64,000 nt of DNA, from NCBI GenBank assembly GCA_039818205.1, contig JBCBUK010000013.1:57404-121403 (forward strand). Direction: 5' to 3'. Position 1 is the stretch's first letter; every line of letters begins with the position of its first letter. The translations under genes were made by a program, and so were the position numbers. Below the pieces are notes generated by a model that was not told where the DNA came from, searched no databases, and saw nothing but the letters and a program-made list of their open reading frames with translations. This document shows positions 1-64,000 of the stretch, piece after piece. This stretch comes from Verrucomicrobiota bacterium. Lineage in GTDB: Bacteria; Verrucomicrobiota; Verrucomicrobiia; Opitutales; Cerasicoccaceae.

Positions 1-982
1 CCTTGCCGTCACGCGTGAGGACGGCGTTTTTACTTTCAACGTAAATGTCGAGAATGCGGTCGAAATTCGCGATATCCTCATTGTAGGTGATCTCGATTGG
101 GCGCTCGTAAACGGGGTAGTGGTCCTCGCCGAACGGGAGTTTCACCTCGCACATCTCCGCAACGGCATTGGTGTTGATCAGCGCGTTTGGATCGTATCGA
201 TCAAAGACCTGAGCCATCTCTTCGCGGCTCTTCAGGAAAAACTGTTGGCTGTCGTAGCGCATACGTTTTTCCTCATGCAGTTTTGCTCCCGTCTGGATAC
301 AGATGAGGGAGTCGTGCGGCGCCCAGTCACCCGAGTTGACGTAGTGGACGTCGTTGGTGGCCACGACCTTCAAATCAAACTCTGCGGCAAGCTTCAATAG
401 ATCGGGGATGATGCGTTGTTGCTCCTCGATCCCGTGATCCATGATCTCAATGAAAAAGAACTCCTTGCCAAAGAGGTCAACGAACCAACCACAGGCGTCT
501 TTTGCAGCCGCGTAGTCGCCCTTCATCAGGTTTTGCGGAATCACCGCTGCCAAGCAGCCCGAAAAACCAATTAGTCCTTCGGAGTGTTCGGCGAGCTGGC
601 GGCGAGACACTCGCGGGTTGCGATAAAAGCCTTCCGTGTGTCCAAGGCTCACCAACTTGGTCAGGTTTTGGTAACCCTTGAAGTTCCGGGCGAGCAGACC
701 CATGTGGTAGCTTTTCTGCTTGGCCCGCTCTTCATTGACGGTGCCGAGCTCATCTTCAAAAACCATATAGATTTCGCAGCCGAGGAGTGGCTTCACGCCC
801 GCTTTGTCCGCCTTCTTGTAAAAGTCTGCCAGGCCAAACAGCACACCGTGGTCGGTGATCGCGATTGCCTTCTGGCCCAGTTGCGCCGCCTTCTCACAGA
901 GCCGGTCCGTGCGGCTACAGCCGTCGAGCAGGCTGTAGTCGGTATGAACATGTAAGTGGACGAACTCGGGGTCTTTGGACAT
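1..982 (-). CDS. dnaE: DNA polymerase III alpha subunit, N-terminal PHP domain (runs off the window start)
   Basis: Manual minus-strand translation from ATG at 982: [21 protein letters not shown]...AIAITDHG...KPLLGCEIY...[17 protein letters not shown]...VVATNDVHY, the classic DnaE PHP motifs. Absent from the ORF track because it has no stop in the window. Confidence 0.95.
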
Positions 983-1099
983 AGATCAACCGACAGATTG
1001 AGTGAGCTTATCCGAACAATCAAGGCGAAGCGCTTCACGGGTTATTCACAGGGTTATTCCCAAGGCATCTGGGTTGCGTTTAAGGCCGAATTTTGAATC

Positions 1100-2167
1100 A
1101 TGCCCGCCATGAAGATCTTCCAGTGCGACTCGTGTGGCCAACCACTCTTCTTTGAGAATACGAAGTGCGAGAAGTGCAGTAGTTCACTTGGCTACATTTG
1201 GCGGGTCAATATGCTTAGCGCACTGGTTGAGAAGGGAGACGCTTGGGAGGCTATCGCGAACCCAGAAGCCGAATATCTGTATTGTCCAAACCACGACCAT
1301 GGAGCCTGCAATTGGTTAGTGCCCGCCTCAGCAGCCAATCCCTATTGCCGCTGTTGTGAGCTTAACCGAACGATTCCCAACTTGGAGATTCCCAAGAACC
1401 TGTATGCTTGGCGAAAGCTTGAATCGGCGAAGCATCGGCTAGTCTATAGCCTTTTGCGCCTCGGGCTTCCCGTCGCTGCTAAGAAGGACGGAGATAAGGA
1501 TAGCAAAGGTATCTTGTTCGATTTTCTGGCCGATATCGACGGGGAGGAGCCCGTGCTTACCGGGCACGCCAATGGAGTTATCACGGTAAATGTCGCGGAG
1601 GCCGATTCCGTTCACCGAGAAGCGGCTCGACGCAAAATGGGCGAGCCGTACCGCACTCTGATTGGCCACTTTCGGCATGAAATCGGGCACTACTATTGGG
1701 ACGTCCTGGTCCGCGATGACGAGTCGATACTCGATGAATTTCGAGCCTTGTTCGGTGATGAAACTCAGAACTATAGCGACGCCCTGGAACGCCACTATGC
1801 CGATGGTGCTCCCGACAATTGGCGGGATAATTTTGTTAGCAGCTATGCTTCAAGTCACCCGTGGGAAGATTGGGCGGAGACCTGGGCCCACTATCTGCAT
1901 CTCGTTGATACGCTTGAAACCGCCTATTCGTTTGGAATGTCGCTCGATGCCAATTTGAAACCTCCCGCCGAGCTGAAAATGCAGGCGACATTTGATCCCT
2001 ACAATCAACCGGACTTAGAACCGATATTGAAGGCTACCCTGCCAATCACCTTTGCGGTCAATAGTTTGAACCGCGGGATGGGCCAGCCCGACCTTTATCC
2101 GTTTGTATTGCCGGATCCAGTGCTGAAGAAAATGCGCTTCGTGCACCAACTGATCCAGCCCGAATAG
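1100..2167 (+). CDS. Zinc-ribbon plus putative zinc-dependent metallopeptidase (DUF2248-like)
   Basis: N-terminal CxxC...CxxC clusters, HFRHEIGHYYW (HExxH) and YASSHPWEDWAETWAHYLH motif. Confidence 0.8.
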   Translation: MPAMKIFQCDSCGQPLFFENTKCEKCSSSLGYIWRVNMLSALVEKGDAWEAIANPEAEYLYCPNHDHGACNWLVPASAANPYCRCCELNRTIPNLEIPKNLYAWRKLESAKHRLVYSLLRLGLPVAAKKDGDKDSKGILFDFLADIDGEEPVLTGHANGVITVNVAEADSVHREAARRKMGEPYRTLIGHFRHEIGHYYWDVLVRDDESILDEFRALFGDETQNYSDALERHYADGAPDNWRDNFVSSYASSHPWEDWAETWAHYLHLVDTLETAYSFGMSLDANLKPPAELKMQATFDPYNQPDLEPILKATLPITFAVNSLNRGMGQPDLYPFVLPDPVLKKMRFVHQLIQPE

Positions 2168-2168
2168 C

Positions 2169-3158
2169 TTAGGCTGGTTGGTTCATTGAGATGCAGTGCA
2201 GAGCACCGCCTTCCTCAAGCAGGAGGCGAGAGTCGATGCCAATGATTTCACGGTCGGGAAAGCATTCGCCGAGTTGTTCCAGGCATCGGTTGTCCTTAGT
2301 GGTCTGGCCAAACGTTGGCACCAATACGGCACCGTTGATGATCACGAAATTGGCGTAACTGGCCGGAAGCTCATTGCCGTCTTTGTCGAGCACGGGATCG
2401 GGTAGAGGTAACTCCACCAAATCGGGGAAGCGCTTTTTGAGTATCGCCCGGTTGTCAACGAGCTCGGGTACTTGATCACCAACGACACATACGACCCGAT
2501 CTTCCGCCACGAAACGTGCGAGATTGTCGATGTGCCCATCGGTATCGTCATTGGGTAGTTCGATGGGTAACCAGATTATTTCGTGAATGCCGAAGACCTC
2601 CTGAAAAACACGTGCATAGTCTTCCTTACTTGTGCCTGAATTGCGATTCGGGTTAAGCAAAACAGGGTCAGTCGTGATCATCACACCCTGACCGTTCACT
2701 TCGATGGCGCCGCCCTCCAAAATAAGGCGCTGACTTTCGTGCTTTAGATCCAGGGAATCGGCCACGAGGCGGGGAACACAGTCGTCGAGGTCCCAGGGTT
2801 CAAACTTCCCGCCCCAGGCATTGAAGACCCAATCGGTGACCAGCAAACCAGTGTCCCGGTCGCGGACAAAAATTGGACCGTGGTCGCGACACCAGACGTC
2901 GTTCGTTGGGTGGTCGTGCAGCTCTATGTTGTCCCACACTGCTTTGGCGTTTATGAGGTGCGAACGTATCGCAACGTGAGCCTCGATATCAGCGTTAATG
3001 TGGACTGGTTGAAATCGGCTGACGGTCGCCGCGATCGCGGCAAACTTTTCCGCGATCGCTTCCGACTTTCCGGGCCAGATGTGCGACGATACCGGCCAGG
3101 ACAACCACAAGGCAGCTTGCGGTTCCCATTCGGCTGGTAGACGTCGCTTCTCAGGCAC
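2169..3158 (-). CDS. aguA: Agmatine deiminase (peptidyl-arginine deiminase family)
   Basis: LPAEWEP, WCRDHGP, LEGGAIEVNG, DTDGHID, ASYANF, GGALHCISMNQP motifs. Confidence 0.9.
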   Translation of the reverse strand: MPEKRRLPAEWEPQAALWLSWPVSSHIWPGKSEAIAEKFAAIAATVSRFQPVHINADIEAHVAIRSHLINAKAVWDNIELHDHPTNDVWCRDHGPIFVRDRDTGLLVTDWVFNAWGGKFEPWDLDDCVPRLVADSLDLKHESQRLILEGGAIEVNGQGVMITTDPVLLNPNRNSGTSKEDYARVFQEVFGIHEIIWLPIELPNDDTDGHIDNLARFVAEDRVVCVVGDQVPELVDNRAILKKRFPDLVELPLPDPVLDKDGNELPASYANFVIINGAVLVPTFGQTTKDNRCLEQLGECFPDREIIGIDSRLLLEEGGALHCISMNQPA

Positions 3159-3195
3159 GGATGAAGATTACTCAGAGTCCTTGGACTTCGCCGTC

Positions 3196-4506
3196 CTACT
3201 CTTTATCGGTTACCGCAGCTTCCGCTTTCTTGGCTTCAGCTTCCACCTTCTCCGCAGCGGCTTTAGCAGCAGCATCCGCCTTTGCTTTTTCCTCGGCGGC
3301 CTTCTTCGCTAACTTTTCCTCGGCAGCTTTGGCTCGGGCCAGGGCGTCTTCCTTTTCCTTCGCAATCCGCGCAGCCTCTGCCTTGGCCTTCTTCTCGGCC
3401 TCGGCTTTTGCTTTGCGCGCGGCTTCCATCTTGGCCTTCTTATCGGCTTCCGCTTTCTTGGCCAGCTGCTTTAGGTGCGACTCAATATCGGTTAGCATGC
3501 CGACTTTGGCTTTGCTGGTATATTCGGTTGCATAGCCGAAGACATCCTTGCCTTGGAAGGTGACGCGATGGACATAGCGGCCACCATTGAGGTCGGCGAG
3601 ATAGTCGAGCGTGAACGGCATTCCCGAGGTCATGAGTTCAGTCAGAGCGGCCTCGGTTTCTTCATTGGTTGGAGCCAGAAAGTAGGCGATTTCCGTTGGG
3701 TTGAGTTCGGAAAAGGTAATTTCCTGATTGGATCGGAAGCTCGCAACGAAGGCAGTTGTTGGCAAGAGGTCCGACATCGGAGCAATGGTTTTCACGTTCA
3801 CAGGGATCTTGCTCTGCATGATGGTGACAAGCGCGGCTTGGGCGGAAGCGTTGTTTGGGGCAAGGAGCTTGGCAGCCTCTTGCGGCTTCATTTTACCAAA
3901 GTTGATCTCTTTCTTTGACGTATACTGAACGGTGATCTGCCGGCCTTCGACCGTCAATAGCGGCTCACCACGAGCCGGAACGATGACGACTTCATTTCCG
4001 GTTACATTGACCTTCTGTGAACTGACATTGCCATCGGATTTGATCTTGTTGTCGATGGTTACGCCAATGCCCATCAAATAGCTGAGTGCGGTTTGGCCTT
4101 TGCGATCGCCGGGCAGAAGCGTTTGGGCAATCTTGCGGCGGTTCACGTTGCTGAAATCAATTGGGCTAGCGGTACCAACCGTGAGAATGATTTTGGGCGA
4201 GGCAGGAGTCGCAACCGGCTCAAGGGAAACGGGGATGCCCAAGCCCGAAAGGTAGACCAAAGCGGTTTGAGCACCTTCATTTTTGGGCGCGAACGTGCTG
4301 GCAACTTGTGCTGGGCTCAGGGAGCCCGAATCGGCAGCCTTGGTGGACTTGACCTGGAGCGCAATACTGAGGTCCTGAGGCTTGATCGCCTGCTTTTGGG
4401 AGGCCGCAGCCTTGTCGGCGGCGGTTGCGCTTTGAGGAGCCAAGGCGATAGCGCCGAGGACTAGGGCGAGGGTGATCCCTCCGATAAACGGTGGTAGCTT
4501 TTTCAT
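3196..4506 (-). CDS. Secreted hypothetical protein with four ~55-aa internal repeats and Ala/Lys/Glu-rich TolA-like tail
   Basis: Signal-peptide-like N-terminus, repeated I.F..L.P.E.A..LAP.N...Q.AL..L...GIP unit, AEKKAKAEAA-type tail. Confidence 0.75.
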   Translation of the reverse strand: MKKLPPFIGGITLALVLGAIALAPQSATAADKAAASQKQAIKPQDLSIALQVKSTKAADSGSLSPAQVASTFAPKNEGAQTALVYLSGLGIPVSLEPVATPASPKIILTVGTASPIDFSNVNRRKIAQTLLPGDRKGQTALSYLMGIGVTIDNKIKSDGNVSSQKVNVTGNEVVIVPARGEPLLTVEGRQITVQYTSKKEINFGKMKPQEAAKLLAPNNASAQAALVTIMQSKIPVNVKTIAPMSDLLPTTAFVASFRSNQEITFSELNPTEIAYFLAPTNEETEAALTELMTSGMPFTLDYLADLNGGRYVHRVTFQGKDVFGYATEYTSKAKVGMLTDIESHLKQLAKKAEADKKAKMEAARKAKAEAEKKAKAEAARIAKEKEDALARAKAAEEKLAKKAAEEKAKADAAAKAAAEKVEAEAKKAEAAVTDKE

Positions 4507-4507
4507 A

Positions 4508-5389
4508 TTAATGATCGAGAAAACGTTCGGTTAAGCCGCCGTAGGCGTCGATGCGCCGGTCGCGGAAAAAGGGCCAGATGCGTCGGAAGTCTTCTTGGGC
4601 ATCGAGATCTACTTCTACTACGGAAACCCCCTCCTCGTCGATGCCCATTCGCTGAATGATTTGTCCGTAGGGATTGCTGACGAAGGATTGACCCCAAAAT
4701 TCGGTGTCGCCTTCGGTCCCAACTCGATTAACCGCGACGACATGGCAGCCATTGGCGACCCCATGTCCCTTCTGGACGGTTTCCCAAGCGTTGTGCTGCG
4801 CCTCGCCGAGTGCTTCCTTTTCATCGGGCAACCAGCCAATCGCAGTCGGGTAGAAGAGGATGTCGGCGCCGGCAAGCGCGGTCAAGCGGGCGGCTTCTGG
4901 ATACCATTGGTCCCAGCAGATGCATAGCCCGAGCTTGCCAAACTGCGTATCCCATACCTGGAAGCCAAGGTCGCCTGGAGTGAAGTAAAATTTTTCCTCA
5001 AAACCCGGGTCCTGGGGAATGTGCATCTTTCGATACCTGCCGAGGAGCGAGCCATCGGCGTCGATCACCACCGCGGTGTTGTGGTAGAGGCCAGGTGCGC
5101 GCTTTTCAAAGGTCGGAACGAGAATGACAACGCCAAGCTCTTGGGCGATCTCCTGCATCAGGGCTGTGGTTGGCCCCGGGATCGGCTCCGCGAGATCAAA
5201 ATTCGCGGTATCCTGCGTTCGGCAGAAATACTCGGTGTTAAACATCTCCGGCAAACAGATGACCTGGGCGCCTTGTTTTGCGGCATCAACAATCAACGCT
5301 TTCGCCTTCGCAATATTCTGCGCGGGCTCCGGCAACATCGACATCTGTATGATCCCGACGGAAGTCCGTTGGGGCTTGGGACATGTCAT
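4508..5389 (-). CDS. aguB: Carbon-nitrogen hydrolase, N-carbamoylputrescine amidase
   Basis: Nitrilase triad E (CLPEMF), K (YRKMHIP), C (ICWDQWYPE) and EKFYFTPGD; operonic with agmatine deiminase. Start placed at ATG 5389. Confidence 0.85.
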   Translation of the reverse strand: MTCPKPQRTSVGIIQMSMLPEPAQNIAKAKALIVDAAKQGAQVICLPEMFNTEYFCRTQDTANFDLAEPIPGPTTALMQEIAQELGVVILVPTFEKRAPGLYHNTAVVIDADGSLLGRYRKMHIPQDPGFEEKFYFTPGDLGFQVWDTQFGKLGLCICWDQWYPEAARLTALAGADILFYPTAIGWLPDEKEALGEAQHNAWETVQKGHGVANGCHVVAVNRVGTEGDTEFWGQSFVSNPYGQIIQRMGIDEEGVSVVEVDLDAQEDFRRIWPFFRDRRIDAYGGLTERFLDH

Positions 5390-5477
5390 ACTCTTCAGCG
5401 AAGATTTTTGAGCATCGTGCTGCAAGCCTTGAATCATCATGCGCTTGTTACGATTCGGAGGAATTTTTTTGCGTGCC

Positions 5478-6476
5478 ATGCCCATGGACGCCAGCCAAGC
5501 TCCCCGTGTGAGTGATGCATCCGCACCTTTGAAATGTGGCGTAGCAGGCGTTGGCTACTTGGGCCAGCACCATGCGCGCCTCTACGCAGCGCTGCCGCAG
5601 ACGGAATTGGTGGGCGTATTTGACGTTGATCCCAAACGGGCTGCCAAGATCGCCCAGGAACATGGGGGGCAGGTTTTTGAATCGCTCGACGCCCTCGGCT
5701 CAGCCTGTGATGCCGTGAGTGTGGTGGCACCGACAAACTACCATTGCGAAGTCGCCCAAAGCCTCCTTTCCCACGGCTGTCATTTACTGATTGAGAAGCC
5801 GCTCTGCAGCAGTCTGGAGGAGGCCGAGGTCATCTTAAATGCTGCTCGGCAGGCGCAGCGGATTGTTCAAGTCGGGCACATCGAGCACTTCAACCCGGTG
5901 ATGAGCTTTTTGGAGAAAAATGTGGATAGTCCGCGATTCATCACCTGTGACCGCCTCGCTCCCTTCAAAATGCGTGGATTGGAGGTTGGCGTGGTGCTGG
6001 ATCTCATGATTCACGATATTGGTGTCATCCTACAATTGGTAAAGTCACCGCTCGAGCGCGTAGATGCCGTTGGCGTGGAAGTGCTCACCAAGACGGAGGA
6101 CATTGCGAACGCCCGGTTGACATTCGCGAACGGCTGTGTCGCCAATATCAATACCAGCCGGGTCAGTTTAAAGGCCGTGCGGGAGATTCGAGTCTTCCAA
6201 CCGAATGCCTACCTCTCCCTGAATTTTGCTGAACAAAAAGGCCACTTGATCCGCAAGCCGAAGATCGGCAATACCGAGCTCAACATCCCCCATAAGGTTA
6301 AAATTCCGATTGAGAAAGGCGAACCACTTGCCCTGGAACTCGCGGGATTTGCGGAAGCGATCCAACAGCAGTCAGCTCCCAAAGTGGACGCCGAGCTCGG
6401 CAAAACCGCCCTCGAAGTGGCGCTCCAGGTGACGGAAAAAATCAAAGAAAGCAGCCTCAAAGCCTCGCAGTCATGA
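5478..6476 (+). CDS. Gfo/Idh/MocA NAD-dependent oxidoreductase (GnnA-like, possible UDP-GlcNAc 3-dehydrogenase)
   Basis: GVAGVGYLGQHHA Rossmann motif, LIEKP, VGHIEHFNP, DLMIHD; directly upstream of lpxB. Confidence 0.8.
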   Translation: MPMDASQAPRVSDASAPLKCGVAGVGYLGQHHARLYAALPQTELVGVFDVDPKRAAKIAQEHGGQVFESLDALGSACDAVSVVAPTNYHCEVAQSLLSHGCHLLIEKPLCSSLEEAEVILNAARQAQRIVQVGHIEHFNPVMSFLEKNVDSPRFITCDRLAPFKMRGLEVGVVLDLMIHDIGVILQLVKSPLERVDAVGVEVLTKTEDIANARLTFANGCVANINTSRVSLKAVREIRVFQPNAYLSLNFAEQKGHLIRKPKIGNTELNIPHKVKIPIEKGEPLALELAGFAEAIQQQSAPKVDAELGKTALEVALQVTEKIKESSLKASQS

Positions 6477-6672
6477 TGAAAGTCGTTCAGTTCGTTTTTC
6501 CGCAAGACTCGCATTCGTCCGCCGCCCGATTGGGGAATGATGCCGGTTTGGATATCATGCTCGAGATTCAACAATCATCATTGAGCGCGGAATTCTCACA
6601 GAGCCTTGACCGTGCCTACCCCCTTTTGGTTGAGGCGCATAACGCCCATTTGCCGGTGGATGTTATTGTTGC

Positions 6673-7848
6673 GTGATGCCGAAGCCAATCACATTGCCGA
6701 GGCCCTCTCAGCGACCGGACCTGCTGATCATTGCTGGGGAGCATTCCGGTGACCACCACGCAGCGGCCATGTTGAAGGACGCCCTTCTTGAGCGGCCAGA
6801 TATGCAGGTTTGCGCTCTCGGTGGCGACGCCCTGAAGCGTTCCGGTGCCCAGGTGATTTTTGACCTTGTGGACCACTCCGTGGTCGGGTTTGCCGAGGTG
6901 CTCAAGCACTATGGTTTTTTCAAGCAGTTGTTCGCGAGCGTGGTCGGATGGATTGCGGAACACCGACCCCGCGCGGTGTGTTTTGTGGACTATCCCGGGT
7001 TCAACCTGCGGCTTGCCGAGCGATTGGTGAAGGATGGTCTCGCCAGGAAGGGAGGGGGAGAGATCGCGCTGCTTTACTACATCAGCCCGCAGATCTGGGC
7101 GTGGAAAGGGCACCGTAGATTCAAGATGGCTAAGCTACTCGATGCCTTGTCCGTCATTTTCCCGTTTGAGGTCGCTTGCTACGAAGACACCGATTTGCCG
7201 ACGGAATTTGTTGGGCACCCCTTCGTTGCTGGGGGTTACCAGCTTAGCCTTGCCCATAACCCGACCGGACCCGTATTGCTGCTGCCCGGTAGCCGGATTG
7301 CCCCGGTTCAGCGGATTTTCCCGGTTCTCGTGGAGTCTTTTCTGGCCTACAGAGCAGGCGATCCTGATCGGCGAGCCATCGCCCTCTATCCGAGCGCCTC
7401 CGTGAAGCAACAACTCCAGACGATACTCGCTGAGGTTTCCGGAGCAGCTGAGGTAATCGACCTCCAACCAGCCGAGACGCCCGTCGAGGCCTCGGCGGTC
7501 TTAACCAGCTCGGGCACAATGTCGCTCCAGGTGGCGCTGGCGGGTATCCCTGGTTGTATCGTTTATCGGGCGCATTGGTGGACCTATTTTCTGGGCAAAA
7601 ACTTGGTCAAGATACCCTATTTGGGTATTGCCAATATTCTGCTCGACCGCCCGGCTTACCCCGAATTCATCCAGGCGGCCGCCGAACCCGGACGACTCCA
7701 AACCGAGCTTCAGCGGCTATTGGCGGATGATAGTGCAGCGACTACAGCTGCCGCAAACACCCAGGAGCTGCGTACACTCCTCGGCGAAGGCAGCCAGAAC
7801 AGCGCGGCCACCTGGCTCCTCGCGCAGATGGATTCACGGTTGATGTAG
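6673..7848 (+). CDS. lpxB: Lipid-A-disaccharide synthase
   Basis: IAGEHSGD, VDYPGFN, YISPQIWAW, IFPFE, FVGHP, LLPGSR, SGT motifs. Confidence 0.95.
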   Translation: MMPKPITLPRPSQRPDLLIIAGEHSGDHHAAAMLKDALLERPDMQVCALGGDALKRSGAQVIFDLVDHSVVGFAEVLKHYGFFKQLFASVVGWIAEHRPRAVCFVDYPGFNLRLAERLVKDGLARKGGGEIALLYYISPQIWAWKGHRRFKMAKLLDALSVIFPFEVACYEDTDLPTEFVGHPFVAGGYQLSLAHNPTGPVLLLPGSRIAPVQRIFPVLVESFLAYRAGDPDRRAIALYPSASVKQQLQTILAEVSGAAEVIDLQPAETPVEASAVLTSSGTMSLQVALAGIPGCIVYRAHWWTYFLGKNLVKIPYLGIANILLDRPAYPEFIQAAAEPGRLQTELQRLLADDSAATTAAANTQELRTLLGEGSQNSAATWLLAQMDSRLM

Positions 7849-7888
7849 ACTGCTTCACCTTGTCTCCATGTCAGTTGCCGGTTGGCAT

Positions 7889-8022
7889 TGCCACCTAGCG
7901 CGCGGCCACTGCCGCGACTCCGATCCAACGGGACGTTGGGAAGCGTTGGGCGTCACCCAGATGGCTGGCGCTGCCACCTAGCGCGCGGCGCCTGCCGCGA
8001 CTCCGATCCAACGGGACGTTGG
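7889..8022. repeat. Two ~51-bp direct repeats (7889-7939, 7972-8022), each with two short hairpins; REP-like
   Basis: tgccacctagcgcgcggc-(cac/gcc)-tgccgcgactccgatccaacgggacgttgg occurs twice; stems cgcggc/gccgcg and ccaacg/cgttgg. Confidence 0.85.
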
Positions 8023-8095
8023 CTGGTGGCTTGACATGCGGGAGAATGTTGGCATTTCTCTGGCTTTTTCAGAACCCGAAATCCTGTTTAGTAAA

Positions 8096-8653
8096 ATGGC
8101 GTCTCCAACCGAAATCCGCAAAGGCCGAGTAATGAATTTCCAAAATGCCCCGCACCTCGTGCTGGAAATGCAACACCGCACCCAGGGGCGTCAGGCTGGA
8201 TTTGTTCAGGTGGTCATGCGCAATTTGAACAACGGCACCTCGACGAATGCGAAATTCCGCTCGACTGATAGCGTTGATTTTTGCCACACCGAAAACAACA
8301 AGCTGGAGTTCTCTTACCTCGATGAGCAGGGGTATCACTTTATGGACACCGAGACCTTCGAGGATTTCATCCTTCCTCCCGAGGTCTGCAATGACATCAA
8401 GCTCTTCTTGGTTGAGACCAACGCTTACGAAATCCTTTTTGTCGACGGAACTCCGGTCGCAGTCAACTTGCCTGCGAGTGTCGAGATGACCGTAGAAGAA
8501 TCCGCTGAAGGCGTTAAGGGTGACACGGCCTCGAACGTGCAAAAGCCCGCTACCATGAGCACGGGCCTCGTCGTTCAGGTACCGCTCTTCATTAAGCCTG
8601 GTGAGTTGATCAAGGTGAAGACTGAAGACCGGACCTACCTGGGCCGCGCCTAG
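8096..8653 (+). CDS. efp: Translation elongation factor P (Arg32 at the loop tip)
   Basis: 185 aa from ATG 8096; FMDTETFE, GVKGDTAS..KPATMSTG..VQVPLFI..GE.IKV.T....Y..RA. Confidence 0.95.
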   Translation: MASPTEIRKGRVMNFQNAPHLVLEMQHRTQGRQAGFVQVVMRNLNNGTSTNAKFRSTDSVDFCHTENNKLEFSYLDEQGYHFMDTETFEDFILPPEVCNDIKLFLVETNAYEILFVDGTPVAVNLPASVEMTVEESAEGVKGDTASNVQKPATMSTGLVVQVPLFIKPGELIKVKTEDRTYLGRA

Positions 8654-8726
8654 GTTTTCCGGGGCCGTTTGAAGATTTTTTACTCTAGGTTTTGCATCCC
8701 GCTGTCGGATGCATTTCAGTAGTTTC

Positions 8727-9569
8727 ATGTCTGATTGGATTGAGTTCAAGGCCTACGAGGAAATCCACTACCACAAGCTTCCCGAAGAGGGTATCGCCAA
8801 GGTAACGATCAACCGGCCGCATCGTCGAAATGCGTTTACGCCCGACACGGTGGCCGAGATGATTGACGCCTTCACCGATGCCCGGGAAGACCCGGACGTC
8901 GGCGTGGTATTGCTCTGTGGGCAGAACCCGCAGACCGACGGCAAGTATGCTTTTTGCTCTGGCGGTGACCAGAAAATCCGGGGCAACCAAGCGGGTGGGT
9001 ATCAAGGCAAAGACGGCGTTCCGCGCCTCAACGTGCTCGACTTGCAACGACTCATTCGCTCGATGCCGAAGGTGGTCATTGCGCTGGTTGCGGGTTACGC
9101 GATTGGCGGCGGCCACGTGCTCCATGTCGTCTGCGACCTGACCATTGCTGCGGACAATGCGGTGTTCGGCCAAACCGGCCCAAAAGTTGGTAGCTTTGAT
9201 GGCGGATTTGGCTCCAGCTACCTGGCGCGTAGTGTCGGGCAGAAAAAAGCTCGAGAGATCTGGTATCTCTGCCGCCAATATAATGCCCAGGAGGCCGTCG
9301 ATATGGGATTGGTCAACAAGGTGGTCCCAGTTGAGCAACTTGAAGCCGAAGGAATTGCCTGGGGACGCGACATCATGCGCCACAGCCCCTTAGCCATTCG
9401 CTGCCTCAAGAGCGCTTTTAATGCCGAGCTGGACGGACAGGCGGGACTGCAGGAACTGGCCGGCAACGCGACTCTGCTCTACTACCTGACCGAACAGGGC
9501 GAAGAAGGTCACCAGGCCTACGTCGACAAACGGAAGCCCGATTTCCGGAAGTATCCTTGGTTGCCGTAG
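8727..9569 (+). CDS. menB: 1,4-dihydroxy-2-naphthoyl-CoA synthase
   Basis: [53 protein letters not shown]. Confidence 0.95.
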
Positions 9570-9644
9570 AAGGGAACCGAACCTGAAACCGATAATGCTT
9601 GCGAGTGAGCCCGCCGATGGCTCTTTTCGTAGGTTAAATTTTTT

Positions 9645-11384
9645 ATGTCCGAGATCGAAGAAAAGCCCTCCAATTTTATCCGTGATATCGTCGTTGCCGA
9701 CCTGGAATCTGGGAAGGTGGATGCCATCCAGACCCGTTTCCCACCGGAACCGAACGGATATCTCCACATCGGGCACAGCAAGAGCATCTGTTTGAATTTC
9801 GGGCTCGCCCGCGAGTTTGGCGGTCAGTGCAATCTACGCTTTGACGATACGAATCCGGAAAAGGAGGAAACTGAGTATGTCGATGCGATCAAAGCCGACA
9901 TCCTTTGGCTCGGATTTCAGTGGGATCGCGAGTGTTACGCCTCGGATTACTTTGAGCAGCTGTTTCAGTGGGCCGAGCAGCTGATTAACGAGGGCAAAGC
10001 CTACGTTTGCGATCTCACCGCGGAGCAAACCCGCGAATACCGTGGCAATTTGACCGAGCCTGGCAAACCGAGCCCGTTCCGCGATCGTTCGGTAGAAGAG
10101 AATCTCGACCTTTTTCGGCGCATGCGCGCGGGTGAAATTGAGGATGGAGCGAAGACGCTGCGTGCTAAGATTGATATGGCTAGCCCCAATCTGAATTTGC
10201 GCGACCCAGTACTCTACCGCATCAAACGCGCCCATCACCACCGGACCGGGGATGCCTGGCCCATCTATCCGAGCTACGACTTTACCCATGGGCAAAGTGA
10301 CTCGATCGAGCAGGTCACCCATTCGATTTGCACCCTGGAATTTGAAACCCACCGACCGCTCTATGATTGGTTCATCGAGCAACTCGGGATCTACCCGTCT
10401 CACCAATACGAATTTGCGCGCTTGAACCTGAATTACACGGTGATGAGCAAACGCAAGTTGATCCAGCTCGTACAGGATGACGCGGTGGAGGCTTGGGACG
10501 ACCCGCGTATGGCGACGATTTCCGGAGCCCGTCGTCGCGGAGTGCCGCCGCTGGCTTTCCGACGCTTGGCTGAGACGGTAGGAGTCACCAAATACAAATC
10601 CGTCACGGATATCGCTCTTTTCGACCATATCATCCGCGATGTTCTCAATCGCTGTTCGCTGCGGCGTATGGTTGTGCTCAAGCCGTTGAAGCTGACCCTC
10701 ACGAACTATCCGGCGGACAAGGTTGAGCACTTGGAGGCCACCAACAATCCTGAGGACGAGTCAGCGGGCAAGCGGAGCATTCCGTTTGGTCAGACGCTCT
10801 ACATCGATCGCGACGATTTCATGGAGGATGCTCCGAAAAAGTTTTTCCGATTGAAGCCTGGTGGTGAGGTTCGTCTGCGCAACGCCTACGTGATCAAGTG
10901 CGACGAGGTGATCAAGGACGAGGCGGGCAACATCCTTGAATTGAAGGGGACCGTTGATCACGACACGCTTGGAAAAAACCCGGAGGGCCGCAAGGTCAAG
11001 GGAGTCATTCACTGGGTCAGCGCTGAGCATGCCGTTGAGGCTGAAGTTCGCCTTTATGATCGACTGTTTTCCGTTGAGCGCCCAGATGGCGACAAGGAAC
11101 GGGATTTTCGCGAGTTTTTGAACCCGGAGTCGATGACGGTCGTGAATGCGTTTATCGAGCCCGAGCTCGCCGCTAATGCCGCAAAAATACTCGCTAAGAT
11201 CAATAATGGAGGGACCGTTCCGATCCAGGAAAATTCGGAGTTTCAAAGGCCACTCTATGCCAGTGATTTAAGGGTTCAGTTCGAGCGTGTTGGCTACTTC
11301 TGTCTTGATCAAAAATCGTCAAGCGAGCGCCTTGTTTTCAACCGCACAGTTCCCCTAAAAGATTCCTGGGCTAAAAAAGGTTGA
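9645..11384 (+). CDS. glnS: Glutaminyl-tRNA synthetase
   Basis: [42 protein letters not shown]. Confidence 0.97.
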
Positions 11385-11649
11385 TCCTGCCCTGGTGACT
11401 TGAGTCAACGCTTCCGTAAGGCCTTGATAGTCAAGGGATATTATAGGGCTAAAGGTCCCTGTAAAATTAAAGTAAAGTATCTAAGGTGGCCCTGTAAAAC
11501 TATGGGTTTTAACGCCGCTTTAACGCTGTATGTCATTGCCAAAAAACAGTGATTTCGGTAGGTCTAATATACTTTCATGTGGGGGCGAAATATCCCCATT
11601 TCCTACCCTACAGTTAGGTATCTGTAACTTACTGAATATCATAATCATA

Positions 11650-11862
11650 ATGATCACGCAGACCGAATCTACTCCTTCCGATGAAGCGTATGCTCGGGTT
11701 TATCCACGACGCCGGCATCGTTTTGCCAATTGCGTCAGTTCTGACGTGGATGATCAATCGGTCAAGTTGGTGTTCTCGGCTCCTTTAGAGCGATCTGAAG
11801 TGCGTCGGCGATTCGCTGGCATCTACGAACAAGCATACCGGATTGCGTACCGGGATGAGTAA
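11650..11862 (+). CDS. Small hypothetical protein (70 aa)
   Basis: ORF after an AT-rich promoter-like region and followed by a terminator; no family recognised. Confidence 0.5.
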   Translation: MITQTESTPSDEAYARVYPRRRHRFANCVSSDVDDQSVKLVFSAPLERSEVRRRFAGIYEQAYRIAYRDE

Positions 11863-11888
11863 TATCGATTGAATATTTATACCCTCAG

Positions 11889-11919
11889 AGACCCGGCCAC
11901 TTGCGCCGGGTCTTTTTTT
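11889..11919 (+). terminator. Rho-independent terminator
   Basis: agacccggc-cacttgc-gccgggtct followed by a T-run. Confidence 0.85.
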
Positions 11920-11966
11920 GCGTATGATTAATGCAAGGAAGTGAGATCCGTTAAGACTAATTACCC

Positions 11967-12548
11967 ATGAAACGAAATATCCGATTCGTTGTTCCTGTCC
12001 TCATCGTAGGATCATTAGCCATGTGGTCTTTGACGACCGCTGACACCGAGCAAAAGAAACCAACGAAACCAACCATGAGCGAAAGCACCAACACCCAATC
12101 CACGATTCCCAGTGACGCCGAATTGCGTGAGCGTCTGACGCCCCTGCAGTATGCCGTGGCCCGAGAGGATGGCACCGAGCCCGCGTTTCGCAACGAATAC
12201 TGGGACAACAAGGAACCCGGCATTTATGTCGACATCATCTCCGGTGAGCCATTGTTCGCCTCCCTCCACAAATACAAATCTGGCACGGGATGGCCGAGCT
12301 TTTACCAGCCCCTGAACAAAGAGGAGATCGTCACGCACGAGGACAACAAGTTGTGGATGACCCGCACCGAAGTTCGTTCCAAATCCGGCGATACCCACCT
12401 GGGCCACGTATTTCCGGATGGGCCGAAGCCAACCGGTTTGCGCTACTGCATCAATTCAGCCGCCCTGCGGTTCGTCCCCGTTGCCGACCTTGAGAAGGAA
12501 GGCTACGCCGAATACGCTAAGCTCTTCGAAGAAAAGAACGCGGAGTAG
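11967..12548 (+). CDS. msrB: Peptide-methionine (R)-S-oxide reductase, probably exported
   Basis: [41 protein letters not shown]; hydrophobic N-terminus. Confidence 0.95.
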
Positions 12549-12681
12549 GCTAGCGCCAATTACTCTTGAATTTGCGCACCCTCGTTGTCGATGGCTTCCA
12601 GGGTGTTTTCATGGGCGAAAGTGTCTCATTCCGCCAAAGTGGTCGCGAGTAACACTAAGGCGAGCGGATGGAATCGCATCA

Positions 12682-13407
12682 TCATTGGCTACCGACAAAC
12701 TGGCCGTCCTTCATGCGAAGGCACGTGTCAGTCTGTTGGGCGAGTTCGGGGTTGTGAGTGACCATCAGGATCGCTTGTCCCGTCTCCTTGCTGAGGCGCT
12801 GCAACAGGTCGAAAATCATGTTGGAGTTCTCGGTGTCCAAGTTACCAGTCGGTTCGTCCGCGAGGAGTAGGGCGGGGTCATTTGCCAATGAGCGGGCAAT
12901 CGCAACGCGCTGTTGTTCACCGCCAGACAGGTGCGTGGCCAAGCGATCGACCTTCTTGCTGAGCCCAACGAGACCCAGGAGGTATTCGGCGCGTTCGCGC
13001 ATCTCCTCTGGGCTGCGGACTGCCAGTTTCCGCATGGGTAACATGACATTCTCCGCTGCGCTAAACTCGGGTAGTAAAAAGTGAAACTGGAACACGAAGC
13101 CGATGTGTTTGCTGCGCGCCGCCGTGCGTTCTGGGTCTGAGGCGTCGGACATCAACTCGCCGCGAATCCAGATCTTGCCCTTGTCCTGGCGGTCCAGGAG
13201 ACCAAGCAGATAGAGCATGGTGCTTTTGCCGCAACCGGAAGGACCAGCCACGGAATAAGTCATCGCTGGCATGAGTTCGAGGTTGATGCCCCGCAATACG
13301 TGCACCCGGCCTTCGTCCTCGCCTAAGAATCGGTGCAGGTCCTCCCCGCGGAGAACGGGTTCCCCGGAAGCAATGAGATCCGGCTGACTGTTGGCTTCAT
13401 CGGTCAT
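12682..13407 (-). CDS. ABC transporter ATP-binding protein (LolD/MacB-type)
   Basis: GPSGCGKST, LSGGEQQRVAIAR, LLADEPTGNLD, VTHN. Confidence 0.9.
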   Translation of the reverse strand: MTDEANSQPDLIASGEPVLRGEDLHRFLGEDEGRVHVLRGINLELMPAMTYSVAGPSGCGKSTMLYLLGLLDRQDKGKIWIRGELMSDASDPERTAARSKHIGFVFQFHFLLPEFSAAENVMLPMRKLAVRSPEEMRERAEYLLGLVGLSKKVDRLATHLSGGEQQRVAIARSLANDPALLLADEPTGNLDTENSNMIFDLLQRLSKETGQAILMVTHNPELAQQTDTCLRMKDGQFVGSQ

Positions 13408-13409
13408 GG

Positions 13410-14660
13410 TTAGATCGAGGTGCCTCGGATGATCGTTCCGGGTTCCAGTTTAGCGGCTCGACGCGCTGGAATGTAGCTTGCGATCATCACCGTAATCCCG
13501 GCAACGATTCCTGCCCAGATATAGTGGTTGAAGTCCCAGTTCACGATGAAGGAGTCCGCGGTGAAGATACCGCGAATTTTAATCGGAAGTTTGGAGATGG
13601 CGAAGGTGACAAAGGCTCCGAAAGTCCAGCCGCACACGGTGCCCGCAATCAGGACCAGAAAGCCCTGCCAGAGGAAGATGCGTGAGATGTCTTGCCGCGA
13701 GTAGCCGATGGACCGCAGAATCGCGATTTCCCGCGTTTTCTCCATCACGAGCATGGCGAGGGTATTAAACATCCCTAGACCTGAAATTAGAATGATCGTC
13801 GAAACCGTGATGGCCGATGAAATTCGCAAAACGGAAAAGACCTGTAGCCAGGACCGCTCCCGTTCCTGCCAAGCGACGACGTTGTGGTTGAGTGCGTCCT
13901 CCAGGCGTTCAGCGAGTACGGTGGCGTTCCCCACGTCGCGCACGCCGATTTGGAAGATTGCTTCACCAAATGGCTTCTTAAAGAGCGCACGAGCCTCGCC
14001 AATGTGCATGAAGACGCGGGATTTATCGATTTGGGTGATGCCAGTCTCGAAAATACCGACCACTTTGTAGCGCCGGGTGTCGCCAGCGTATTCGAAAATC
14101 AGATAGTCGCCAATTTGCGTCTGCAGTCGTTCGGCCAGACCGTTGGCCAGAAGAATGGCACTTGGATTGAAACGGAAATCATCCAGGTTACCCCACTTCA
14201 ACTGCGACTCGATATCGGTCACCTCCATGTGGTCGCTGATGCGGATGCCCAGTACCTTGGCGAGCTCCTCGCTAAACGAACTGAGGACTCGCGCATCTCC
14301 TTGGAGCACCTCGGAAACCGCGGTGACTTCACTGAAATCTTCCACGGCGACTCTCAGCTTATTCGGGTATTCAATGCCGGGGATGTATTTGCGGCTGGCT
14401 TCGGTGCGAACGTAAAAATTGGCGTCGCCTTCATCGCCTGCGCCCTTGAGCGCGATACCTGGCAATTGAAAGCGGTCCTCAATGCGAATCGGGCTGTCGG
14501 CGCCGATAATGGTATCGATGTAGAATTTCTCGAAACCGCTCGTCTGCGCCTGCGTCACGATGAAGAAACCGACACCAAAAACGATACCCGCGAGGCTCAT
14601 TATCATTGAGCGCTTGCGTGAAACGATGAATCGAAAGGCAATGGCGAAATTTGGACTCAC
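13410..14660 (-). CDS. ABC transporter permease (LolC/E, FtsX/MacB family)
   Basis: N-terminal TM, periplasmic domain, EKTREIAILRSIG and SYIPARRAAKLEP C-terminus. Confidence 0.9.
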   Translation of the reverse strand: MSPNFAIAFRFIVSRKRSMIMSLAGIVFGVGFFIVTQAQTSGFEKFYIDTIIGADSPIRIEDRFQLPGIALKGAGDEGDANFYVRTEASRKYIPGIEYPNKLRVAVEDFSEVTAVSEVLQGDARVLSSFSEELAKVLGIRISDHMEVTDIESQLKWGNLDDFRFNPSAILLANGLAERLQTQIGDYLIFEYAGDTRRYKVVGIFETGITQIDKSRVFMHIGEARALFKKPFGEAIFQIGVRDVGNATVLAERLEDALNHNVVAWQERERSWLQVFSVLRISSAITVSTIILISGLGMFNTLAMLVMEKTREIAILRSIGYSRQDISRIFLWQGFLVLIAGTVCGWTFGAFVTFAISKLPIKIRGIFTADSFIVNWDFNHYIWAGIVAGITVMIASYIPARRAAKLEPGTIIRGTSI

Positions 14661-14678
14661 AGGGAAAGGTGATCGGGG

Positions 14679-15812
14679 CTATCTGAGCATCTCAGATTGG
14701 TTCTCGAGGATGTTTACTTTGTCGCCATTGCGGATCTGTCGTGGGTCTTCCACAACGACGGATTCACCTTCCTTCAGACCGCCAGTAATTTCGGCCTGTA
14801 GGAGCCCAACAAAGCCCGTCTCCACCTGTCGTTCTTCGGCCACACCATCGACGACCACGTAAACAATGTTTCCGAGCAAGCCGCGGCGGGGAATGATCAA
14901 GGTGTCATCTCGACTTGCTTTGGTCACGGAGGATTCACCGGTCATACCGTCGACCAAGTCGCCCTCCTCGGCGTTCTCCAGCTCCACGAAGATATCCCGG
15001 CGCTTGGTCTCGGCGTTCGAGGTTGGGAGCAGCTGAGTTACTTGTCCGGTAAATAATTTTGCGCCGTAGCCAAGCAGCTTCAGCGAAACGGGTTGTCCAG
15101 GGCGGATGCCCGGGAAGTCTTCTTCACTAATGCTGATACGCACGAGCTTTTGGTTGCTCAATATGCGGCCCAAGGTTGTGGGCTCCTCGACGTAGTCACC
15201 GGGAAATACCTGGGCATCGATCAGCAGGCCATCGATCGGCGAACGAATCTCCATGTCGCGGCGGCGTTCTTCCAGCTGACTGATCTCTTGCTTTAAGGTC
15301 TTTTCGGCGGCCTCCCAGTCAATGTATTGCTGGCGGACCTGGCGTTCCAGCTTGGTCACGTTCCGCTTCAGCTTGATGAGTTCAGACTTCGGGAATTGGT
15401 CGATCTCGGCTAAGGCCGAGCTTTCCTCGAGCTCCTGTTTGGAGTTGTCCAGATCGGGTTCCAGTGGCGAACCGTTTTTGATCCGTTCGCGAACTGTTTC
15501 GAGTTCCAGCTTTTTATTCTCGATTTCGAAGTCTAGGTCGCGGGTATCCTGCTTGAAGATTACCTGACCTTCGCGAACGCGCACGCCGCCCAATTGTGGG
15601 TCATAGACTGAATCGATAATCAATCCGGGTTCGCGATTTTTAAGGTCGATGTCCAATGCGGCCTCTACGCTCACGTTACCCGATACCGCGTCCAACGCCG
15701 TTCCGCGATCGACGTCCATCACCCGAACGTCTGTGGTCGCATTATACATCGGAATGGTCACCGCGGCGGCGATCACCAGGATCACCAATAAAATTTTCCA
15801 CCAATTTTTCAC
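14679..15812 (-). CDS. Efflux membrane-fusion (periplasmic adaptor) protein
   Basis: Membrane anchor, coiled coil, IRSPIDG, V.TG......EITGGLKEGESVV. Confidence 0.85.
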   Translation of the reverse strand: MKNWWKILLVILVIAAAVTIPMYNATTDVRVMDVDRGTALDAVSGNVSVEAALDIDLKNREPGLIIDSVYDPQLGGVRVREGQVIFKQDTRDLDFEIENKKLELETVRERIKNGSPLEPDLDNSKQELEESSALAEIDQFPKSELIKLKRNVTKLERQVRQQYIDWEAAEKTLKQEISQLEERRRDMEIRSPIDGLLIDAQVFPGDYVEEPTTLGRILSNQKLVRISISEEDFPGIRPGQPVSLKLLGYGAKLFTGQVTQLLPTSNAETKRRDIFVELENAEEGDLVDGMTGESSVTKASRDDTLIIPRRGLLGNIVYVVVDGVAEERQVETGFVGLLQAEITGGLKEGESVVVEDPRQIRNGDKVNILENQSEMLR

Positions 15813-16318
15813 GATTTTAGTCTAGTGCTCTGGGTCGGTTGGGAATTGCTGAATCTAGGGTGTTCACAAAGTTCGAAAATAGGATCTATTGCGGCCCGAA
15901 GCTCATCGATCAGTTCAGGATTCATGAACTCGTAGTTATCTTCAATATCCAAAACGTGTACCTCGCGATGCCTCATTGCCTCCGGGAAATCTGCGACAAG
16001 TCGTTGCCTGTGCTTAGATTCCATTGCGATGACCAGATCGGCCCAGCGAATATCGTCGAGCGAAACTTGGTGCTTTGCTTTAGAGCTGGTGCCGCCCGAT
16101 CGGGTATTCACCAAAGGCATCGTCTTGTAGATCTTCTCCGCGGTTGGGCTCCTCCACTTATTCATGGAGCATACGAACAATACGTTGATGCTTTCTTCAG
16201 CCAATTTCTGCCTTTGATTTTTGATCGGATAATCAATGCCCAACTGTTTGGCGCGGTGGACCTTCTCAGACCTGAGATAGAGGTCCTTCCATCGCTTTTC
16301 CTTAGGCCAATCTTCCAT
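15809..16318 (-). CDS. Low-molecular-weight protein-tyrosine-phosphatase-like protein
   Basis: NVLFVCSMNKWRSPTAE (CX5R P-loop), WADLVIAME, LDIEDNY. Confidence 0.8.
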   Translation of the reverse strand: MEDWPKEKRWKDLYLRSEKVHRAKQLGIDYPIKNQRQKLAEESINVLFVCSMNKWRSPTAEKIYKTMPLVNTRSGGTSSKAKHQVSLDDIRWADLVIAMESKHRQRLVADFPEAMRHREVHVLDIEDNYEFMNPELIDELRAAIDPIFELCEHPRFSNSQPTQSTRLKS

Positions 16319-16353
16319 GTAACTTGATTCGCGGGAGAGACAAAAGTCTCAGC

Positions 16354-17757
16354 TTACCAGTAGAAGTTCTCTGGGTAGACTTCATTGACCGGTTTTTCCA
16401 GCGGATGTTTCGGAGTGGCGAAAGGATCGCGGCCATAAATTGATAGGAGTTCGCTGGAATTGCCCAATAGGTCGAGACGGTAGCTGGCGAGGGTCAGGCT
16501 ATCCGCGAGTAGTTCGTTGCGGGCGGTCAAGAGTTCGGCTTCGGTCGCGGTATCCTTTTCCACCTCGGTTTCAATTCGCTCCATGGTGTTCTCGCTGATG
16601 GCAACGCGGCGTTCCCAGAGGCGGATGTCGCGTTGGAGCATCTTGCGGTTCCGCTGCAAGCGTTCAACCTCCAGTCTGTCCTTGGCTGCAATGTGTTCCG
16701 CTTCGTCCTGGAGGGCGCGCTGTTTGGCTTTCGATTGAATTTTCTGCCACTGGGTTTCGAAACCATCAAAGATGTGCCAGTTGACGCGCAGATAGACGGT
16801 GAATACTGTCCGGTCCACGTTGTCCAACCCTTGGGTCGCAATTTGGTCCTGGTAGGCTTCAGCGACGAGATCGAAAAGTGGCAAATTCTTCGCGCGGATG
16901 CGGACGAAATCCGCCTCTTCGATGTTCAGTTCTTCCTGTTTGTTCAGATACTCGGCAGAGGGTGGCGCGGCGGCCGTTGCAATAATTTCTGATGAGCTCT
17001 GTTCAGCCCGCTCCATTTGGTTCAAGCGGAGCAGAAGGTCTTGGTCGATTCCGAGGATGGGCGCTTGCCAGCCACTAGCCAGGCGCAAGTCTTCCTCGAG
17101 CATATCAGATTCGTCTTGTGCGCGTTCGAGGGCAATCTGGGCTTCTTCAACCGCGAGACGCTCTAGTTCGAGGTCGTCCGAGGTGATTCGACCAGCGTCG
17201 GCCTGCTGCATGCTGCTACTCAGGTTTTGCTGCAAACGGGAGACTTCGGCCTGGTAATAGCCGATCTGTTCGCGGGCGAATAGCAGGCGCAAATAAAGGG
17301 TCCGTACCCGGAGAACCAACAGTCGATAGGTTTCGTTGTAGTTATTCTCCTCAATCGATTTCCGAAACTTACCAATGTCACGCCAAGCATCGAGCGAACC
17401 CCAGTGATAAAGCTCTTGTTCGAGGCGGGCGATACCGAATGGCTGCGTGGTATTCTGAAACTCAGGATCGCCATCACGAAATTCACTGCGGTTGGCCAGC
17501 TGAAGATTCATCCGCAATTGGGGCCATTTTTGGGCGAGCCGGGCGTGCTCGTCGGCCTCGGCTGCTTGGACCCTGGCTCGCTGAATCAACATCTCAGGCG
17601 ATTCCTCCTCCATGCGCTGGAGAATATCGGTCAACTCAGGGAAGGCGGTCTCTGGAAGGTGGAGGGAAGTCTCACCGTTTAGCGAGGATGCTGAGAATAA
17701 TGCGAGCAGCAATATCAGCACCGAACTATATGTTGATCTTCTGAAACTATCGGACAT
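16354..17757 (-). CDS. TolC-family outer membrane efflux protein
   Basis: Signal peptide, two helical repeats with P..L and W.IFDGF motifs; heads the MFP/ABC operon. Confidence 0.8.
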   Translation of the reverse strand: MSDSFRRSTYSSVLILLLALFSASSLNGETSLHLPETAFPELTDILQRMEEESPEMLIQRARVQAAEADEHARLAQKWPQLRMNLQLANRSEFRDGDPEFQNTTQPFGIARLEQELYHWGSLDAWRDIGKFRKSIEENNYNETYRLLVLRVRTLYLRLLFAREQIGYYQAEVSRLQQNLSSSMQQADAGRITSDDLELERLAVEEAQIALERAQDESDMLEEDLRLASGWQAPILGIDQDLLLRLNQMERAEQSSSEIIATAAAPPSAEYLNKQEELNIEEADFVRIRAKNLPLFDLVAEAYQDQIATQGLDNVDRTVFTVYLRVNWHIFDGFETQWQKIQSKAKQRALQDEAEHIAAKDRLEVERLQRNRKMLQRDIRLWERRVAISENTMERIETEVEKDTATEAELLTARNELLADSLTLASYRLDLLGNSSELLSIYGRDPFATPKHPLEKPVNEVYPENFYW

Positions 17758-17918
17758 GCAAAAATCGAGTAAGAATCTGCATGCAGGGGGCAATGGCAAC
17801 CCTTTTCCGGAGGTGATAGAAGGTGAACGGCTGGTTCGTTTCTAGTGTATGCTTGACCAAAATTGATGGAATTATTGCACTGAAACGCGAGTCACCGACA
17901 AACTGTCTCTATTGTGGT

Positions 17919-18650
17919 ATGACTGAACGGCAATTACGTAAGTGGATGCTTCGGGATCGAATGAACGATGCCTGGTTTGTTTCCAAAGGCGGGGAATCGC
18001 TTGATGGCCCTCACTCCTTGTCCTCCATTTTTCGCCGAACGAATAAGGCGAAGAAGAAGGTGGCGATCATGCACGCTTCCCAGAAGAATAAGAAAGAACC
18101 GGCCTGGGTTTATCTCGACCTGAAATCCCACATGCGGGATGGCGAGCGGCATCATCTTGAAAGGAAATTCAAGCGTCGGCGTCAGCATGTGATGGTCAAA
18201 GTAGGCGCCGTGGTTGCCGTAGCCGCGATCATTGCACTGCTCACGGTTGATTTTAGTGGGGCCCCTGGGCCCGCAGACGCACCAAGTAGTGCGCAGGCGT
18301 ACATGACGCCACAGGAGCGCGTTCTTGACCGCCTGGCAAAAAATGAATCGTCCGGTGAACCGGCGTCCGAGTGGAAGCCAGTGATCAAGATGGCTTTAGC
18401 TGAAACCGAGAAATTCTTCTACATCAAGAACTACAACGAAGATCCATGGCCGTCGGTGGAAATCGTCTTGAATGGCCGCTTTTACCTGGAGATGGAAGAT
18501 ACGCGGGTTGAGCCGAACGGTGATTTGGCGGTTCCCAAACGCCAGCTTATTGATCCAGATTCGCGGGATCGGTTCGTCGATCTGAATGAAGGTCTCCGGC
18601 ACATCAAGATGGTGGTTCCTGGCTTCAAAGAACTTTCGCATCGGCAGTGA
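17919..18650 (+). CDS. Hypothetical single-pass membrane protein
   Basis: Basic N-terminus, one TM segment (VGAVVAVAAIIALLTV), stop overlaps rsmE start. Confidence 0.6.
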   Translation: MTERQLRKWMLRDRMNDAWFVSKGGESLDGPHSLSSIFRRTNKAKKKVAIMHASQKNKKEPAWVYLDLKSHMRDGERHHLERKFKRRRQHVMVKVGAVVAVAAIIALLTVDFSGAPGPADAPSSAQAYMTPQERVLDRLAKNESSGEPASEWKPVIKMALAETEKFFYIKNYNEDPWPSVEIVLNGRFYLEMEDTRVEPNGDLAVPKRQLIDPDSRDRFVDLNEGLRHIKMVVPGFKELSHRQ

Positions 18651-19360
18651 ATATCATCCTCTTCGATTCCGAGGCTGAAGCAGAGTTCATCCCCGCAGCT
18701 GATCATCGGGCCAAGCACGTCCGAAAGGTCCTTGGCCTCGGTGTTGGGGATTCGCTTTTTGTTGGCGTGGTCAATGGCCATCGGGGTAAGGCGACCATCG
18801 TGAGCGACGGTGAGCCAGGGATCACCCTTTTGGTCGATTGGGAGCCGCGACCTCCAATTACCTATCCAATTCGGCTGCTCATTGGCCTGCCTCGACCCCA
18901 CACGGCGCGCAAAATCCTCTTCGATGCCGCCTGCCTCGGCGTTGAACGCCTGGACTTCTTTGAGTCGCAGAAGGGTGAGCCCTCCTACCGCAAGAGTAAA
19001 CTATGGGCGTCAGACGAGTGGCGGGAGCGGCTCCGATTGGGGGCGGAACAGGCATTTGCGACTCAGTTGCCCCAGGTCGAGCATTTTGGGACCCTGCAGG
19101 CCGCGCTTGAGGCAGATCCCTTGCCCGGACTGGCGCTCGATGTCTATGAAGGCGAGGGGCCACTGTCGCGGTTCTGCCCCAAACGGTTGGAACCGACCCA
19201 ACTGGCAATTGGATCAGAGCGCGGGTGGTCCGCCGATGAGCGAAACGTTTTGCGTGGGCATGGCTTCAGGCTAGTCGGTCTGGGGGAGCGGGTTCTGCGC
19301 ACAGAAACTGCTTGTGTAACAGCTGTTTCGGTGGTTCTCGCCGCAGCAAACTGCCTTTAA
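18647..19360 (+). CDS. rsmE: 16S rRNA m3U1498 methyltransferase
   Basis: H..KVL, AEQA, IGSERGWS, LGERVLRTETA SPOUT motifs. Confidence 0.9.
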   Translation: MNIILFDSEAEAEFIPAADHRAKHVRKVLGLGVGDSLFVGVVNGHRGKATIVSDGEPGITLLVDWEPRPPITYPIRLLIGLPRPHTARKILFDAACLGVERLDFFESQKGEPSYRKSKLWASDEWRERLRLGAEQAFATQLPQVEHFGTLQAALEADPLPGLALDVYEGEGPLSRFCPKRLEPTQLAIGSERGWSADERNVLRGHGFRLVGLGERVLRTETACVTAVSVVLAAANCL

Positions 19361-19405
19361 ATTGGCTCGCCCCGTAGGCAAAATTACGCTTTACCTACAG
19401 CTCCA

Positions 19406-20095
19406 ATGAACGTTTCTGTTGTTATTCCCTGCTACAACGAATTGGCGACCATTGAATCGGTCGTCGATACCGTAAAAGCCTCAGCGGTCGGTGACCTGGA
19501 AATTGTGGTGGTCGACGATTTTTCAACCGATGGCACGCGTGATCTGTTAAAGGAGAAAATTGCTCCAAAGGTCAGCCAGGTTGTCTATCACGACGTCAAT
19601 ATGGGGAAAGGAGCCGCCTTGCGCACGGGAATCAAGTCGGTTACTGGCGATATCGTCATTATTCAAGATGCCGACTTAGAATACGACCCCGCCGAGTATC
19701 CTAAGTTGCTCAAGCCAATATTGGACAACAAGGCCGATGTTGTCTACGGCTCTCGGTTTGCCGGGGGTGAGTCCCACCGTGTCGTCTATTTCTGGCACAT
19801 GATGGGCAATGAATTCCTCACGTTCTTGTCGAACATGTTCACCAATCTCAACCTCACGGACATGGAGACCTGCTACAAGGTCTTCCGAAAGGAGATACTG
19901 GACAAAATCGAGATCGAAGAGAATCGATTTGGTTTCGAGCCTGAGATCACCGCAAAGGTCGCAAAACAGCGTTGTCGCATCTTTGAGGTGGGCATCTCCT
20001 ACTACGGCCGGACCTATGAGGAGGGGAAGAAAATTGGGTGGAAAGACGGTGTTCGGGCCATCTACGCGATCCTCAAATACAACCTTTTCCGTTGA
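19406..20095 (+). CDS. Glycosyltransferase family 2 (DPM-synthase-like)
   Basis: [47 protein letters not shown]. Confidence 0.92.
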
Positions 20096-20362
20096 TATTC
20101 AGGGATATCGACCTAGGGGATTCTTTTTGCGATTACAGAATCATAAAACTCCGAATGGGGTGTTTTCTTTATTGTAAAAAAACTGTTTAGGGCTTAAGAT
20201 AATTAACGAAAATCTCGATAACTACCCTATACACAATCTCGTCCCGCAAATAGTTCCTCAAATAAGCGCCTAACTTTTCCACTGATTGGAAATACAAAGG
20301 GCACTACACTCAGTAAACTATTCTACGGTTGAGTCTTTAAATAAAGAACACTTACCGAAGCA

Positions 20363-21721
20363 ATGCCTCCTCAAAAAACCAGCCATTACCTAGCCGTCGG
20401 CACCCTGATGATGGCTCTCATCCAACCATCGTTCGGCGAATCTGCTGTTACTTCCCTCACCCTTATCAATGCGGACACCGATCAGCCCATCGCCGCTCAC
20501 AATCCGATCGCCGATGGTGCTGTGCTCGACCTCGCCAAACTGCCGACACGCAAGTTGAATGTATTGGCCAACACAGATTCCAGCACAGTCAAGAGCGTGC
20601 GTTTTGGCTACAACGGCAACCCCAATCATCGCACTGAGAGCTACGCCCCATTCTCATTCGCAATGGATGAGGAAGGCGATTATTTCGCTTGGACCCCAAA
20701 AATTGGGCAGCACCAGTTGTCTGTGACAACATATTCCGAACGCAACGCGACCGGAGCCAAGGGCACACCGCTTGTGGTCAATTTTACGGTGATTGATTCA
20801 TCCGATCCCGATGCGACGGCAATCGCTTTGGTTAATTCGGCTCCGGCTCCCGCCCCAAAGAAAGTTGTTTCAACACCCGCCCCGAAAGTGGTCAAGCCGG
20901 CACCCGCCCCAAAGAAGGCTGCGCCAAAGCCTGTTGCTAAGACATTTAACCGCGAAAAACGTCCGATCAAGAATGCGGATGGTTGGTATCTCATCGATGA
21001 CTTCGAGGACCTTCCTCATGGCACGGAGTTGACCGACCTTGCTCAGTGGTTGCCTAAGCCCGGCTACGGTTCGGCTACGGTTGAGGTGATCAACGGTAGA
21101 AACGCGGTGGCTCAGATCGGCCCAGGCCAAGCAGTCATCTCGAATTCTGCAACCGGCATCGAAATTCCTGCCAATTCGAGCGGCGTCCTTTATTTCAAAT
21201 TCAAGATGGTCGGTGATACCCGGTTCTCGGGTGGCGTTTTTGGCATGGCAAGCTCGCCAGTCGTTGACGCATCGGAAATCGATGCGGCTTGGAACCTTGG
21301 TCGTCCCGAGGACGGTTCGCGCCCAAGTGCCACCCTGTCCGTGAACCAGGAGGGCAAAGATATCTACCTTGTTCGCAATCGCGGCCGAATGAATAAGGCC
21401 TATGGTGACATGAACCCCGAGATCAAGCCCAACATCTGGTATGACGTCTGGGTCACGATCGATAACAGCCGCGATGAAATGCGGATGTATATTCAAGGTG
21501 GAGATTTTCGTGGACGCACGGAGGTGTCTCACTACCGCGATTCGAAACAAACATCTTTCCCATTCCAGGTTAAGGGAGCGTTGGACCTGCGCCACTTCGT
21601 AATTGCCAATCCCCTTGATGGAACCGGTAAGGGACGCAACCCACGCACCCTTCAAGTGGACGAGATAAATTTCATGTTGCGAACCCCACCTAGCTCACTC
21701 GCATCGGATCGTCGCCGTTAG
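20363..21721 (+). CDS. Secreted two-domain hypothetical protein with Pro/Ala/Lys linker
   Basis: Signal peptide, beta-rich N-domain ([10 protein letters not shown]...ESYAPF...NFTV), PAPAPKK repeats, beta-rich C-domain. Confidence 0.65.
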
Positions 21722-22719
21722 GATTCGTCTCCCACGACGCTCCAGCCAATTTCTTGCCCCGCCCACATGGGAACGACGTTCCCGTATGAGGCGGGGATTT
21801 TCATTGGCTTTTTGACGAGTACAATCGTCGTTTCCGGCGGTTCCACCTGGTAGATCCGACGGGCATTGTAGGTCACAAAGTCGGGTAGGTTGTGCAATCG
21901 GTCGTGCCGGTCGAACAGGTCGGCAAGCAGCTGAAGGGTGATTGGCGCGGTGAATACGCCAGCCGCGCAGCCACAGCATTCCTTTTTGTGTTGAGGATGT
22001 GGAGCGCTGTCCGTTCCTAGGCTAAGCTTTGGGTGGGCATTGAGCGCAGCTTGCATCAAGGCATCGCGGTCGGTCGGGCGCTTGGCGATTGGCTTGCAAA
22101 ACAAGTGCGGATCTAACATGCCGCCCGCGACGTCGTCGAGGGTGATCAGCAGGTGGTGGGTGGTCACCGTAGCATGGAGGTTCTCAAAACGATCCAGCAA
22201 CGCGACTGCATGAGCGGTCGTGATGTGTTCCATGACGATTTTCAGCTTCGGAAATTTGGTGGCGATCCGCTCGTAAACGGTGAGAAACTCACGTTCCCGA
22301 TCCATAACGAAACCGTTGCTCTCGCCGTGGACGAGGAGCGGGATGCCAAGCTCCTCCATAAGCGCCATGGTCGGCTCGGCCTGTTCGAGCTCTTTGACAC
22401 CGCCTTCGCTGTTGGTAGTGATCCCAGCTGGATAGAGTTTGATCCCAATAATGTGCGGGCGTGCCTCCTCTAGTTCTTCGCGCGTGTAGCTGCGAAAGAA
22501 GAGGGTCATGAATGGTTCGAAAGGATATTCGGGAACCGCGGCGATGATTTCGCGTCGATATTCGCGTAGGCGCTCAAGGTTGTCCACGGGCGGCACCAGG
22601 TTTGGCATGATCACCGCTCCGGCAAAATAGCGGGCGGTCAGCGGCGCAACGCGTTTGAGCATTTCGCCTTCACGCAAATGAAGGTGCATATCCAAGGGAG
22701 ACTTGAGTTTGATTTCCAT
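21718..22719 (-). CDS. pyrC: Dihydroorotase (homodimeric type)
   Basis: [45 protein letters not shown]. Confidence 0.95.
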
Positions 22720-22743
22720 TTCAATCCAAACTACAAACGATCT

Positions 22744-24117
22744 GTGTTTTACGAAAAGAAAAATTCCTCGTTCGCTTTATTTGTTGTTCTTGGTGCCCTG
22801 ATTGCGGCTCCTTTACTGAGAGCGCAAACCTATGACCCCAAACGGGTTCAGGATTATATCGATGCTCGGGTCGATCGAGATTTGAACCAATCAATTATTG
22901 TTGGTGTCATCTCAATGGCGGGGGAGCGTTTTTATAGTGCCGGTCAGGTGTCTCCCACCGATGCCCGTGCGCCCCAGTCCGACGACGTTTTTGAGATTGG
23001 CAGTGTCACCAACACATTTACGGCAACGGCGGCCTCAAGCATGGTGGTGGATCGGCAGCTTTCCTGGCTTCAGCCGGTTAACGCCTTCCTGCCGGACTAC
23101 GTGGAGACGCCATCATTTGGGCACCTGCCGCTTCAGTTGGTGCACCTGGCGACCCACACAAGTGGGCTGCCGCACAATCCACCGAACCTTCAGCCACAGA
23201 ATCCAGCGGATCCCTTCGCCGATTACACCAACGACCACACCTACGTGGCGATTAGTGTCATCGGGCTAACGATTCCACCCGGCCAAGAGTATAAATTTTC
23301 AATGTTGGGCTATGGCCTCTTGGGGCACGTGATAACGCTCCGCGCCAACATGTCCTACGAGGACTTGATCCAGGACCGAATCGGACGCCCACTGGCGTTG
23401 AAGGAGACATCGACGCAACCGGTGCCCGAGAAGGTGTTGCCTGGTTTCCAGGGAAGCGAGCAAGTCCCGAACTGGCACTGGGATGGCCTGGTGGGCGGTG
23501 GCGGACTTTATTCATCCGCCCGGGATCTATTGCGGTTTGTCAGCGCGCACCTGCAGATGATCAAGCTGGATAAGAATGACAAACGTGCGTTCCTGAGCAC
23601 GCAGAATGCCTACAAGACCACCTCGATGCCCCACACGATGGTTGCCTACGGTTGGCACGTCACGCGGAAGGGGCTTCGCGGAGTCTATTGGCAAAACGGG
23701 AAAACCGCTGGCTACGCATCCTACATCGGTTTCTGCCCGGCAACTAAAACCGGCTGTGTGGTGCTGACAAACTCGTCAATCCCCCTGGACGAGCTGGGTT
23801 TCTACATCCTCGACCCAGATGCTTTTCCCTTGCCGAAACCCCCGCCCAGTGGCGTGCGCCCAGCAAAGCAGCTGCGGGAATATGAAGGGGCCTACCAGAT
23901 TGGTCCGGAGGCGGTCCTTGTGGTTTCGCGGGAAGGCGGTAAGCTCTATGCCCAGATTCCTGGCCAGCCACGCTATCGGGTCTATCCGGTTGGCAAAAAC
24001 GAGTTTGCCTATGCTTCCGGCGATGTTCGCCTGCTCTTCGAAAGGACCCGCCAAGGCGTCGTCGGAGTGACGGTTACCATCGGCTTCAAGCAGCTCCAGG
24101 GCAAGAAGGTCAGATAA
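22744..24117 (+). CDS. Beta-lactamase-family serine-hydrolase fold plus C-terminal DUF3471-like domain; catalytic motifs degenerate
   Basis: [32 protein letters not shown]; start uncertain (GTG 22744 chosen to avoid overlap with pyrC). Confidence 0.8.
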
Positions 24118-24126
24118 GGAAATCGC

Positions 24127-24537
24127 ATGAGTGAGGCCAAGCCAATCACCGAAGAATCGATTCGGGCTCAGATCCGTGTCCTGGTGGATTATTTCCGACA
24201 ATGTGGCGACACCGACCTGGGGCGCTTTCAAGTTTTGAATCGCTTCGTTGATAGTCTCCAGGGCTCGAGTGTTTTCTCGCAGGAGATCTATCAGTCCAAC
24301 AGTGGCAACTATGCAGGATACCTGTTGTTTCAACCGAAAGAGTGGAATCAGTGTGCGATGTCCGTGCAGTGTTCTCCGACGGATTCGAGTATGCTTCGGA
24401 TTTCCCTTACGATCGCTGAGTATGAGGAAGGTCTGCAAAAGCGCACTGAGACGAGTTACTTTTGTAAGCCGGATGAGTGTCGGAAAGTCTTTGAAAAACT
24501 TGCCACTCAGCTGATTGCTGCCAAGGGCATCGATTAA
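24127..24537 (+). CDS. Hypothetical protein
   Basis: 136-aa ORF with aagga RBS, co-oriented with the upstream gene. Confidence 0.6.
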   Translation: MSEAKPITEESIRAQIRVLVDYFRQCGDTDLGRFQVLNRFVDSLQGSSVFSQEIYQSNSGNYAGYLLFQPKEWNQCAMSVQCSPTDSSMLRISLTIAEYEEGLQKRTETSYFCKPDECRKVFEKLATQLIAAKGID

Positions 24538-24549
24538 TTCTGGCGCTGG

Positions 24550-25749
24550 CTACAGTGCGTATTTCATCGCCTTTTTGCCGCGGTAGAGCGTCAGGTGATT
24601 TGAGCCGTTTGGCTTCTCCGACTTTTCAGTGACGCCGATTTGCTGGGCTTCGAGGCCGAACGATTCTACCGCGGCGATAATCTTTTTGACGCTCGATTTT
24701 GGGCAGAAAACTTCGAGGCGGTGGCCCATGTTGTAAACCTGATACATCTCCTTCCAGGTTGAGCCGCTAACCTTCTGGATGGTCTTGAAGACCGGGGGCA
24801 GGGGCATCAAATTATCCTTTACGAAATGCACCTTCTTGCCGAAACGGAGGCACTTCGATTGCCCACCGCCAGAGCAGTGGACGAGGCCGCGAATCTTATC
24901 GGGAAAGTCTTTGAGTAGTCTGGCAACGACCGGGGCGTAAGTGCGGGTTGGAGAGAGCAGGGCTTCGCCAACCGTCATGCCTTCACCCTCGGGCAATAGA
25001 TCATCGAGTTTAAATGGACCGCAGTAGACGAGCTCTTTGGGCGTGGTCGCGTCGTAGGTCTCAGGATACTTCTTGCGGTAGTAGGGCGAGAGCAAATCGT
25101 GACGCGCACTCGTCAGGCCGTTGCTACCAATGCCGCTGTTGGGCGCGTCTTCGTAGTCTGCTTGGCCGGCGGAAGAAATGCCGACAATCGCTAGTCCCGG
25201 GCGAATCTTATCACCCGTAATGACTTGGTCGCGATCAAGGATGGCTGTCGCGCAGGAGTCGACGGTGACGGTGCCCGTCAGGTCGCCCACATCGGCGGTT
25301 TCTCCACCGCCGGAGTGGATGCCAAAACCAAAGTCGCGTAGGCGCTGGAGGAAGGATTCGGTGCCCTGAATCAGCTCCGACAAGGCATCGGCCGGAAAGC
25401 GTCGCGCGTTGCGGTTAACTGTGCTTGAGAGCAGGACGCCTCCAGTGACGCCGACGCAGAGCAGGTCGTCCACATTCATGACGATACTGTCTTGTGCAAT
25501 CCCGCGAAATACGGAGGCATCACCCGTTTCCTGATAATGGAGGTAGGCGACACTTGATTTCGTGCCGCTGCCATCGCTGTGGATGACGTTGCACTTGTCG
25601 GGGTTGCCGGTGAGGAAGTCCTCGGTGATTTTGCAAAAGGCGCCGGGGAAGAGCCCACGGTCTAGATTATCCACGGTGGCGTGAACTTCTTTTTTGCTGC
25701 TGGAGACGCCGCGGGCGGCGTAACGACCTTGATCAGTTTTTTTCGGCAT
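24550..25749 (-). CDS. purM: Phosphoribosylformylglycinamidine cyclo-ligase (AIR synthase family)
   Basis: [45 protein letters not shown]. Confidence 0.85.
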
Positions 25750-25843
25750 GATGCGTGTGCTGCCTCTACAAAGTCACAGGCCCGCGATAGAAATCAATAA
25801 AAACCTGAGGAAGACGTGATCACAGTTGTCGGCGACGGGGTCG

Positions 25844-26461
25844 CTAAGCGCCCGTACCGTCATTCTGCCGTTCCCAGTTTGTTCTTACTTCGCGCCTCCA
25901 GATGTGGGCCTCAACGTAGCACCCGGCCCACCCGTCAGCGTTTTTGTGTTTCTGAATTCTTTCCGGGATCTGCATTTTATCCAGATTCGCGATGAGTTCG
26001 GGATAGGTGAAAAGTTTGCCCCAGTATTCTTGTTCCCGCCAGTTTTTGGGGAGGTCATAGAAGAGCGAGGGTGCCTTTGACTGATAGTAGCCGATTAGGT
26101 GGGCATGATCGGGATACATGAACGTCAACTCGTGCTCCTCAAAGTCCGAGACTGCCATCTCCAGCTTCTCGGGATTTCGATAAAGTCCGCACGTTCTCTC
26201 GAACGTACCCAGGAGGGCAAAGTAGGGGCGTCCATTTGGAGTGAAGCCAAACTTTTCGATATACGTTTGGATGAGTAGATCGTCGGCCTCGCGACGCCAC
26301 CGTATAAAATCCTCTCCTAGGTCGAATCGATTGTAGCCGACTATCGCGCCCTTCTCTCGGTTCGCGAGATCCTGGACTTCGGTCTCGTCCAGATCACACA
26401 TGTTGAGGAATGGACCATAGTCGCGCTCGTAGTAGTGCGTGATGTAGTCCGGCGGGATCAT
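25844..26461 (-). CDS. Hypothetical protein
   Basis: 205-aa ORF just downstream of gcvT; ITHYY...PF.N and YVEAHIW segments; no family named. Confidence 0.6.
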   Translation of the reverse strand: MIPPDYITHYYERDYGPFLNMCDLDETEVQDLANREKGAIVGYNRFDLGEDFIRWRREADDLLIQTYIEKFGFTPNGRPYFALLGTFERTCGLYRNPEKLEMAVSDFEEHELTFMYPDHAHLIGYYQSKAPSLFYDLPKNWREQEYWGKLFTYPELIANLDKMQIPERIQKHKNADGWAGCYVEAHIWRREVRTNWERQNDGTGA

Positions 26462-26473
26462 CTTGGAATCGAA

Positions 26474-27568
26474 CTACAGGTGCAGTGGCGGCTTCTTCGC
26501 TGTCATCGGATAGCGCTTGCCTCGGATGTCGACTTCGAGCGTGGATTCGTCGGCGTTACTTTGGACAAGTGCGCTGCCGATTGGTTGATTGAGGATGGGC
26601 GACTGGGTTCCCGATACGACTTTGCCGACAGCCGCCTCGCCCGAGTAGACAATCGCGCCGTCGCGCGCGATGCGTCGATCATTCAGCGTGAAAAATACGA
26701 TTTTGCGGGCAGGGCCTTCGGCGGCTTGCTGAGATAGCGCAGCTTTGGCGATAAAGTCGCCGGGCTTCTTCAATTTTACGGTCCAGGCAATGCCGCCTTC
26801 CAGCGGTGAAATGTCGTCGGCCAGCTCGTGCCCGTAGAGCGGATAGCCCGCCTCGAGGCGAAGGCTGTCCCGCGAGCCGAGTCCGCAGAGTGCCAGGCCG
26901 AGGGGCTTGCCTTCTTTAAGGATGAGTTCTGCCAGTTGGCGGGCGTGGCCCGAATGGCAATAAATTTCAACGCCCCCTTCGCCCGTGTAGCCGGTTCCAC
27001 AGACCAGGCAGGGAAAACTCGCGAGCTCGGTTTCGATGATGCCGAAGCGTTTTACCGCAAGTGTCTTGCCGGTGGGCACCTGGGCGACGGCGTTGAGGAT
27101 CTCCATCGCCTTCGGTCCCTGCAACGCGAGTTGCGCATAGGTTTCCGAGACATCTTCGACGCTCACGTCAAAGCCCGTGGTCTGGGCTTGGATCCAGTCG
27201 ACGTCCTTTTGGGTGTTGGACGCGTTGATGCAGACCAAAAATTCTGTTTCCCGGAGTCGGTAGACAATCAAGTCATCCACAACGCCGCCATTCGGGTGGC
27301 ACATGGGAGAGTAGACGCCTTTGCCCACGGGCGTGCCCGCGATCTTGTTAGGCAGTAGGTAGTCCAGGAACGCTTCGGCGCCCGCACCGGTAACCAGCAC
27401 TTCACCCATGTGGCTGACATCGAACAGGCCTGCGCGTTCGCGGACGGCTCGGTGCTCGTCGAGGATGGTCGTATACTGGACAGGCATTTCCCAACCCGCG
27501 AACGGCACGAGGCGGGCACCATGGTCCTGGTGAAATGCATACAGGGGGGTGTGCTTCAGCTCACTCAT
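26474..27568 (-). CDS. gcvT: Glycine cleavage system aminomethyltransferase T
   Basis: TPLY..H, FAGWEMPVQY, LFDVSHMGE, TGYTGEGGVEI, GLGSRDSLRLEAG. Confidence 0.96.
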   Translation of the reverse strand: MSELKHTPLYAFHQDHGARLVPFAGWEMPVQYTTILDEHRAVRERAGLFDVSHMGEVLVTGAGAEAFLDYLLPNKIAGTPVGKGVYSPMCHPNGGVVDDLIVYRLRETEFLVCINASNTQKDVDWIQAQTTGFDVSVEDVSETYAQLALQGPKAMEILNAVAQVPTGKTLAVKRFGIIETELASFPCLVCGTGYTGEGGVEIYCHSGHARQLAELILKEGKPLGLALCGLGSRDSLRLEAGYPLYGHELADDISPLEGGIAWTVKLKKPGDFIAKAALSQQAAEGPARKIVFFTLNDRRIARDGAIVYSGEAAVGKVVSGTQSPILNQPIGSALVQSNADESTLEVDIRGKRYPMTAKKPPLHL

Positions 27569-27604
27569 ACCCGCAGATTGTCTAACAATCCGATGATCTC
27601 CACT

Positions 27605-27638
27605 AAAAAACCCGGATTTTTCGAAAAAACCCGGGTTT
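27605..27638 (-). terminator. Rho-independent terminator of the PEGA lipoprotein gene
   Basis: aaaaaacccgg...ccgggttt inverted repeat with an A-run on the + strand. Confidence 0.7.
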
Positions 27639-27665
27639 CAGAAAGCGTTATACGACCTGTTGATT

Positions 27666-28172
27666 TTAGCGCGAGTAGAACTCAACGATTTGATCCACGA
27701 TGTATTTGTGCTCAACCGGGCCGATTTGGCCAGACTCACGACGCATGTCGATCTCAGTGATCAACGATGCCATTTCGTTATAGGCGTCGGGGCCGCGGTA
27801 TTCGGGCAAAATGTCGGTGACCATGCGAGCGCGCACTGGGCTCGGGTCGAGGTCGTAGTAGAGCCCCGTGTCTTCCATTAGGCCAAAACGTACAAATCCC
27901 TTGCCGGCATCGTTGCGGGTTGGAGCGATGACTTCACGGTAAGGCTTATAGCCTGGTTTTTCGACGACAACTTGGTGAGCGATCAGGCGCCCAAGCTCCA
28001 ATTTGGATGGGGTATTCCCCACGCTCTCGCCATCAACAGATAGCGCGGCGTTGGTTGGGAAAGAGTATACGGCAACTTCCTGGTCGAAGCCTTTTTCAAA
28101 CAATTCGCAACCGGAGAAGGTAAAGGACGCAGCTAACGCCAGGGTGGCAACAAGAATTCGAGGTCTTTGCAT
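27666..28172 (-). CDS. PEGA-domain lipoprotein
   Basis: Lipobox FSGC; S.P..A.L.VDG..VG.TP...VVEKPGY PEGA pattern. Confidence 0.75.
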   Translation of the reverse strand: MQRPRILVATLALAASFTFSGCELFEKGFDQEVAVYSFPTNAALSVDGESVGNTPSKLELGRLIAHQVVVEKPGYKPYREVIAPTRNDAGKGFVRFGLMEDTGLYYDLDPSPVRARMVTDILPEYRGPDAYNEMASLITEIDMRRESGQIGPVEHKYIVDQIVEFYSR

Positions 28173-28440
28173 AACGTAAATGGTTAACAGGGAGATACAT
28201 GAAACGTGTATTTTTTTTACCGGTCAAGGTAGAAAGATTACAATCACGATAATTGCGTAAAATGTTATCACTTTCTAGCCGATATTTCCTATGATCTGCT
28301 TTACGATTTACCAATGGCGTGGGATATGCTTGCTATTCTCCACTGCCCACGATGACATATTATATATTCATGGCTACCATTAAAACAGACGATCCGGAAC
28401 CTTTCCCTAGAACCGCGGGCCGCGTGCCCGCACCCCTGCG

Positions 28441-29544
28441 ATGAGCCCTGAAGTAGCATTCTTCGTCGCAGCAGTTGCATTCACCCTGGTGGTTTCGGGC
28501 TTTTGTTCGTTGCTCGAGGCGATGATATTGAGCACGACGACCGTTGAGATCGAGAATCTCAAACAGAAGTCGCCCAAGCGTGGAGAACTCCTAGAGGAGT
28601 TTAAGACCGACATTGAGGAGACCTCGTCAGCCATTTTGACGCTTAACACCGTTGCCAACACCCTGGGCGCAACACTTTCGGGTGGTTTAGCCGTGAAAAT
28701 CGCTTTGAGCGGCTCCCTCTTTAGCCAGGGGTTTGCCCAAAATGGTTTCCCGTATGCGCTCACCGCATTCATTTTAATTTTCTCGGAGGTTATCCCCAAG
28801 AACGTGGGCGTTCTGTATCGTTCGGGTCTGCAACCGTTGATGGTATATCCCTTGTGGGCCGTTCGGTTCGCGATGTGGCCGATTTCTCAGATTTGTAAGG
28901 TGATTGTTCGATTGATTGCGGGCAAAAAGAACACGGAGGAGACGGGTGAAGAAGAGATCATCCTGATGGCGGAAAAAAGCGCTAAAGATGGCAATTTGAC
29001 CAAGGACGAATCTGCAATCATTTCCAACGCACTCAGCCTGGATGACGTAAAGGTTGCTGAGATTATGACACCCCGCACGGTGGTCTCGGCTTTCGAGTGT
29101 TTGGAAACGATCGGCGATATTTTTGCCCGCATGCCGAATATCCCCTTTGCTCGGTTGCCGGTCTATGATGAAAATATTGATCAGATTGTCGGGGTCGTGC
29201 GTCGCCGTGATCTGCTCAAGGCGAAGGCGGAGGACCGGGATTCGGTTACGGTGAAACGCCTCATGCAGGAGGTGATTTTTATTCCGGATACCGCCAACGC
29301 GGCACACGCGTTGCAGCAGTTTCTAAAGAGTCACCAGCAGTTGGCCGCGGTGGTCGACGAGTTTGGCTCGGTTTCAGGGGTGGTCACCATGGAGGACATC
29401 ATGGAGCACATCCTCGGGCAGGAGATTTTCGAGAAGGACGATGTCGCTGTCGACATGCGAGAGCTTGCCCGGCGAAAACAAATATCGGAAGCTCGGCGCG
29501 AGGCTCGAGGATCCGAAGAACGACTCGCCCGTGACGCTAGCTAG
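28441..29544 (+). CDS. CNNM (DUF21)-CBS domain membrane protein (CorB/TlyC family)
   Basis: SGFCSLLEA, ILTLNTVANTLGA, FSEVIPK, IMTPR, VVDEFG..GVVTMEDIME. Confidence 0.9.
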   Translation: MSPEVAFFVAAVAFTLVVSGFCSLLEAMILSTTTVEIENLKQKSPKRGELLEEFKTDIEETSSAILTLNTVANTLGATLSGGLAVKIALSGSLFSQGFAQNGFPYALTAFILIFSEVIPKNVGVLYRSGLQPLMVYPLWAVRFAMWPISQICKVIVRLIAGKKNTEETGEEEIILMAEKSAKDGNLTKDESAIISNALSLDDVKVAEIMTPRTVVSAFECLETIGDIFARMPNIPFARLPVYDENIDQIVGVVRRRDLLKAKAEDRDSVTVKRLMQEVIFIPDTANAAHALQQFLKSHQQLAAVVDEFGSVSGVVTMEDIMEHILGQEIFEKDDVAVDMRELARRKQISEARREARGSEERLARDAS

Positions 29545-29995
29545 CGTCGTCTTCGGTGATCAGCCACCGTTGGGCGTCTTTTTCCCGGGTGAACAATTTG
29601 ATCGTCGCAGAGATTTTTCCGGCGCTGAGTGACAAAAACTGACGGGAGCTGCCGTAGGCGACCATATCTGGCAACAGGATTGCTGTTCTGCTGTTACCAA
29701 TTCGCTCATTATTGTTCTGATGCACTCGGCTCGCATTCATCATCGCTTCGTAATCAACGCTCTCAAAGCTGAGTTCGCGATGATCGAAGAAGGTTTTGGT
29801 GCCGGGCTGCCATTTCTCGTGATCAAGAATGTCCTGAACCATTTGCGCTTGGCCCTCGGCGGTGTATCGTCCCCTAGTAACCACGGTCACCGCGCCATTT
29901 GCCGCGAAGGAAATCTCCCACGACATGGTCTCTTCACCGAGGTGCTGCGCCTTCAGCGCTGGGTTTAAGGAACGACTTGCCATTGACTTGTTCAT
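29537..29995 (-). CDS. Hypothetical protein, SpoIIAA/STAS-SEC14-like
   Basis: D.RE...RTAILL...YG..R.F...F.....A.RWL pattern. Confidence 0.5.
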   Translation of the reverse strand: MNKSMASRSLNPALKAQHLGEETMSWEISFAANGAVTVVTRGRYTAEGQAQMVQDILDHEKWQPGTKTFFDHRELSFESVDYEAMMNASRVHQNNNERIGNSRTAILLPDMVAYGSSRQFLSLSAGKISATIKLFTREKDAQRWLITEDDAS

Positions 29996-30082
29996 TTTAA
30001 AGAATCGACTTTTTTCCGATCAGCTTGAGGTAGAATTTTGTTACAACGTCGAACAGTCCGTCATTTTTGCAGTCTCAGGGGT

Positions 30083-31054
30083 ATGCGCTTTATAGCGATT
30101 CTTGTATTAACTTCTTTAGTCGGAAATTGTTACGGCACTTTTCGAGCGCCATCACTGTCGCGATTTTCGGTCACCCAATTGGTCCAGGGGCCGGTTTTGC
30201 AGCGCAATTACCCGGATGCACTCCCAACGTTGCTGGAAACAATTAACGGAACAACGACCTTCGACATTAACCTCGACCCGGTTTTTATTGAGAGCTTTGC
30301 GGATCCCAAGCTCCTCGAGCATCCGATTTGTTACGTCAATTTTGGCGACCGGCCGGATTGGGAACTAACGGAGGAAGAGCGGGACAACCTGCGTGGCTTC
30401 TTGGACCGTGGCGGATTCCTCTACATTGATGCCGGAATTAACGCTGATTTCCTGCGAGAATCGAATCCTGCGTACAGCCAGAGTCACAGTTTTGCGGAGT
30501 GGCGGGTGAGTCCCGAGCTTGAAGAGGTGTTTCGCGAGATCTATCCCAGTGAGCGCTTTCGAGCCTTGCCGCGAGATCACTCGCTCTTTCGTTCCTTTCA
30601 TGCCGGTCTTCCGGATGCCGAAGTATTGCCCGAAACCGTTCGCGACTTTGTGGTGAACGAGAAATGGCCGCAGGGTACCTATTCGGCGATGGGATTGGAG
30701 CTTGATGGCCGTCTGGCCGTCCTGTGCATGCCGATCCTGGCAATGGGCTGGGGGCAGAATGAAACCGGGCAGTGGACGACGTTTATTGGGTTTCGCATCC
30801 GCGAAGGAGCGGAGGGTCTGTCCGAGCGCCTTTCGGAAGCGGCCTACACGGGCACGCGCTTTGAGGTTGTTCGCGAAGATGGTCGCCAGGACATCATCTA
30901 CACTCAGCAGGAAGCGATGCCGGCTTGGGTTCAGGAACCCAGTGGCGATTGGCGCGTATTTCGCTATTATTACACGCCCGAGATCAGCGACTACGCCCAC
31001 CGTTTTTACACTCAGCTCGGCGTGAATGTCTTCGTTTATGCGTTTACGCGTTAG
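30083..31054 (+). CDS. DUF4159-like exported protein
   Basis: NYPDALP.LL, EEERDNLRGFLDRGGFLYID, LPRDHSLF, LGVNVFVYA. Confidence 0.7.
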   Translation: MRFIAILVLTSLVGNCYGTFRAPSLSRFSVTQLVQGPVLQRNYPDALPTLLETINGTTTFDINLDPVFIESFADPKLLEHPICYVNFGDRPDWELTEEERDNLRGFLDRGGFLYIDAGINADFLRESNPAYSQSHSFAEWRVSPELEEVFREIYPSERFRALPRDHSLFRSFHAGLPDAEVLPETVRDFVVNEKWPQGTYSAMGLELDGRLAVLCMPILAMGWGQNETGQWTTFIGFRIREGAEGLSERLSEAAYTGTRFEVVREDGRQDIIYTQQEAMPAWVQEPSGDWRVFRYYYTPEISDYAHRFYTQLGVNVFVYAFTR

Positions 31055-31068
31055 CGGTGTTTGGAGCG

Positions 31069-31383
31069 ATGCCTAAGCGATCAAGAAAGTTGATCAATGG
31101 CGAAGTGCTGCCGTCACATATGCAGGTTGGCAAGGCTCCGCGGGGTGCGGTTCCAGCAGACCGGAGACAATTGGACCACATAAACACCTACGGTGACTTG
31201 CCGGAGTACTATGTGGATTACCCGTTTACCTGCGTCGATTGCGGCAAGGAAGAAGTTTGGAAAGCCGAGCAGCAAAAATGGTATTATGAAGAAGCCAAAG
31301 GGCACATTGATGCATTTGCCAAGCGGTGCCGTCCGTGTCGCAAACGGCGTAAGGAAAACGGATCTCGCAAGGCGAGCCATTGA
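31069..31383 (+). CDS. Zinc-ribbon domain protein
   Basis: YYVD..FTCVDCG...W.AEQQKWYYE..K....KRCRPCR. Confidence 0.75.
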   Translation: MPKRSRKLINGEVLPSHMQVGKAPRGAVPADRRQLDHINTYGDLPEYYVDYPFTCVDCGKEEVWKAEQQKWYYEEAKGHIDAFAKRCRPCRKRRKENGSRKASH

Positions 31384-31440
31384 CTTCTTGTATTATTAAA
31401 ATTTCTTGCGGTCGGGATTCGTTGAGCTGATAAAGGCGCG

Positions 31441-31743
31441 GTGCTGGACGAACCCCCTACGAAGTCTCTGCTGATCCAACGCTATTGGCGCACCAACGTG
31501 GCCATTACCCTCGGTTTGCTCTGTATTTGGGCAAGTGTCAGCTTTGGTGCGGGCATTTTGTTCGCCGATACCCTGGAGGAGATTTATCTTTTTGGGAGTG
31601 GGTACCCGCTGGGGTTCTGGTTTGCGCAGCAGGGGTCGATCATCGTTTTTGTTTTCCTGATCCTCGTCTATGCGCTGGCCATGAATGCACTCGATCGCCG
31701 GCATAAACGGGCGTTGGCAGCTGTAGACGGAGGGCAATCCTGA
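31441..31743 (+). CDS. DUF4212 small membrane subunit of a solute:sodium symporter
   Basis: YW..N, GYPLGFWFAQQGSI; TGATG coupling to the symporter gene. Confidence 0.85.
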   Translation: MLDEPPTKSLLIQRYWRTNVAITLGLLCIWASVSFGAGILFADTLEEIYLFGSGYPLGFWFAQQGSIIVFVFLILVYALAMNALDRRHKRALAAVDGGQS

Positions 31744-33632
31744 TGAGCGTGCTCTTTTGGACCTATGCCTTTGTGGGCTTAACGTTTGCGTTGTATCTGG
31801 GAATTGCCTGGTGGGCGCGGGTGGCGGATACCAAGGGCTTTTATGTCGCCGGGCGCGGGGTGCCCGCGGCGGCCAATGGCATGGCAACAGCGGCCGATTG
31901 GATGAGTGCGGCGTCGTTTATCTCGATGGCCGGCTTGATTTCTACCATGGGTTACGCTGGTGGAGTTTATTTGATGGGTTGGACCGGCGGATACGTCCTG
32001 TTGGCCTTGTTGATTGCTCCGTACCTACGGAAGTTTGGGCACTACACGGTGCCTGATTTTGTGGGCGACCGCTTCGGCCTAAGCCGGAAACCCGACCAGA
32101 TGAATACGATGTGGCAACGCATTTTAGCCAACCCGGCTCGAGTGGTTGCGGTGATTTGCGCCTTGTTTGTCAGCTTTACCTATGTCGCCGGGCAGATGCG
32201 TGGGGTCGGGGTGGTCTTTAGTCGATTCCTCGAAGTCGATGTGAACACCGGCGTGATTATTGGCATGGTCATCGTTTTCATCTACGCGACGTTGGGTGGG
32301 ATGAAGGGCATTACCTGGACGCAGGTGGCCCAGTATTGGGTTCTGATTACCGCGTTTTTGGTGCCAACGATCGCGATTTCCATTCAGCTTACCGGAAGTT
32401 TCGTTCCACAGGCGGGTTTGGGGGCCGAGATTACCGGTCAGGGAATCATGTTATTGGATCGTCTGGACGGTATTCACAAGGACCTTGGCTTTAATAGCTA
32501 CACCGAACCCTTTGTTGGTGGTTGGGATAAAGCCAACGTGTTTTTGGTGACGCTTGCGCTAATGGCCGGAACGGCGGGTCTGCCGCATGTAATCGTTCGT
32601 TTCTACACGGTTAAGTCGCCTTCGGCGGCACGCTGGAGTGCGTTCTGGGCACTGCTCTTTATTTCGGGTCTTTACCTGACCGCGCCAGCCTTGGCTGGAT
32701 TCGCCCGCTATTATATGATTACCACGCTCAACGGAGCGAGTGAGCAGCAGTTGCCCGCCTGGTTTGAAAGCTGGGAGGAAACTGGGCTCATTTTGTGGCT
32801 CGACGACGGCGACAACTCTCTGCGCTTTTCCAACACAGAGGACAACGAGATATTCCGCAAGGGAACCCTAAGCGAGAAGGAGCTTCGCGATATTTACACG
32901 CAACACCAGGAGTGGTTGAGCACCGGTGGCACCTTGGGTGTGGATGGGCGGGTGGTCTTGCGAGAGGCGGGACTTAGCGGGCCGGATCGAGACATTATTG
33001 TACTGGCTACACCGGAGATGGCGGGGCTGGCCAACTGGATTATTGCGTTTGTTGCTGCAGGCGGATTGGCGGCGGCATTGTCGACCGCGAGTGGCTTGCT
33101 CTTGGTGATCTCCTCGTCGGTGGCGCACGATTTGTATTTTCGGATCTTGAGGCCCGAGGCGTCGGATAAGCAACGCCTGGCCATTGGTCGTGGTGTGATT
33201 GGCTTGGCCGTTGTCGTGGCCGGAATTTTTGGAATCTACCCGCCTGGATTTGTGGGGCAGGTGGTTGCCTTTGCCTTCGGGCTGGCGGCTGCGAGTTTCT
33301 TCCCGATCATAATCTTAGGTATTTTCAATCGTCGGGTTGGTGCAATGCCAGCGGTGTTCGGCATGCTCGCAGGATTGAGCTTCACGGTTTTCTACATCGT
33401 CGCCGTTGTCTACTTTGATATGGCGCCATGGACCTTCTTTGGCCTCTCAGAGTCCGGTATCAAGCCGTCGGCAATTGGCGTGTTTGGCATGCTGATTAAC
33501 TTTGCAGTCTCGCTTGGTCTGGCACCTTTGTTCGAAAAGCCGGGCCCCGAGATTCAGCAGCTGATCGACTCGGTGCGGGAGCCCGAGGATGCGAGCCCAC
33601 CCACGAATATCGACGACGCCCCCGAGCACTGA
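31743..33632 (+). CDS. Sodium:solute symporter (ActP-like cation/acetate symporter family)
   Basis: NGMATAADWMSAASF, GWTGGY, GTAGLPHVIVRFYTV, AGGLAAALSTASGLL. Confidence 0.9.
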   Translation: MSVLFWTYAFVGLTFALYLGIAWWARVADTKGFYVAGRGVPAAANGMATAADWMSAASFISMAGLISTMGYAGGVYLMGWTGGYVLLALLIAPYLRKFGHYTVPDFVGDRFGLSRKPDQMNTMWQRILANPARVVAVICALFVSFTYVAGQMRGVGVVFSRFLEVDVNTGVIIGMVIVFIYATLGGMKGITWTQVAQYWVLITAFLVPTIAISIQLTGSFVPQAGLGAEITGQGIMLLDRLDGIHKDLGFNSYTEPFVGGWDKANVFLVTLALMAGTAGLPHVIVRFYTVKSPSAARWSAFWALLFISGLYLTAPALAGFARYYMITTLNGASEQQLPAWFESWEETGLILWLDDGDNSLRFSNTEDNEIFRKGTLSEKELRDIYTQHQEWLSTGGTLGVDGRVVLREAGLSGPDRDIIVLATPEMAGLANWIIAFVAAGGLAAALSTASGLLLVISSSVAHDLYFRILRPEASDKQRLAIGRGVIGLAVVVAGIFGIYPPGFVGQVVAFAFGLAAASFFPIIILGIFNRRVGAMPAVFGMLAGLSFTVFYIVAVVYFDMAPWTFFGLSESGIKPSAIGVFGMLINFAVSLGLAPLFEKPGPEIQQLIDSVREPEDASPPTNIDDAPEH

Positions 33633-33682
33633 TTCGTGGACCACATGCCACTCTGATTTAGGCGTCCAAGATCTGGATTTTT

Positions 33683-33702
33683 ATGTAAAGTAAGCTTTAC
33701 AT
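33683..33702. promoter_or_regulatory. Palindromic operator upstream of the membrane-protein/XRE operon
   Basis: Perfect inverted repeat ATGTAAAG-taag-CTTTACAT. Confidence 0.7.
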
Positions 33703-33712
33703 TTTGTAATGT

Positions 33713-34213
33713 ATGTTTAACATGAGTGGGATGAAAGCTATTTTGCACGACATGACCCAGCAGGAGCGAGTTGCTTGGGTGACGGTCGCGATCACCTCGC
33801 TGGTCGCTGTCTATTATTGCATGAATGTCCCGATCTCATTGACGCCCGATGACCTCTATTCGCGATCGATGCGACAGGTGGTGTCTATTTGCCTCGCGCT
33901 CGCAATCGGTATGGAAATCTTAAGCCATTTTCTCTCTCGTTCGAACGGAGACAAGACGGAGGAGGATGAACGCGATATTCAGATTCGGGAAAAAGCAACA
34001 ACGGTCGCCCACAACTCAATGATTGGTTTCGCGGTTTTGTTGATCGTGCAAATCGTGTTTTTGCAGGGGATCACTCGCGCTTCGTGGGGCGCTGGTCTTG
34101 ATTTGTCCTTGTTGGGTGAGCTCGGGGTGGCGAATTTGCTACTGCGTATTTTGATCCTGACGAGCATTATCCAACACTTGGCGATAATCATTTACTACCG
34201 CCGAGGTGTCTAG
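33713..34213 (+). CDS. Membrane protein (DERD-motif family typically paired with an XRE regulator)
   Basis: Four TM segments and EDERD..I..KA motif; start uncertain. Confidence 0.65.
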   Translation: MFNMSGMKAILHDMTQQERVAWVTVAITSLVAVYYCMNVPISLTPDDLYSRSMRQVVSICLALAIGMEILSHFLSRSNGDKTEEDERDIQIREKATTVAHNSMIGFAVLLIVQIVFLQGITRASWGAGLDLSLLGELGVANLLLRILILTSIIQHLAIIIYYRRGV

Positions 34214-34436
34214 CGTGAGCGGTTTGAAAATTACGAATCAGGTGAAGCGGCTTCGCTTTTTGAATGGAGAACTTACTCAGGCTCAGCTTGCAGATAAGAT
34301 CGGAGTTACCCGACAAACCATCCACGCAATTGAAACGGGAAAGTACCAGCCGTCGTTGGAAGTCGCCTTCAAGCTAAGCAACGCCTTTGGGGTTACAATC
34401 GAGGACGTCTTTGAAGTTACCGGTGAGACAGTCTAG
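34206..34436 (+). CDS. XRE-family HTH transcriptional regulator
   Basis: LTQAQLADKIGVTRQTIHAIETGKYQPSLEVAFKL. Confidence 0.92.
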   Translation: MSSVSGLKITNQVKRLRFLNGELTQAQLADKIGVTRQTIHAIETGKYQPSLEVAFKLSNAFGVTIEDVFEVTGETV

Positions 34437-34552
34437 CGATTATACCTTCAAGCGGGAAGCAGGGTATTTGAAGGGCGTCCAAACTCTCTCAATCAACTAA
34501 CCAACCTGACCCTCGTCAGGTTGGCTTGGGCCAATGGAGACTGTTGGCGGGC

Positions 34553-34858
34553 TTATCCCCACTGGGAAGTAATCGCGTTCCAGTCGCATTTTTCGAAGTC
34601 GGCTGGAACGGCGCAGGGCTGGAAGTCGACATCGGCGCCGAACTTAATGAAGAAGGGTTCACAGATGGTCGGAATCTGTGCGGCTTCTTGGAGATCTACT
34701 ATCAAAGTCATCGTGCGGAGGCCGTCGACGCAATGAAAGTAGACCGCTTCGGGTTTGGTGTTTTCGATCACGGCTTTCATCGTGGCCTCGGCGGTGCCAG
34801 CCTTGATGAGTTCGTTGAAGGCATCGTGGTCCAGCTTTGCGGTAAGGATCATTCTCAT
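34553..34858 (-). CDS. Small hypothetical protein (GYD/DUF3303-like)
   Basis: KPEAVYF....G.RT...VDL....IP...EPFF..FGA.V...P. Confidence 0.65.
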   Translation of the reverse strand: MRMILTAKLDHDAFNELIKAGTAEATMKAVIENTKPEAVYFHCVDGLRTMTLIVDLQEAAQIPTICEPFFIKFGADVDFQPCAVPADFEKCDWNAITSQWG

Positions 34859-34995
34859 GGGTATCGAGCAGTATGGGATTGTTGATTTGTGCGACTTGCA
34901 CCTAACAATTCATAGATTTTTGCTTGGGAATCGTCGATCCAAAAACCGGCTTGGAGTTGCCAGCACGGGATTCTCTACTCAATAGTTTCGGGAGA

Positions 34996-35451
34996 ATGAT
35001 TCCGAAGAAAGATCAGCCGTGGTTTGAGTTCCATGTCGTCCAGCCCAATGGAGACGAGTGGGTGGAGTCGCTGCCGTCGGAAACCGTGGGGGAGGCGATG
35101 TCAAAGATGCGACGCGTTTATCCCGATGCCCGGTTGACCATAAAGCGTCACTATAAGAAAAGCGGGGATACTGCCGCTGGTGGGGGAACCCGTGGTTTCG
35201 GCCAGCGGACTCAACGCTCGAGCCCGCCGCCTAAAAAAGCGCCGACTAAGCGTCAGGATTTTCGAACGGTGTTTGGTCTGGATGAGAGCGCAGATTTTTC
35301 CGCAGTCAAGAAGGCCTACCTGCAACAGATTAAGCGTTACCACCCGGACCGCGTAGCGGACATGGGGCCAGAGCTAGTGGAACTTGCCGAGAAGAAAACC
35401 CGGGAGTTCAATGCGGCGTTTCAAGAAGCCCGTAAGCACTTCGGCCAGTAA
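34996..35451 (+). CDS. C-terminal J-domain (DnaJ-like) protein
   Basis: VKKAY...IKRYHPDRV...AEKKTREFNAAF. Confidence 0.8.
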   Translation: MIPKKDQPWFEFHVVQPNGDEWVESLPSETVGEAMSKMRRVYPDARLTIKRHYKKSGDTAAGGGTRGFGQRTQRSSPPPKKAPTKRQDFRTVFGLDESADFSAVKKAYLQQIKRYHPDRVADMGPELVELAEKKTREFNAAFQEARKHFGQ

Positions 35452-35458
35452 CCCCCCC

Positions 35459-35561
35459 CAACCTGCGGTTGGATCCGTTTGGGCACTCGCCAACCTGCGG
35501 TTGGATCCATTTGGGCACTCGCATTGCTCGAACACGCGGCGGTTGACCTGCGGTTGGATCC
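35459..35561. repeat. Tandem 32-bp repeats (35459-35490, 35491-35522) plus a partial copy (35546-35561); REP-like hairpin
   Basis: caacctgcggttggatcc(g/a)tttgggcactcgc twice; third copy acctgcggttggatcc. Confidence 0.85.
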
Positions 35562-35692
35562 GGTTATGCGGCATTGGCGCATTGCCAGAATAACGGAAAA
35601 CGTTGGGTTCGTGGTTCGCGGGTTCAAAATTGGATCCATCGGCCCGTTGGTTGGGGCTTGACCCGTCGGCGCTAGCTAAGAGGATTCGGGCC

Positions 35693-36310
35693 ATGCAATT
35701 GGTTTGCCTGGACCTTGAAGGAGTGCTGATCCCAGAAATCTGGAAGGCTGTCGCCGAGCGTACCGGGGTGGAAGGCCTCCTACGTACCACGCGTGATGAG
35801 CCCGATTACGACGTCCTGATGAACTACCGGCTCGAGCTGTTGGCCAAGCATGATATCCGTCTACCCTTGATCCAGGAGGTCATCGGGGGGTTGACGCCTC
35901 TGCCCGGAGCACAGGAATTTACTTCGTGGCTGACTAGCCAAACCCGTCTGATCATTCTTTCGGACACATTTGCTCAATTTGCCCAGCCACTCATGGCTCA
36001 GCTTGGCTATCCGACGATGTTTTGCCATGAGCTCGTGATCGATCCCGAAGGCCGCGTGACCGGTTACCAGCTGCGTCAGGATGACCAAAAGCAAAAAGCC
36101 GTTCGCGCTCTCCAGTCTTTGAATTTCGAGATCATCGCTGCGGGCGATTCCTACAATGACCTGACGATGTTGCGCTCCGCTAACCGCGGGATTCTATTTC
36201 GTCCATCGGATCAATTTGCCGCCGAGAACAGTGACCTGCCAGTGTGCACGGAACATGCTCAGTTGAAGTCCCTGCTCGAGGAATATTTTGCAAAACCGTT
36301 GTCTCTTTAA
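35693..36310 (+). CDS. thrH: Phosphoserine phosphatase / homoserine phosphotransferase
   Basis: CLDLEGVLIPEIW, TTRDEPDYDVLM, ILSDTF, AAGDSYNDLTML; 205 aa. Confidence 0.92.
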   Translation: MQLVCLDLEGVLIPEIWKAVAERTGVEGLLRTTRDEPDYDVLMNYRLELLAKHDIRLPLIQEVIGGLTPLPGAQEFTSWLTSQTRLIILSDTFAQFAQPLMAQLGYPTMFCHELVIDPEGRVTGYQLRQDDQKQKAVRALQSLNFEIIAAGDSYNDLTMLRSANRGILFRPSDQFAAENSDLPVCTEHAQLKSLLEEYFAKPLSL

Positions 36311-36358
36311 TCGGCCCGGGCGGTAATTCTAACCATCTACCAATACCAAAAATATACT

Positions 36359-36733
36359 ATGTCGAACGTACCTGCTGACCTGAAATACACCGAAGAACAC
36401 GAATGGCTGCGCAGCGAAGCCGATGGTGGCGCCATAATCGGAATTACCGATCATGCGCAGACCTCGCTGGGCGATATCACGTTTGTGGAGCTTCCTAGTG
36501 TCGGTGATCAGGTGGCCAAGGGCGATACGTTCGGCACAGTCGAATCGGTTAAGGCCGCCAGCGACCTCTACGCGCCGATCTCGGGCGAAGTGGTTGCCGT
36601 GAACGATGGCTTGGAAGATTCACCTGAGATCGTCAACAACGATCCCTATGGCGAAGGGTGGATGATCAAGATCAAGCCCGAAGGCGAAATCGACGGCCTG
36701 CTCGACGCTGCGGCCTACGAGGCTATCTTGTAA
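36359..36733 (+). CDS. gcvH: Glycine cleavage system H protein
   Basis: [36 protein letters not shown] (lipoyl Lys), DPYGEGW. Confidence 0.96.
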
Positions 36734-36760
36734 ACTGCATCGATTGGCTCTCTCTGGCGT

Positions 36761-37210
36761 ATGATCGATCTAAGGGAGAAGCTCGCTGACACGCTTCCGC
36801 ATTTAGAAGCATGTTTGGTCAGTTGTCGTGACAAGGGAATTGGGGTGCTTTTTTATCATACGCATCCCAACTATGGGCAGAGCCATCTTTATTTAATGGC
36901 TGATTCGACTCTGGATGAAGACGATATCATTGGGGAGCCGATCGACGACGTGATCGATTATGCGGGTTGGGATGACGCTACCTCCTGGTGGGAGGGAGAA
37001 GACAATACTGGCAAGGTTGATTTGGTTTTGCTTAACGGTGACCACTCTTTCGCCGAGACGAACGATGAGTTTAATGAGATTTGGGCGCTGCAGGTTGCTC
37101 AGCTGATTCGCGAGTCTATTTCTTTGGTCGATCGGACTCTATTGCCGAAGCGAATCGTTGTTTCTGGCGAGTGCGGTGAAGGCCACAGCGAGTGGCTCGT
37201 TGCGGACTAG
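36761..37210 (+). CDS. Acidic hypothetical protein
   Basis: 149-aa ORF, no family recognised. Confidence 0.5.
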   Translation: MIDLREKLADTLPHLEACLVSCRDKGIGVLFYHTHPNYGQSHLYLMADSTLDEDDIIGEPIDDVIDYAGWDDATSWWEGEDNTGKVDLVLLNGDHSFAETNDEFNEIWALQVAQLIRESISLVDRTLLPKRIVVSGECGEGHSEWLVAD

Positions 37211-37262
37211 CTTGCGGGGCTTGCTCGGCCTTGCTTTGCCAGACTGGGTTCAGTGGCACGCT

Positions 37263-37292
37263 AAAAAAGCCCTGGCTGTTGGGCCAGGGCTT
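37263..37292 (-). terminator. Rho-independent terminator
   Basis: aaaaaagccctggc-tgttgg-gccagggctt; U-tail on the minus strand. Confidence 0.8.
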
Positions 37293-37320
37293 GGAAAGTG
37301 AATTTTCGTGGTGAGTCGCT

Positions 37321-38658
37321 TTAGGCGACGCGCTCGACGATGAGTTCCGGCGGATTTGGACGCTTTGGCGCGAGGCGATAAGCGTTGCGCAGGTATTCCA
37401 GTGCTGAATCCAGCTTGGACTCGTCGTTGTAGTGAATCATCATGAGCGGCTCACCCTGTTTAACCTGGGTGCCCACCTTTTTGATTTCCGAAACGCCAAC
37501 GGCTGGATCGTATTTGCCGTTCTTGCGCTGGGCCAGGATCTGAACGCCGCGCGCAATTTGGCCGGCATTGATCGTGTGAACGTAGCCGCGCTTTGGAGCG
37601 GGAAGCTTACGCACATACTTGGCCTTGGGCATTTTTTCTGGATCGTCGATGAAGGAGGCATCGCCACCTTGAGCTTCGATCATTTCACGGAACTTCTCAA
37701 GTGCCGAACCGTCTTTCAGGTGCTTCTGAACGGTTTGTTTCGCCGAAAGCGTAGAACCAGCGACGCCAGCGAGGCGGACGATCTCCATGCCGAGCTTCAG
37801 AACGAGCTCCTGGAGGTCTTCCGGACCTTCTCCCTTGAGCAGCTGAACGGCTTCAGCGAGCTCGAGGCCGGTGCCGACGGTGTCACCCAGTGGCTGATTC
37901 ATGTCGGTCACCAGCGCGACACAACGGCGCTTCATGCTGCGGCCGACGCGGGTAATGCTTCGGGCGAGCTGTTTGGCCTGCTCGACATCCTTGATGTAGG
38001 AGCCATTGCCCCACTTGACGTCAACCACGAGGCCTTCGGCACCTTCGGACAGCTTCTTGGAGAGAACGCTGCCAGTGATGAGCGGGAGACTTGGAATGGT
38101 CGCCGTGCTCTGGCGGAGCTCATACAAAATGCCGTCGACTGGAGCGATCTCTGGATGCTGGGCAACAATCGAGCAACCGACGGTGTCGAGCTGCTTGATG
38201 AATTCCTTCAGGTCCATGTCAGCCTTGAATTTGCTGATGGCCGAAAGTTTATCCAAGTTGCTGATGACAAAGTTTTCATCCACTCCATTCATGGCTGGCA
38301 TGATGACGCCGCAGGCTGCCGCGAGCGGAGCCAGGACGAGTGTGGTCTTGTCGCCAACACCACCGGTGGAATATTTGGCAATTTTGGGCCGCGTTAATTT
38401 TGATAGATCGATGACCTCTCCCGAGAGCATCATCTCTTCGGCAAATACGGCAGTCTCCTGGGCCGACATGCCCTGGAAATAGATTGCCATTGCGAGTGCG
38501 GCCATTTGAAATTCCGGCATTTCCTTGTCGAGGATTGAGTCGACAATGAAGCGGATTTCCTCATCCGTGAATTCGCCTCCGTCGCGTTTCTTCTCAATTA
38601 GATAAGAGAACGAGGGCTTAATGAACTTGCGAGAAGCCAATAACGATTTCTGCGCCAT
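37321..38658 (-). CDS. Thymidine/pyrimidine-nucleoside phosphorylase-fold protein with a degenerate phosphate loop
   Basis: IEKKRDG, STGGVGDK, SVLSKKL.EG, DVKWGNG, TDMNQPLG..VG..LE. Confidence 0.85.
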   Translation of the reverse strand: MAQKSLLASRKFIKPSFSYLIEKKRDGGEFTDEEIRFIVDSILDKEMPEFQMAALAMAIYFQGMSAQETAVFAEEMMLSGEVIDLSKLTRPKIAKYSTGGVGDKTTLVLAPLAAACGVIMPAMNGVDENFVISNLDKLSAISKFKADMDLKEFIKQLDTVGCSIVAQHPEIAPVDGILYELRQSTATIPSLPLITGSVLSKKLSEGAEGLVVDVKWGNGSYIKDVEQAKQLARSITRVGRSMKRRCVALVTDMNQPLGDTVGTGLELAEAVQLLKGEGPEDLQELVLKLGMEIVRLAGVAGSTLSAKQTVQKHLKDGSALEKFREMIEAQGGDASFIDDPEKMPKAKYVRKLPAPKRGYVHTINAGQIARGVQILAQRKNGKYDPAVGVSEIKKVGTQVKQGEPLMMIHYNDESKLDSALEYLRNAYRLAPKRPNPPELIVERVA

Positions 38659-38889
38659 TGAATTGTTTGATAGCTTGTGTGAAGGTTGAGCGCGGGTGCG
38701 CGTAAACCTATAAAGCTAGAACAATTCTTTGCTTGCTGTCGAGCTTTTTCTGGTTAGAGCACGCCGCGATTGCGACATAATGACGCGATTTGCCGAAAAA
38801 CGCCCCGAAATTGACGAAAGTGAAACCTTGGGGCACATTACTTGTCATGTTCTTCTAGAATCGGCTAACACATTAGATAATCGAAGTAT

Positions 38890-40425
38890 ATGAGAAGTTC
38901 CGTATTTTATTCCGTTGCCTTTGCAACGACCGCCGTGGCCGCTCTGTTCGCCGGATTCACCGCCAGCCAACTATTTGCTAAAGCGGATGAGCCGAGATCG
39001 GTCGTCGAGCTCCAGCGAGATCACACTCCGTTGGACCGTTCCAATACAGCCCGTATCGTCAGCTACGCAGATGTCCTGGACAAGGTCACGCCTGCGGTTG
39101 CTAGTGTCCATACCGAACACGTGGGGACTGCGCCCGAAGGCCAGCGTGACTGGGAAAATATGCTCCGGCGCTACTATGGGATGCCAGAAATCCCTGAAGG
39201 TGAGGAGGTTGACCCCTATATCGAGCAGGGTCTGGGCTCTGGCTTCGTTGTTACGGAGGATGGCTATGTGCTGACCAATAATCACGTGGTTTCTGGCCGG
39301 TCAGGATCGTCTGCCGACAAAATCATTGTGAAGCTCAGCGATGGTCGTGAGTTTGATGCGGCCCTCGTGGGTAAGGATCCACAGTCCGACGTCGCGGTTC
39401 TCAAAATCGACACCGAGGGTGAAGCGCTACCGTTCTTGCCGATGGGCGACAGCAAGCAGTTGCGTGTCGGCGATATCGTTTTTGCCGTGGGTAACCCGCT
39501 CAGTGTTGGTTTAACCGTTACGCAGGGAATCGTTTCGGCGCTTGAGCGCACGGACTTGGGCATTATCAGCCGCCGCGGTATGCCTGCGATGGAGAATTTT
39601 ATTCAGACCGATGCTGCGATCAACCGAGGCAACTCCGGTGGTCCGCTGGTTGACGCGGAGGGTCGTGTCATCGGTATTAACACGGCAATTGTCAGCCAAA
39701 GCGGTGGCAGCATCGGGATCGGATTTGCCATTCCGGTGAATCTCGCTGCCCGGGTGATGCAGAGCCTGGTTGAGCAAGGTGAAGTCCGCCGCGGATTCAT
39801 TGGTGTTCAACTGGAGCCGCTAGATCGTGAGTTGGCTCAGGCTTTTGGCTTGGATAGCAGTCGTGGTGCTTTGATTAGCCGGGTCACCCCGAATTTGCCG
39901 GGTGACAAGGCTGGACTGCGCCACGGTGACGTGGTGACGAAGGTTAATGGCCAGGCCGTTGATTCAGTCCCAGAGATGATTTATCTGATTTCTAGCGAGC
40001 AGCCAGGCTCAACGGTGGACCTGTCGGTTTTCCGCAATGGTGAGGAGCAAAGCATTGCCGTTGTTCTCGGCGACCGAACAAAACTGCTCGAAGGGGAGCC
40101 AGTCGTAGAGGCTGAGCCCGTTGAGCCTGAGCCGCCGAAAACGTCGGAGTTCGTGGAAGGTATTGAAGTCGCTCCGCTGTCCGAAGTATTGACTGCTGAA
40201 CTGGAGCTTCCGGAGGATTTAAGCGGCCTCCAAGTCGTCGAGGTTTCATCGGGCTCACCCTACAGCGAGATCCTTGTTCCAGGCATGGTGATCCAGCTCA
40301 TTAACGGTCAAAAGGTGACGAGCGCCGAAGAAGCTCGCAAGGCGCTCCGGGTCGACGGTGCGAACGCGTTGTATGTCTACTACAACGAGAATTACCAATA
40401 CCTCCCGTTGATTGTTAAGGGATAG
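38890..40425 (+). CDS. HtrA/DegP-DegQ periplasmic serine protease with two PDZ domains
   Basis: GLGSGF, LTNNHVV, DVAVLK, IQTDAAINRGNSGGPL. Confidence 0.93.
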   Translation: MRSSVFYSVAFATTAVAALFAGFTASQLFAKADEPRSVVELQRDHTPLDRSNTARIVSYADVLDKVTPAVASVHTEHVGTAPEGQRDWENMLRRYYGMPEIPEGEEVDPYIEQGLGSGFVVTEDGYVLTNNHVVSGRSGSSADKIIVKLSDGREFDAALVGKDPQSDVAVLKIDTEGEALPFLPMGDSKQLRVGDIVFAVGNPLSVGLTVTQGIVSALERTDLGIISRRGMPAMENFIQTDAAINRGNSGGPLVDAEGRVIGINTAIVSQSGGSIGIGFAIPVNLAARVMQSLVEQGEVRRGFIGVQLEPLDRELAQAFGLDSSRGALISRVTPNLPGDKAGLRHGDVVTKVNGQAVDSVPEMIYLISSEQPGSTVDLSVFRNGEEQSIAVVLGDRTKLLEGEPVVEAEPVEPEPPKTSEFVEGIEVAPLSEVLTAELELPEDLSGLQVVEVSSGSPYSEILVPGMVIQLINGQKVTSAEEARKALRVDGANALYVYYNENYQYLPLIVKG

Positions 40426-40474
40426 GATTGGTCCCAACGATTTTCAGCGTGTCCGTGGTTGCGGGCACGCTTTT

Positions 40475-41647
40475 TCATTTTTGGGGCAGGAAGATGTCGC
40501 CGTCGAGCGGTTCGATTTCGAATGTTCGGGCAATCTCGCCATTCGAGTAACGTCGGTGGGGGGTCTCGAAGGTGATTTGAGTCGATTCGCCGGGTGGATT
40601 GTAAACGGCAACGCCGTTGGCGAACTTGCGAATGCTTGATCCGTCGGCTTGGGTGATGCCGGGTTCGGTCGGCTTTCCGAGCGGGGCATCCCAGAAGTCA
40701 TACCAATTGTGCAAATGATCGGGTGTTGGCAACGGGTTGGGGTCGGCGAAGAGGATATAGCCGTCGGAATGGCACAAGCCCAATGTCGTCGTCGCCCGCA
40801 TTAGTTGGAGATCGTCTCGCGACTGATGATACCAGGTTTCAAGACAGTTGATGCGGGGTTTACGCAGGTTCGCCTCGGCCCAGGTGAGTGCCGATTGGAT
40901 GCGGGCCCAATCGGCGGGGTCTTGACTGCGGTAACACTCCATGAAATGTCCGTTGACGAGCTCCGCACTTTGAGGGGAGGTGCGGTCATTGGCATTCACG
41001 AGAATGAGGGCGTCTGGGCCAATGGCTTCGCGAATCTTGCGCAATAGACCGAGACGGGCTGCGTCTTCGACCCACCAATCGAGGAACACGCCATCGAACA
41101 CGCCGGATTCAACGGCCGCTTTTGCCCGCTTTGCGACATGGTTTTGATAGTCAGGATTTGCGAAATCGACGAGCAGATAACCACCTTCGGCCCAACCGAT
41201 TTGTGGGTCGCCATTAGCATCTCGCAGCCACCAAGGAGAGTTCGCCGGCAAGAACGACTTGTGGGCGTCCCGGTAGCGAATTTCCGCCAGCAGGATCAGA
41301 TTGGGGTTTCGCTCGAGTAGCGCTCGGCGCCGTTGGAGCCCGGCATTGATCGACTCCTGAGCGAACGCAGTAGCGATTCCGGTAGGCGTGCCCTCCCAGC
41401 GCAGGCCAAAGAAGTCGGGGGCATGAAACAGTAGGTCGTGCCGAGCCTCGGTGGTGATGGATTCTTCGTCCTTAAGATTGTCGGCAGGGTTCCATGCTTG
41501 GAAAACCGATGGGAAATCACGATTCGCAATGCGCTCAGGGATCGGAATCTCGGCCATCAAGCCGTTGGCGAGCAGAGCGGAAAATAGAAAGAGTTTCGCG
41601 GTGACGGGAATGTGCGTTGTGTGTCGCCTTGGGCGAAGCATTTGCAT
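40475..41647 (-). CDS. Putative secreted TIM-barrel glycoside hydrolase
   Basis: WWLRD..G, DFANPDYQ, FDGVFLD, HNWYDFWDAPLG.P, R.F.NG.AVYNP; start uncertain. Confidence 0.6.
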   Translation of the reverse strand: MQMLRPRRHTTHIPVTAKLFLFSALLANGLMAEIPIPERIANRDFPSVFQAWNPADNLKDEESITTEARHDLLFHAPDFFGLRWEGTPTGIATAFAQESINAGLQRRRALLERNPNLILLAEIRYRDAHKSFLPANSPWWLRDANGDPQIGWAEGGYLLVDFANPDYQNHVAKRAKAAVESGVFDGVFLDWWVEDAARLGLLRKIREAIGPDALILVNANDRTSPQSAELVNGHFMECYRSQDPADWARIQSALTWAEANLRKPRINCLETWYHQSRDDLQLMRATTTLGLCHSDGYILFADPNPLPTPDHLHNWYDFWDAPLGKPTEPGITQADGSSIRKFANGVAVYNPPGESTQITFETPHRRYSNGEIARTFEIEPLDGDIFLPQK

Positions 41648-41723
41648 GTGGGGCGGGGGAGTTGGTCGGTTGAGTTTCTGGTCCGACGAATCGAGAGATG
41701 AATCCGTTTCCAGATCCGTCTGA

Positions 41724-42599
41724 TCAGCCTTTTCGCTGTTTCAGTTTCTCCGCGTGACTATCGAGGAGATTTCGTTCCTCTTGGGTCAAGGTGTGGATGC
41801 CTTTTTCTGAGACTTGGTCGAGTAGCTCGTCAACCCGGCGTTGTTTGGCGCGGGACGACATCTTATCTGGATTCAGCTGCTGCTTTTTTCGAGAGGAGCT
41901 TGGCCGCTTGAACGGGAGCGGGTTGGAAGATGCTCGTGCCCGAAACAGTTTGCGCCAGTTGACGTGTTGGCCGCGCAGCACATAGAAGTAGAGAATTCCC
42001 GTAAGCGCGAAGAGGCCGATGAACAGCTCGATTCGGCTAACAGCCGCCCGGGGGTAGAAAATTAGAACGGCTAGCATGGCCGTAAGCGCACCGCCGAGGT
42101 GGGCATCATGGCCAATGCGGGAATTCTTTGACCGCATTCCCCAGACGGTTATCCCGATGAAAATGCAGGCAAAAACGTAGTCGGGAATAAAGATGGGGAT
42201 AAAAATCAGCCCGATTGAGTTTCCGGGAGTCAGGAACACCGAGGCGAAGATCACGCCACAGACGCCACCCGAGGCGCCAACCGCGCGATATTCGGCCTCG
42301 TAGCGGTGGACAAACAGCGAGAGCAGCGAACCACCCAGGACACTCACGAAGTAGATCATGGCGACGGTGGTTGGTCCGTAGACCTTCTCCAATAGATCGC
42401 TGAACAGGTAGAGCGAATACATGTTGAAGAGCAGGTGCATCCAGTCTCCATGGACAAATGCGCTACTGATGAGTCGGTAGTACTCACGCTTGCCGAGAAT
42501 GCGCCCAACGTGAAACAACATGCGCTCCATCTGTGAGCGCTGTTGGAAGGCGACGATTGAGATCGCGCTAGTCAAAACTATCAGTCCGATGACAAACAT
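41724..42599 (-). CDS. Rhomboid intramembrane serine protease with soluble C-terminal tail
   Basis: H.DWMHLLFNM, GASGG, HDAHLGGA; tail VDELLDQVSEKGIHTLT.EER. Confidence 0.9.
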   Translation of the reverse strand: MFVIGLIVLTSAISIVAFQQRSQMERMLFHVGRILGKREYYRLISSAFVHGDWMHLLFNMYSLYLFSDLLEKVYGPTTVAMIYFVSVLGGSLLSLFVHRYEAEYRAVGASGGVCGVIFASVFLTPGNSIGLIFIPIFIPDYVFACIFIGITVWGMRSKNSRIGHDAHLGGALTAMLAVLIFYPRAAVSRIELFIGLFALTGILYFYVLRGQHVNWRKLFRARASSNPLPFKRPSSSRKKQQLNPDKMSSRAKQRRVDELLDQVSEKGIHTLTQEERNLLDSHAEKLKQRKG

Positions 42600-42739
42600 G
42601 GCGTATTTCGCAAATTGAGGCTTTCTGGTGGAGTGGGCTTGGCAAGCTCAATCCCGTGCGCTCGTGTTAAATCTACAAAACGAAAGCCCGTCGAAAAACC
42701 GACGGGCCGAATAACAGGTTATGGAAGGATTGCGCAGGG

Positions 42740-43114
42740 CTATGCCACCTCAACTTTTGGTAGTTCGGCGGGAATTTCCACGCCATGGGTGTTTTTGCGC
42801 TTCACTTTGTAGAGTCGCGAGCGGCGCCTTAGTTTCCGATCCAGTTTGTGAATCATCTTATCAATTGATTTGTAGAGATCCTCACTGGAGGCGGAAACGA
42901 CCATTGGTGGTCCATTGATTTCTATGTGTCCTTTCGCAATGAATTCATCCTGGTTGCCCTTATGACTGTTTGTCTCGAGCTCCACTCGAAGTCGGATAAT
43001 GCGGTCTTCATGATTGAACAGTTTCTCCGCCTTTTCCCGAACAATGTTCTTAATCGAGTCGGTCAGGTCGAGGTGGACACCGCTAATAATGACTTCTTTG
43101 GTATTCATTGGCAT
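42740..43114 (-). CDS. hpf: Ribosome hibernation promoting factor (HPF/RaiA)
   Basis: ISG.HLDLTDSIK..V.EK..KL, DLYKSID....KLDRKLRR. Confidence 0.88.
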   Translation of the reverse strand: MPMNTKEVIISGVHLDLTDSIKNIVREKAEKLFNHEDRIIRLRVELETNSHKGNQDEFIAKGHIEINGPPMVVSASSEDLYKSIDKMIHKLDRKLRRRSRLYKVKRKNTHGVEIPAELPKVEVA

Positions 43115-43199
43115 TTTCCGTTTGTGGTTCAGTAGTTTTCACTCCAATACATTGGAGCACATTATTATAAGATCACGCTCAGAACAGAAAGTTCCATGC

Positions 43200-44012
43200 A
43201 TGAACAACGATAGCTTATCCCGTGCCGTACATAAATATACCGCCGTCATAGTGACAGGCGGTTCATCTGGAATTGGACGCGGTTTCATCGCTGAGTTCAA
43301 CAAATTAAACGCCTCCGCAAAGATATGCAACCTTTCTCGGTCAGAACCGGAAATTGATTTGCCGGAAGGGGCGCTAACCCACATTCCATGCGACTTGGCG
43401 GACGCCGGCCAATTGGTTGAGGCCGCCGAGAAAGTGAAGGCCTGGCTCGCCGAGAATGGAGGTGAAGGACCCGTTCTTCTCCTAAATAACAGTGGGGTAG
43501 GAGCTTATGGATTAAGTCCAAATATCGAGACCGAGAAGCTGCTCACGGTTATCGATTTGAACGTTCGCGCGGTGGTGCATTTGACCCATCTGTTGTTGCC
43601 AGATATCGTCAAACGGGGGGGCACGATTATGACAATCGCCTCGACCGCCGCCTTCCAGCCGACCCCGGTTTTGTCTGTTTACGGCGCCACTAAGTCGTTT
43701 GTTTTCAACTGGAGCCTGGCGCTCGGCAACGATTTGAAGGATACGGACGTCAATACAACCGTGATCTGCCCGGGGCCGACGGATACGAATTTCTTCTCCG
43801 CCGCCGGATTTTCGGGTAAACCGCCGGGAATGGTCAGTATTGATCAGGTGATCGATACCTGCATGAGTGCGATAGAAACCAAGAAGAAGCACGCTATCTG
43901 TGGCTTTGCCAACAACTTAATGTGTTTCTTCTCACAGCACCTTCCCCGGGTTTTCCTGACCAATGAGGCGGGCAAACTGATGCGGAAAATTCGCAATCCT
44001 GATCAAAAATAG
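43200..44012 (+). CDS. Short-chain dehydrogenase/reductase
   Basis: VTGGSSGIG, LNNSG, IASTAAF, YGATK, CPGPTDTNF. Confidence 0.9.
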   Translation: MNNDSLSRAVHKYTAVIVTGGSSGIGRGFIAEFNKLNASAKICNLSRSEPEIDLPEGALTHIPCDLADAGQLVEAAEKVKAWLAENGGEGPVLLLNNSGVGAYGLSPNIETEKLLTVIDLNVRAVVHLTHLLLPDIVKRGGTIMTIASTAAFQPTPVLSVYGATKSFVFNWSLALGNDLKDTDVNTTVICPGPTDTNFFSAAGFSGKPPGMVSIDQVIDTCMSAIETKKKHAICGFANNLMCFFSQHLPRVFLTNEAGKLMRKIRNPDQK

Positions 44013-44018
44013 GCGCGA

Positions 44019-44441
44019 TTGATGCCGGTTTTTACGAAAACCCTGACGCTGCGGACCTCCGGGCGTAAAACTTATGAGTTTACGTCGGAGATCGCGGCTG
44101 CGTTGCGTGAAAGTAGCCTCTCTGAGGGCACGGTGACTGTTTTTTGCCAGCACACGAGCTGCAGTTTGGTGATTATGGAGAACGCAGATCCATCGGCGCG
44201 GCGGGATCTACATTATTTTATGGATAAGCTCGTGCCGGAAGATGACCCTAACTACACGCATACGATGGAGGGGCCAGACGACATGACGAGTCATATCAAG
44301 ATGGCGCTCACCCGGACAGCTGAGGTCGTTCCGTTTGTTGACGGCCGGCTTTGTCTGGGCACCTGGCAGGGCGTTTTCTTATGGGAGCATCGTGATGCGC
44401 CCCATACCCGCCGGATCGTCTTGTCCTTTAACGGGGAGTAG
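44019..44441 (+). CDS. yjbQ: YjbQ/UPF0047 family protein
   Basis: HTSCSL...ENADP, H..EGPDDM..HIK, LGTWQG.FL.EHR. Confidence 0.88.
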   Translation: MMPVFTKTLTLRTSGRKTYEFTSEIAAALRESSLSEGTVTVFCQHTSCSLVIMENADPSARRDLHYFMDKLVPEDDPNYTHTMEGPDDMTSHIKMALTRTAEVVPFVDGRLCLGTWQGVFLWEHRDAPHTRRIVLSFNGE

Positions 44442-44510
44442 GTGGGGCGCCCCGCGAAATCAATGTTCCGCTGTGTGGATTTATTCAGAAAGTTACCGCT
44501 CTGGAGCTTC

Positions 44511-44879
44511 ATGATGAAGGTAAGCCCAAGAGTTTTTCTTCTCGTTATCCTTTCGATTGGTATGCTGTTGGTTTGGGACAGCGGATTCCTGCAGCGGAAG
44601 TTCGACAAGCGCTCAATCGTATACGATGGGATTGCTGGTGGAGACTATTACGTTATTGGAGTTGATGGCCAGCCGGTAGAGCGAGTTGAACATGGCCTGG
44701 TTTTCACCAAGGTGCCTATGGTTTTGATCGAGCCGGGTGTTCGTCGATTACGATTGTCCTACAGTCTTCTTTCAAAGGATCCCTCAGAATTTATCGAGAT
44801 CGACGTATCAATTAGGGAAGGGGCTATCTATATGATCTCAGAGACGGGAAAAGGGCCCGAACTTGTCGTGAAAGATTGA
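44511..44879 (+). CDS. Hypothetical membrane-anchored protein
   Basis: N-terminal hydrophobic segment; start uncertain. Confidence 0.5.
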   Translation: MMKVSPRVFLLVILSIGMLLVWDSGFLQRKFDKRSIVYDGIAGGDYYVIGVDGQPVERVEHGLVFTKVPMVLIEPGVRRLRLSYSLLSKDPSEFIEIDVSIREGAIYMISETGKGPELVVKD

Positions 44880-44995
44880 ATTTCAAGTTTAGCTGAAGCG
44901 AACGAATCGTCTGTTTTTATAGCGAAATCACGTCCGAGTGGCTTAAGTGAGGAAAGAACTGGAACCAATGGCTGGTTGAGGTAAGTTAGCGAATT

Positions 44996-46672
44996 ATGCC
45001 ATCAGACGCACTCAAATCGACCCTGCCGGCGTGGCGCATTTGGGTTGCCACGGTTGTGTGGCTCCTGAGCTGGCCGCTCGGATGGTTCGTGGGAGGCGAG
45101 ACGGGGGCGATCATTCCTGCTCTTTGGCCGAGTATCGTGGCTTTGGGCGTGGTGTTTTTAACGCGAAAGGCATTGCTCGGCTTGCTCGCGGGAGCTGCTG
45201 GTGGGGCGATTGTTCTGACGGACGGAGATCCCTGGCAGGCATTTTTGGCGCTAACCGGTGAGCATTTCGCTCCTCACTTTTCGAGCGAGTGGAAAATGAG
45301 TGCGGTGGCTTTCACGCTGTTGCTGGGCGGGTTTGCCTCGGTGCTTGAGCGCAGTGGCGGACTCGAATATTTTCTGAGACGCTATTTACTGCGCGGAGGC
45401 GAGAATCCGAAGCGTTTGCAGGGAAGTTCAGCATTGCTCGGTTTGGTCTGTTTCTTTGATGGTCTCGCCAATGCCATTTTGGTTGGCCGCCTGGTGACGC
45501 CGATGGCGGACAAGCATGGCGTATCTCGCGTAAAGCTGGCCTATATCGCTGACTCGACGAGCTCCGCGGTGGCTTGCGTGGCCTTCCTGTCGACCTGGAT
45601 TGCCTACCAGCTCTCGATGATCGCCGAGGGATTTGACCAGATTGGGCAGCAGGTGAACCCTTACGCTTGGTTCCTTCAATCGCTCCCATACAACTACTAC
45701 TGTTGGTTTACTCTACTGCTTGTTGGTTTGGTGATTTTTCGGAATTTCAACCCAGGGCCGATGGGACGCTTCGAGCGCGAGGCCCGTGAGCGTGTCGCGG
45801 GCGGCAATTCAGCCGAGTTGCCCGCGGATCGGTCGACACGCGGCGGTCTGTGGCTTTGTGCCATTGGCCTAGCCACGCTCTTCTTTTCCCTGCTGATTGG
45901 GCTGTACTATTTCGGTCTGAAGGAAATCGATGGTGCACCCTCTTTCTTCCCGATTACCACCGAGAAGCTGACCGAAGCCTTTGGCAGCAATGCCGGTGCC
46001 TTCGTCCTGGCCTTTGGTGGAAGCTTGGCATCGGTTGTCGTCTTGGCGCTGTTTCCGCTGAGTGGTGGAAACTATCGGGATGGCGGTCGCGCTTACAGTG
46101 TCGGCGTGAAAAACCTCCTTGGGCCGGTTTTGATTTTGGTCGGTGCCTGGATGTTGAGCTCAACCTTGTCAGCACTTGGTACCGGAAAATTGCTGGGAAC
46201 CCTAGTCGGAGAGTGGGCCCCGCTGGGATTGCTTCCGTTGTTGATTTTCGCGCTGGGTGCACTGATTTCATTTTCCACGGGGACATCGTGGGGAACCATG
46301 GGCATCCTCATGCCCTTGGCGATTCCGCTTATTGCGAACCACCCAGGAGCATCGGGAGTAGAGCTTGCGCCGTTCTATGCCGCAGCGGTCGGCGGCGTCT
46401 TCAGCGGTGCCGTTTTTGGCGACCATTGTTCACCGATCAGCGACACCACCCTGGTGAGTTCGATTGCGTGTGACGTTCCCCCGATTGATCACGTGCGAAC
46501 GCAGTTGCCGTTTGCGTTGATTGCGGCATCGGTGGCGGCTTTAGTGGGTTTTCTGCCCGTTGGGTTTGGGATGCCGGCCCCTGTTGGCTTGGTGGTGGGC
46601 GCACTGGTGTTGGTTGCAGTCACTTTTCTGCTGAAACCGAAGGATTCTGGCCCGATGGGCATTGGGAATTAG
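44996..46672 (+). CDS. Na+/H+ antiporter NhaC family protein
   Basis: FFDGLAN, KLAYIADSTS, FSTGTSWGTMGI, GAVFGDHCSPISDTT, HVRTQLP. Confidence 0.9.
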   Translation: MPSDALKSTLPAWRIWVATVVWLLSWPLGWFVGGETGAIIPALWPSIVALGVVFLTRKALLGLLAGAAGGAIVLTDGDPWQAFLALTGEHFAPHFSSEWKMSAVAFTLLLGGFASVLERSGGLEYFLRRYLLRGGENPKRLQGSSALLGLVCFFDGLANAILVGRLVTPMADKHGVSRVKLAYIADSTSSAVACVAFLSTWIAYQLSMIAEGFDQIGQQVNPYAWFLQSLPYNYYCWFTLLLVGLVIFRNFNPGPMGRFEREARERVAGGNSAELPADRSTRGGLWLCAIGLATLFFSLLIGLYYFGLKEIDGAPSFFPITTEKLTEAFGSNAGAFVLAFGGSLASVVVLALFPLSGGNYRDGGRAYSVGVKNLLGPVLILVGAWMLSSTLSALGTGKLLGTLVGEWAPLGLLPLLIFALGALISFSTGTSWGTMGILMPLAIPLIANHPGASGVELAPFYAAAVGGVFSGAVFGDHCSPISDTTLVSSIACDVPPIDHVRTQLPFALIAASVAALVGFLPVGFGMPAPVGLVVGALVLVAVTFLLKPKDSGPMGIGN

Positions 46673-46730
46673 CCTTGGTATTATTTTGGTTAATTTAATG
46701 GCTTTCGCTTGATAAGGTGGCCTGGTTAGT

Positions 46731-48497
46731 GTGGGCTTTATAACCGCTCAGGTGCTTGTCCCTTTTCGTTTTTCCCGCTGCAATCGCATTGCATTAATTA
46801 AAATACTAGCTAGTTTCAAACGCGTGTTTCACTACTGGCTTCGTTGGGCGTTTCTTGTATTCGGCTTGTTTCTCGCTGGGTGTCCATCCTCGGAAAATAC
46901 TCCGTCGTTTGGAGGAGAGCGTGCAAGGCGGGGGGAGCCAGTGCCAGCTGCGTTTGACCAGTTTGAGCGCGAGGTGGAGGCGGGTATCGGAGACCGCACG
47001 AGTGATCCATTGCCGTCATTTAAGGAGCGATTGGCGACGCTTCCAGCGGCGCTGCGCGAGCCAGAGTTGAAAAGGGCTTCATCTGTTTTAGAGTCCCTTA
47101 GTCGCTCAACCTCGACGTCAGATATTGCCGAGTCTCTTCTGATTCTTGAGTACTCGGACTTTGATTTGCCGGACGCCCAGCGTCAGCTTGCCCGTGAAAT
47201 TCTCGTGGAGGAGCAGCAGTCGATCCTGGCTGAGCTAGAGTCCGAACCGGAACTGGATTTAGTGGCTCAACAGCAGCTGTTTTCGGAGCTGCTGTTGATA
47301 TCCATTGCGTTGGGGAAGGAGGAGCAAACTGAGAGCTATGAGATTGCCGTGGCTGGCCTGTACGGGGTTCTAAATGAAACGGGTCGGTTCGGTTCGCAAA
47401 CTGGCGGATTCCTGGAGTCAAGTTCAGCTTCGCAGCGATTGATGGGTTCTGCCCTTTGGGCGGCGAGTTTTGGTGATAGCCGACTCCGAGCGCATCCTTA
47501 TTTTGCGTTCGCGCCTTATTGGTTCATGCACCATCTGCAGCCCGGAGATTTTAGCTATCCTAGCCATGGAGTAGGGCGAGTGTCCGAGGCTGAAATGCGC
47601 CGTTTGATTGCCAAGGAACTCTTGGGATTATCCATGCTCCAAGTGTCGGAGGACATCAGATGGTGGCTGGAGAACTTTGCACCAAATGACGCTGATCTGC
47701 TGCGTCCTGAACTCTATGTTGAGTTGGCAGGCCTTGATTTGCCAGAAGACTTCGAGCCTCCGGCACCCTATGGAATCTATCCGGATGCAGCTCTGGTTTT
47801 TTGGCGATCGAGTTGGGATTTTGAGGCCGATGGCCTGGTCGCCATCGGCGCACTGATTGACGAAGAAGGTACCGCGAAAGAAGCTGGCCATATTAGCTGG
47901 TTGCAGGATGGTAAGCCGGTTCTGGTTGAGGTGGCGGACACGAATGAGGTAATCGACTCCGAAGGAAACACGGTCGTTATTCCAGCACATAATGTCGTTC
48001 GAGTGGGCGATGGTGTGCCGCGCGAGCGCAAGGCGCCGATCATAACCCGTGAATTGACCACCGAGGGGGGGAATCTCCGTATCGACTGCTCGGGAATCTT
48101 TGCGGAGCTGGGGCAGTGGCATCGTGACCTGTTTTGGACGACTGGCGGCGAGTTGCGTATCATCGATAATATCGCTTATTCACTGGGCGTGCGTGACCGC
48201 ACCGAAATGTTTTGGCACCTCGGCGCGACAGAGCCGGTTGAGATCACCGAGGACGAATCACGAACGATTATTGAATGGGGCAGTGCCGCTGTGGTTATTC
48301 AGAGTAACGTGCCCATGGAGCTGCGGCAGTTTATGGTCCCCTCGGGAGTTGAAGTTGACGGAGAACAGCAAATGGAAGTGGTCATTGCGATGCGGACCAT
48401 TGGGCGCCCACCCTCGTTTCGTGTCCTTACCCGGGTGCTGCATCGCGAGCTCGGCGCTGAGGCGGAGATCCTGGACGATGTGTCGCAGGTGCAGTAG
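46731..48497 (+). CDS. Putative lipoprotein, heparinase II/III-like architecture
   Basis: LAGC lipobox; helical N-region then WRSSW...GHI.W...AHNV..V beta-sandwich pattern; start uncertain. Confidence 0.55.
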   Translation: MGFITAQVLVPFRFSRCNRIALIKILASFKRVFHYWLRWAFLVFGLFLAGCPSSENTPSFGGERARRGEPVPAAFDQFEREVEAGIGDRTSDPLPSFKERLATLPAALREPELKRASSVLESLSRSTSTSDIAESLLILEYSDFDLPDAQRQLAREILVEEQQSILAELESEPELDLVAQQQLFSELLLISIALGKEEQTESYEIAVAGLYGVLNETGRFGSQTGGFLESSSASQRLMGSALWAASFGDSRLRAHPYFAFAPYWFMHHLQPGDFSYPSHGVGRVSEAEMRRLIAKELLGLSMLQVSEDIRWWLENFAPNDADLLRPELYVELAGLDLPEDFEPPAPYGIYPDAALVFWRSSWDFEADGLVAIGALIDEEGTAKEAGHISWLQDGKPVLVEVADTNEVIDSEGNTVVIPAHNVVRVGDGVPRERKAPIITRELTTEGGNLRIDCSGIFAELGQWHRDLFWTTGGELRIIDNIAYSLGVRDRTEMFWHLGATEPVEITEDESRTIIEWGSAAVVIQSNVPMELRQFMVPSGVEVDGEQQMEVVIAMRTIGRPPSFRVLTRVLHRELGAEAEILDDVSQVQ

Positions 48498-48539
48498 TTT
48501 GGCCTTCTGCTCGTTTTCTATATCGGAATCGTTGTCGAT

Positions 48540-49295
48540 CTAGCTCGACCCATTGATTGATTCGGCTGCCTCTTCGATCGGGACGTTCGGCGCTTCTAAG
48601 ATGCTTGTCCATTGAGTAGTCGGTGCCGCCCAGTTTACCGCGTTAAATATAACCCGTTGGACGTTAGGGTTGTGGTAGATCGGGTAGGTTTCGTGGCCTG
48701 GGCGGAAATAGAATATCTTTCCGTTCCCTCGCCGATAGCAGTTTCCGGATCGGAAAACTTCGCCACCTTCGAACCAGGAAATGAAGACCTGCTCCTCGGG
48801 CTCCGGTACCGCAAACGGTTCGCCGTACATCTCTGTTTGCGGGAGCTCAAAATACGGACCAAGCCCTTGGGCGATTGGATGCCCTGGATTGGTAATCCAA
48901 ACGCGCTCCTTTTCGCCCGCTTCACGCCACTTAAGCGAACAGCTCGTTCCCATTAGTCGTTTGAAAGGCTTTGCATAGTGACTACTGTGCAAGGCGATAA
49001 AACCCATGCCTTGGAGAACTCGTCCGTGCACACGCTCGACGATGTCGTCAGGCACCTGATCGTGCGCACTGTGCCCCCACCATATCAACACATCGGTTGT
49101 TGCAAGGCGGTCCGTTGTGAGCCCATTTTCTGGATCTTGAAGCGTCGCGGTTTGAATTTCGAAGCGCTCGGAATCGGTAGCGCTTAAACCATCAGCGATC
49201 GCCGAGTGAATTCCTTCGGGATAGATGGCTTTAACGACTTCATTCGACTGTTCGTGAATGAATTCATTCCAGATTGTGACTCGAATCTTGTTCAT
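48540..49295 (-). CDS. thuA: ThuA-family (trehalose utilisation) protein
   Basis: [52 protein letters not shown]. Confidence 0.9.
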
Positions 49296-49420
49296 TGGGG
49301 TCTAAGCAAAGCCAATTTATCGGCAAAAATGAAACTTAAAGCCTCAAGTTTTTCCGCTTAGTTGAACTGCAATGTTTCATTGACAAGCACGATCGAATGC
49401 CGTTGTTTCCTCTCCTTTGG

Positions 49421-49498
49421 CGGGCTGTAGCGCAGTCTGGTTAGCGCACTACACTGGGGGTGTAGGGGTCGGAGGTTCGAATCCTCTCAGCCCGACCA
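49421..49498 (+). tRNA. tRNA-Pro (anticodon GGG), probable prophage attachment site
   Basis: Acceptor stem cgggctg/cagcccg + ACCA, anticodon arm ctaca-ctGGGgg-tgtag, T-loop ggttcgaatcc; TTGACA at 49380. Confidence 0.95.
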
Positions 49499-49504
49499 AC
49501 TTAC

Positions 49505-49535
49505 TAAGGCATTGTTTCTTGCAATGCCTTTATTT
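49505..49535 (+). terminator. Hairpin/terminator after the tRNA
   Basis: taaggcattg-tttcttg-caatgccttta followed by ttt. Confidence 0.6.
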
Positions 49536-49650
49536 ATGCCCAAGTCCAAGTGTTTATGCGGGTTTCGGGGTGATTTCGACCCCGTATCGATGGATAGGTA
49601 TGGATATAAAGATGTTGACGGTGGAGATAATTGTGTAACCATTTGTTACC

Positions 49651-50796
49651 ATGTTCGGGCAGGATGGTAACGAAATTGACCCCACCAAGATAGAAGGCAG
49701 GCCGTATCTGTTCGAGAGAAAAGACCGGAAGAAGGGTAAATTCTGTGTTCGGTTCAAGCTCCAGGGTGGCAAGTTGGCTACGCGATCGTTTTCAACGGAA
49801 TATGAGCGAAGCGAGTTCATGCGGGAGCATCGGCTTGGCGCGATCGATGGCTCATTCAATGCCGCCGATTGGCAGCGCTGGCTAAATATCAAAACCACTT
49901 GCGAGCGTCACGGCATGAGTCCAGAGCGATTGCTTGCCTATGCCGTTGAGGCAGAAGCGAAATCTCGGTTTACTTCCAAGAGTCTTTTTGAGGTCTATCA
50001 GGAATTCTACGATGCCAAGTCCGACAAGTCGAAAGACTACGTTTCGCACATCAGAAGTGCCCTAGGTGATAACCTGGTCCCGTGCTTGGGGGGCGATCGC
50101 CAAATTGACACTATCACCCGCGATGACCTACAGGGCTGGCTAGATGATTCTAAGGTAGGCCCTGTGACTCGACAGAACCGACGAGGCTATCTCAGGACTT
50201 TGTTTAGTTGGGCAAAGGAAAGGGGATACATTCTAGTCTCTCCAGCTGATGGCCTGAACGTTCCAGAGTCCAAGAGTAAGACGCCAGGCATATTGACGCC
50301 TGATCAAATGGAGAAGCTGATCCGGGCCAATGAGCATTTACCCGAGGTTTGCGCATACTTGGCACTTGGTGCTTTCGCCGGGTTGCGGTCAACCAGTGTT
50401 GAAAGACTGGAGCCGCATGAAATCCGCATCAAGGAACGCCAGCTCTTTTTCCCTGCCGAGAAGTTCAAAACGGGTCGCTCTCACCTTATCGAGCATGCGC
50501 CCGAGAATCTTTGGCCCTGGCTGGTGCGGGCGAACCTAAAGCAGGCGTTCCCCGTTCCCCACCGTCGATTTCTGGATATTCGATCAAGGGCAAATAAGCG
50601 AGCTGAGCTTGTGCCGCCTCACAACGCCTTGCGGCACTCATTTGCAACTTACAAATGTGCGCTCGATGGGAGCGCAGAAAAGGCGAGTTACATTTTAGGT
50701 CACACCAATCCAGCCGAGATCTGGCAGAGTTACAAGGGAATCGGGACTCGGGCCGATGCCGAAAAGTTCTTCTCGATATTACCCAGCTCGCAATAA
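49651..50796 (+). CDS. Tyrosine recombinase / phage integrase
   Basis: Catalytic R (AGLRS), K (FKTG), HNALRHSFATY (HxxR), GH, Y (WQSY); SAM-like core-binding domain. Confidence 0.92.
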   Translation: MFGQDGNEIDPTKIEGRPYLFERKDRKKGKFCVRFKLQGGKLATRSFSTEYERSEFMREHRLGAIDGSFNAADWQRWLNIKTTCERHGMSPERLLAYAVEAEAKSRFTSKSLFEVYQEFYDAKSDKSKDYVSHIRSALGDNLVPCLGGDRQIDTITRDDLQGWLDDSKVGPVTRQNRRGYLRTLFSWAKERGYILVSPADGLNVPESKSKTPGILTPDQMEKLIRANEHLPEVCAYLALGAFAGLRSTSVERLEPHEIRIKERQLFFPAEKFKTGRSHLIEHAPENLWPWLVRANLKQAFPVPHRRFLDIRSRANKRAELVPPHNALRHSFATYKCALDGSAEKASYILGHTNPAEIWQSYKGIGTRADAEKFFSILPSSQ

Positions 50797-50869
50797 CCCC
50801 TCATATTTGAGGGGTGGGGATACTTGCTAAAATATTGTCAACGGTTCTAGTAGCGTCTTAAGGGGAACA

Positions 50870-51871
50870 GTGAAAATTTTTGCTACAATCTGTCTATTTC
50901 TCACTTGGGCGCACATTCAGGCGGATCCAATCCGCATCGTGTTGGTGGGTGACTCGTTGCTATCCGCATCGGTGCATCATGAGGCAACCGGCAAATATGG
51001 ATGGGGTGAGTTTTTCGGCGATTTCTTTTCAGAAGAGGTTGAAGTCATAAACCGCGGCAAAGGTGGGCAGAGCACAAAGAGCTTTATTGAGGCTGGTTTT
51101 TGGGAGCAGGCCCTAGCGTTTCAAGGTGATTACTACTTTATTGAATTCGGCCACAACGACCAAAAGGAAGGATTCGATTTTCTATTCACAGAACCGGAGG
51201 GCGAATACTCCGAGAACTTGCGCAAGTTCGTTTTTGAAATTCTTTTGCAGGGTGGTAAGCCGATCTTTGTCACGCCACTTACCCGCCGAATCTTTATCAC
51301 TGAGGATTCCGTAAACGCGAATTTGCTGCCATACGTTCAGGCAATGAAGCAGGTCGCCGAAGACTGGAGCGTCCCGGTCATTGATATGTATTCGGTTTCT
51401 AAAGGACTTTATGAGGCTATTGGCGAGGAGCAGTCGCGTTTCTATGCGCCTTTCAACGAGAAAGACAAAACGCACTTTGGTTTGAATGGCTCGATATGGT
51501 GCGCTCGGTGGATATCTAGCGAAGTCCTTTGGTCTGATCACCCGACCTTTTCGGAGTTGAAGGAATTTGTTAGCTTCGAGATTCCAAATCAGGTTTTCGA
51601 CGTTCCCGCGTCGTTGCTCCAAATGCAGGTGTCACCTAGTTGTTGTAGTTGGAAACCACTTGGCGAGCCATTCTACCATCCTGGAGGGGCTTTACGCGTT
51701 CCTGTGTGGTTCGAGCATTCTGATACGGCGTTCACTCGGGTTGTCTACGCTACGCCGGAACCGATCGCAGCGACAACATTGACCGAGGAATCAATCGATA
51801 GCTCATCAATGCTTGGCGGAACAAGCGTCGATCGCCTTCGGTGGTTCTGGCTGTGGTTGGCTTTCTACTAA
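50870..51871 (+). CDS. SGNH/GDSL esterase, rhamnogalacturonan-acetylesterase-like, secreted (prophage cargo)
   Basis: Signal peptide; LVGDS, GWGE, N.GKGGQSTKSF, EFGHND, DKTH (blocks I, II, III, V). Confidence 0.88.
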   Translation: MKIFATICLFLTWAHIQADPIRIVLVGDSLLSASVHHEATGKYGWGEFFGDFFSEEVEVINRGKGGQSTKSFIEAGFWEQALAFQGDYYFIEFGHNDQKEGFDFLFTEPEGEYSENLRKFVFEILLQGGKPIFVTPLTRRIFITEDSVNANLLPYVQAMKQVAEDWSVPVIDMYSVSKGLYEAIGEEQSRFYAPFNEKDKTHFGLNGSIWCARWISSEVLWSDHPTFSELKEFVSFEIPNQVFDVPASLLQMQVSPSCCSWKPLGEPFYHPGGALRVPVWFEHSDTAFTRVVYATPEPIAATTLTEESIDSSSMLGGTSVDRLRWFWLWLAFY

Positions 51872-51874
51872 ATC

Positions 51875-51900
51875 AAAACCCCCGGCCCGAAGGCCGAGGG
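51875..51900 (-). terminator. Terminator-like hairpin with U-tail on the minus strand
   Basis: aaaacccccggcc-cgaa-ggccgaggg; minus strand reads ccctcggcc-ttcg-ggccggggg-tttt. Confidence 0.6.
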
Positions 51901-52054
51901 TGAAGCAATGTTAAGGCACGCCGTCCCCAAACGACGTGTGGAGACAGTAGCTTACGGGTAATCACGGTGCAATGATAACGTCCCCTCAAATTGGCTGGCT
52001 TTTTCTCGGAATTGATTCGTGAAATAATCGCGAGATTCGCGCATCATTACCAGG

Positions 52055-52441
52055 ATGAGGATATTGGTTTTGGATGACCGGCGAGAGTTTGCGCAGTTTG
52101 TTGCGCTGAAACTCAAGCGAAACTTTGGGCTGGAGGCCGAGACGTGCTATACCGTCGAAACAGCACTGGAGAGTCTGAAGAGGGACAGTTACGACGTGGT
52201 GATCTCTGATCTCCAAATTGGCTTTGATGACGCCTACGGGCTCATGGCTGGGGTGAAGTATATGGCCGCTGAGGGCTACTTTAAGGTGCTCCCCCGGTTT
52301 GCTGCCCTCACTTCCCACGGCGACCAGGCGGACCATCTGCTAGAAGCGGGGTTTGAGGTCGTCTGGGGCAAAGACCATTCGCACGAAGAATCATTTATTG
52401 CATCACTCGATGGGTTTCTTTTTCAAAGTGTGGTTGATTAG
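52055..52441 (+). CDS. Stand-alone response regulator receiver (CheY-like)
   Basis: ILVLDD, YDVVISD (phospho-Asp), ALTS, WGK; no output domain. Confidence 0.85.
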   Translation: MRILVLDDRREFAQFVALKLKRNFGLEAETCYTVETALESLKRDSYDVVISDLQIGFDDAYGLMAGVKYMAAEGYFKVLPRFAALTSHGDQADHLLEAGFEVVWGKDHSHEESFIASLDGFLFQSVVD

Positions 52442-55436
52442 TTCAGCTTTGTTGCTGTCTATCTTGAGCGCTGAAGGCCGTTATCTAGATCGCGTCTTTG
52501 ATGGGGACGACCATCCTTTTTTGGATGACATAAGGGTAACGATAGAAGATTCACGCGGCTTCATGTGGATAGGCAGCAACGAGGCTCTACTCTTTTACGA
52601 CGGAGTAGATTTTCTACCTGTTGATATCAATGGCGCCGATACCGTGATGGCTATCGCTGAGGATGAGTCTGGGCGAATCTGGATCGGTGCAAACGGTGAG
52701 TTAGGATACATCGACCGGGTCAATAATGGCGGTTTCGAGTATCGGTCGCTCATCAGCCACCTAGACCAAGATGATCCATTACCGAGCAACGTCTGGAATC
52801 TGCTATTTGTGGGTGATACAGTTTTCTGGATTGAGGAGAAGAACGTATACCAATGGGACGGGACTACTATGGCCACATGGCCGTTGCCAAATGCATATCG
52901 ACTGACCTCGTTCATAATCGACGGAGAGCTTTGGATTCATCAGCGCAATGTCGGTCTACGTAAGTGGGATGGCGAATCATTTGTCACCGTCTACGCGGAC
53001 AGTGACATTTTTCGGGAAGGAATAATCGAGGTCGCTCTAGTTGGTGGGCATTTACAGTTCTACACTTTTAGCGGAAAAGTTCTAATACTTGAGGAAGGCG
53101 AATTCAAAGAGAAATACGACTTGGCGGAAGACGTGTTTGATCTCACGCCGTGGCAAGATGGTTTTTTGGTGGCCGGAGAGAAGGCTCTTTTTTATCAGAA
53201 AGGAGAGCATATTGAAAAGATTTATGAACTTGCCGAAGGCTATTTTTGGCAAGCACGGGTTGTTGGAAATGATGTTTGGGCGGGTAGCAGTAACGGGCTT
53301 ATACACGTTCGAACCAACGGAAGTGAACTCTTCGAGACAGGGCTAGTTCTGGGCATGACAGAAACCCCAGATGGAGACTACCTTCTCGGAACTCAGGCAG
53401 GCGGAATGATCTATAAGGATGGGTCTTTCCGAAAGCTTGGCAGTGAACTAGCTTTCAACGTTTCGGAATGTAACGAGGGATATGTAATTGCGGGCATGTG
53501 GGAGGTTAAGCTCATGGGCGCATCTGAGGGCGTCAAACTAGACAACATAGCTGCGATACATACCCTAGTTCCCATTGGCGATGATCCTAGCCTATATTTG
53601 GGCTACGGAGTTTCGGGTTTGCAATTGTTTCGGGTGGATTCCGAATTGTCGGCTGTCGGTGAATTCGTGAGAATGGCTTGGCAATATCCAAACTCATTCA
53701 CGATGGTGAACGACAAGACCTTTTACATTGGGTCCACCAATGGCGGCTTGTGGCGAGGCACCATTACGAGCGACGACATCCAATCAGCTGAGGATATAGA
53801 AATGTTCATTGTTCAGCCCCGGGCCTTTGGAGTAGAGTCGGTTGCTTGGGCGAGGCCATTCATGATGGGGGAGCATCTCTTAGTGTTATGCAATACCGGT
53901 CTCTATCTCTACAATAGTCAGCAGCAACGATTTTACAGGACAAACGCATTTGAGAAGGATTTCCTAAAGAATAACCCCTTCACCATTCAGGCGTCTGTCG
54001 AAGACGAGCGCACGCTCTGGGTTATTTTTTCTAACAAGGAAGGTGCTTATATCCTGCGGAGATTGGATCGAAAGGGAAATGATTTTGCTTCAAGCGATTT
54101 CTTCGTTCCCGAGGCTGAGGAAGTTGATCCGATAGCATGGTTTAAATACGTGAAGGCTGAAGATGTTTTCATCTTTGGAGGTAATGGCCTAGTCAGATAC
54201 CTTGCGCCAGATTCTAGCCACAGCGAACCAACGCAAGAACCTGTTCTAATTTTTGCCGATAACGGTGGAGAGGAGGTTTCGATCGAAAACTTGACGGCGG
54301 CATTTCCCTTGAGTGGATTTGAACTTCGCCACGTATCGCCTTCGGCCATTTACGAGAGAATTGAATACCGAACGAAAATCGGGGACAGGGAATGGTCGGA
54401 ATTTAGTCCGAAGCCAGTAACGAAACTGTCAAAGCTATGGCCCGGTGAGTATGTCGTAAGCGTTCAAGCGAGAAGCATCGACGGTTCTTTTAGCGATGTA
54501 TCTTCGTTTGATTTTACAGTGCGAACCCCCTGGTGGATGGAGTGGTATAATTTAGCCATTGCCGCGACTTCGAGCGTGCTATCGATATCGCTTCTGCTCT
54601 GTGTTCTTATTAGGCCTTATCGGCGGCGAGTTCAGTCGCTTGAAAAAGAGATCGAAGTCGAGGGGAAGGTTTCTGAGCGATCAGCCAACTCGGGCAATCG
54701 AATGTTGAAGGATATCAAGCATGAGATTGAGGAGCCAATCAATGCTGCTAGGGCGAACCTCTATCTGCTGAATGATATGGTCGAAAAAGACCCGATTGCC
54801 CAGATGCATTGTGCAAAGTCAATGGATCTGATGGATACTGTAATGCGGATGGTGTCAGGCATGATCCAATTCCCAAAAATGATTAACGGGAAGGCCGTTG
54901 TTTGTGATGCGCCGTTCAATATTTACGATATCCGCAGCGAATTGATTGGAGTTTTCGAGCCAAAAGCGGAAAAGCAGAATGTCGTTTTAAGCATACCAAA
55001 GAACATGGACAAGCTTGAGGCGGTTTACCTGCGTGGCGATCGGGGAAAATTATTTCAAGTGATAAGTAATTTGGCTGGTAACGCCATTCGCCATGCGGGC
55101 ATGACGGATCAATTGGGGCTTGTTCGAGTTGTGTTGGCTTCTGTGCGGGTCGGTGATGGCAAGGCTAAGCTCATGGTCGCGGTCAGCGATAATGGTCCAG
55201 GCGTCCAAAGTCATTTGAAGAAAAAGATATTCAGTAGCTATTTTTCGACGGGTGATGAAAAACAGAACCTTGGGCTAGGTTTGTATCTTTCACAGATTCT
55301 TGTCGAAGCGATGGGGGGTAAGCTAGAGATTAGGGACAACACGCCACGGGGGGCTGTATTCCAATTTGAATTGGTTCTTGAGGTTGCCGAAGGGGCCGAT
55401 TCCACATCAACATCCAACACACAAAAGCATCAATAA
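52410..55436 (+). CDS. Membrane sensor histidine kinase with periplasmic beta-propeller and Y_Y_Y-like domain
   Basis: EDSRGFMWIGS / EDESGRIWIGA propeller repeats, LWPGEYVVSVQAR, PWW + TM, H-box KHEIEEPI, N-box QVISNLAGNA, DNGPG, GLGLYL. Confidence 0.9.
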   Translation: MGFFFKVWLISSALLLSILSAEGRYLDRVFDGDDHPFLDDIRVTIEDSRGFMWIGSNEALLFYDGVDFLPVDINGADTVMAIAEDESGRIWIGANGELGYIDRVNNGGFEYRSLISHLDQDDPLPSNVWNLLFVGDTVFWIEEKNVYQWDGTTMATWPLPNAYRLTSFIIDGELWIHQRNVGLRKWDGESFVTVYADSDIFREGIIEVALVGGHLQFYTFSGKVLILEEGEFKEKYDLAEDVFDLTPWQDGFLVAGEKALFYQKGEHIEKIYELAEGYFWQARVVGNDVWAGSSNGLIHVRTNGSELFETGLVLGMTETPDGDYLLGTQAGGMIYKDGSFRKLGSELAFNVSECNEGYVIAGMWEVKLMGASEGVKLDNIAAIHTLVPIGDDPSLYLGYGVSGLQLFRVDSELSAVGEFVRMAWQYPNSFTMVNDKTFYIGSTNGGLWRGTITSDDIQSAEDIEMFIVQPRAFGVESVAWARPFMMGEHLLVLCNTGLYLYNSQQQRFYRTNAFEKDFLKNNPFTIQASVEDERTLWVIFSNKEGAYILRRLDRKGNDFASSDFFVPEAEEVDPIAWFKYVKAEDVFIFGGNGLVRYLAPDSSHSEPTQEPVLIFADNGGEEVSIENLTAAFPLSGFELRHVSPSAIYERIEYRTKIGDREWSEFSPKPVTKLSKLWPGEYVVSVQARSIDGSFSDVSSFDFTVRTPWWMEWYNLAIAATSSVLSISLLLCVLIRPYRRRVQSLEKEIEVEGKVSERSANSGNRMLKDIKHEIEEPINAARANLYLLNDMVEKDPIAQMHCAKSMDLMDTVMRMVSGMIQFPKMINGKAVVCDAPFNIYDIRSELIGVFEPKAEKQNVVLSIPKNMDKLEAVYLRGDRGKLFQVISNLAGNAIRHAGMTDQLGLVRVVLASVRVGDGKAKLMVAVSDNGPGVQSHLKKKIFSSYFSTGDEKQNLGLGLYLSQILVEAMGGKLEIRDNTPRGAVFQFELVLEVAEGADSTSTSNTQKHQ

Positions 55437-55555
55437 TGAAAAAAATACTCACTGCGTTGTTTCAGACCGCAACCTATAATCTCGGCTACCGCTCGGCACC
55501 AGACCTGCCGACCGTCGAAACAAAGGCGTGGCCGTCGTTCCCGAGCGGATTCTAG
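55436..55555 (+). CDS. Putative 39-aa peptide translationally coupled to the kinase
   Basis: TAATG stop/start overlap; MKKILTALFQTATYNLGYRSAPDLPTVETKAWPSFPSGF*. Confidence 0.4.
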   Translation: MKKILTALFQTATYNLGYRSAPDLPTVETKAWPSFPSGF

Positions 55556-55569
55556 GGGCTGATAAATAG

Positions 55570-56604
55570 TTACTTCGCAAGTGCCTTGGACAATGCAGCC
55601 GAGGCACTTTTCTTTTTCTTAGATTTGAATGCCCGATAGTTCAAAAAGAACTTCATCGCGGTTTCTGCGTCACATTGCTGTTCTTCCATTATCTGCTCGA
55701 TGGACAGGAAAACATCGTCCGGGATGACCTTGTATTTGAGTAGCTTTGCGGCGCGCTCGACGGGGACGCTCCAAATGAGTGCCGCTTCTTCCGGCGTGTT
55801 TTCGTTGCGGAATCGCTCGGAAAATTCTTCGCTGCTTTCGCCTGTTCGAATGTAGGGGGCGTAGGGTGTGGACTTGCCCGGCGGTAGTCCGTATTCGCGG
55901 CTTGGCGTGGCCGAGCTCGGCGGTGGGCTGGCATCAATATCAATTGGGCTGGGCTGATTCTTTCTGTCATACCAGCCTAAGATTTGAGGGTCATCGCCTT
56001 CGCGGATCACGATCTCGGGATAAATCGGATTGATCGACTCAAGGATCTTTACTCGTTTCCCTCCGCCTCGGGGTGAATCGTAGCTTAAGCCTTCGTCAAC
56101 TTCGTCTTGTGTTGCGGGTCTTGTGTTGTAGCGCTTGAGAGTGCGTTCGCCCTTGATCAGGAAGCAGTAAATTTCACCCTTTTTAACATGCGGATTGTTC
56201 AGCGATTCGGGTTTGCGGATCACAACAGTCTGACCGTCTTTGATTTCGGGGGCCATGCTGTCACCAAATACTTTTAGGGCGAAATGATCCGCATTGTAGT
56301 TTTCTTTGAGTTTAACTTCGAATTCATCCCCCGATATCGGAGAGCCCGCCGCGACACCGTAGCAGGGGAGACTAAACCAATCGGAATCAGTAGCTTGCGC
56401 ATTTCCCACAAATGGAACAATTCCATCGATCGTTTCGGGGGTTGATTCTTCTTTCGCATCTTCAAGGAACTCCCTGATCGCAATCCGTGTTAGCTCGGAG
56501 AAGTCGATGTTCAATTCTTCAGCGCGATCCTCAGCGCGATTATATAGATCGACGGGAAGTCTAAATGCTTTGTGAACTTGAGGTTGTGCCCTTTTCTTTG
56601 CCAT
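55570..56604 (-). CDS. Prophage repressor: N-terminal ribbon-helix-helix, S24 (LexA/CI) peptidase, extra C-terminal domain
   Basis: HKAFRLPVDLY..AE..AEE..IDFSELTRIAIREFL (RHH pattern); VAAG cleavage site, GDSM (Ser), TLKRY (Lys). Confidence 0.85.
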   Translation of the reverse strand: MAKKRAQPQVHKAFRLPVDLYNRAEDRAEELNIDFSELTRIAIREFLEDAKEESTPETIDGIVPFVGNAQATDSDWFSLPCYGVAAGSPISGDEFEVKLKENYNADHFALKVFGDSMAPEIKDGQTVVIRKPESLNNPHVKKGEIYCFLIKGERTLKRYNTRPATQDEVDEGLSYDSPRGGGKRVKILESINPIYPEIVIREGDDPQILGWYDRKNQPSPIDIDASPPPSSATPSREYGLPPGKSTPYAPYIRTGESSEEFSERFRNENTPEEAALIWSVPVERAAKLLKYKVIPDDVFLSIEQIMEEQQCDAETAMKFFLNYRAFKSKKKKSASAALSKALAK

Positions 56605-56679
56605 TGTCTGTCTGTCAAACAAACAGAAAAATTCTGCAAAATTCAAACATTTTCAGAAAAGTCGTTGACGCTTAGTAAG

Positions 56680-56854
56680 AACTGTGCAACAAACAAACAC
56701 ATAATGACTGAAGAGATAAAGAAATCTTGCGCAATGCCAATCGACCTCTGGGAGAAGGTAGAAGCTCACATGAAGGAGCAGGATACCGATTTTTCAAAAG
56801 TATGTCGGCGGGCTCTTCGTTTTTATTTGGACAAAACTGTGCAACAAACAAACA
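56680..56854. repeat. Exact 20-bp direct repeat AACTGTGCAACAAACAAACA (56680-56699 and 56835-56854), candidate operator
   Basis: Each copy lies just upstream of a start codon (56704 and 56865). Confidence 0.75.
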
Positions 56855-56862
56855 AACGCTAG
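56704..56862 (+). CDS. Small RHH DNA-binding protein in the Cro position
   Basis: KKSCAMPIDLWEKVEAHMKEQDTDFSKVCRRALRFYL, similar to the repressor N-domain. Confidence 0.75.
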   Translation: MTEEIKKSCAMPIDLWEKVEAHMKEQDTDFSKVCRRALRFYLDKTVQQTNKR

Positions 56863-56864
56863 CG

Positions 56865-57215
56865 ATGCCAACTAACCCACTAGGAGCCGGAACCCGCAAC
56901 CGGACAACCAATCTTCCGAAGCCGTTGGATTCTGTCGTTTCCCGGCTAGCCTTTGAAAGCGACATGTCTGTCTCAGCATACTTGCGCCAACTTGCGAAAG
57001 AGGCGGCAGAGCAAGGGCGGATTATCGTCAATGAGGACAAGCGGCAGCTCGCTCTTGGGATTTCCTGTGCGTTGCTGCTCGGTATCGGTTTTGGCTCAAC
57101 AATTTCAATCAGCGTCATGGGGCAAAATGAGCCACGAGCTGCCCAAGTTCAAAGGACTAAGGGCCGCCGTCGTGACGAGAGCATTTTCGACCTGGAAAAC
57201 GAACTAGTAGCATGA
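56865..57215 (+). CDS. RHH-like protein with a hydrophobic C-terminal segment
   Basis: NRTTNLPKPLDSVVSRLAFESDMSVSAYLRQL followed by LALGISCALLLGIGFG. Confidence 0.65.
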   Translation: MPTNPLGAGTRNRTTNLPKPLDSVVSRLAFESDMSVSAYLRQLAKEAAEQGRIIVNEDKRQLALGISCALLLGIGFGSTISISVMGQNEPRAAQVQRTKGRRRDESIFDLENELVA

Positions 57216-57331
57216 ACCACCAACCACAAAACCAAACACCCTTCGAGAAGGAATCCGAACTAGGAGCCAAGTTGCTGGCTTTCACCTATCTGGCAGTCGT
57301 GGTCCTAGGAGTGATTTTAACCACCAAATAA
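57212..57331 (+). CDS. Putative 39-aa membrane peptide
   Basis: ATGA overlap with the upstream stop; MNHQPQNQTPFEKESELGAKLLAFTYLAVVVLGVILTTK*. Confidence 0.5.
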   Translation: MNHQPQNQTPFEKESELGAKLLAFTYLAVVVLGVILTTK

Positions 57332-57338
57332 TTGAACG

Positions 57339-57674
57339 ATGAATGAGATAACTAAAATTGATAAATCAATCTTGGATGAGATAACCGCCGAACAGGTTGA
57401 AGCCTGGTTGGCAGCGAAACTTCATTCAACTCGGGAAACGTTTCCGGTCTCTCAAATCGAGATCTCAGTTTCGAAGCTCCCAAATCTTTCGAACTACTAC
57501 GCATCTTATACCGCCCATGCGCCGGGAGCCTGTGAAGTAGCACGCGGAAGTTTCGATGGTGCGATTAACAAGGTCTGCGAAGGCTTTGACCCAAAACGCA
57601 AATCTGAAGAAATGCGTAAGCAGGCTCAGGTCTTGATCAGCAAAGCTAACGAACTGGAAGCAGTCAGCGCATAG
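57339..57674 (+). CDS. Phage hypothetical protein
   Basis: 111-aa ORF in the tightly packed early operon. Confidence 0.6.
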   Translation: MNEITKIDKSILDEITAEQVEAWLAAKLHSTRETFPVSQIEISVSKLPNLSNYYASYTAHAPGACEVARGSFDGAINKVCEGFDPKRKSEEMRKQAQVLISKANELEAVSA

Positions 57675-57687
57675 CACTTACTAAGCC

Positions 57688-57936
57688 ATGCTTGAAGAAG
57701 TGGACATTGCCCGGATTTGTGACGGCTTAAAGCTCCGCCTTAAGGAGGAGGGATGGGTTTTGATTAAGGCAAAAGAAGTCAAGCAACTGCCGGTTTCTAT
57801 GACCCTTAAAGACGCGGCCAAAGAGCTGGGAATCCACCGTCATACTGCAAGGGCAATGGTTGAGCGTGGCGAGCTCAAGAAGAACAGCCAGGGACGAGTT
57901 CCCGCCAGCGAGATACGCCGACTTCAAGGAGTTTAA
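57688..57936 (+). CDS. Excisionase-like HTH DNA-binding protein
   Basis: MTLKDAAKELGIHRHTARAMVERGEL....GRVPASEI. Confidence 0.75.
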   Translation: MLEEVDIARICDGLKLRLKEEGWVLIKAKEVKQLPVSMTLKDAAKELGIHRHTARAMVERGELKKNSQGRVPASEIRRLQGV

Positions 57937-58001
57937 CCCCTCCCGAAACTCAAGGCCAAATCAATCAAAGGGGAGGGGCCAATTTAAAAAACAAAACAAC
58001 G

Positions 58002-58826
58002 ATGAAAAGTAAGATCAAAGAACCAGGAATATACTACGATGTATCATATGAAGAATATGACAAAATCGAGGCATTCCGCAGCACGGACCTAAAAACCGCG
58101 TGCATTCACGGGCTCAAAGCCTTCCGCCGAAACGAACTTCAAAAACGCCCCCCAAGCTATGCGCTTGATTTTGGCCGGGCAATGCATGCGTGCATGGAGC
58201 GGGGAGAAAGGCCCTTTATTATCCAGGCCACCGAAGTCACGCCATACTGCAAATCGTGGACTGCACTTCAGAAGAATAACCCGGATGCAATTATCGTCAA
58301 ACCTGGAGACCTCGAACTCATTCAGGAGCTAGTTAAAGCTCTAGCGGCTCACCCACGAAGCGGCGCGATGGTAGAGAGCACGGAATACACTGAAGTCACG
58401 CTTCTCTGGAAGTGCCCAGTTACGGGCGAGATGATCAAGTCAAGGATTGACTCTCTTTGCTCTCTCACATCGGCAACCGATTGGAAGACGACTGACAACG
58501 TTCAAGAGATCAACATTCGCCGCGCTATCGCCAAATTCGGATACGACATTCAACAGGCGATGATTCGCGACGGATTGCACCAACTGGGTGAAAGTCACCG
58601 ACGGGAATTCTACAATGTTTTCATTGAGAAAGAACGGGTGATGCCTGACATCGCGATCTATCAATTTAACACCGCCGAGCTAAACGATGGTAGCCGCAAG
58701 TATCGAGAGGCCATTGAAGCTATCAAGAAAGCTCGTGAGGCGAACGAGTGGCCAGGGCTTCACTCAAATGTGATTACAGGCCTAGAAGGCTTTGACGATT
58801 CGTTTAGCTTTGGAGGAGCAGCATAA
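58002..58826 (+). CDS. PD-(D/E)XK exonuclease, RecE/exonuclease VIII (DUF3799)-like
   Basis: PGIYYDVSYEEY, ALDFGRAMH, EVTLLW, KSRID...DWKTT, FGYDIQQA, WPG. Confidence 0.8.
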   Translation: MKSKIKEPGIYYDVSYEEYDKIEAFRSTDLKTACIHGLKAFRRNELQKRPPSYALDFGRAMHACMERGERPFIIQATEVTPYCKSWTALQKNNPDAIIVKPGDLELIQELVKALAAHPRSGAMVESTEYTEVTLLWKCPVTGEMIKSRIDSLCSLTSATDWKTTDNVQEINIRRAIAKFGYDIQQAMIRDGLHQLGESHRREFYNVFIEKERVMPDIAIYQFNTAELNDGSRKYREAIEAIKKAREANEWPGLHSNVITGLEGFDDSFSFGGAA

Positions 58827-59251
58827 TGGCCGCCGAGAAATGTCAGATGCTTACCGCCCGCGATCTTGGATATGTAGGCGATGGAAACGAAAACCCAGTT
58901 GAGGTCATTATTGACGGCTTTGTTGGTAAGGGCGAATTGCGCCGCGAGGATGGAACCAAGACCGAAGGGGTATCCGTGCGATTTAAAGGCGCGAAGAGAG
59001 CCCTTGAGCTAAACAAGAGCAATGAAACTCTGATGCGGATTGCATGCGGGGTTTCGATCAACTGCGACCATTCCGAGTGCATCGGCAAGAAGGTGTCTTT
59101 GACTGTTCGCTGGGTTGATAACCGGGGCGACATCGTTCCCGCTGTTCGATTCGTAATCACCGATGAGCAGATCGCTCTTTTACCCTCTCAGCTTCGCGGG
59201 CGCAACTTGGCCCAATCAATCGGCAAGCCAATTCCTTGGAGCCGGAACTAG
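58826..59251 (+). CDS. Phage protein coupled to the RecE-like nuclease; candidate ssDNA-binding/annealing partner
   Basis: TAATG overlap; L.A.DL...F....K.L.LNKSN...G....IGK.V.L pattern. Confidence 0.55.
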   Translation: MAAEKCQMLTARDLGYVGDGNENPVEVIIDGFVGKGELRREDGTKTEGVSVRFKGAKRALELNKSNETLMRIACGVSINCDHSECIGKKVSLTVRWVDNRGDIVPAVRFVITDEQIALLPSQLRGRNLAQSIGKPIPWSRN

Positions 59252-59440
59252 ACAATTACGACAAGTAGGGCAGAGCCTGAAAGGACAAGTAGGGAAACGC
59301 AATGAGAGTGGTTAGAAATCCAAACCAGTGGAGCGCAGGTTGTTGGTTCCTGTTGGCGACACACTATTAGGTTTGGGGCAGTTTGCGCGGGGCCTGCTTA
59401 TCAAAACCGCGCACCAATTTAACAACGAACCAAACGAACG

Positions 59441-59893
59441 ATGAGCAAGAAAGTAGAAACTGACCTAGTCAAAATGGTGATGACACGGAACGGCTTAGAT
59501 GGCCCCACCGTTGCCCAGATTATTGAAGACATCAACTCGGAGCTACAGGCTCAAACGGAAGACGAAGAAAAGCCGCCACCAATCAAGAAGCAATTCGTCA
59601 TGGTGGTCTCTGATCCAGAAGACACCTTGAACGGAAAGATTCTGACGGGTTGGGTTCTCCAGATCCCCGAAGAAGATAGCCCGCACGTAGCCGAAGAGCG
59701 CCTATTCCGCCTGGGCTATGAATACAACATGAGCAAGAAGGGACGGCGCGTCCCCGTTAAAACCGTCGCTGAGATTTGCGAGAACGTTCCTGCCCGCATT
59801 CAGAAAGAGCAAAAGGTGTGGGTGAAGACCAAGGAGCCGGTTTACGCCATTCCAACCCGCAACAAGCTGCCCACGGAGGCGAAAGACCTATGA
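59441..59893 (+). CDS. Hypothetical protein
   Basis: 150-aa ORF, ATGA overlap with the clamp gene. Confidence 0.7.
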   Translation: MSKKVETDLVKMVMTRNGLDGPTVAQIIEDINSELQAQTEDEEKPPPIKKQFVMVVSDPEDTLNGKILTGWVLQIPEEDSPHVAEERLFRLGYEYNMSKKGRRVPVKTVAEICENVPARIQKEQKVWVKTKEPVYAIPTRNKLPTEAKDL

Positions 59894-60969
59894 AGTTTAA
59901 GTGCCCAGCCAAAGACTTGAAAGAGGCGCTTGCTACTGTAGGCGGCGTGATCAATGAGCGGGCCAGCCTGGCGGCTCTAACCTGCGTTCGTATTGATGCT
60001 AAGCAAGACTCACTAGTCCTTACTGGCAGCAGCCTAAACCTAAACATTCGGCACGAGTTAAAATGCAATGTTGAGCGAGCGGGATCTATCGGCTTGCCAT
60101 TCAAAAAGCTAATGAGCGTAGCCACACGCTTGGGCAACTCGGACCTCGATGTATCTGCGATCAATCCCGACCAAGCAAGGTTAGTATCTGGAGACTTCAA
60201 CTACACGATGACGGGCTTTCGATTCGAGGATATGCCAGAGACGATCGCCCTTGAGCGAGAGTATCAATGCGAGGTTGAATCAATTTGGCTACGCAATGCC
60301 CTTCGTTTTGTCCGCCCTGCCGAATGTCGAAACGAGTCATTAGACAACAAGTTTGGAATCAATTTTCTTTTCCAGGATGAGACCTTAGAGATTGCAGCCA
60401 CCAACGGCCACCAGTTTGCCAAGGCGAACATTCAGTTAACTGGGGATGTTCCAAAGGGTCTAAAATTCTTTCTACCTCCAGCAACCGCGGATCAGCTGCG
60501 CAAAATTGAAGGCGATGGGGATCTAGTGTCCGTGACTTGGTGCAAATCAAGCGTTCACTTTAATCTAGGTTCTACCGAAGTTTTTTCGAAACTCAAAGAG
60601 GCGAAATTTCCAGCGTATGAATCACTTATTTATCCGCTGATGCAGCTTGAGCCAGTCGTCGAGCTTGAGCGTGAAGCCCTGAAGGAACGCACAGAACGTG
60701 TAATGATTGGCGGGGAGAAAATGAATCTCAAGTCAACGAATAGCGGGCTCTATCTGCATTGCGCATCAAAAGCAGACGGAGATTGTCGCGATCACCTGCC
60801 AATGACGTGCCCGCAAGAGGCGGAGATCTGCCTTAACCCGGCATACCTGGCGGGCGCTCTAACATCATTCGATGAGGACACCGTTGAGGCCTACATTTCC
60901 GACTCACAACCGTTCATTCTTCGATCAGGGACGAAAGTCCAGATCATAATGGGAATCAGAGTAGCATGA
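59890..60969 (+). CDS. dnaN: Prophage-encoded DNA polymerase III beta sliding clamp homolog
   Basis: 359 aa; MKF.C....L..AL, L.LTGS.L, GINF, IAATNGHQFA, SKL.EAKFPAYE, I.LNPAYL..AL, IIMGIR. Confidence 0.85.
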   Translation: MKFKCPAKDLKEALATVGGVINERASLAALTCVRIDAKQDSLVLTGSSLNLNIRHELKCNVERAGSIGLPFKKLMSVATRLGNSDLDVSAINPDQARLVSGDFNYTMTGFRFEDMPETIALEREYQCEVESIWLRNALRFVRPAECRNESLDNKFGINFLFQDETLEIAATNGHQFAKANIQLTGDVPKGLKFFLPPATADQLRKIEGDGDLVSVTWCKSSVHFNLGSTEVFSKLKEAKFPAYESLIYPLMQLEPVVELEREALKERTERVMIGGEKMNLKSTNSGLYLHCASKADGDCRDHLPMTCPQEAEICLNPAYLAGALTSFDEDTVEAYISDSQPFILRSGTKVQIIMGIRVA

Positions 60970-61199
60970 AAACACCTAGAATTGTTGAGAATCAACATAT
61001 CGGTAAGCGGGCGCTCGTTCGCCATAAGGGCCGATTGATTGAAGGAACCATTGAGGAACTTTCACCATCCGCTGGGCACTTTCGCCACGGCGAGCAGTGG
61101 CTTGATAATGAACCAGGCCAAATCCTTGAAATCCTTCCACCACGTAAGAAGGACGGCAAGCCCACGCGCTTCAGCGTGACCAAGAAAGGAGGAAACTGA
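60966..61199 (+). CDS. Small phage hypothetical protein
   Basis: 77 aa with ATGA overlap, between clamp and ATPase. Confidence 0.6.
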   Translation: MKTPRIVENQHIGKRALVRHKGRLIEGTIEELSPSAGHFRHGEQWLDNEPGQILEILPPRKKDGKPTRFSVTKKGGN

Positions 61200-61201
61200 C
61201 C

Positions 61202-61870
61202 ATGCTTCCCATTGAATTTAAGCCACGTAATCCAACGGACTTCATTGGACAGACCTCATTGATTGCGTCCTTGCTAACTAATCGTTGTAAGGTCATGCGC
61301 CCACACGAGCACGCAAGCTTAAAGGTGCTTCTTTATGGTGAGCCAGGCGTTGGCAAAAGCGAAATCGCCATGATGGCTGCGCGGGTCTTAGTAAGCGGTC
61401 AAAACGCTGATGTTTGCATCGAGAAGCACAACGGGCGCGGCGTTAACCTGGCACGTGTTCAAGACTGGGCCAAGAACTGGCGAGGCACGCTTTGGGATGG
61501 CTGGATAGTCCACGTCATTGACGAGGTTGATCTAGTCACCAGGGAAGCGCAGGACGCTCTATTGACGCTGCTCGATGACATGCCCGGACGGCGTGCCTTT
61601 ATCGGGACCTCTAATCAGGATCTCGAGCAGTTGACGCCACGCTTTCAGACCCGCCTTCAACAGTTTGAGGTTGAGAGGCCAACAGACAGCGAGGTTGCCG
61701 AGTTCTTGCGTAAGCACTGGGGGCAGTCACTGGATGCAACCGAGATTTCGCAGATCGCAGAAGGCGCGAATGGAAACGTTCGGGCTGCGCTTCTAGACGC
61801 ACAGACTGCTTTCGACTTAAAGGCGATCGAGACAGAACCAGCCAACAAGGAACAAGAGATCTTACTATGA
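61202..61870 (+). CDS. AAA+ ATPase, clamp-loader clade (RFC/DnaX/RarA-like)
   Basis: FKPRNPTDFIGQ (RP...D..GQ box), LLYGEPGVGKS Walker A, IDEVD Walker B, AQDALL, FQTRL, GNVRAAL sensor 2; aggagg RBS. Confidence 0.85.
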   Translation: MLPIEFKPRNPTDFIGQTSLIASLLTNRCKVMRPHEHASLKVLLYGEPGVGKSEIAMMAARVLVSGQNADVCIEKHNGRGVNLARVQDWAKNWRGTLWDGWIVHVIDEVDLVTREAQDALLTLLDDMPGRRAFIGTSNQDLEQLTPRFQTRLQQFEVERPTDSEVAEFLRKHWGQSLDATEISQIAEGANGNVRAALLDAQTAFDLKAIETEPANKEQEILL

Positions 61871-61922
61871 GCAACCAAACACCAACCAAACAAGATAAAC
61901 CAAACGGTTTGCGCCAATTCTG

Positions 61923-62531
61923 ATGCTATCAATTAAAACAGAACAGCTCTCGACGCAGCCTCGGCTTTTTGAAGGGCCGGACCTCATCCGCTTTGATAGC
62001 CTTGCTCAGTCTCGCAACTATTATGGAGACGCGGCGGAAGACATCGCTTGTGCTGCCTTGGGCGCTGTTCGCATGACCATTGATGGTCGCTATGACGTGT
62101 GCTACGACGCCAAGAAGGGTGAAGACTATTTCGAAATCAAAAGCGTCAAGCAAAGCGGCGAATGCCCAATTTGGAATTGGCGTCTAGAGAAGGACATCAA
62201 AACGGGGCTGAGTTTGTTCTATGTCTTTGTTCTGCATAATGTCCGCAAGGCTTCCGATACATTCGAGTTGTGGGAAGGCCTTGCAGAGACTGTCCAGGAA
62301 ATCCTGATAGTTCCCTTGCCGATCGTCAAAGAGCTACACGCCACGAAGCAAACCGAGGGCAACAAGTTCAAGCCAGGAACAAAAGACTTTGGTCATTACC
62401 GAGAGGGCTATTGTGACGGCTATAGGCGCATTAGAATTACGGAGTTTAAAGCGCAACTATCGAGAATTGAGGCACTCGAATTCAACGTGAATGGCTATCA
62501 ATTCAACTTACTAAGCAGAACTCTAATTTAA
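61923..62531 (+). CDS. Putative PD-(D/E)XK restriction-endonuclease-fold protein
   Basis: GDAAEDI...CYDA....YFEIKS motif. Confidence 0.55.
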   Translation: MLSIKTEQLSTQPRLFEGPDLIRFDSLAQSRNYYGDAAEDIACAALGAVRMTIDGRYDVCYDAKKGEDYFEIKSVKQSGECPIWNWRLEKDIKTGLSLFYVFVLHNVRKASDTFELWEGLAETVQEILIVPLPIVKELHATKQTEGNKFKPGTKDFGHYREGYCDGYRRIRITEFKAQLSRIEALEFNVNGYQFNLLSRTLI

Positions 62532-62551
62532 CCAACACCGAGGAACGAATC

Positions 62552-62818
62552 ATGAGCGAAGAAACACTAGATATACTAAACTTTGTCGCCGAGGAGCGCG
62601 CACGCCAGGACGCCAAATGGGGCGGCCCTCAGCACGACGATCAGCATTCCACGGCAGACTTCTGCCGATACATATCCAACTACACCGGCTGGGCTGACCA
62701 AATGGCCGATATGGGATCACCCTTAAAAGCGCGTAGACGCTTGATTCAGGTGGCGGCGCTAGCTGTTGCGGGGGCCGAGTCCATCGAACGTAAACAACGC
62801 AAAAGGGAAGAATCGTGA
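62552..62818 (+). CDS. Phage protein, MazG-like all-alpha NTP pyrophosphohydrolase fold
   Basis: EERARQDAKWG...RRRLIQVAALAVA..ESIER. Confidence 0.55.
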   Translation: MSEETLDILNFVAEERARQDAKWGGPQHDDQHSTADFCRYISNYTGWADQMADMGSPLKARRRLIQVAALAVAGAESIERKQRKREES

Positions 62819-63129
62819 GCGAAAAAACGAAACACACGCCGGGACCGTGGGAATTTGGGCGGATAAGGGACGTGAAGTTTCCCGAATGGTATATCGGGAG
62901 CTCTGCCGCTGATGTTGCGCAGATTTCAATTTTAATGGATGCGAGCCGCACAGACCAAGAGCATATAGCCAACGCTCGCCTGATCGCCGCCGCACCCGAC
63001 CTACTGGAGGCGCTGGAGTGCTTGCTGGCCGACACTTGCCAGGAGGGTTATTACAGCCAAGCCGACAGTGACAGCGTAATAAATGCGAAAGCAGCAATAG
63101 CCAAAGTGAAAGGGGGGCAAGATGGATAA
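62815..63129 (+). CDS. Common phage hypothetical protein
   Basis: KHTPGPW...ANARLIAAAPDLLEAL motif. Confidence 0.75.
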   Translation: MSEKTKHTPGPWEFGRIRDVKFPEWYIGSSAADVAQISILMDASRTDQEHIANARLIAAAPDLLEALECLLADTCQEGYYSQADSDSVINAKAAIAKVKGGQDG

Positions 63130-63790
63130 TAGCAAGGAAAGGCCGATACTGTTCAGCTGCGACATGGTCCGCGCGCTTCTCGAAGGTCGAAAGACGCAGA
63201 CGCGTAGAGTGATCAAGAACGCTGACATGAACCATACATTAGCTTTGGCGCTATATCCACCAGATGGGGAGATAAGGCTCAATGCACTCCGAGAACTCTG
63301 CCCATATGGCCAAAAGGGAGATCGGCTTTGGGTCCGGGAGACGTGGGCAATGCTCTCTTATTGGGCAACCATGGATTGCGTCCACTCCTACCAGAATGAA
63401 GCACCAATCTATCGAGCTGAAGGTCTTGATTGGACCGATGTAACGTGGAAACCTTCAATCCACATGCCGCGCTGGGCGTCTCGTATCCTACTGGAAATCA
63501 CCAACGTGCGGGTAGAGCGTGTTTGCGAGATCAGCGAGGAAGACGCACAAGCAGAAGGTTGCCATAACCGGAGTGATCTCGCTTACGCAACCGGTCATTG
63601 GGGCATGCATCATGACCCTGCAAAGTGGGCAGTCGAGAACGGCCATCGGTATGCCTTTCAAGATCTCTGGGACTCTATCAACGCCAAGGCCGGCAAAGGC
63701 TGGGACGTGAACCCCTGGGTCTGGGTTGTCGAATTCAAAGTGTTAACCCCTTCGCCCAGTGAGGCGGAGAAAATGGAGGGAGCGTTATGA
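63122..63790 (+). CDS. Common phage protein (ASCH/PUA-like)
   Basis: ERPILFS..MVRALLEGRKTQTRR, GDRLWVRETW, WKPSIHMPRWASRILLEIT.VRVER, NPWVWVVEF. Confidence 0.8.
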   Translation: MDNSKERPILFSCDMVRALLEGRKTQTRRVIKNADMNHTLALALYPPDGEIRLNALRELCPYGQKGDRLWVRETWAMLSYWATMDCVHSYQNEAPIYRAEGLDWTDVTWKPSIHMPRWASRILLEITNVRVERVCEISEEDAQAEGCHNRSDLAYATGHWGMHHDPAKWAVENGHRYAFQDLWDSINAKAGKGWDVNPWVWVVEFKVLTPSPSEAEKMEGAL

Positions 63791-64000
63791 GCGACACACC
63801 GAGAACCATTTGCGATCGTGCCCGCGAGGAGATCAATGATCGCAGAGTCTATTCCAACTGCTTACCTCCATCTGAGGCTCAACTTATCCGTTTTCTTGAG
63901 GATTTTCTTTCGCATGTCGAAGGGCTTGAGCGCGAGAACGCCGAGCTGGAAAAGAAGGTTGATATTGCAAAGGAGGCAATAGCCCAGCTCAGCGATGAAC
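63787..64000 (+). CDS. Phage hypothetical protein, truncated by the window end
   Basis: ATGA overlap; MSDTPRT...LERENAEL, open to the end. Confidence 0.6.
   Translation, partial: MSDTPRTICDRAREEINDRRVYSNCLPPSEAQLIRFLEDFLSHVEGLERENAELEKKVDIAKEAIAQLSDE

Follow-up and report, generated by a model that had tools for sequence, protein, structure and literature searches.

Two related ribbon-helix-helix (RHH) repressors that face each other, Mnt and Arc, lie in the immI region of phage P22. This region has no S24 domain and forms a secondary circuit, in which Mnt controls ant (PMC7380047, in its part on Mnt). An RHH repressor also keeps the archaeal virus SSV1 lysogenic: F55, which at 55 aa and without a protease domain differs from the repressor described below, binds tandem repeats and is tied to the RecA homologue RadA, and the parts of PMC9608457 and PMC5569661 that deal with it describe neither cleavage nor a Cro-like opponent. 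In phage lambda, CI is cleaved on RecA filaments and leaves the DNA, whereupon Cro blocks cI, and both proteins use helix-turn-helix (HTH) domains (passages on lambda in PMC11149083). S24 regulators at large are said to use HTH variants in PMC8565304 and PMC13148647, papers of 2021 and 2026 in whose main text the word "ribbon" occurs zero times.

The gene pair described here lies in a verrucomicrobial prophage, in a window (the whole stretch of DNA that was analysed) of 64,000 nucleotides. A divergent layout, a repressor that joins RHH to S24, a Cro-position protein of RHH type that resembles it and three copies of a box are what sequences and models reveal. The likeness to lambda, as far as the account in PMC11149083 goes, comprises the divergent repressor and cro ahead of early lytic genes, an S24 domain with Ala-Gly and Ser-Lys dyad, the prophage context, DNA-binding domains that are related between the two proteins, and candidate operator boxes common to both, whereas both members of our pair are RHH proteins and both lambda proteins are HTH proteins. 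Further differences from lambda are a DNA-binding domain that should dimerize alone, an extra C-terminal domain and a third box at the end of cro. With the LexA/S24 family, in those parts of its literature that we consulted, the repressor shares the conserved catalytic residues and a (here predicted) cleavage product ending in V-A-A; the N-terminal HTH or winged HTH of S24 autocleaving repressors is absent from it. P22 immI has in common with our pair the two related, facing RHH repressors, but our pair includes an S24 domain, precedes the early operon and is accompanied by no ant match among the window genes scanned. The CI:Mor systems of TP901-1 and phi13 (PMC11149083, where it treats them) are similar in their three related operators and in a Cro-position protein that may target the repressor directly, and phi13 combines CI:Mor with S24; yet the partners there are of the HTH type and meet surface to surface, while the contact proposed for our pair is an exchange of RHH subunits.

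Among the literature titles and abstract openings that we surveyed, none describes an RHH-S24 repressor, and supplements, subscription journals or InterPro/CDD listings could record one. A first-pass annotation, made from the letters alone, had already read the locus as a prophage switch built from RHH proteins. The architecture it proposed holds, that is, the RHH-S24 repressor, the paralogous RHH Cro and the prophage position, and no printed description turned up within that survey; the annotation was incomplete, having missed the C-terminal tail, sister prophages whose switches have no S24, and relatives that carry HTH and RHH together. Sequences and models taken together indicate that this is a real and recurrent RHH version of the CI/Cro switch. 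Its features, in window coordinates, are as follows.

49421..49498, + strand: tRNA-Pro(GGG), probable integration site, attL side (ARAGORN)
49651..50796, + strand: tyrosine integrase, marking where the prophage ends on the left (matches below cut-off to three Pfam integrase families)
52055..55555, + strand: receiver protein, sensor histidine kinase and 39-aa peptide gene, convergent with the repressor (Pfam, ORF)
55436-55555, + strand: the 39-aa peptide gene (ORF)
55570..56604, - strand: CI-position repressor, 344 aa, consisting of RHH, linker, S24 and C-terminal domain (ORF, Pfam, AF2 model, fold matches)
55573..55896, - strand: C-terminal domain of the repressor, residues 237-344, with an HTH-like motif by eye (profile and genome searches)
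55963..56373, - strand: S24 autopeptidase, residues 78-214, with A86-G87, S116 and K157 (Pfam, fold, motif alignment)
56446..56580, - strand: RHH domain, repressor residues 9-53 (AF2, profile-profile, fold matches)
56612..56625, + strand: candidate operator O1, 7 bp ahead of the repressor start codon (post hoc pattern)
56665..56670, + strand: -35-like hexamer TTGACG, 39 bp ahead of the cro start (sequence)
56680..56699, + strand: candidate operator O2, an exact repeat of 20 nt that follows the -35 hexamer and precedes the cro start (repeat search)
56704..56862, + strand: Cro-position RHH protein, 52 aa (ORF, PHROG, profile, paralogy score)
56835..56854, + strand: candidate operator O3, at the 3' end of cro, 10 bp ahead of gene 3 (repeat search)
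56865..57215, + strand: third gene, RHH-like N-terminus and hydrophobic segment, 116 aa (ORF, weak match, homologue on contig C1)
57339..64000, + strand: early lytic genes, namely excisionase-like HTH, RecE-like exonuclease, sliding clamp and clamp loader (matches; cut by the contig end)

The switch pair is thus flanked by tRNA-Pro and integrase on one side and by the excisionase-like gene, RecE, clamp and clamp loader on the other. The 3' end of the tRNA gene recurs, as 25 and 22 bp, on contig C24, and the integrase has 39% identity to another integrase-like ORF on contig C22. All switch ORFs are intact, the focal repressor is the sole S24 protein on its contig (C13), and the host genome encodes recA, lexA and clpX. 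Contig C13 stops at the window end and the prophage is therefore incomplete here, so that a second control region could lie elsewhere, which counts against reading the pair as the main switch. An assembly chimera is contradicted by two contigs of run X1, which may be the source sample: one covers 56111-57754 and includes the RHH, A86-G87, S116, K157, cro and gene 3, and the second, at 55815-56140, whose depth is higher and in which a second copy probably has a share, links S24 to the tail, though the whole repressor gene is never within one piece.

The repressor starts with the ATG at 56604; an in-frame TTG further upstream would overlap the intergenic boxes. Its S24 domain is intact, as first proposed: it scores 52.2 bits on Pfam PF00717 (cut-off 23.3; E 6e-14), cleavage site A86-G87 and the Ser-Lys dyad S116 and K157 are all present, the GDSM and TLK motifs line up with their counterparts in solved LexA proteins, and in structure comparison the model resembles LexA, lambda CI and UmuD. 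From these sequences, RecA-inducibility can soundly be inferred, because xAA-G and G-x-S-M are kept in 38 of 38 homologues that begin with an RHH (with the Lys visible about 40 residues on) and because the host has recA.

For the N-terminal domain, the focal sequence by itself stays below every curated RHH cut-off, which counts against an RHH reading, and it yields weak matches only (PHROG Arc-like, E 0.031; CopG antitoxin, E 0.094). A profile built from nine repressor N-domains matches CopG (E 1e-3), and four of these nine match Pfam RHH_1, the best with E 5e-5. The AF2 model has an extended segment followed by helices at residues 18-30 and 35-53, with pLDDT 92-94 at residues 21-40, and DSSP assigns zero strand to the monomer, as expected where the ribbon forms upon dimerization. 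PutA52, NikR, Arc, AmrZ, SvtR and TacA align to residues 9-57 with modest Z of 4.5-5.9 (for PutA52, Z 5.5, rmsd 1.9, 44 aligned); these are RHH structures. On the clade HTH profile the domain scores 0.5 bits, and there is no HTH or AbrB match among the 50 best structural rows. We rejected an HTH or AbrB domain on the positive evidence for an RHH, since absence from a list cannot rule out a family. Profile, model and fold matches all indicate that the repressor N-domain is a ribbon-helix-helix and not an HTH, in line with the first-pass annotation.

The Cro-position protein alone matches a PHROG Arc-like family (E 9e-5), while a profile of seven such Cro proteins matches ORF56 and CopG with E 1-2e-7 (2e-7 for CopG) and gives a 97% match to the repressor N-domain profile. 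Aligned with repressor residues 1-56 it scores 77, compared with 21 +/- 4 and a maximum of 45 in 2000 shuffles, and 50 on the next best of 39, which bears out the proposal that the divergent gene encodes a paralogous RHH. The ribbon region of this Cro has a net charge of 0, which counts against its being a DNA reader. The third gene had also been said to start with an RHH pattern; it has a homologue in the same position of the prophage on contig C1 (46% over 57 aa), which speaks for this, but its own match is weak (NikA-like, E 0.09), and among 25 candidates no outside homologue was found.

As for the DNA that both proteins might read, identical copies of the 20-nt sequence begin at 56680 and 56835, these being the only two copies genome-wide at up to three mismatches, and a third, partial copy lies at 56612. 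A 14-letter box pattern derived from these very sites has 3 matches in the window against 0.24 expected. Locus-specific repeated boxes are likewise found in the intergenic DNA of loci L135, L139, L141 and L147. TTGAC is present 38-39 bp before cro in L047 and L137 as well; no clear -10 element was found beside TTGACG, the hexamer was not called by the promoter scan, and promoter and terminator scans of the window came out at chance level. Neither the 20-nt repeat nor the separate C-terminal domain features in the first-pass annotation.

Relatives were searched for with the focal protein and with an RHH-S24 alignment, which gave 11, 96 and 265 matches (the 150 best of the 265 were used). The resulting 220 proteins include 188 with an S24 match and at least 45 residues before it, which we labelled as RHH-first (38), HTH plus a middle domain (100), HTH without a middle domain (19), LexA (7) and other (24, mostly truncated or generic). 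The architecture search suggested earlier thus shows a recurring design, in 38 of 188 S24 relatives, a figure that is not a frequency, as the queries favoured RHH-S24. The RHH-first label rests for 32 of the 38 on the Cro-derived profile, where they outscore every shuffle (the best of which reached 8.0 bits), for four on the repressor profile only (two of them are inside that profile) and for two, P0133 and P0219, on inspection by eye. GR[PKQ], which is presumably an AT-hook-like motif, stands near the start of 17 of the 38, and the ribbon region is basic in 34 of 39 (a list that differs from the 38 by three rows).

All named RHH-S24 members belong to the Verrucomicrobiota, Luteolibacter luteus and Cerasicoccus frondis among them. 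The clade is not common: in one family, 14 of 401 genomes had a match, and 6 of the 21 places in these 14 hold RHH-first proteins. The clade profile did not reach generic S24 proteins, and other phyla could hold RHH-S24 too. P0219 has an RHH-like start on a canonical LexA-type S24 (TIGR00498, E 2e-29) and is, to judge by its sequence, a possible independent case of RHH plus S24. In 50,697 records of isolated phages tblastn gave zero matches, and IMG/VR gave weak S24 matches only and nothing for the clade motif or the C-terminal tail.

Wherever the DNA upstream of an RHH-first repressor is readable, an RHH Cro faces it (7 of 7: focal, L047, L135, L139, L141, L147 and L154; in L046 and L138, which are outside this count, the upstream DNA is too short), and the ribbon of these partners is basic in 6 of 7. 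By way of control, an HTH-S24 repressor without RHH, at L013, faces an HTH-type cro by eye, and the repressors on C28 and C30 face unrelated helical proteins. When ten pairs, made up of these seven loci and three sister pairs without S24 (C29, C1 and C33), were compared all against all, the Cro's own repressor ranked first in five, with one tie, and otherwise at ranks 3, 3, 5, 6 and 9; this rank sum, which speaks for a cognate likeness, was reached by 37 of 200000 permutations, and the pairs include kin and are not independent.

The commonest relatives found, about 100 of them, are HTH-RHH-S24 proteins with an internal RHH. Their middle domain gives a 90% match to the RHH profile and matches Pfam TacA1 in 4 of 17, and its model is that of an RHH (TacA1: Z 7.0, rmsd 1.6, 48 aligned; PutA52: Z 6.6, rmsd 1.3, 44 aligned). 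The 12 residues ending at the ribbon of this internal RHH are net positive in 9 and negative in 51 of 89. Among the 19 small proteins encoded opposite, 14 are negative and 2 positive (near-duplicates L044 and L148 were dropped, and the L015 repressor was classed by eye). No HTH is evident by eye in these 19, and their own RHH fold finds weak support, in an hhalign match of 29% and a FitA-like RHH in 3 of 19; there is also one match to HTH_26 (E 0.014). A useful PDB sequence match was not found for them, and TAL-effector repeats, which the PDB search returned for their profile, were judged a repeat artefact. We infer that in HTH-RHH-S24 phages the RHH may be a dimerization lock and that the partner may act on the protein.

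One genome holds related prophages with RHH-S24, HTH-S24, HTH-RHH-S24 and S24-less RHH versions of the repressor. The focal S24 domain has 63-75% identity to three same-genome repressors with HTH N-domains, and sister prophages carry HTH-S24 repressors at the same position. Others, on C29, C1 and C33, have an RHH/RHH switch and the same tail without S24, so that the main input may be something other than S24 (the C29 repressor passes RHH_1, and the RHH calls for C1 and C33 rest on weak matches and the pattern). The tail itself ends six resident prophage repressors, on C13, C29, C1, C33, C30 and C28, and does so irrespective of the N-domain or the presence of S24; the C29 copy is 97.6% identical over 85 aa. 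Kinase homologues adjoin the repressors of C29, C1, C33 and C30, which with C13 makes five of the six tail-bearing repressors; C28 is cut by the contig start. No family for the tail was found in Pfam, PHROG or PDB sequences, and it was not found in the 60 relatives and 300 other genomes of the order that were searched; among the 220 proteins, its profile matches P0001, P0004 and P0006 only. A match to Asn-tRNA ligase (E 0.003) was judged to be due to chance.

A quick tree was made from 162 S24 domains (140 columns; the 24 "other" proteins and 2 short rows were left out); on it, the RHH-first label changes 30 times, and at least 8 of these changes are forced by well-supported branches. Shuffled labels change 33.6 times on average, and 27 of 500 shuffles are as low as 30. 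The label is hence spread nearly at random, which fits repeated cassette exchange, and a single origin of RHH-first repressors is unsupported by this tree.

We consider it likely that a temperate phage uses the pair as its primary switch between lysis and lysogeny, akin to lambda CI/Cro but with RHH proteins as the DNA readers. In the lysogen, rightward early transcription would be blocked by RHH dimers of the repressor on O2 and O3, dimers that the S24 domains would link into cooperative higher oligomers. Upon DNA damage, RecA filaments would trigger cleavage at A86-G87. Because an RHH is dimeric by itself, cleavage cannot act by monomerizing the DNA-binding domain, and fragment 1-86 should stay dimeric. 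In cleaved LexA, the new V-A-A end is the signal for ClpXP. Most likely, then, cleavage of our repressor would remove cooperativity and expose the V-A-A end of fragment 1-86 to ClpXP, by analogy with LexA 1-84, which according to the pertinent part of PMC13102950 is degraded by ClpXP and still binds DNA. RHH domains form through dimerization and bind operators cooperatively, in the words PMC5569661 devotes to them. Cro, with a near-cognate specificity, would take O1 next to the repressor start and turn repressor synthesis off. Such a switch would be bistable, as the first-pass annotation proposed. The cassette of cro, operator and RHH might serve as an immunity module that passes from phage to phage, whether joined to a shared S24 or not.

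A different role for the Cro-position protein would be to act mainly by protein contact, by swapping subunits with the repressor RHH: the mixed dimers would hold one S24 and could neither oligomerize nor read the operator properly, an antirepressor logic like that of TP901-1 Mor but through the intertwined RHH interface. The first-pass annotation had raised CI/Cro heterodimers as a possibility, and a predicted complex of repressor 1-56 with Cro passes weakly, at 0.52 against 0.00 for the best control; the heterodimer is a model, in which at least 96% of contacts agree between runs and the partner has a pLDDT of at least 74. Of the solved pairs, 116 of 157 attained the mark, as did 2 of 215 mismatched pairs, with 18 of the solved pairs and both mismatches scoring no higher than 0.60. 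This weak pass can be explained by likeness to solved RHH dimers. That the residues common to repressor RHH and Cro lie mainly in the helices favours the swap, as do the internal RHHs of the HTH-RHH-S24 relatives, which are seldom basic, and the acidic proteins facing them, which lack an evident HTH and fit protein binders rather than DNA binders; the weakly supported RHH fold of the latter detracts from this, and the Cro partners of RHH-first repressors are mostly basic, as DNA binders should be. We regard action mainly by contact as unlikely.

It is still less probable, in our opinion, that the decisive input, or part of DNA recognition, resides in the C-terminal domain, with S24 as an optional second input. 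This domain would read a signal from the kinase, receiver and peptide cassette, or bind DNA by its HTH-like motif, and its presence on six repressors regardless of N-domain or S24, its near identity on C29 and the neighboring kinase homologues would all suit such a role. The kinase linkage may equally reflect common ancestry inside one phage family, the searches gave the tail neither a family nor a fold, and as its profile matches 3 of 220 proteins, other RHH-S24 homologues work without it. We deem it very improbable that the pair, instead of being the main switch, is a decayed remnant or a secondary cassette in the manner of P22 immI. The two facing RHH genes do resemble mnt/arc, an Ant-family gene follows Cro in L135 and L141, and the prophage is incomplete on C13, but a scan of downstream window genes gave no ant-like match, the early operon comes straight after the pair, all ORFs are intact, the contig has no other S24, and in sister prophages this position is held by HTH-S24 repressors. 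The lambda-like switch with RHH readers is the reading that we prefer.

A bolder view, which we put forward as speculation and rather doubt as a whole, is that a Verrucomicrobiota phage family decides between lysis and lysogeny by exchange of RHH subunits, the small facing gene supplying a matching subunit for mixed dimers. In RHH-S24 phages, such dimers would read the operator differently and deprive the repressor of cooperativity. HTH-RHH-S24 phages, whose two RHHs would have lost the basic ribbon, would use the RHH purely as a protein-protein lock for a "Cro" that does not bind DNA. The third domain of the focal repressor may in addition take the phage's peptide/kinase signal, giving two inputs per protein.

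The recurrence of the RHH-S24 class would mean that an unrelated DNA-binding fold can carry the DNA-damage sensor and that the CI/Cro layout exists built from other parts. It also raises the puzzle of how cleavage inactivates a domain that remains dimeric. With four versions of the switch in one genome, related prophages can be compared directly. The scheme proposed here is a first model of prophage control in Verrucomicrobiota, where such proteins are annotated just as "S24 family peptidase" or "LexA". In the ESM Atlas, the nearest cluster is a 184-aa Verrucomicrobiota "LexA family" without an RHH label, which we note as a lead only.

The focal repressor ends in a domain of about 108 residues with an HTH-like motif, which is common to six prophage repressors of the focal genome, GCA_039818205.1 (on contigs C13, the focal one, C29, C1, C33, C30 and C28), and which stands at their C-terminus independently of the type of N-domain. 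No known family was found for it in Pfam, PHROG or PDB sequences. A phage-borne sensor kinase adjoins five of these six repressors. Features of the focal prophage, in window positions, are:

50870-51871 (+), GDSL-type hydrolase, between the integrase and the receiver gene
55436-55555 (+), 39-aa ORF, overlapping the stop codon of the kinase gene
55573-55896 (-), C-terminal domain of the repressor
59890-61870 (+), prophage-borne bacterial-type sliding clamp and clamp-loader-like ATPase

A partial copy of the hydrolase, 91% identical, lies at the start of contig C5.

Among the 38 S24 repressors labelled as beginning with an RHH domain, 17 carry a basic, AT-hook-like GR[PKQ] arm ahead of the ribbon; at loci L139 and L154 the arm is found on repressor and Cro alike. 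Ant/Rha-family genes directly follow the RHH Cro at L135 and L141. P0219, a relative with a canonical LexA-type S24 domain behind an RHH-like N-terminus, falls outside the Verrucomicrobiota clade.

S24 is absent from the RHH repressor/RHH Cro pairs of the sister prophages on C29, C1 and C33 (L157, L158 and L159). At L163 the repressor position, with an integrase nearby, is occupied by a 243-aa protein that starts with an RHH like that of gene 3, the gene after cro, and faces a small gene, possibly also RHH; the locus spans C11:33226-34268.

Opposite the repressors that have an HTH before an internal RHH and S24 (L041-L045, L136, L137, L140, L142-L146, L149-L152, L155 and L008) lie small genes whose products are acidic and show no obvious HTH; these are candidate antirepressors acting on protein.

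At L162, two tRNA-Pro 3'-end copies with similar flanks, spaced 9.7 kb apart (C24:15554-15575 and C24:25268-25292), are possibly the right ends of tandem elements.
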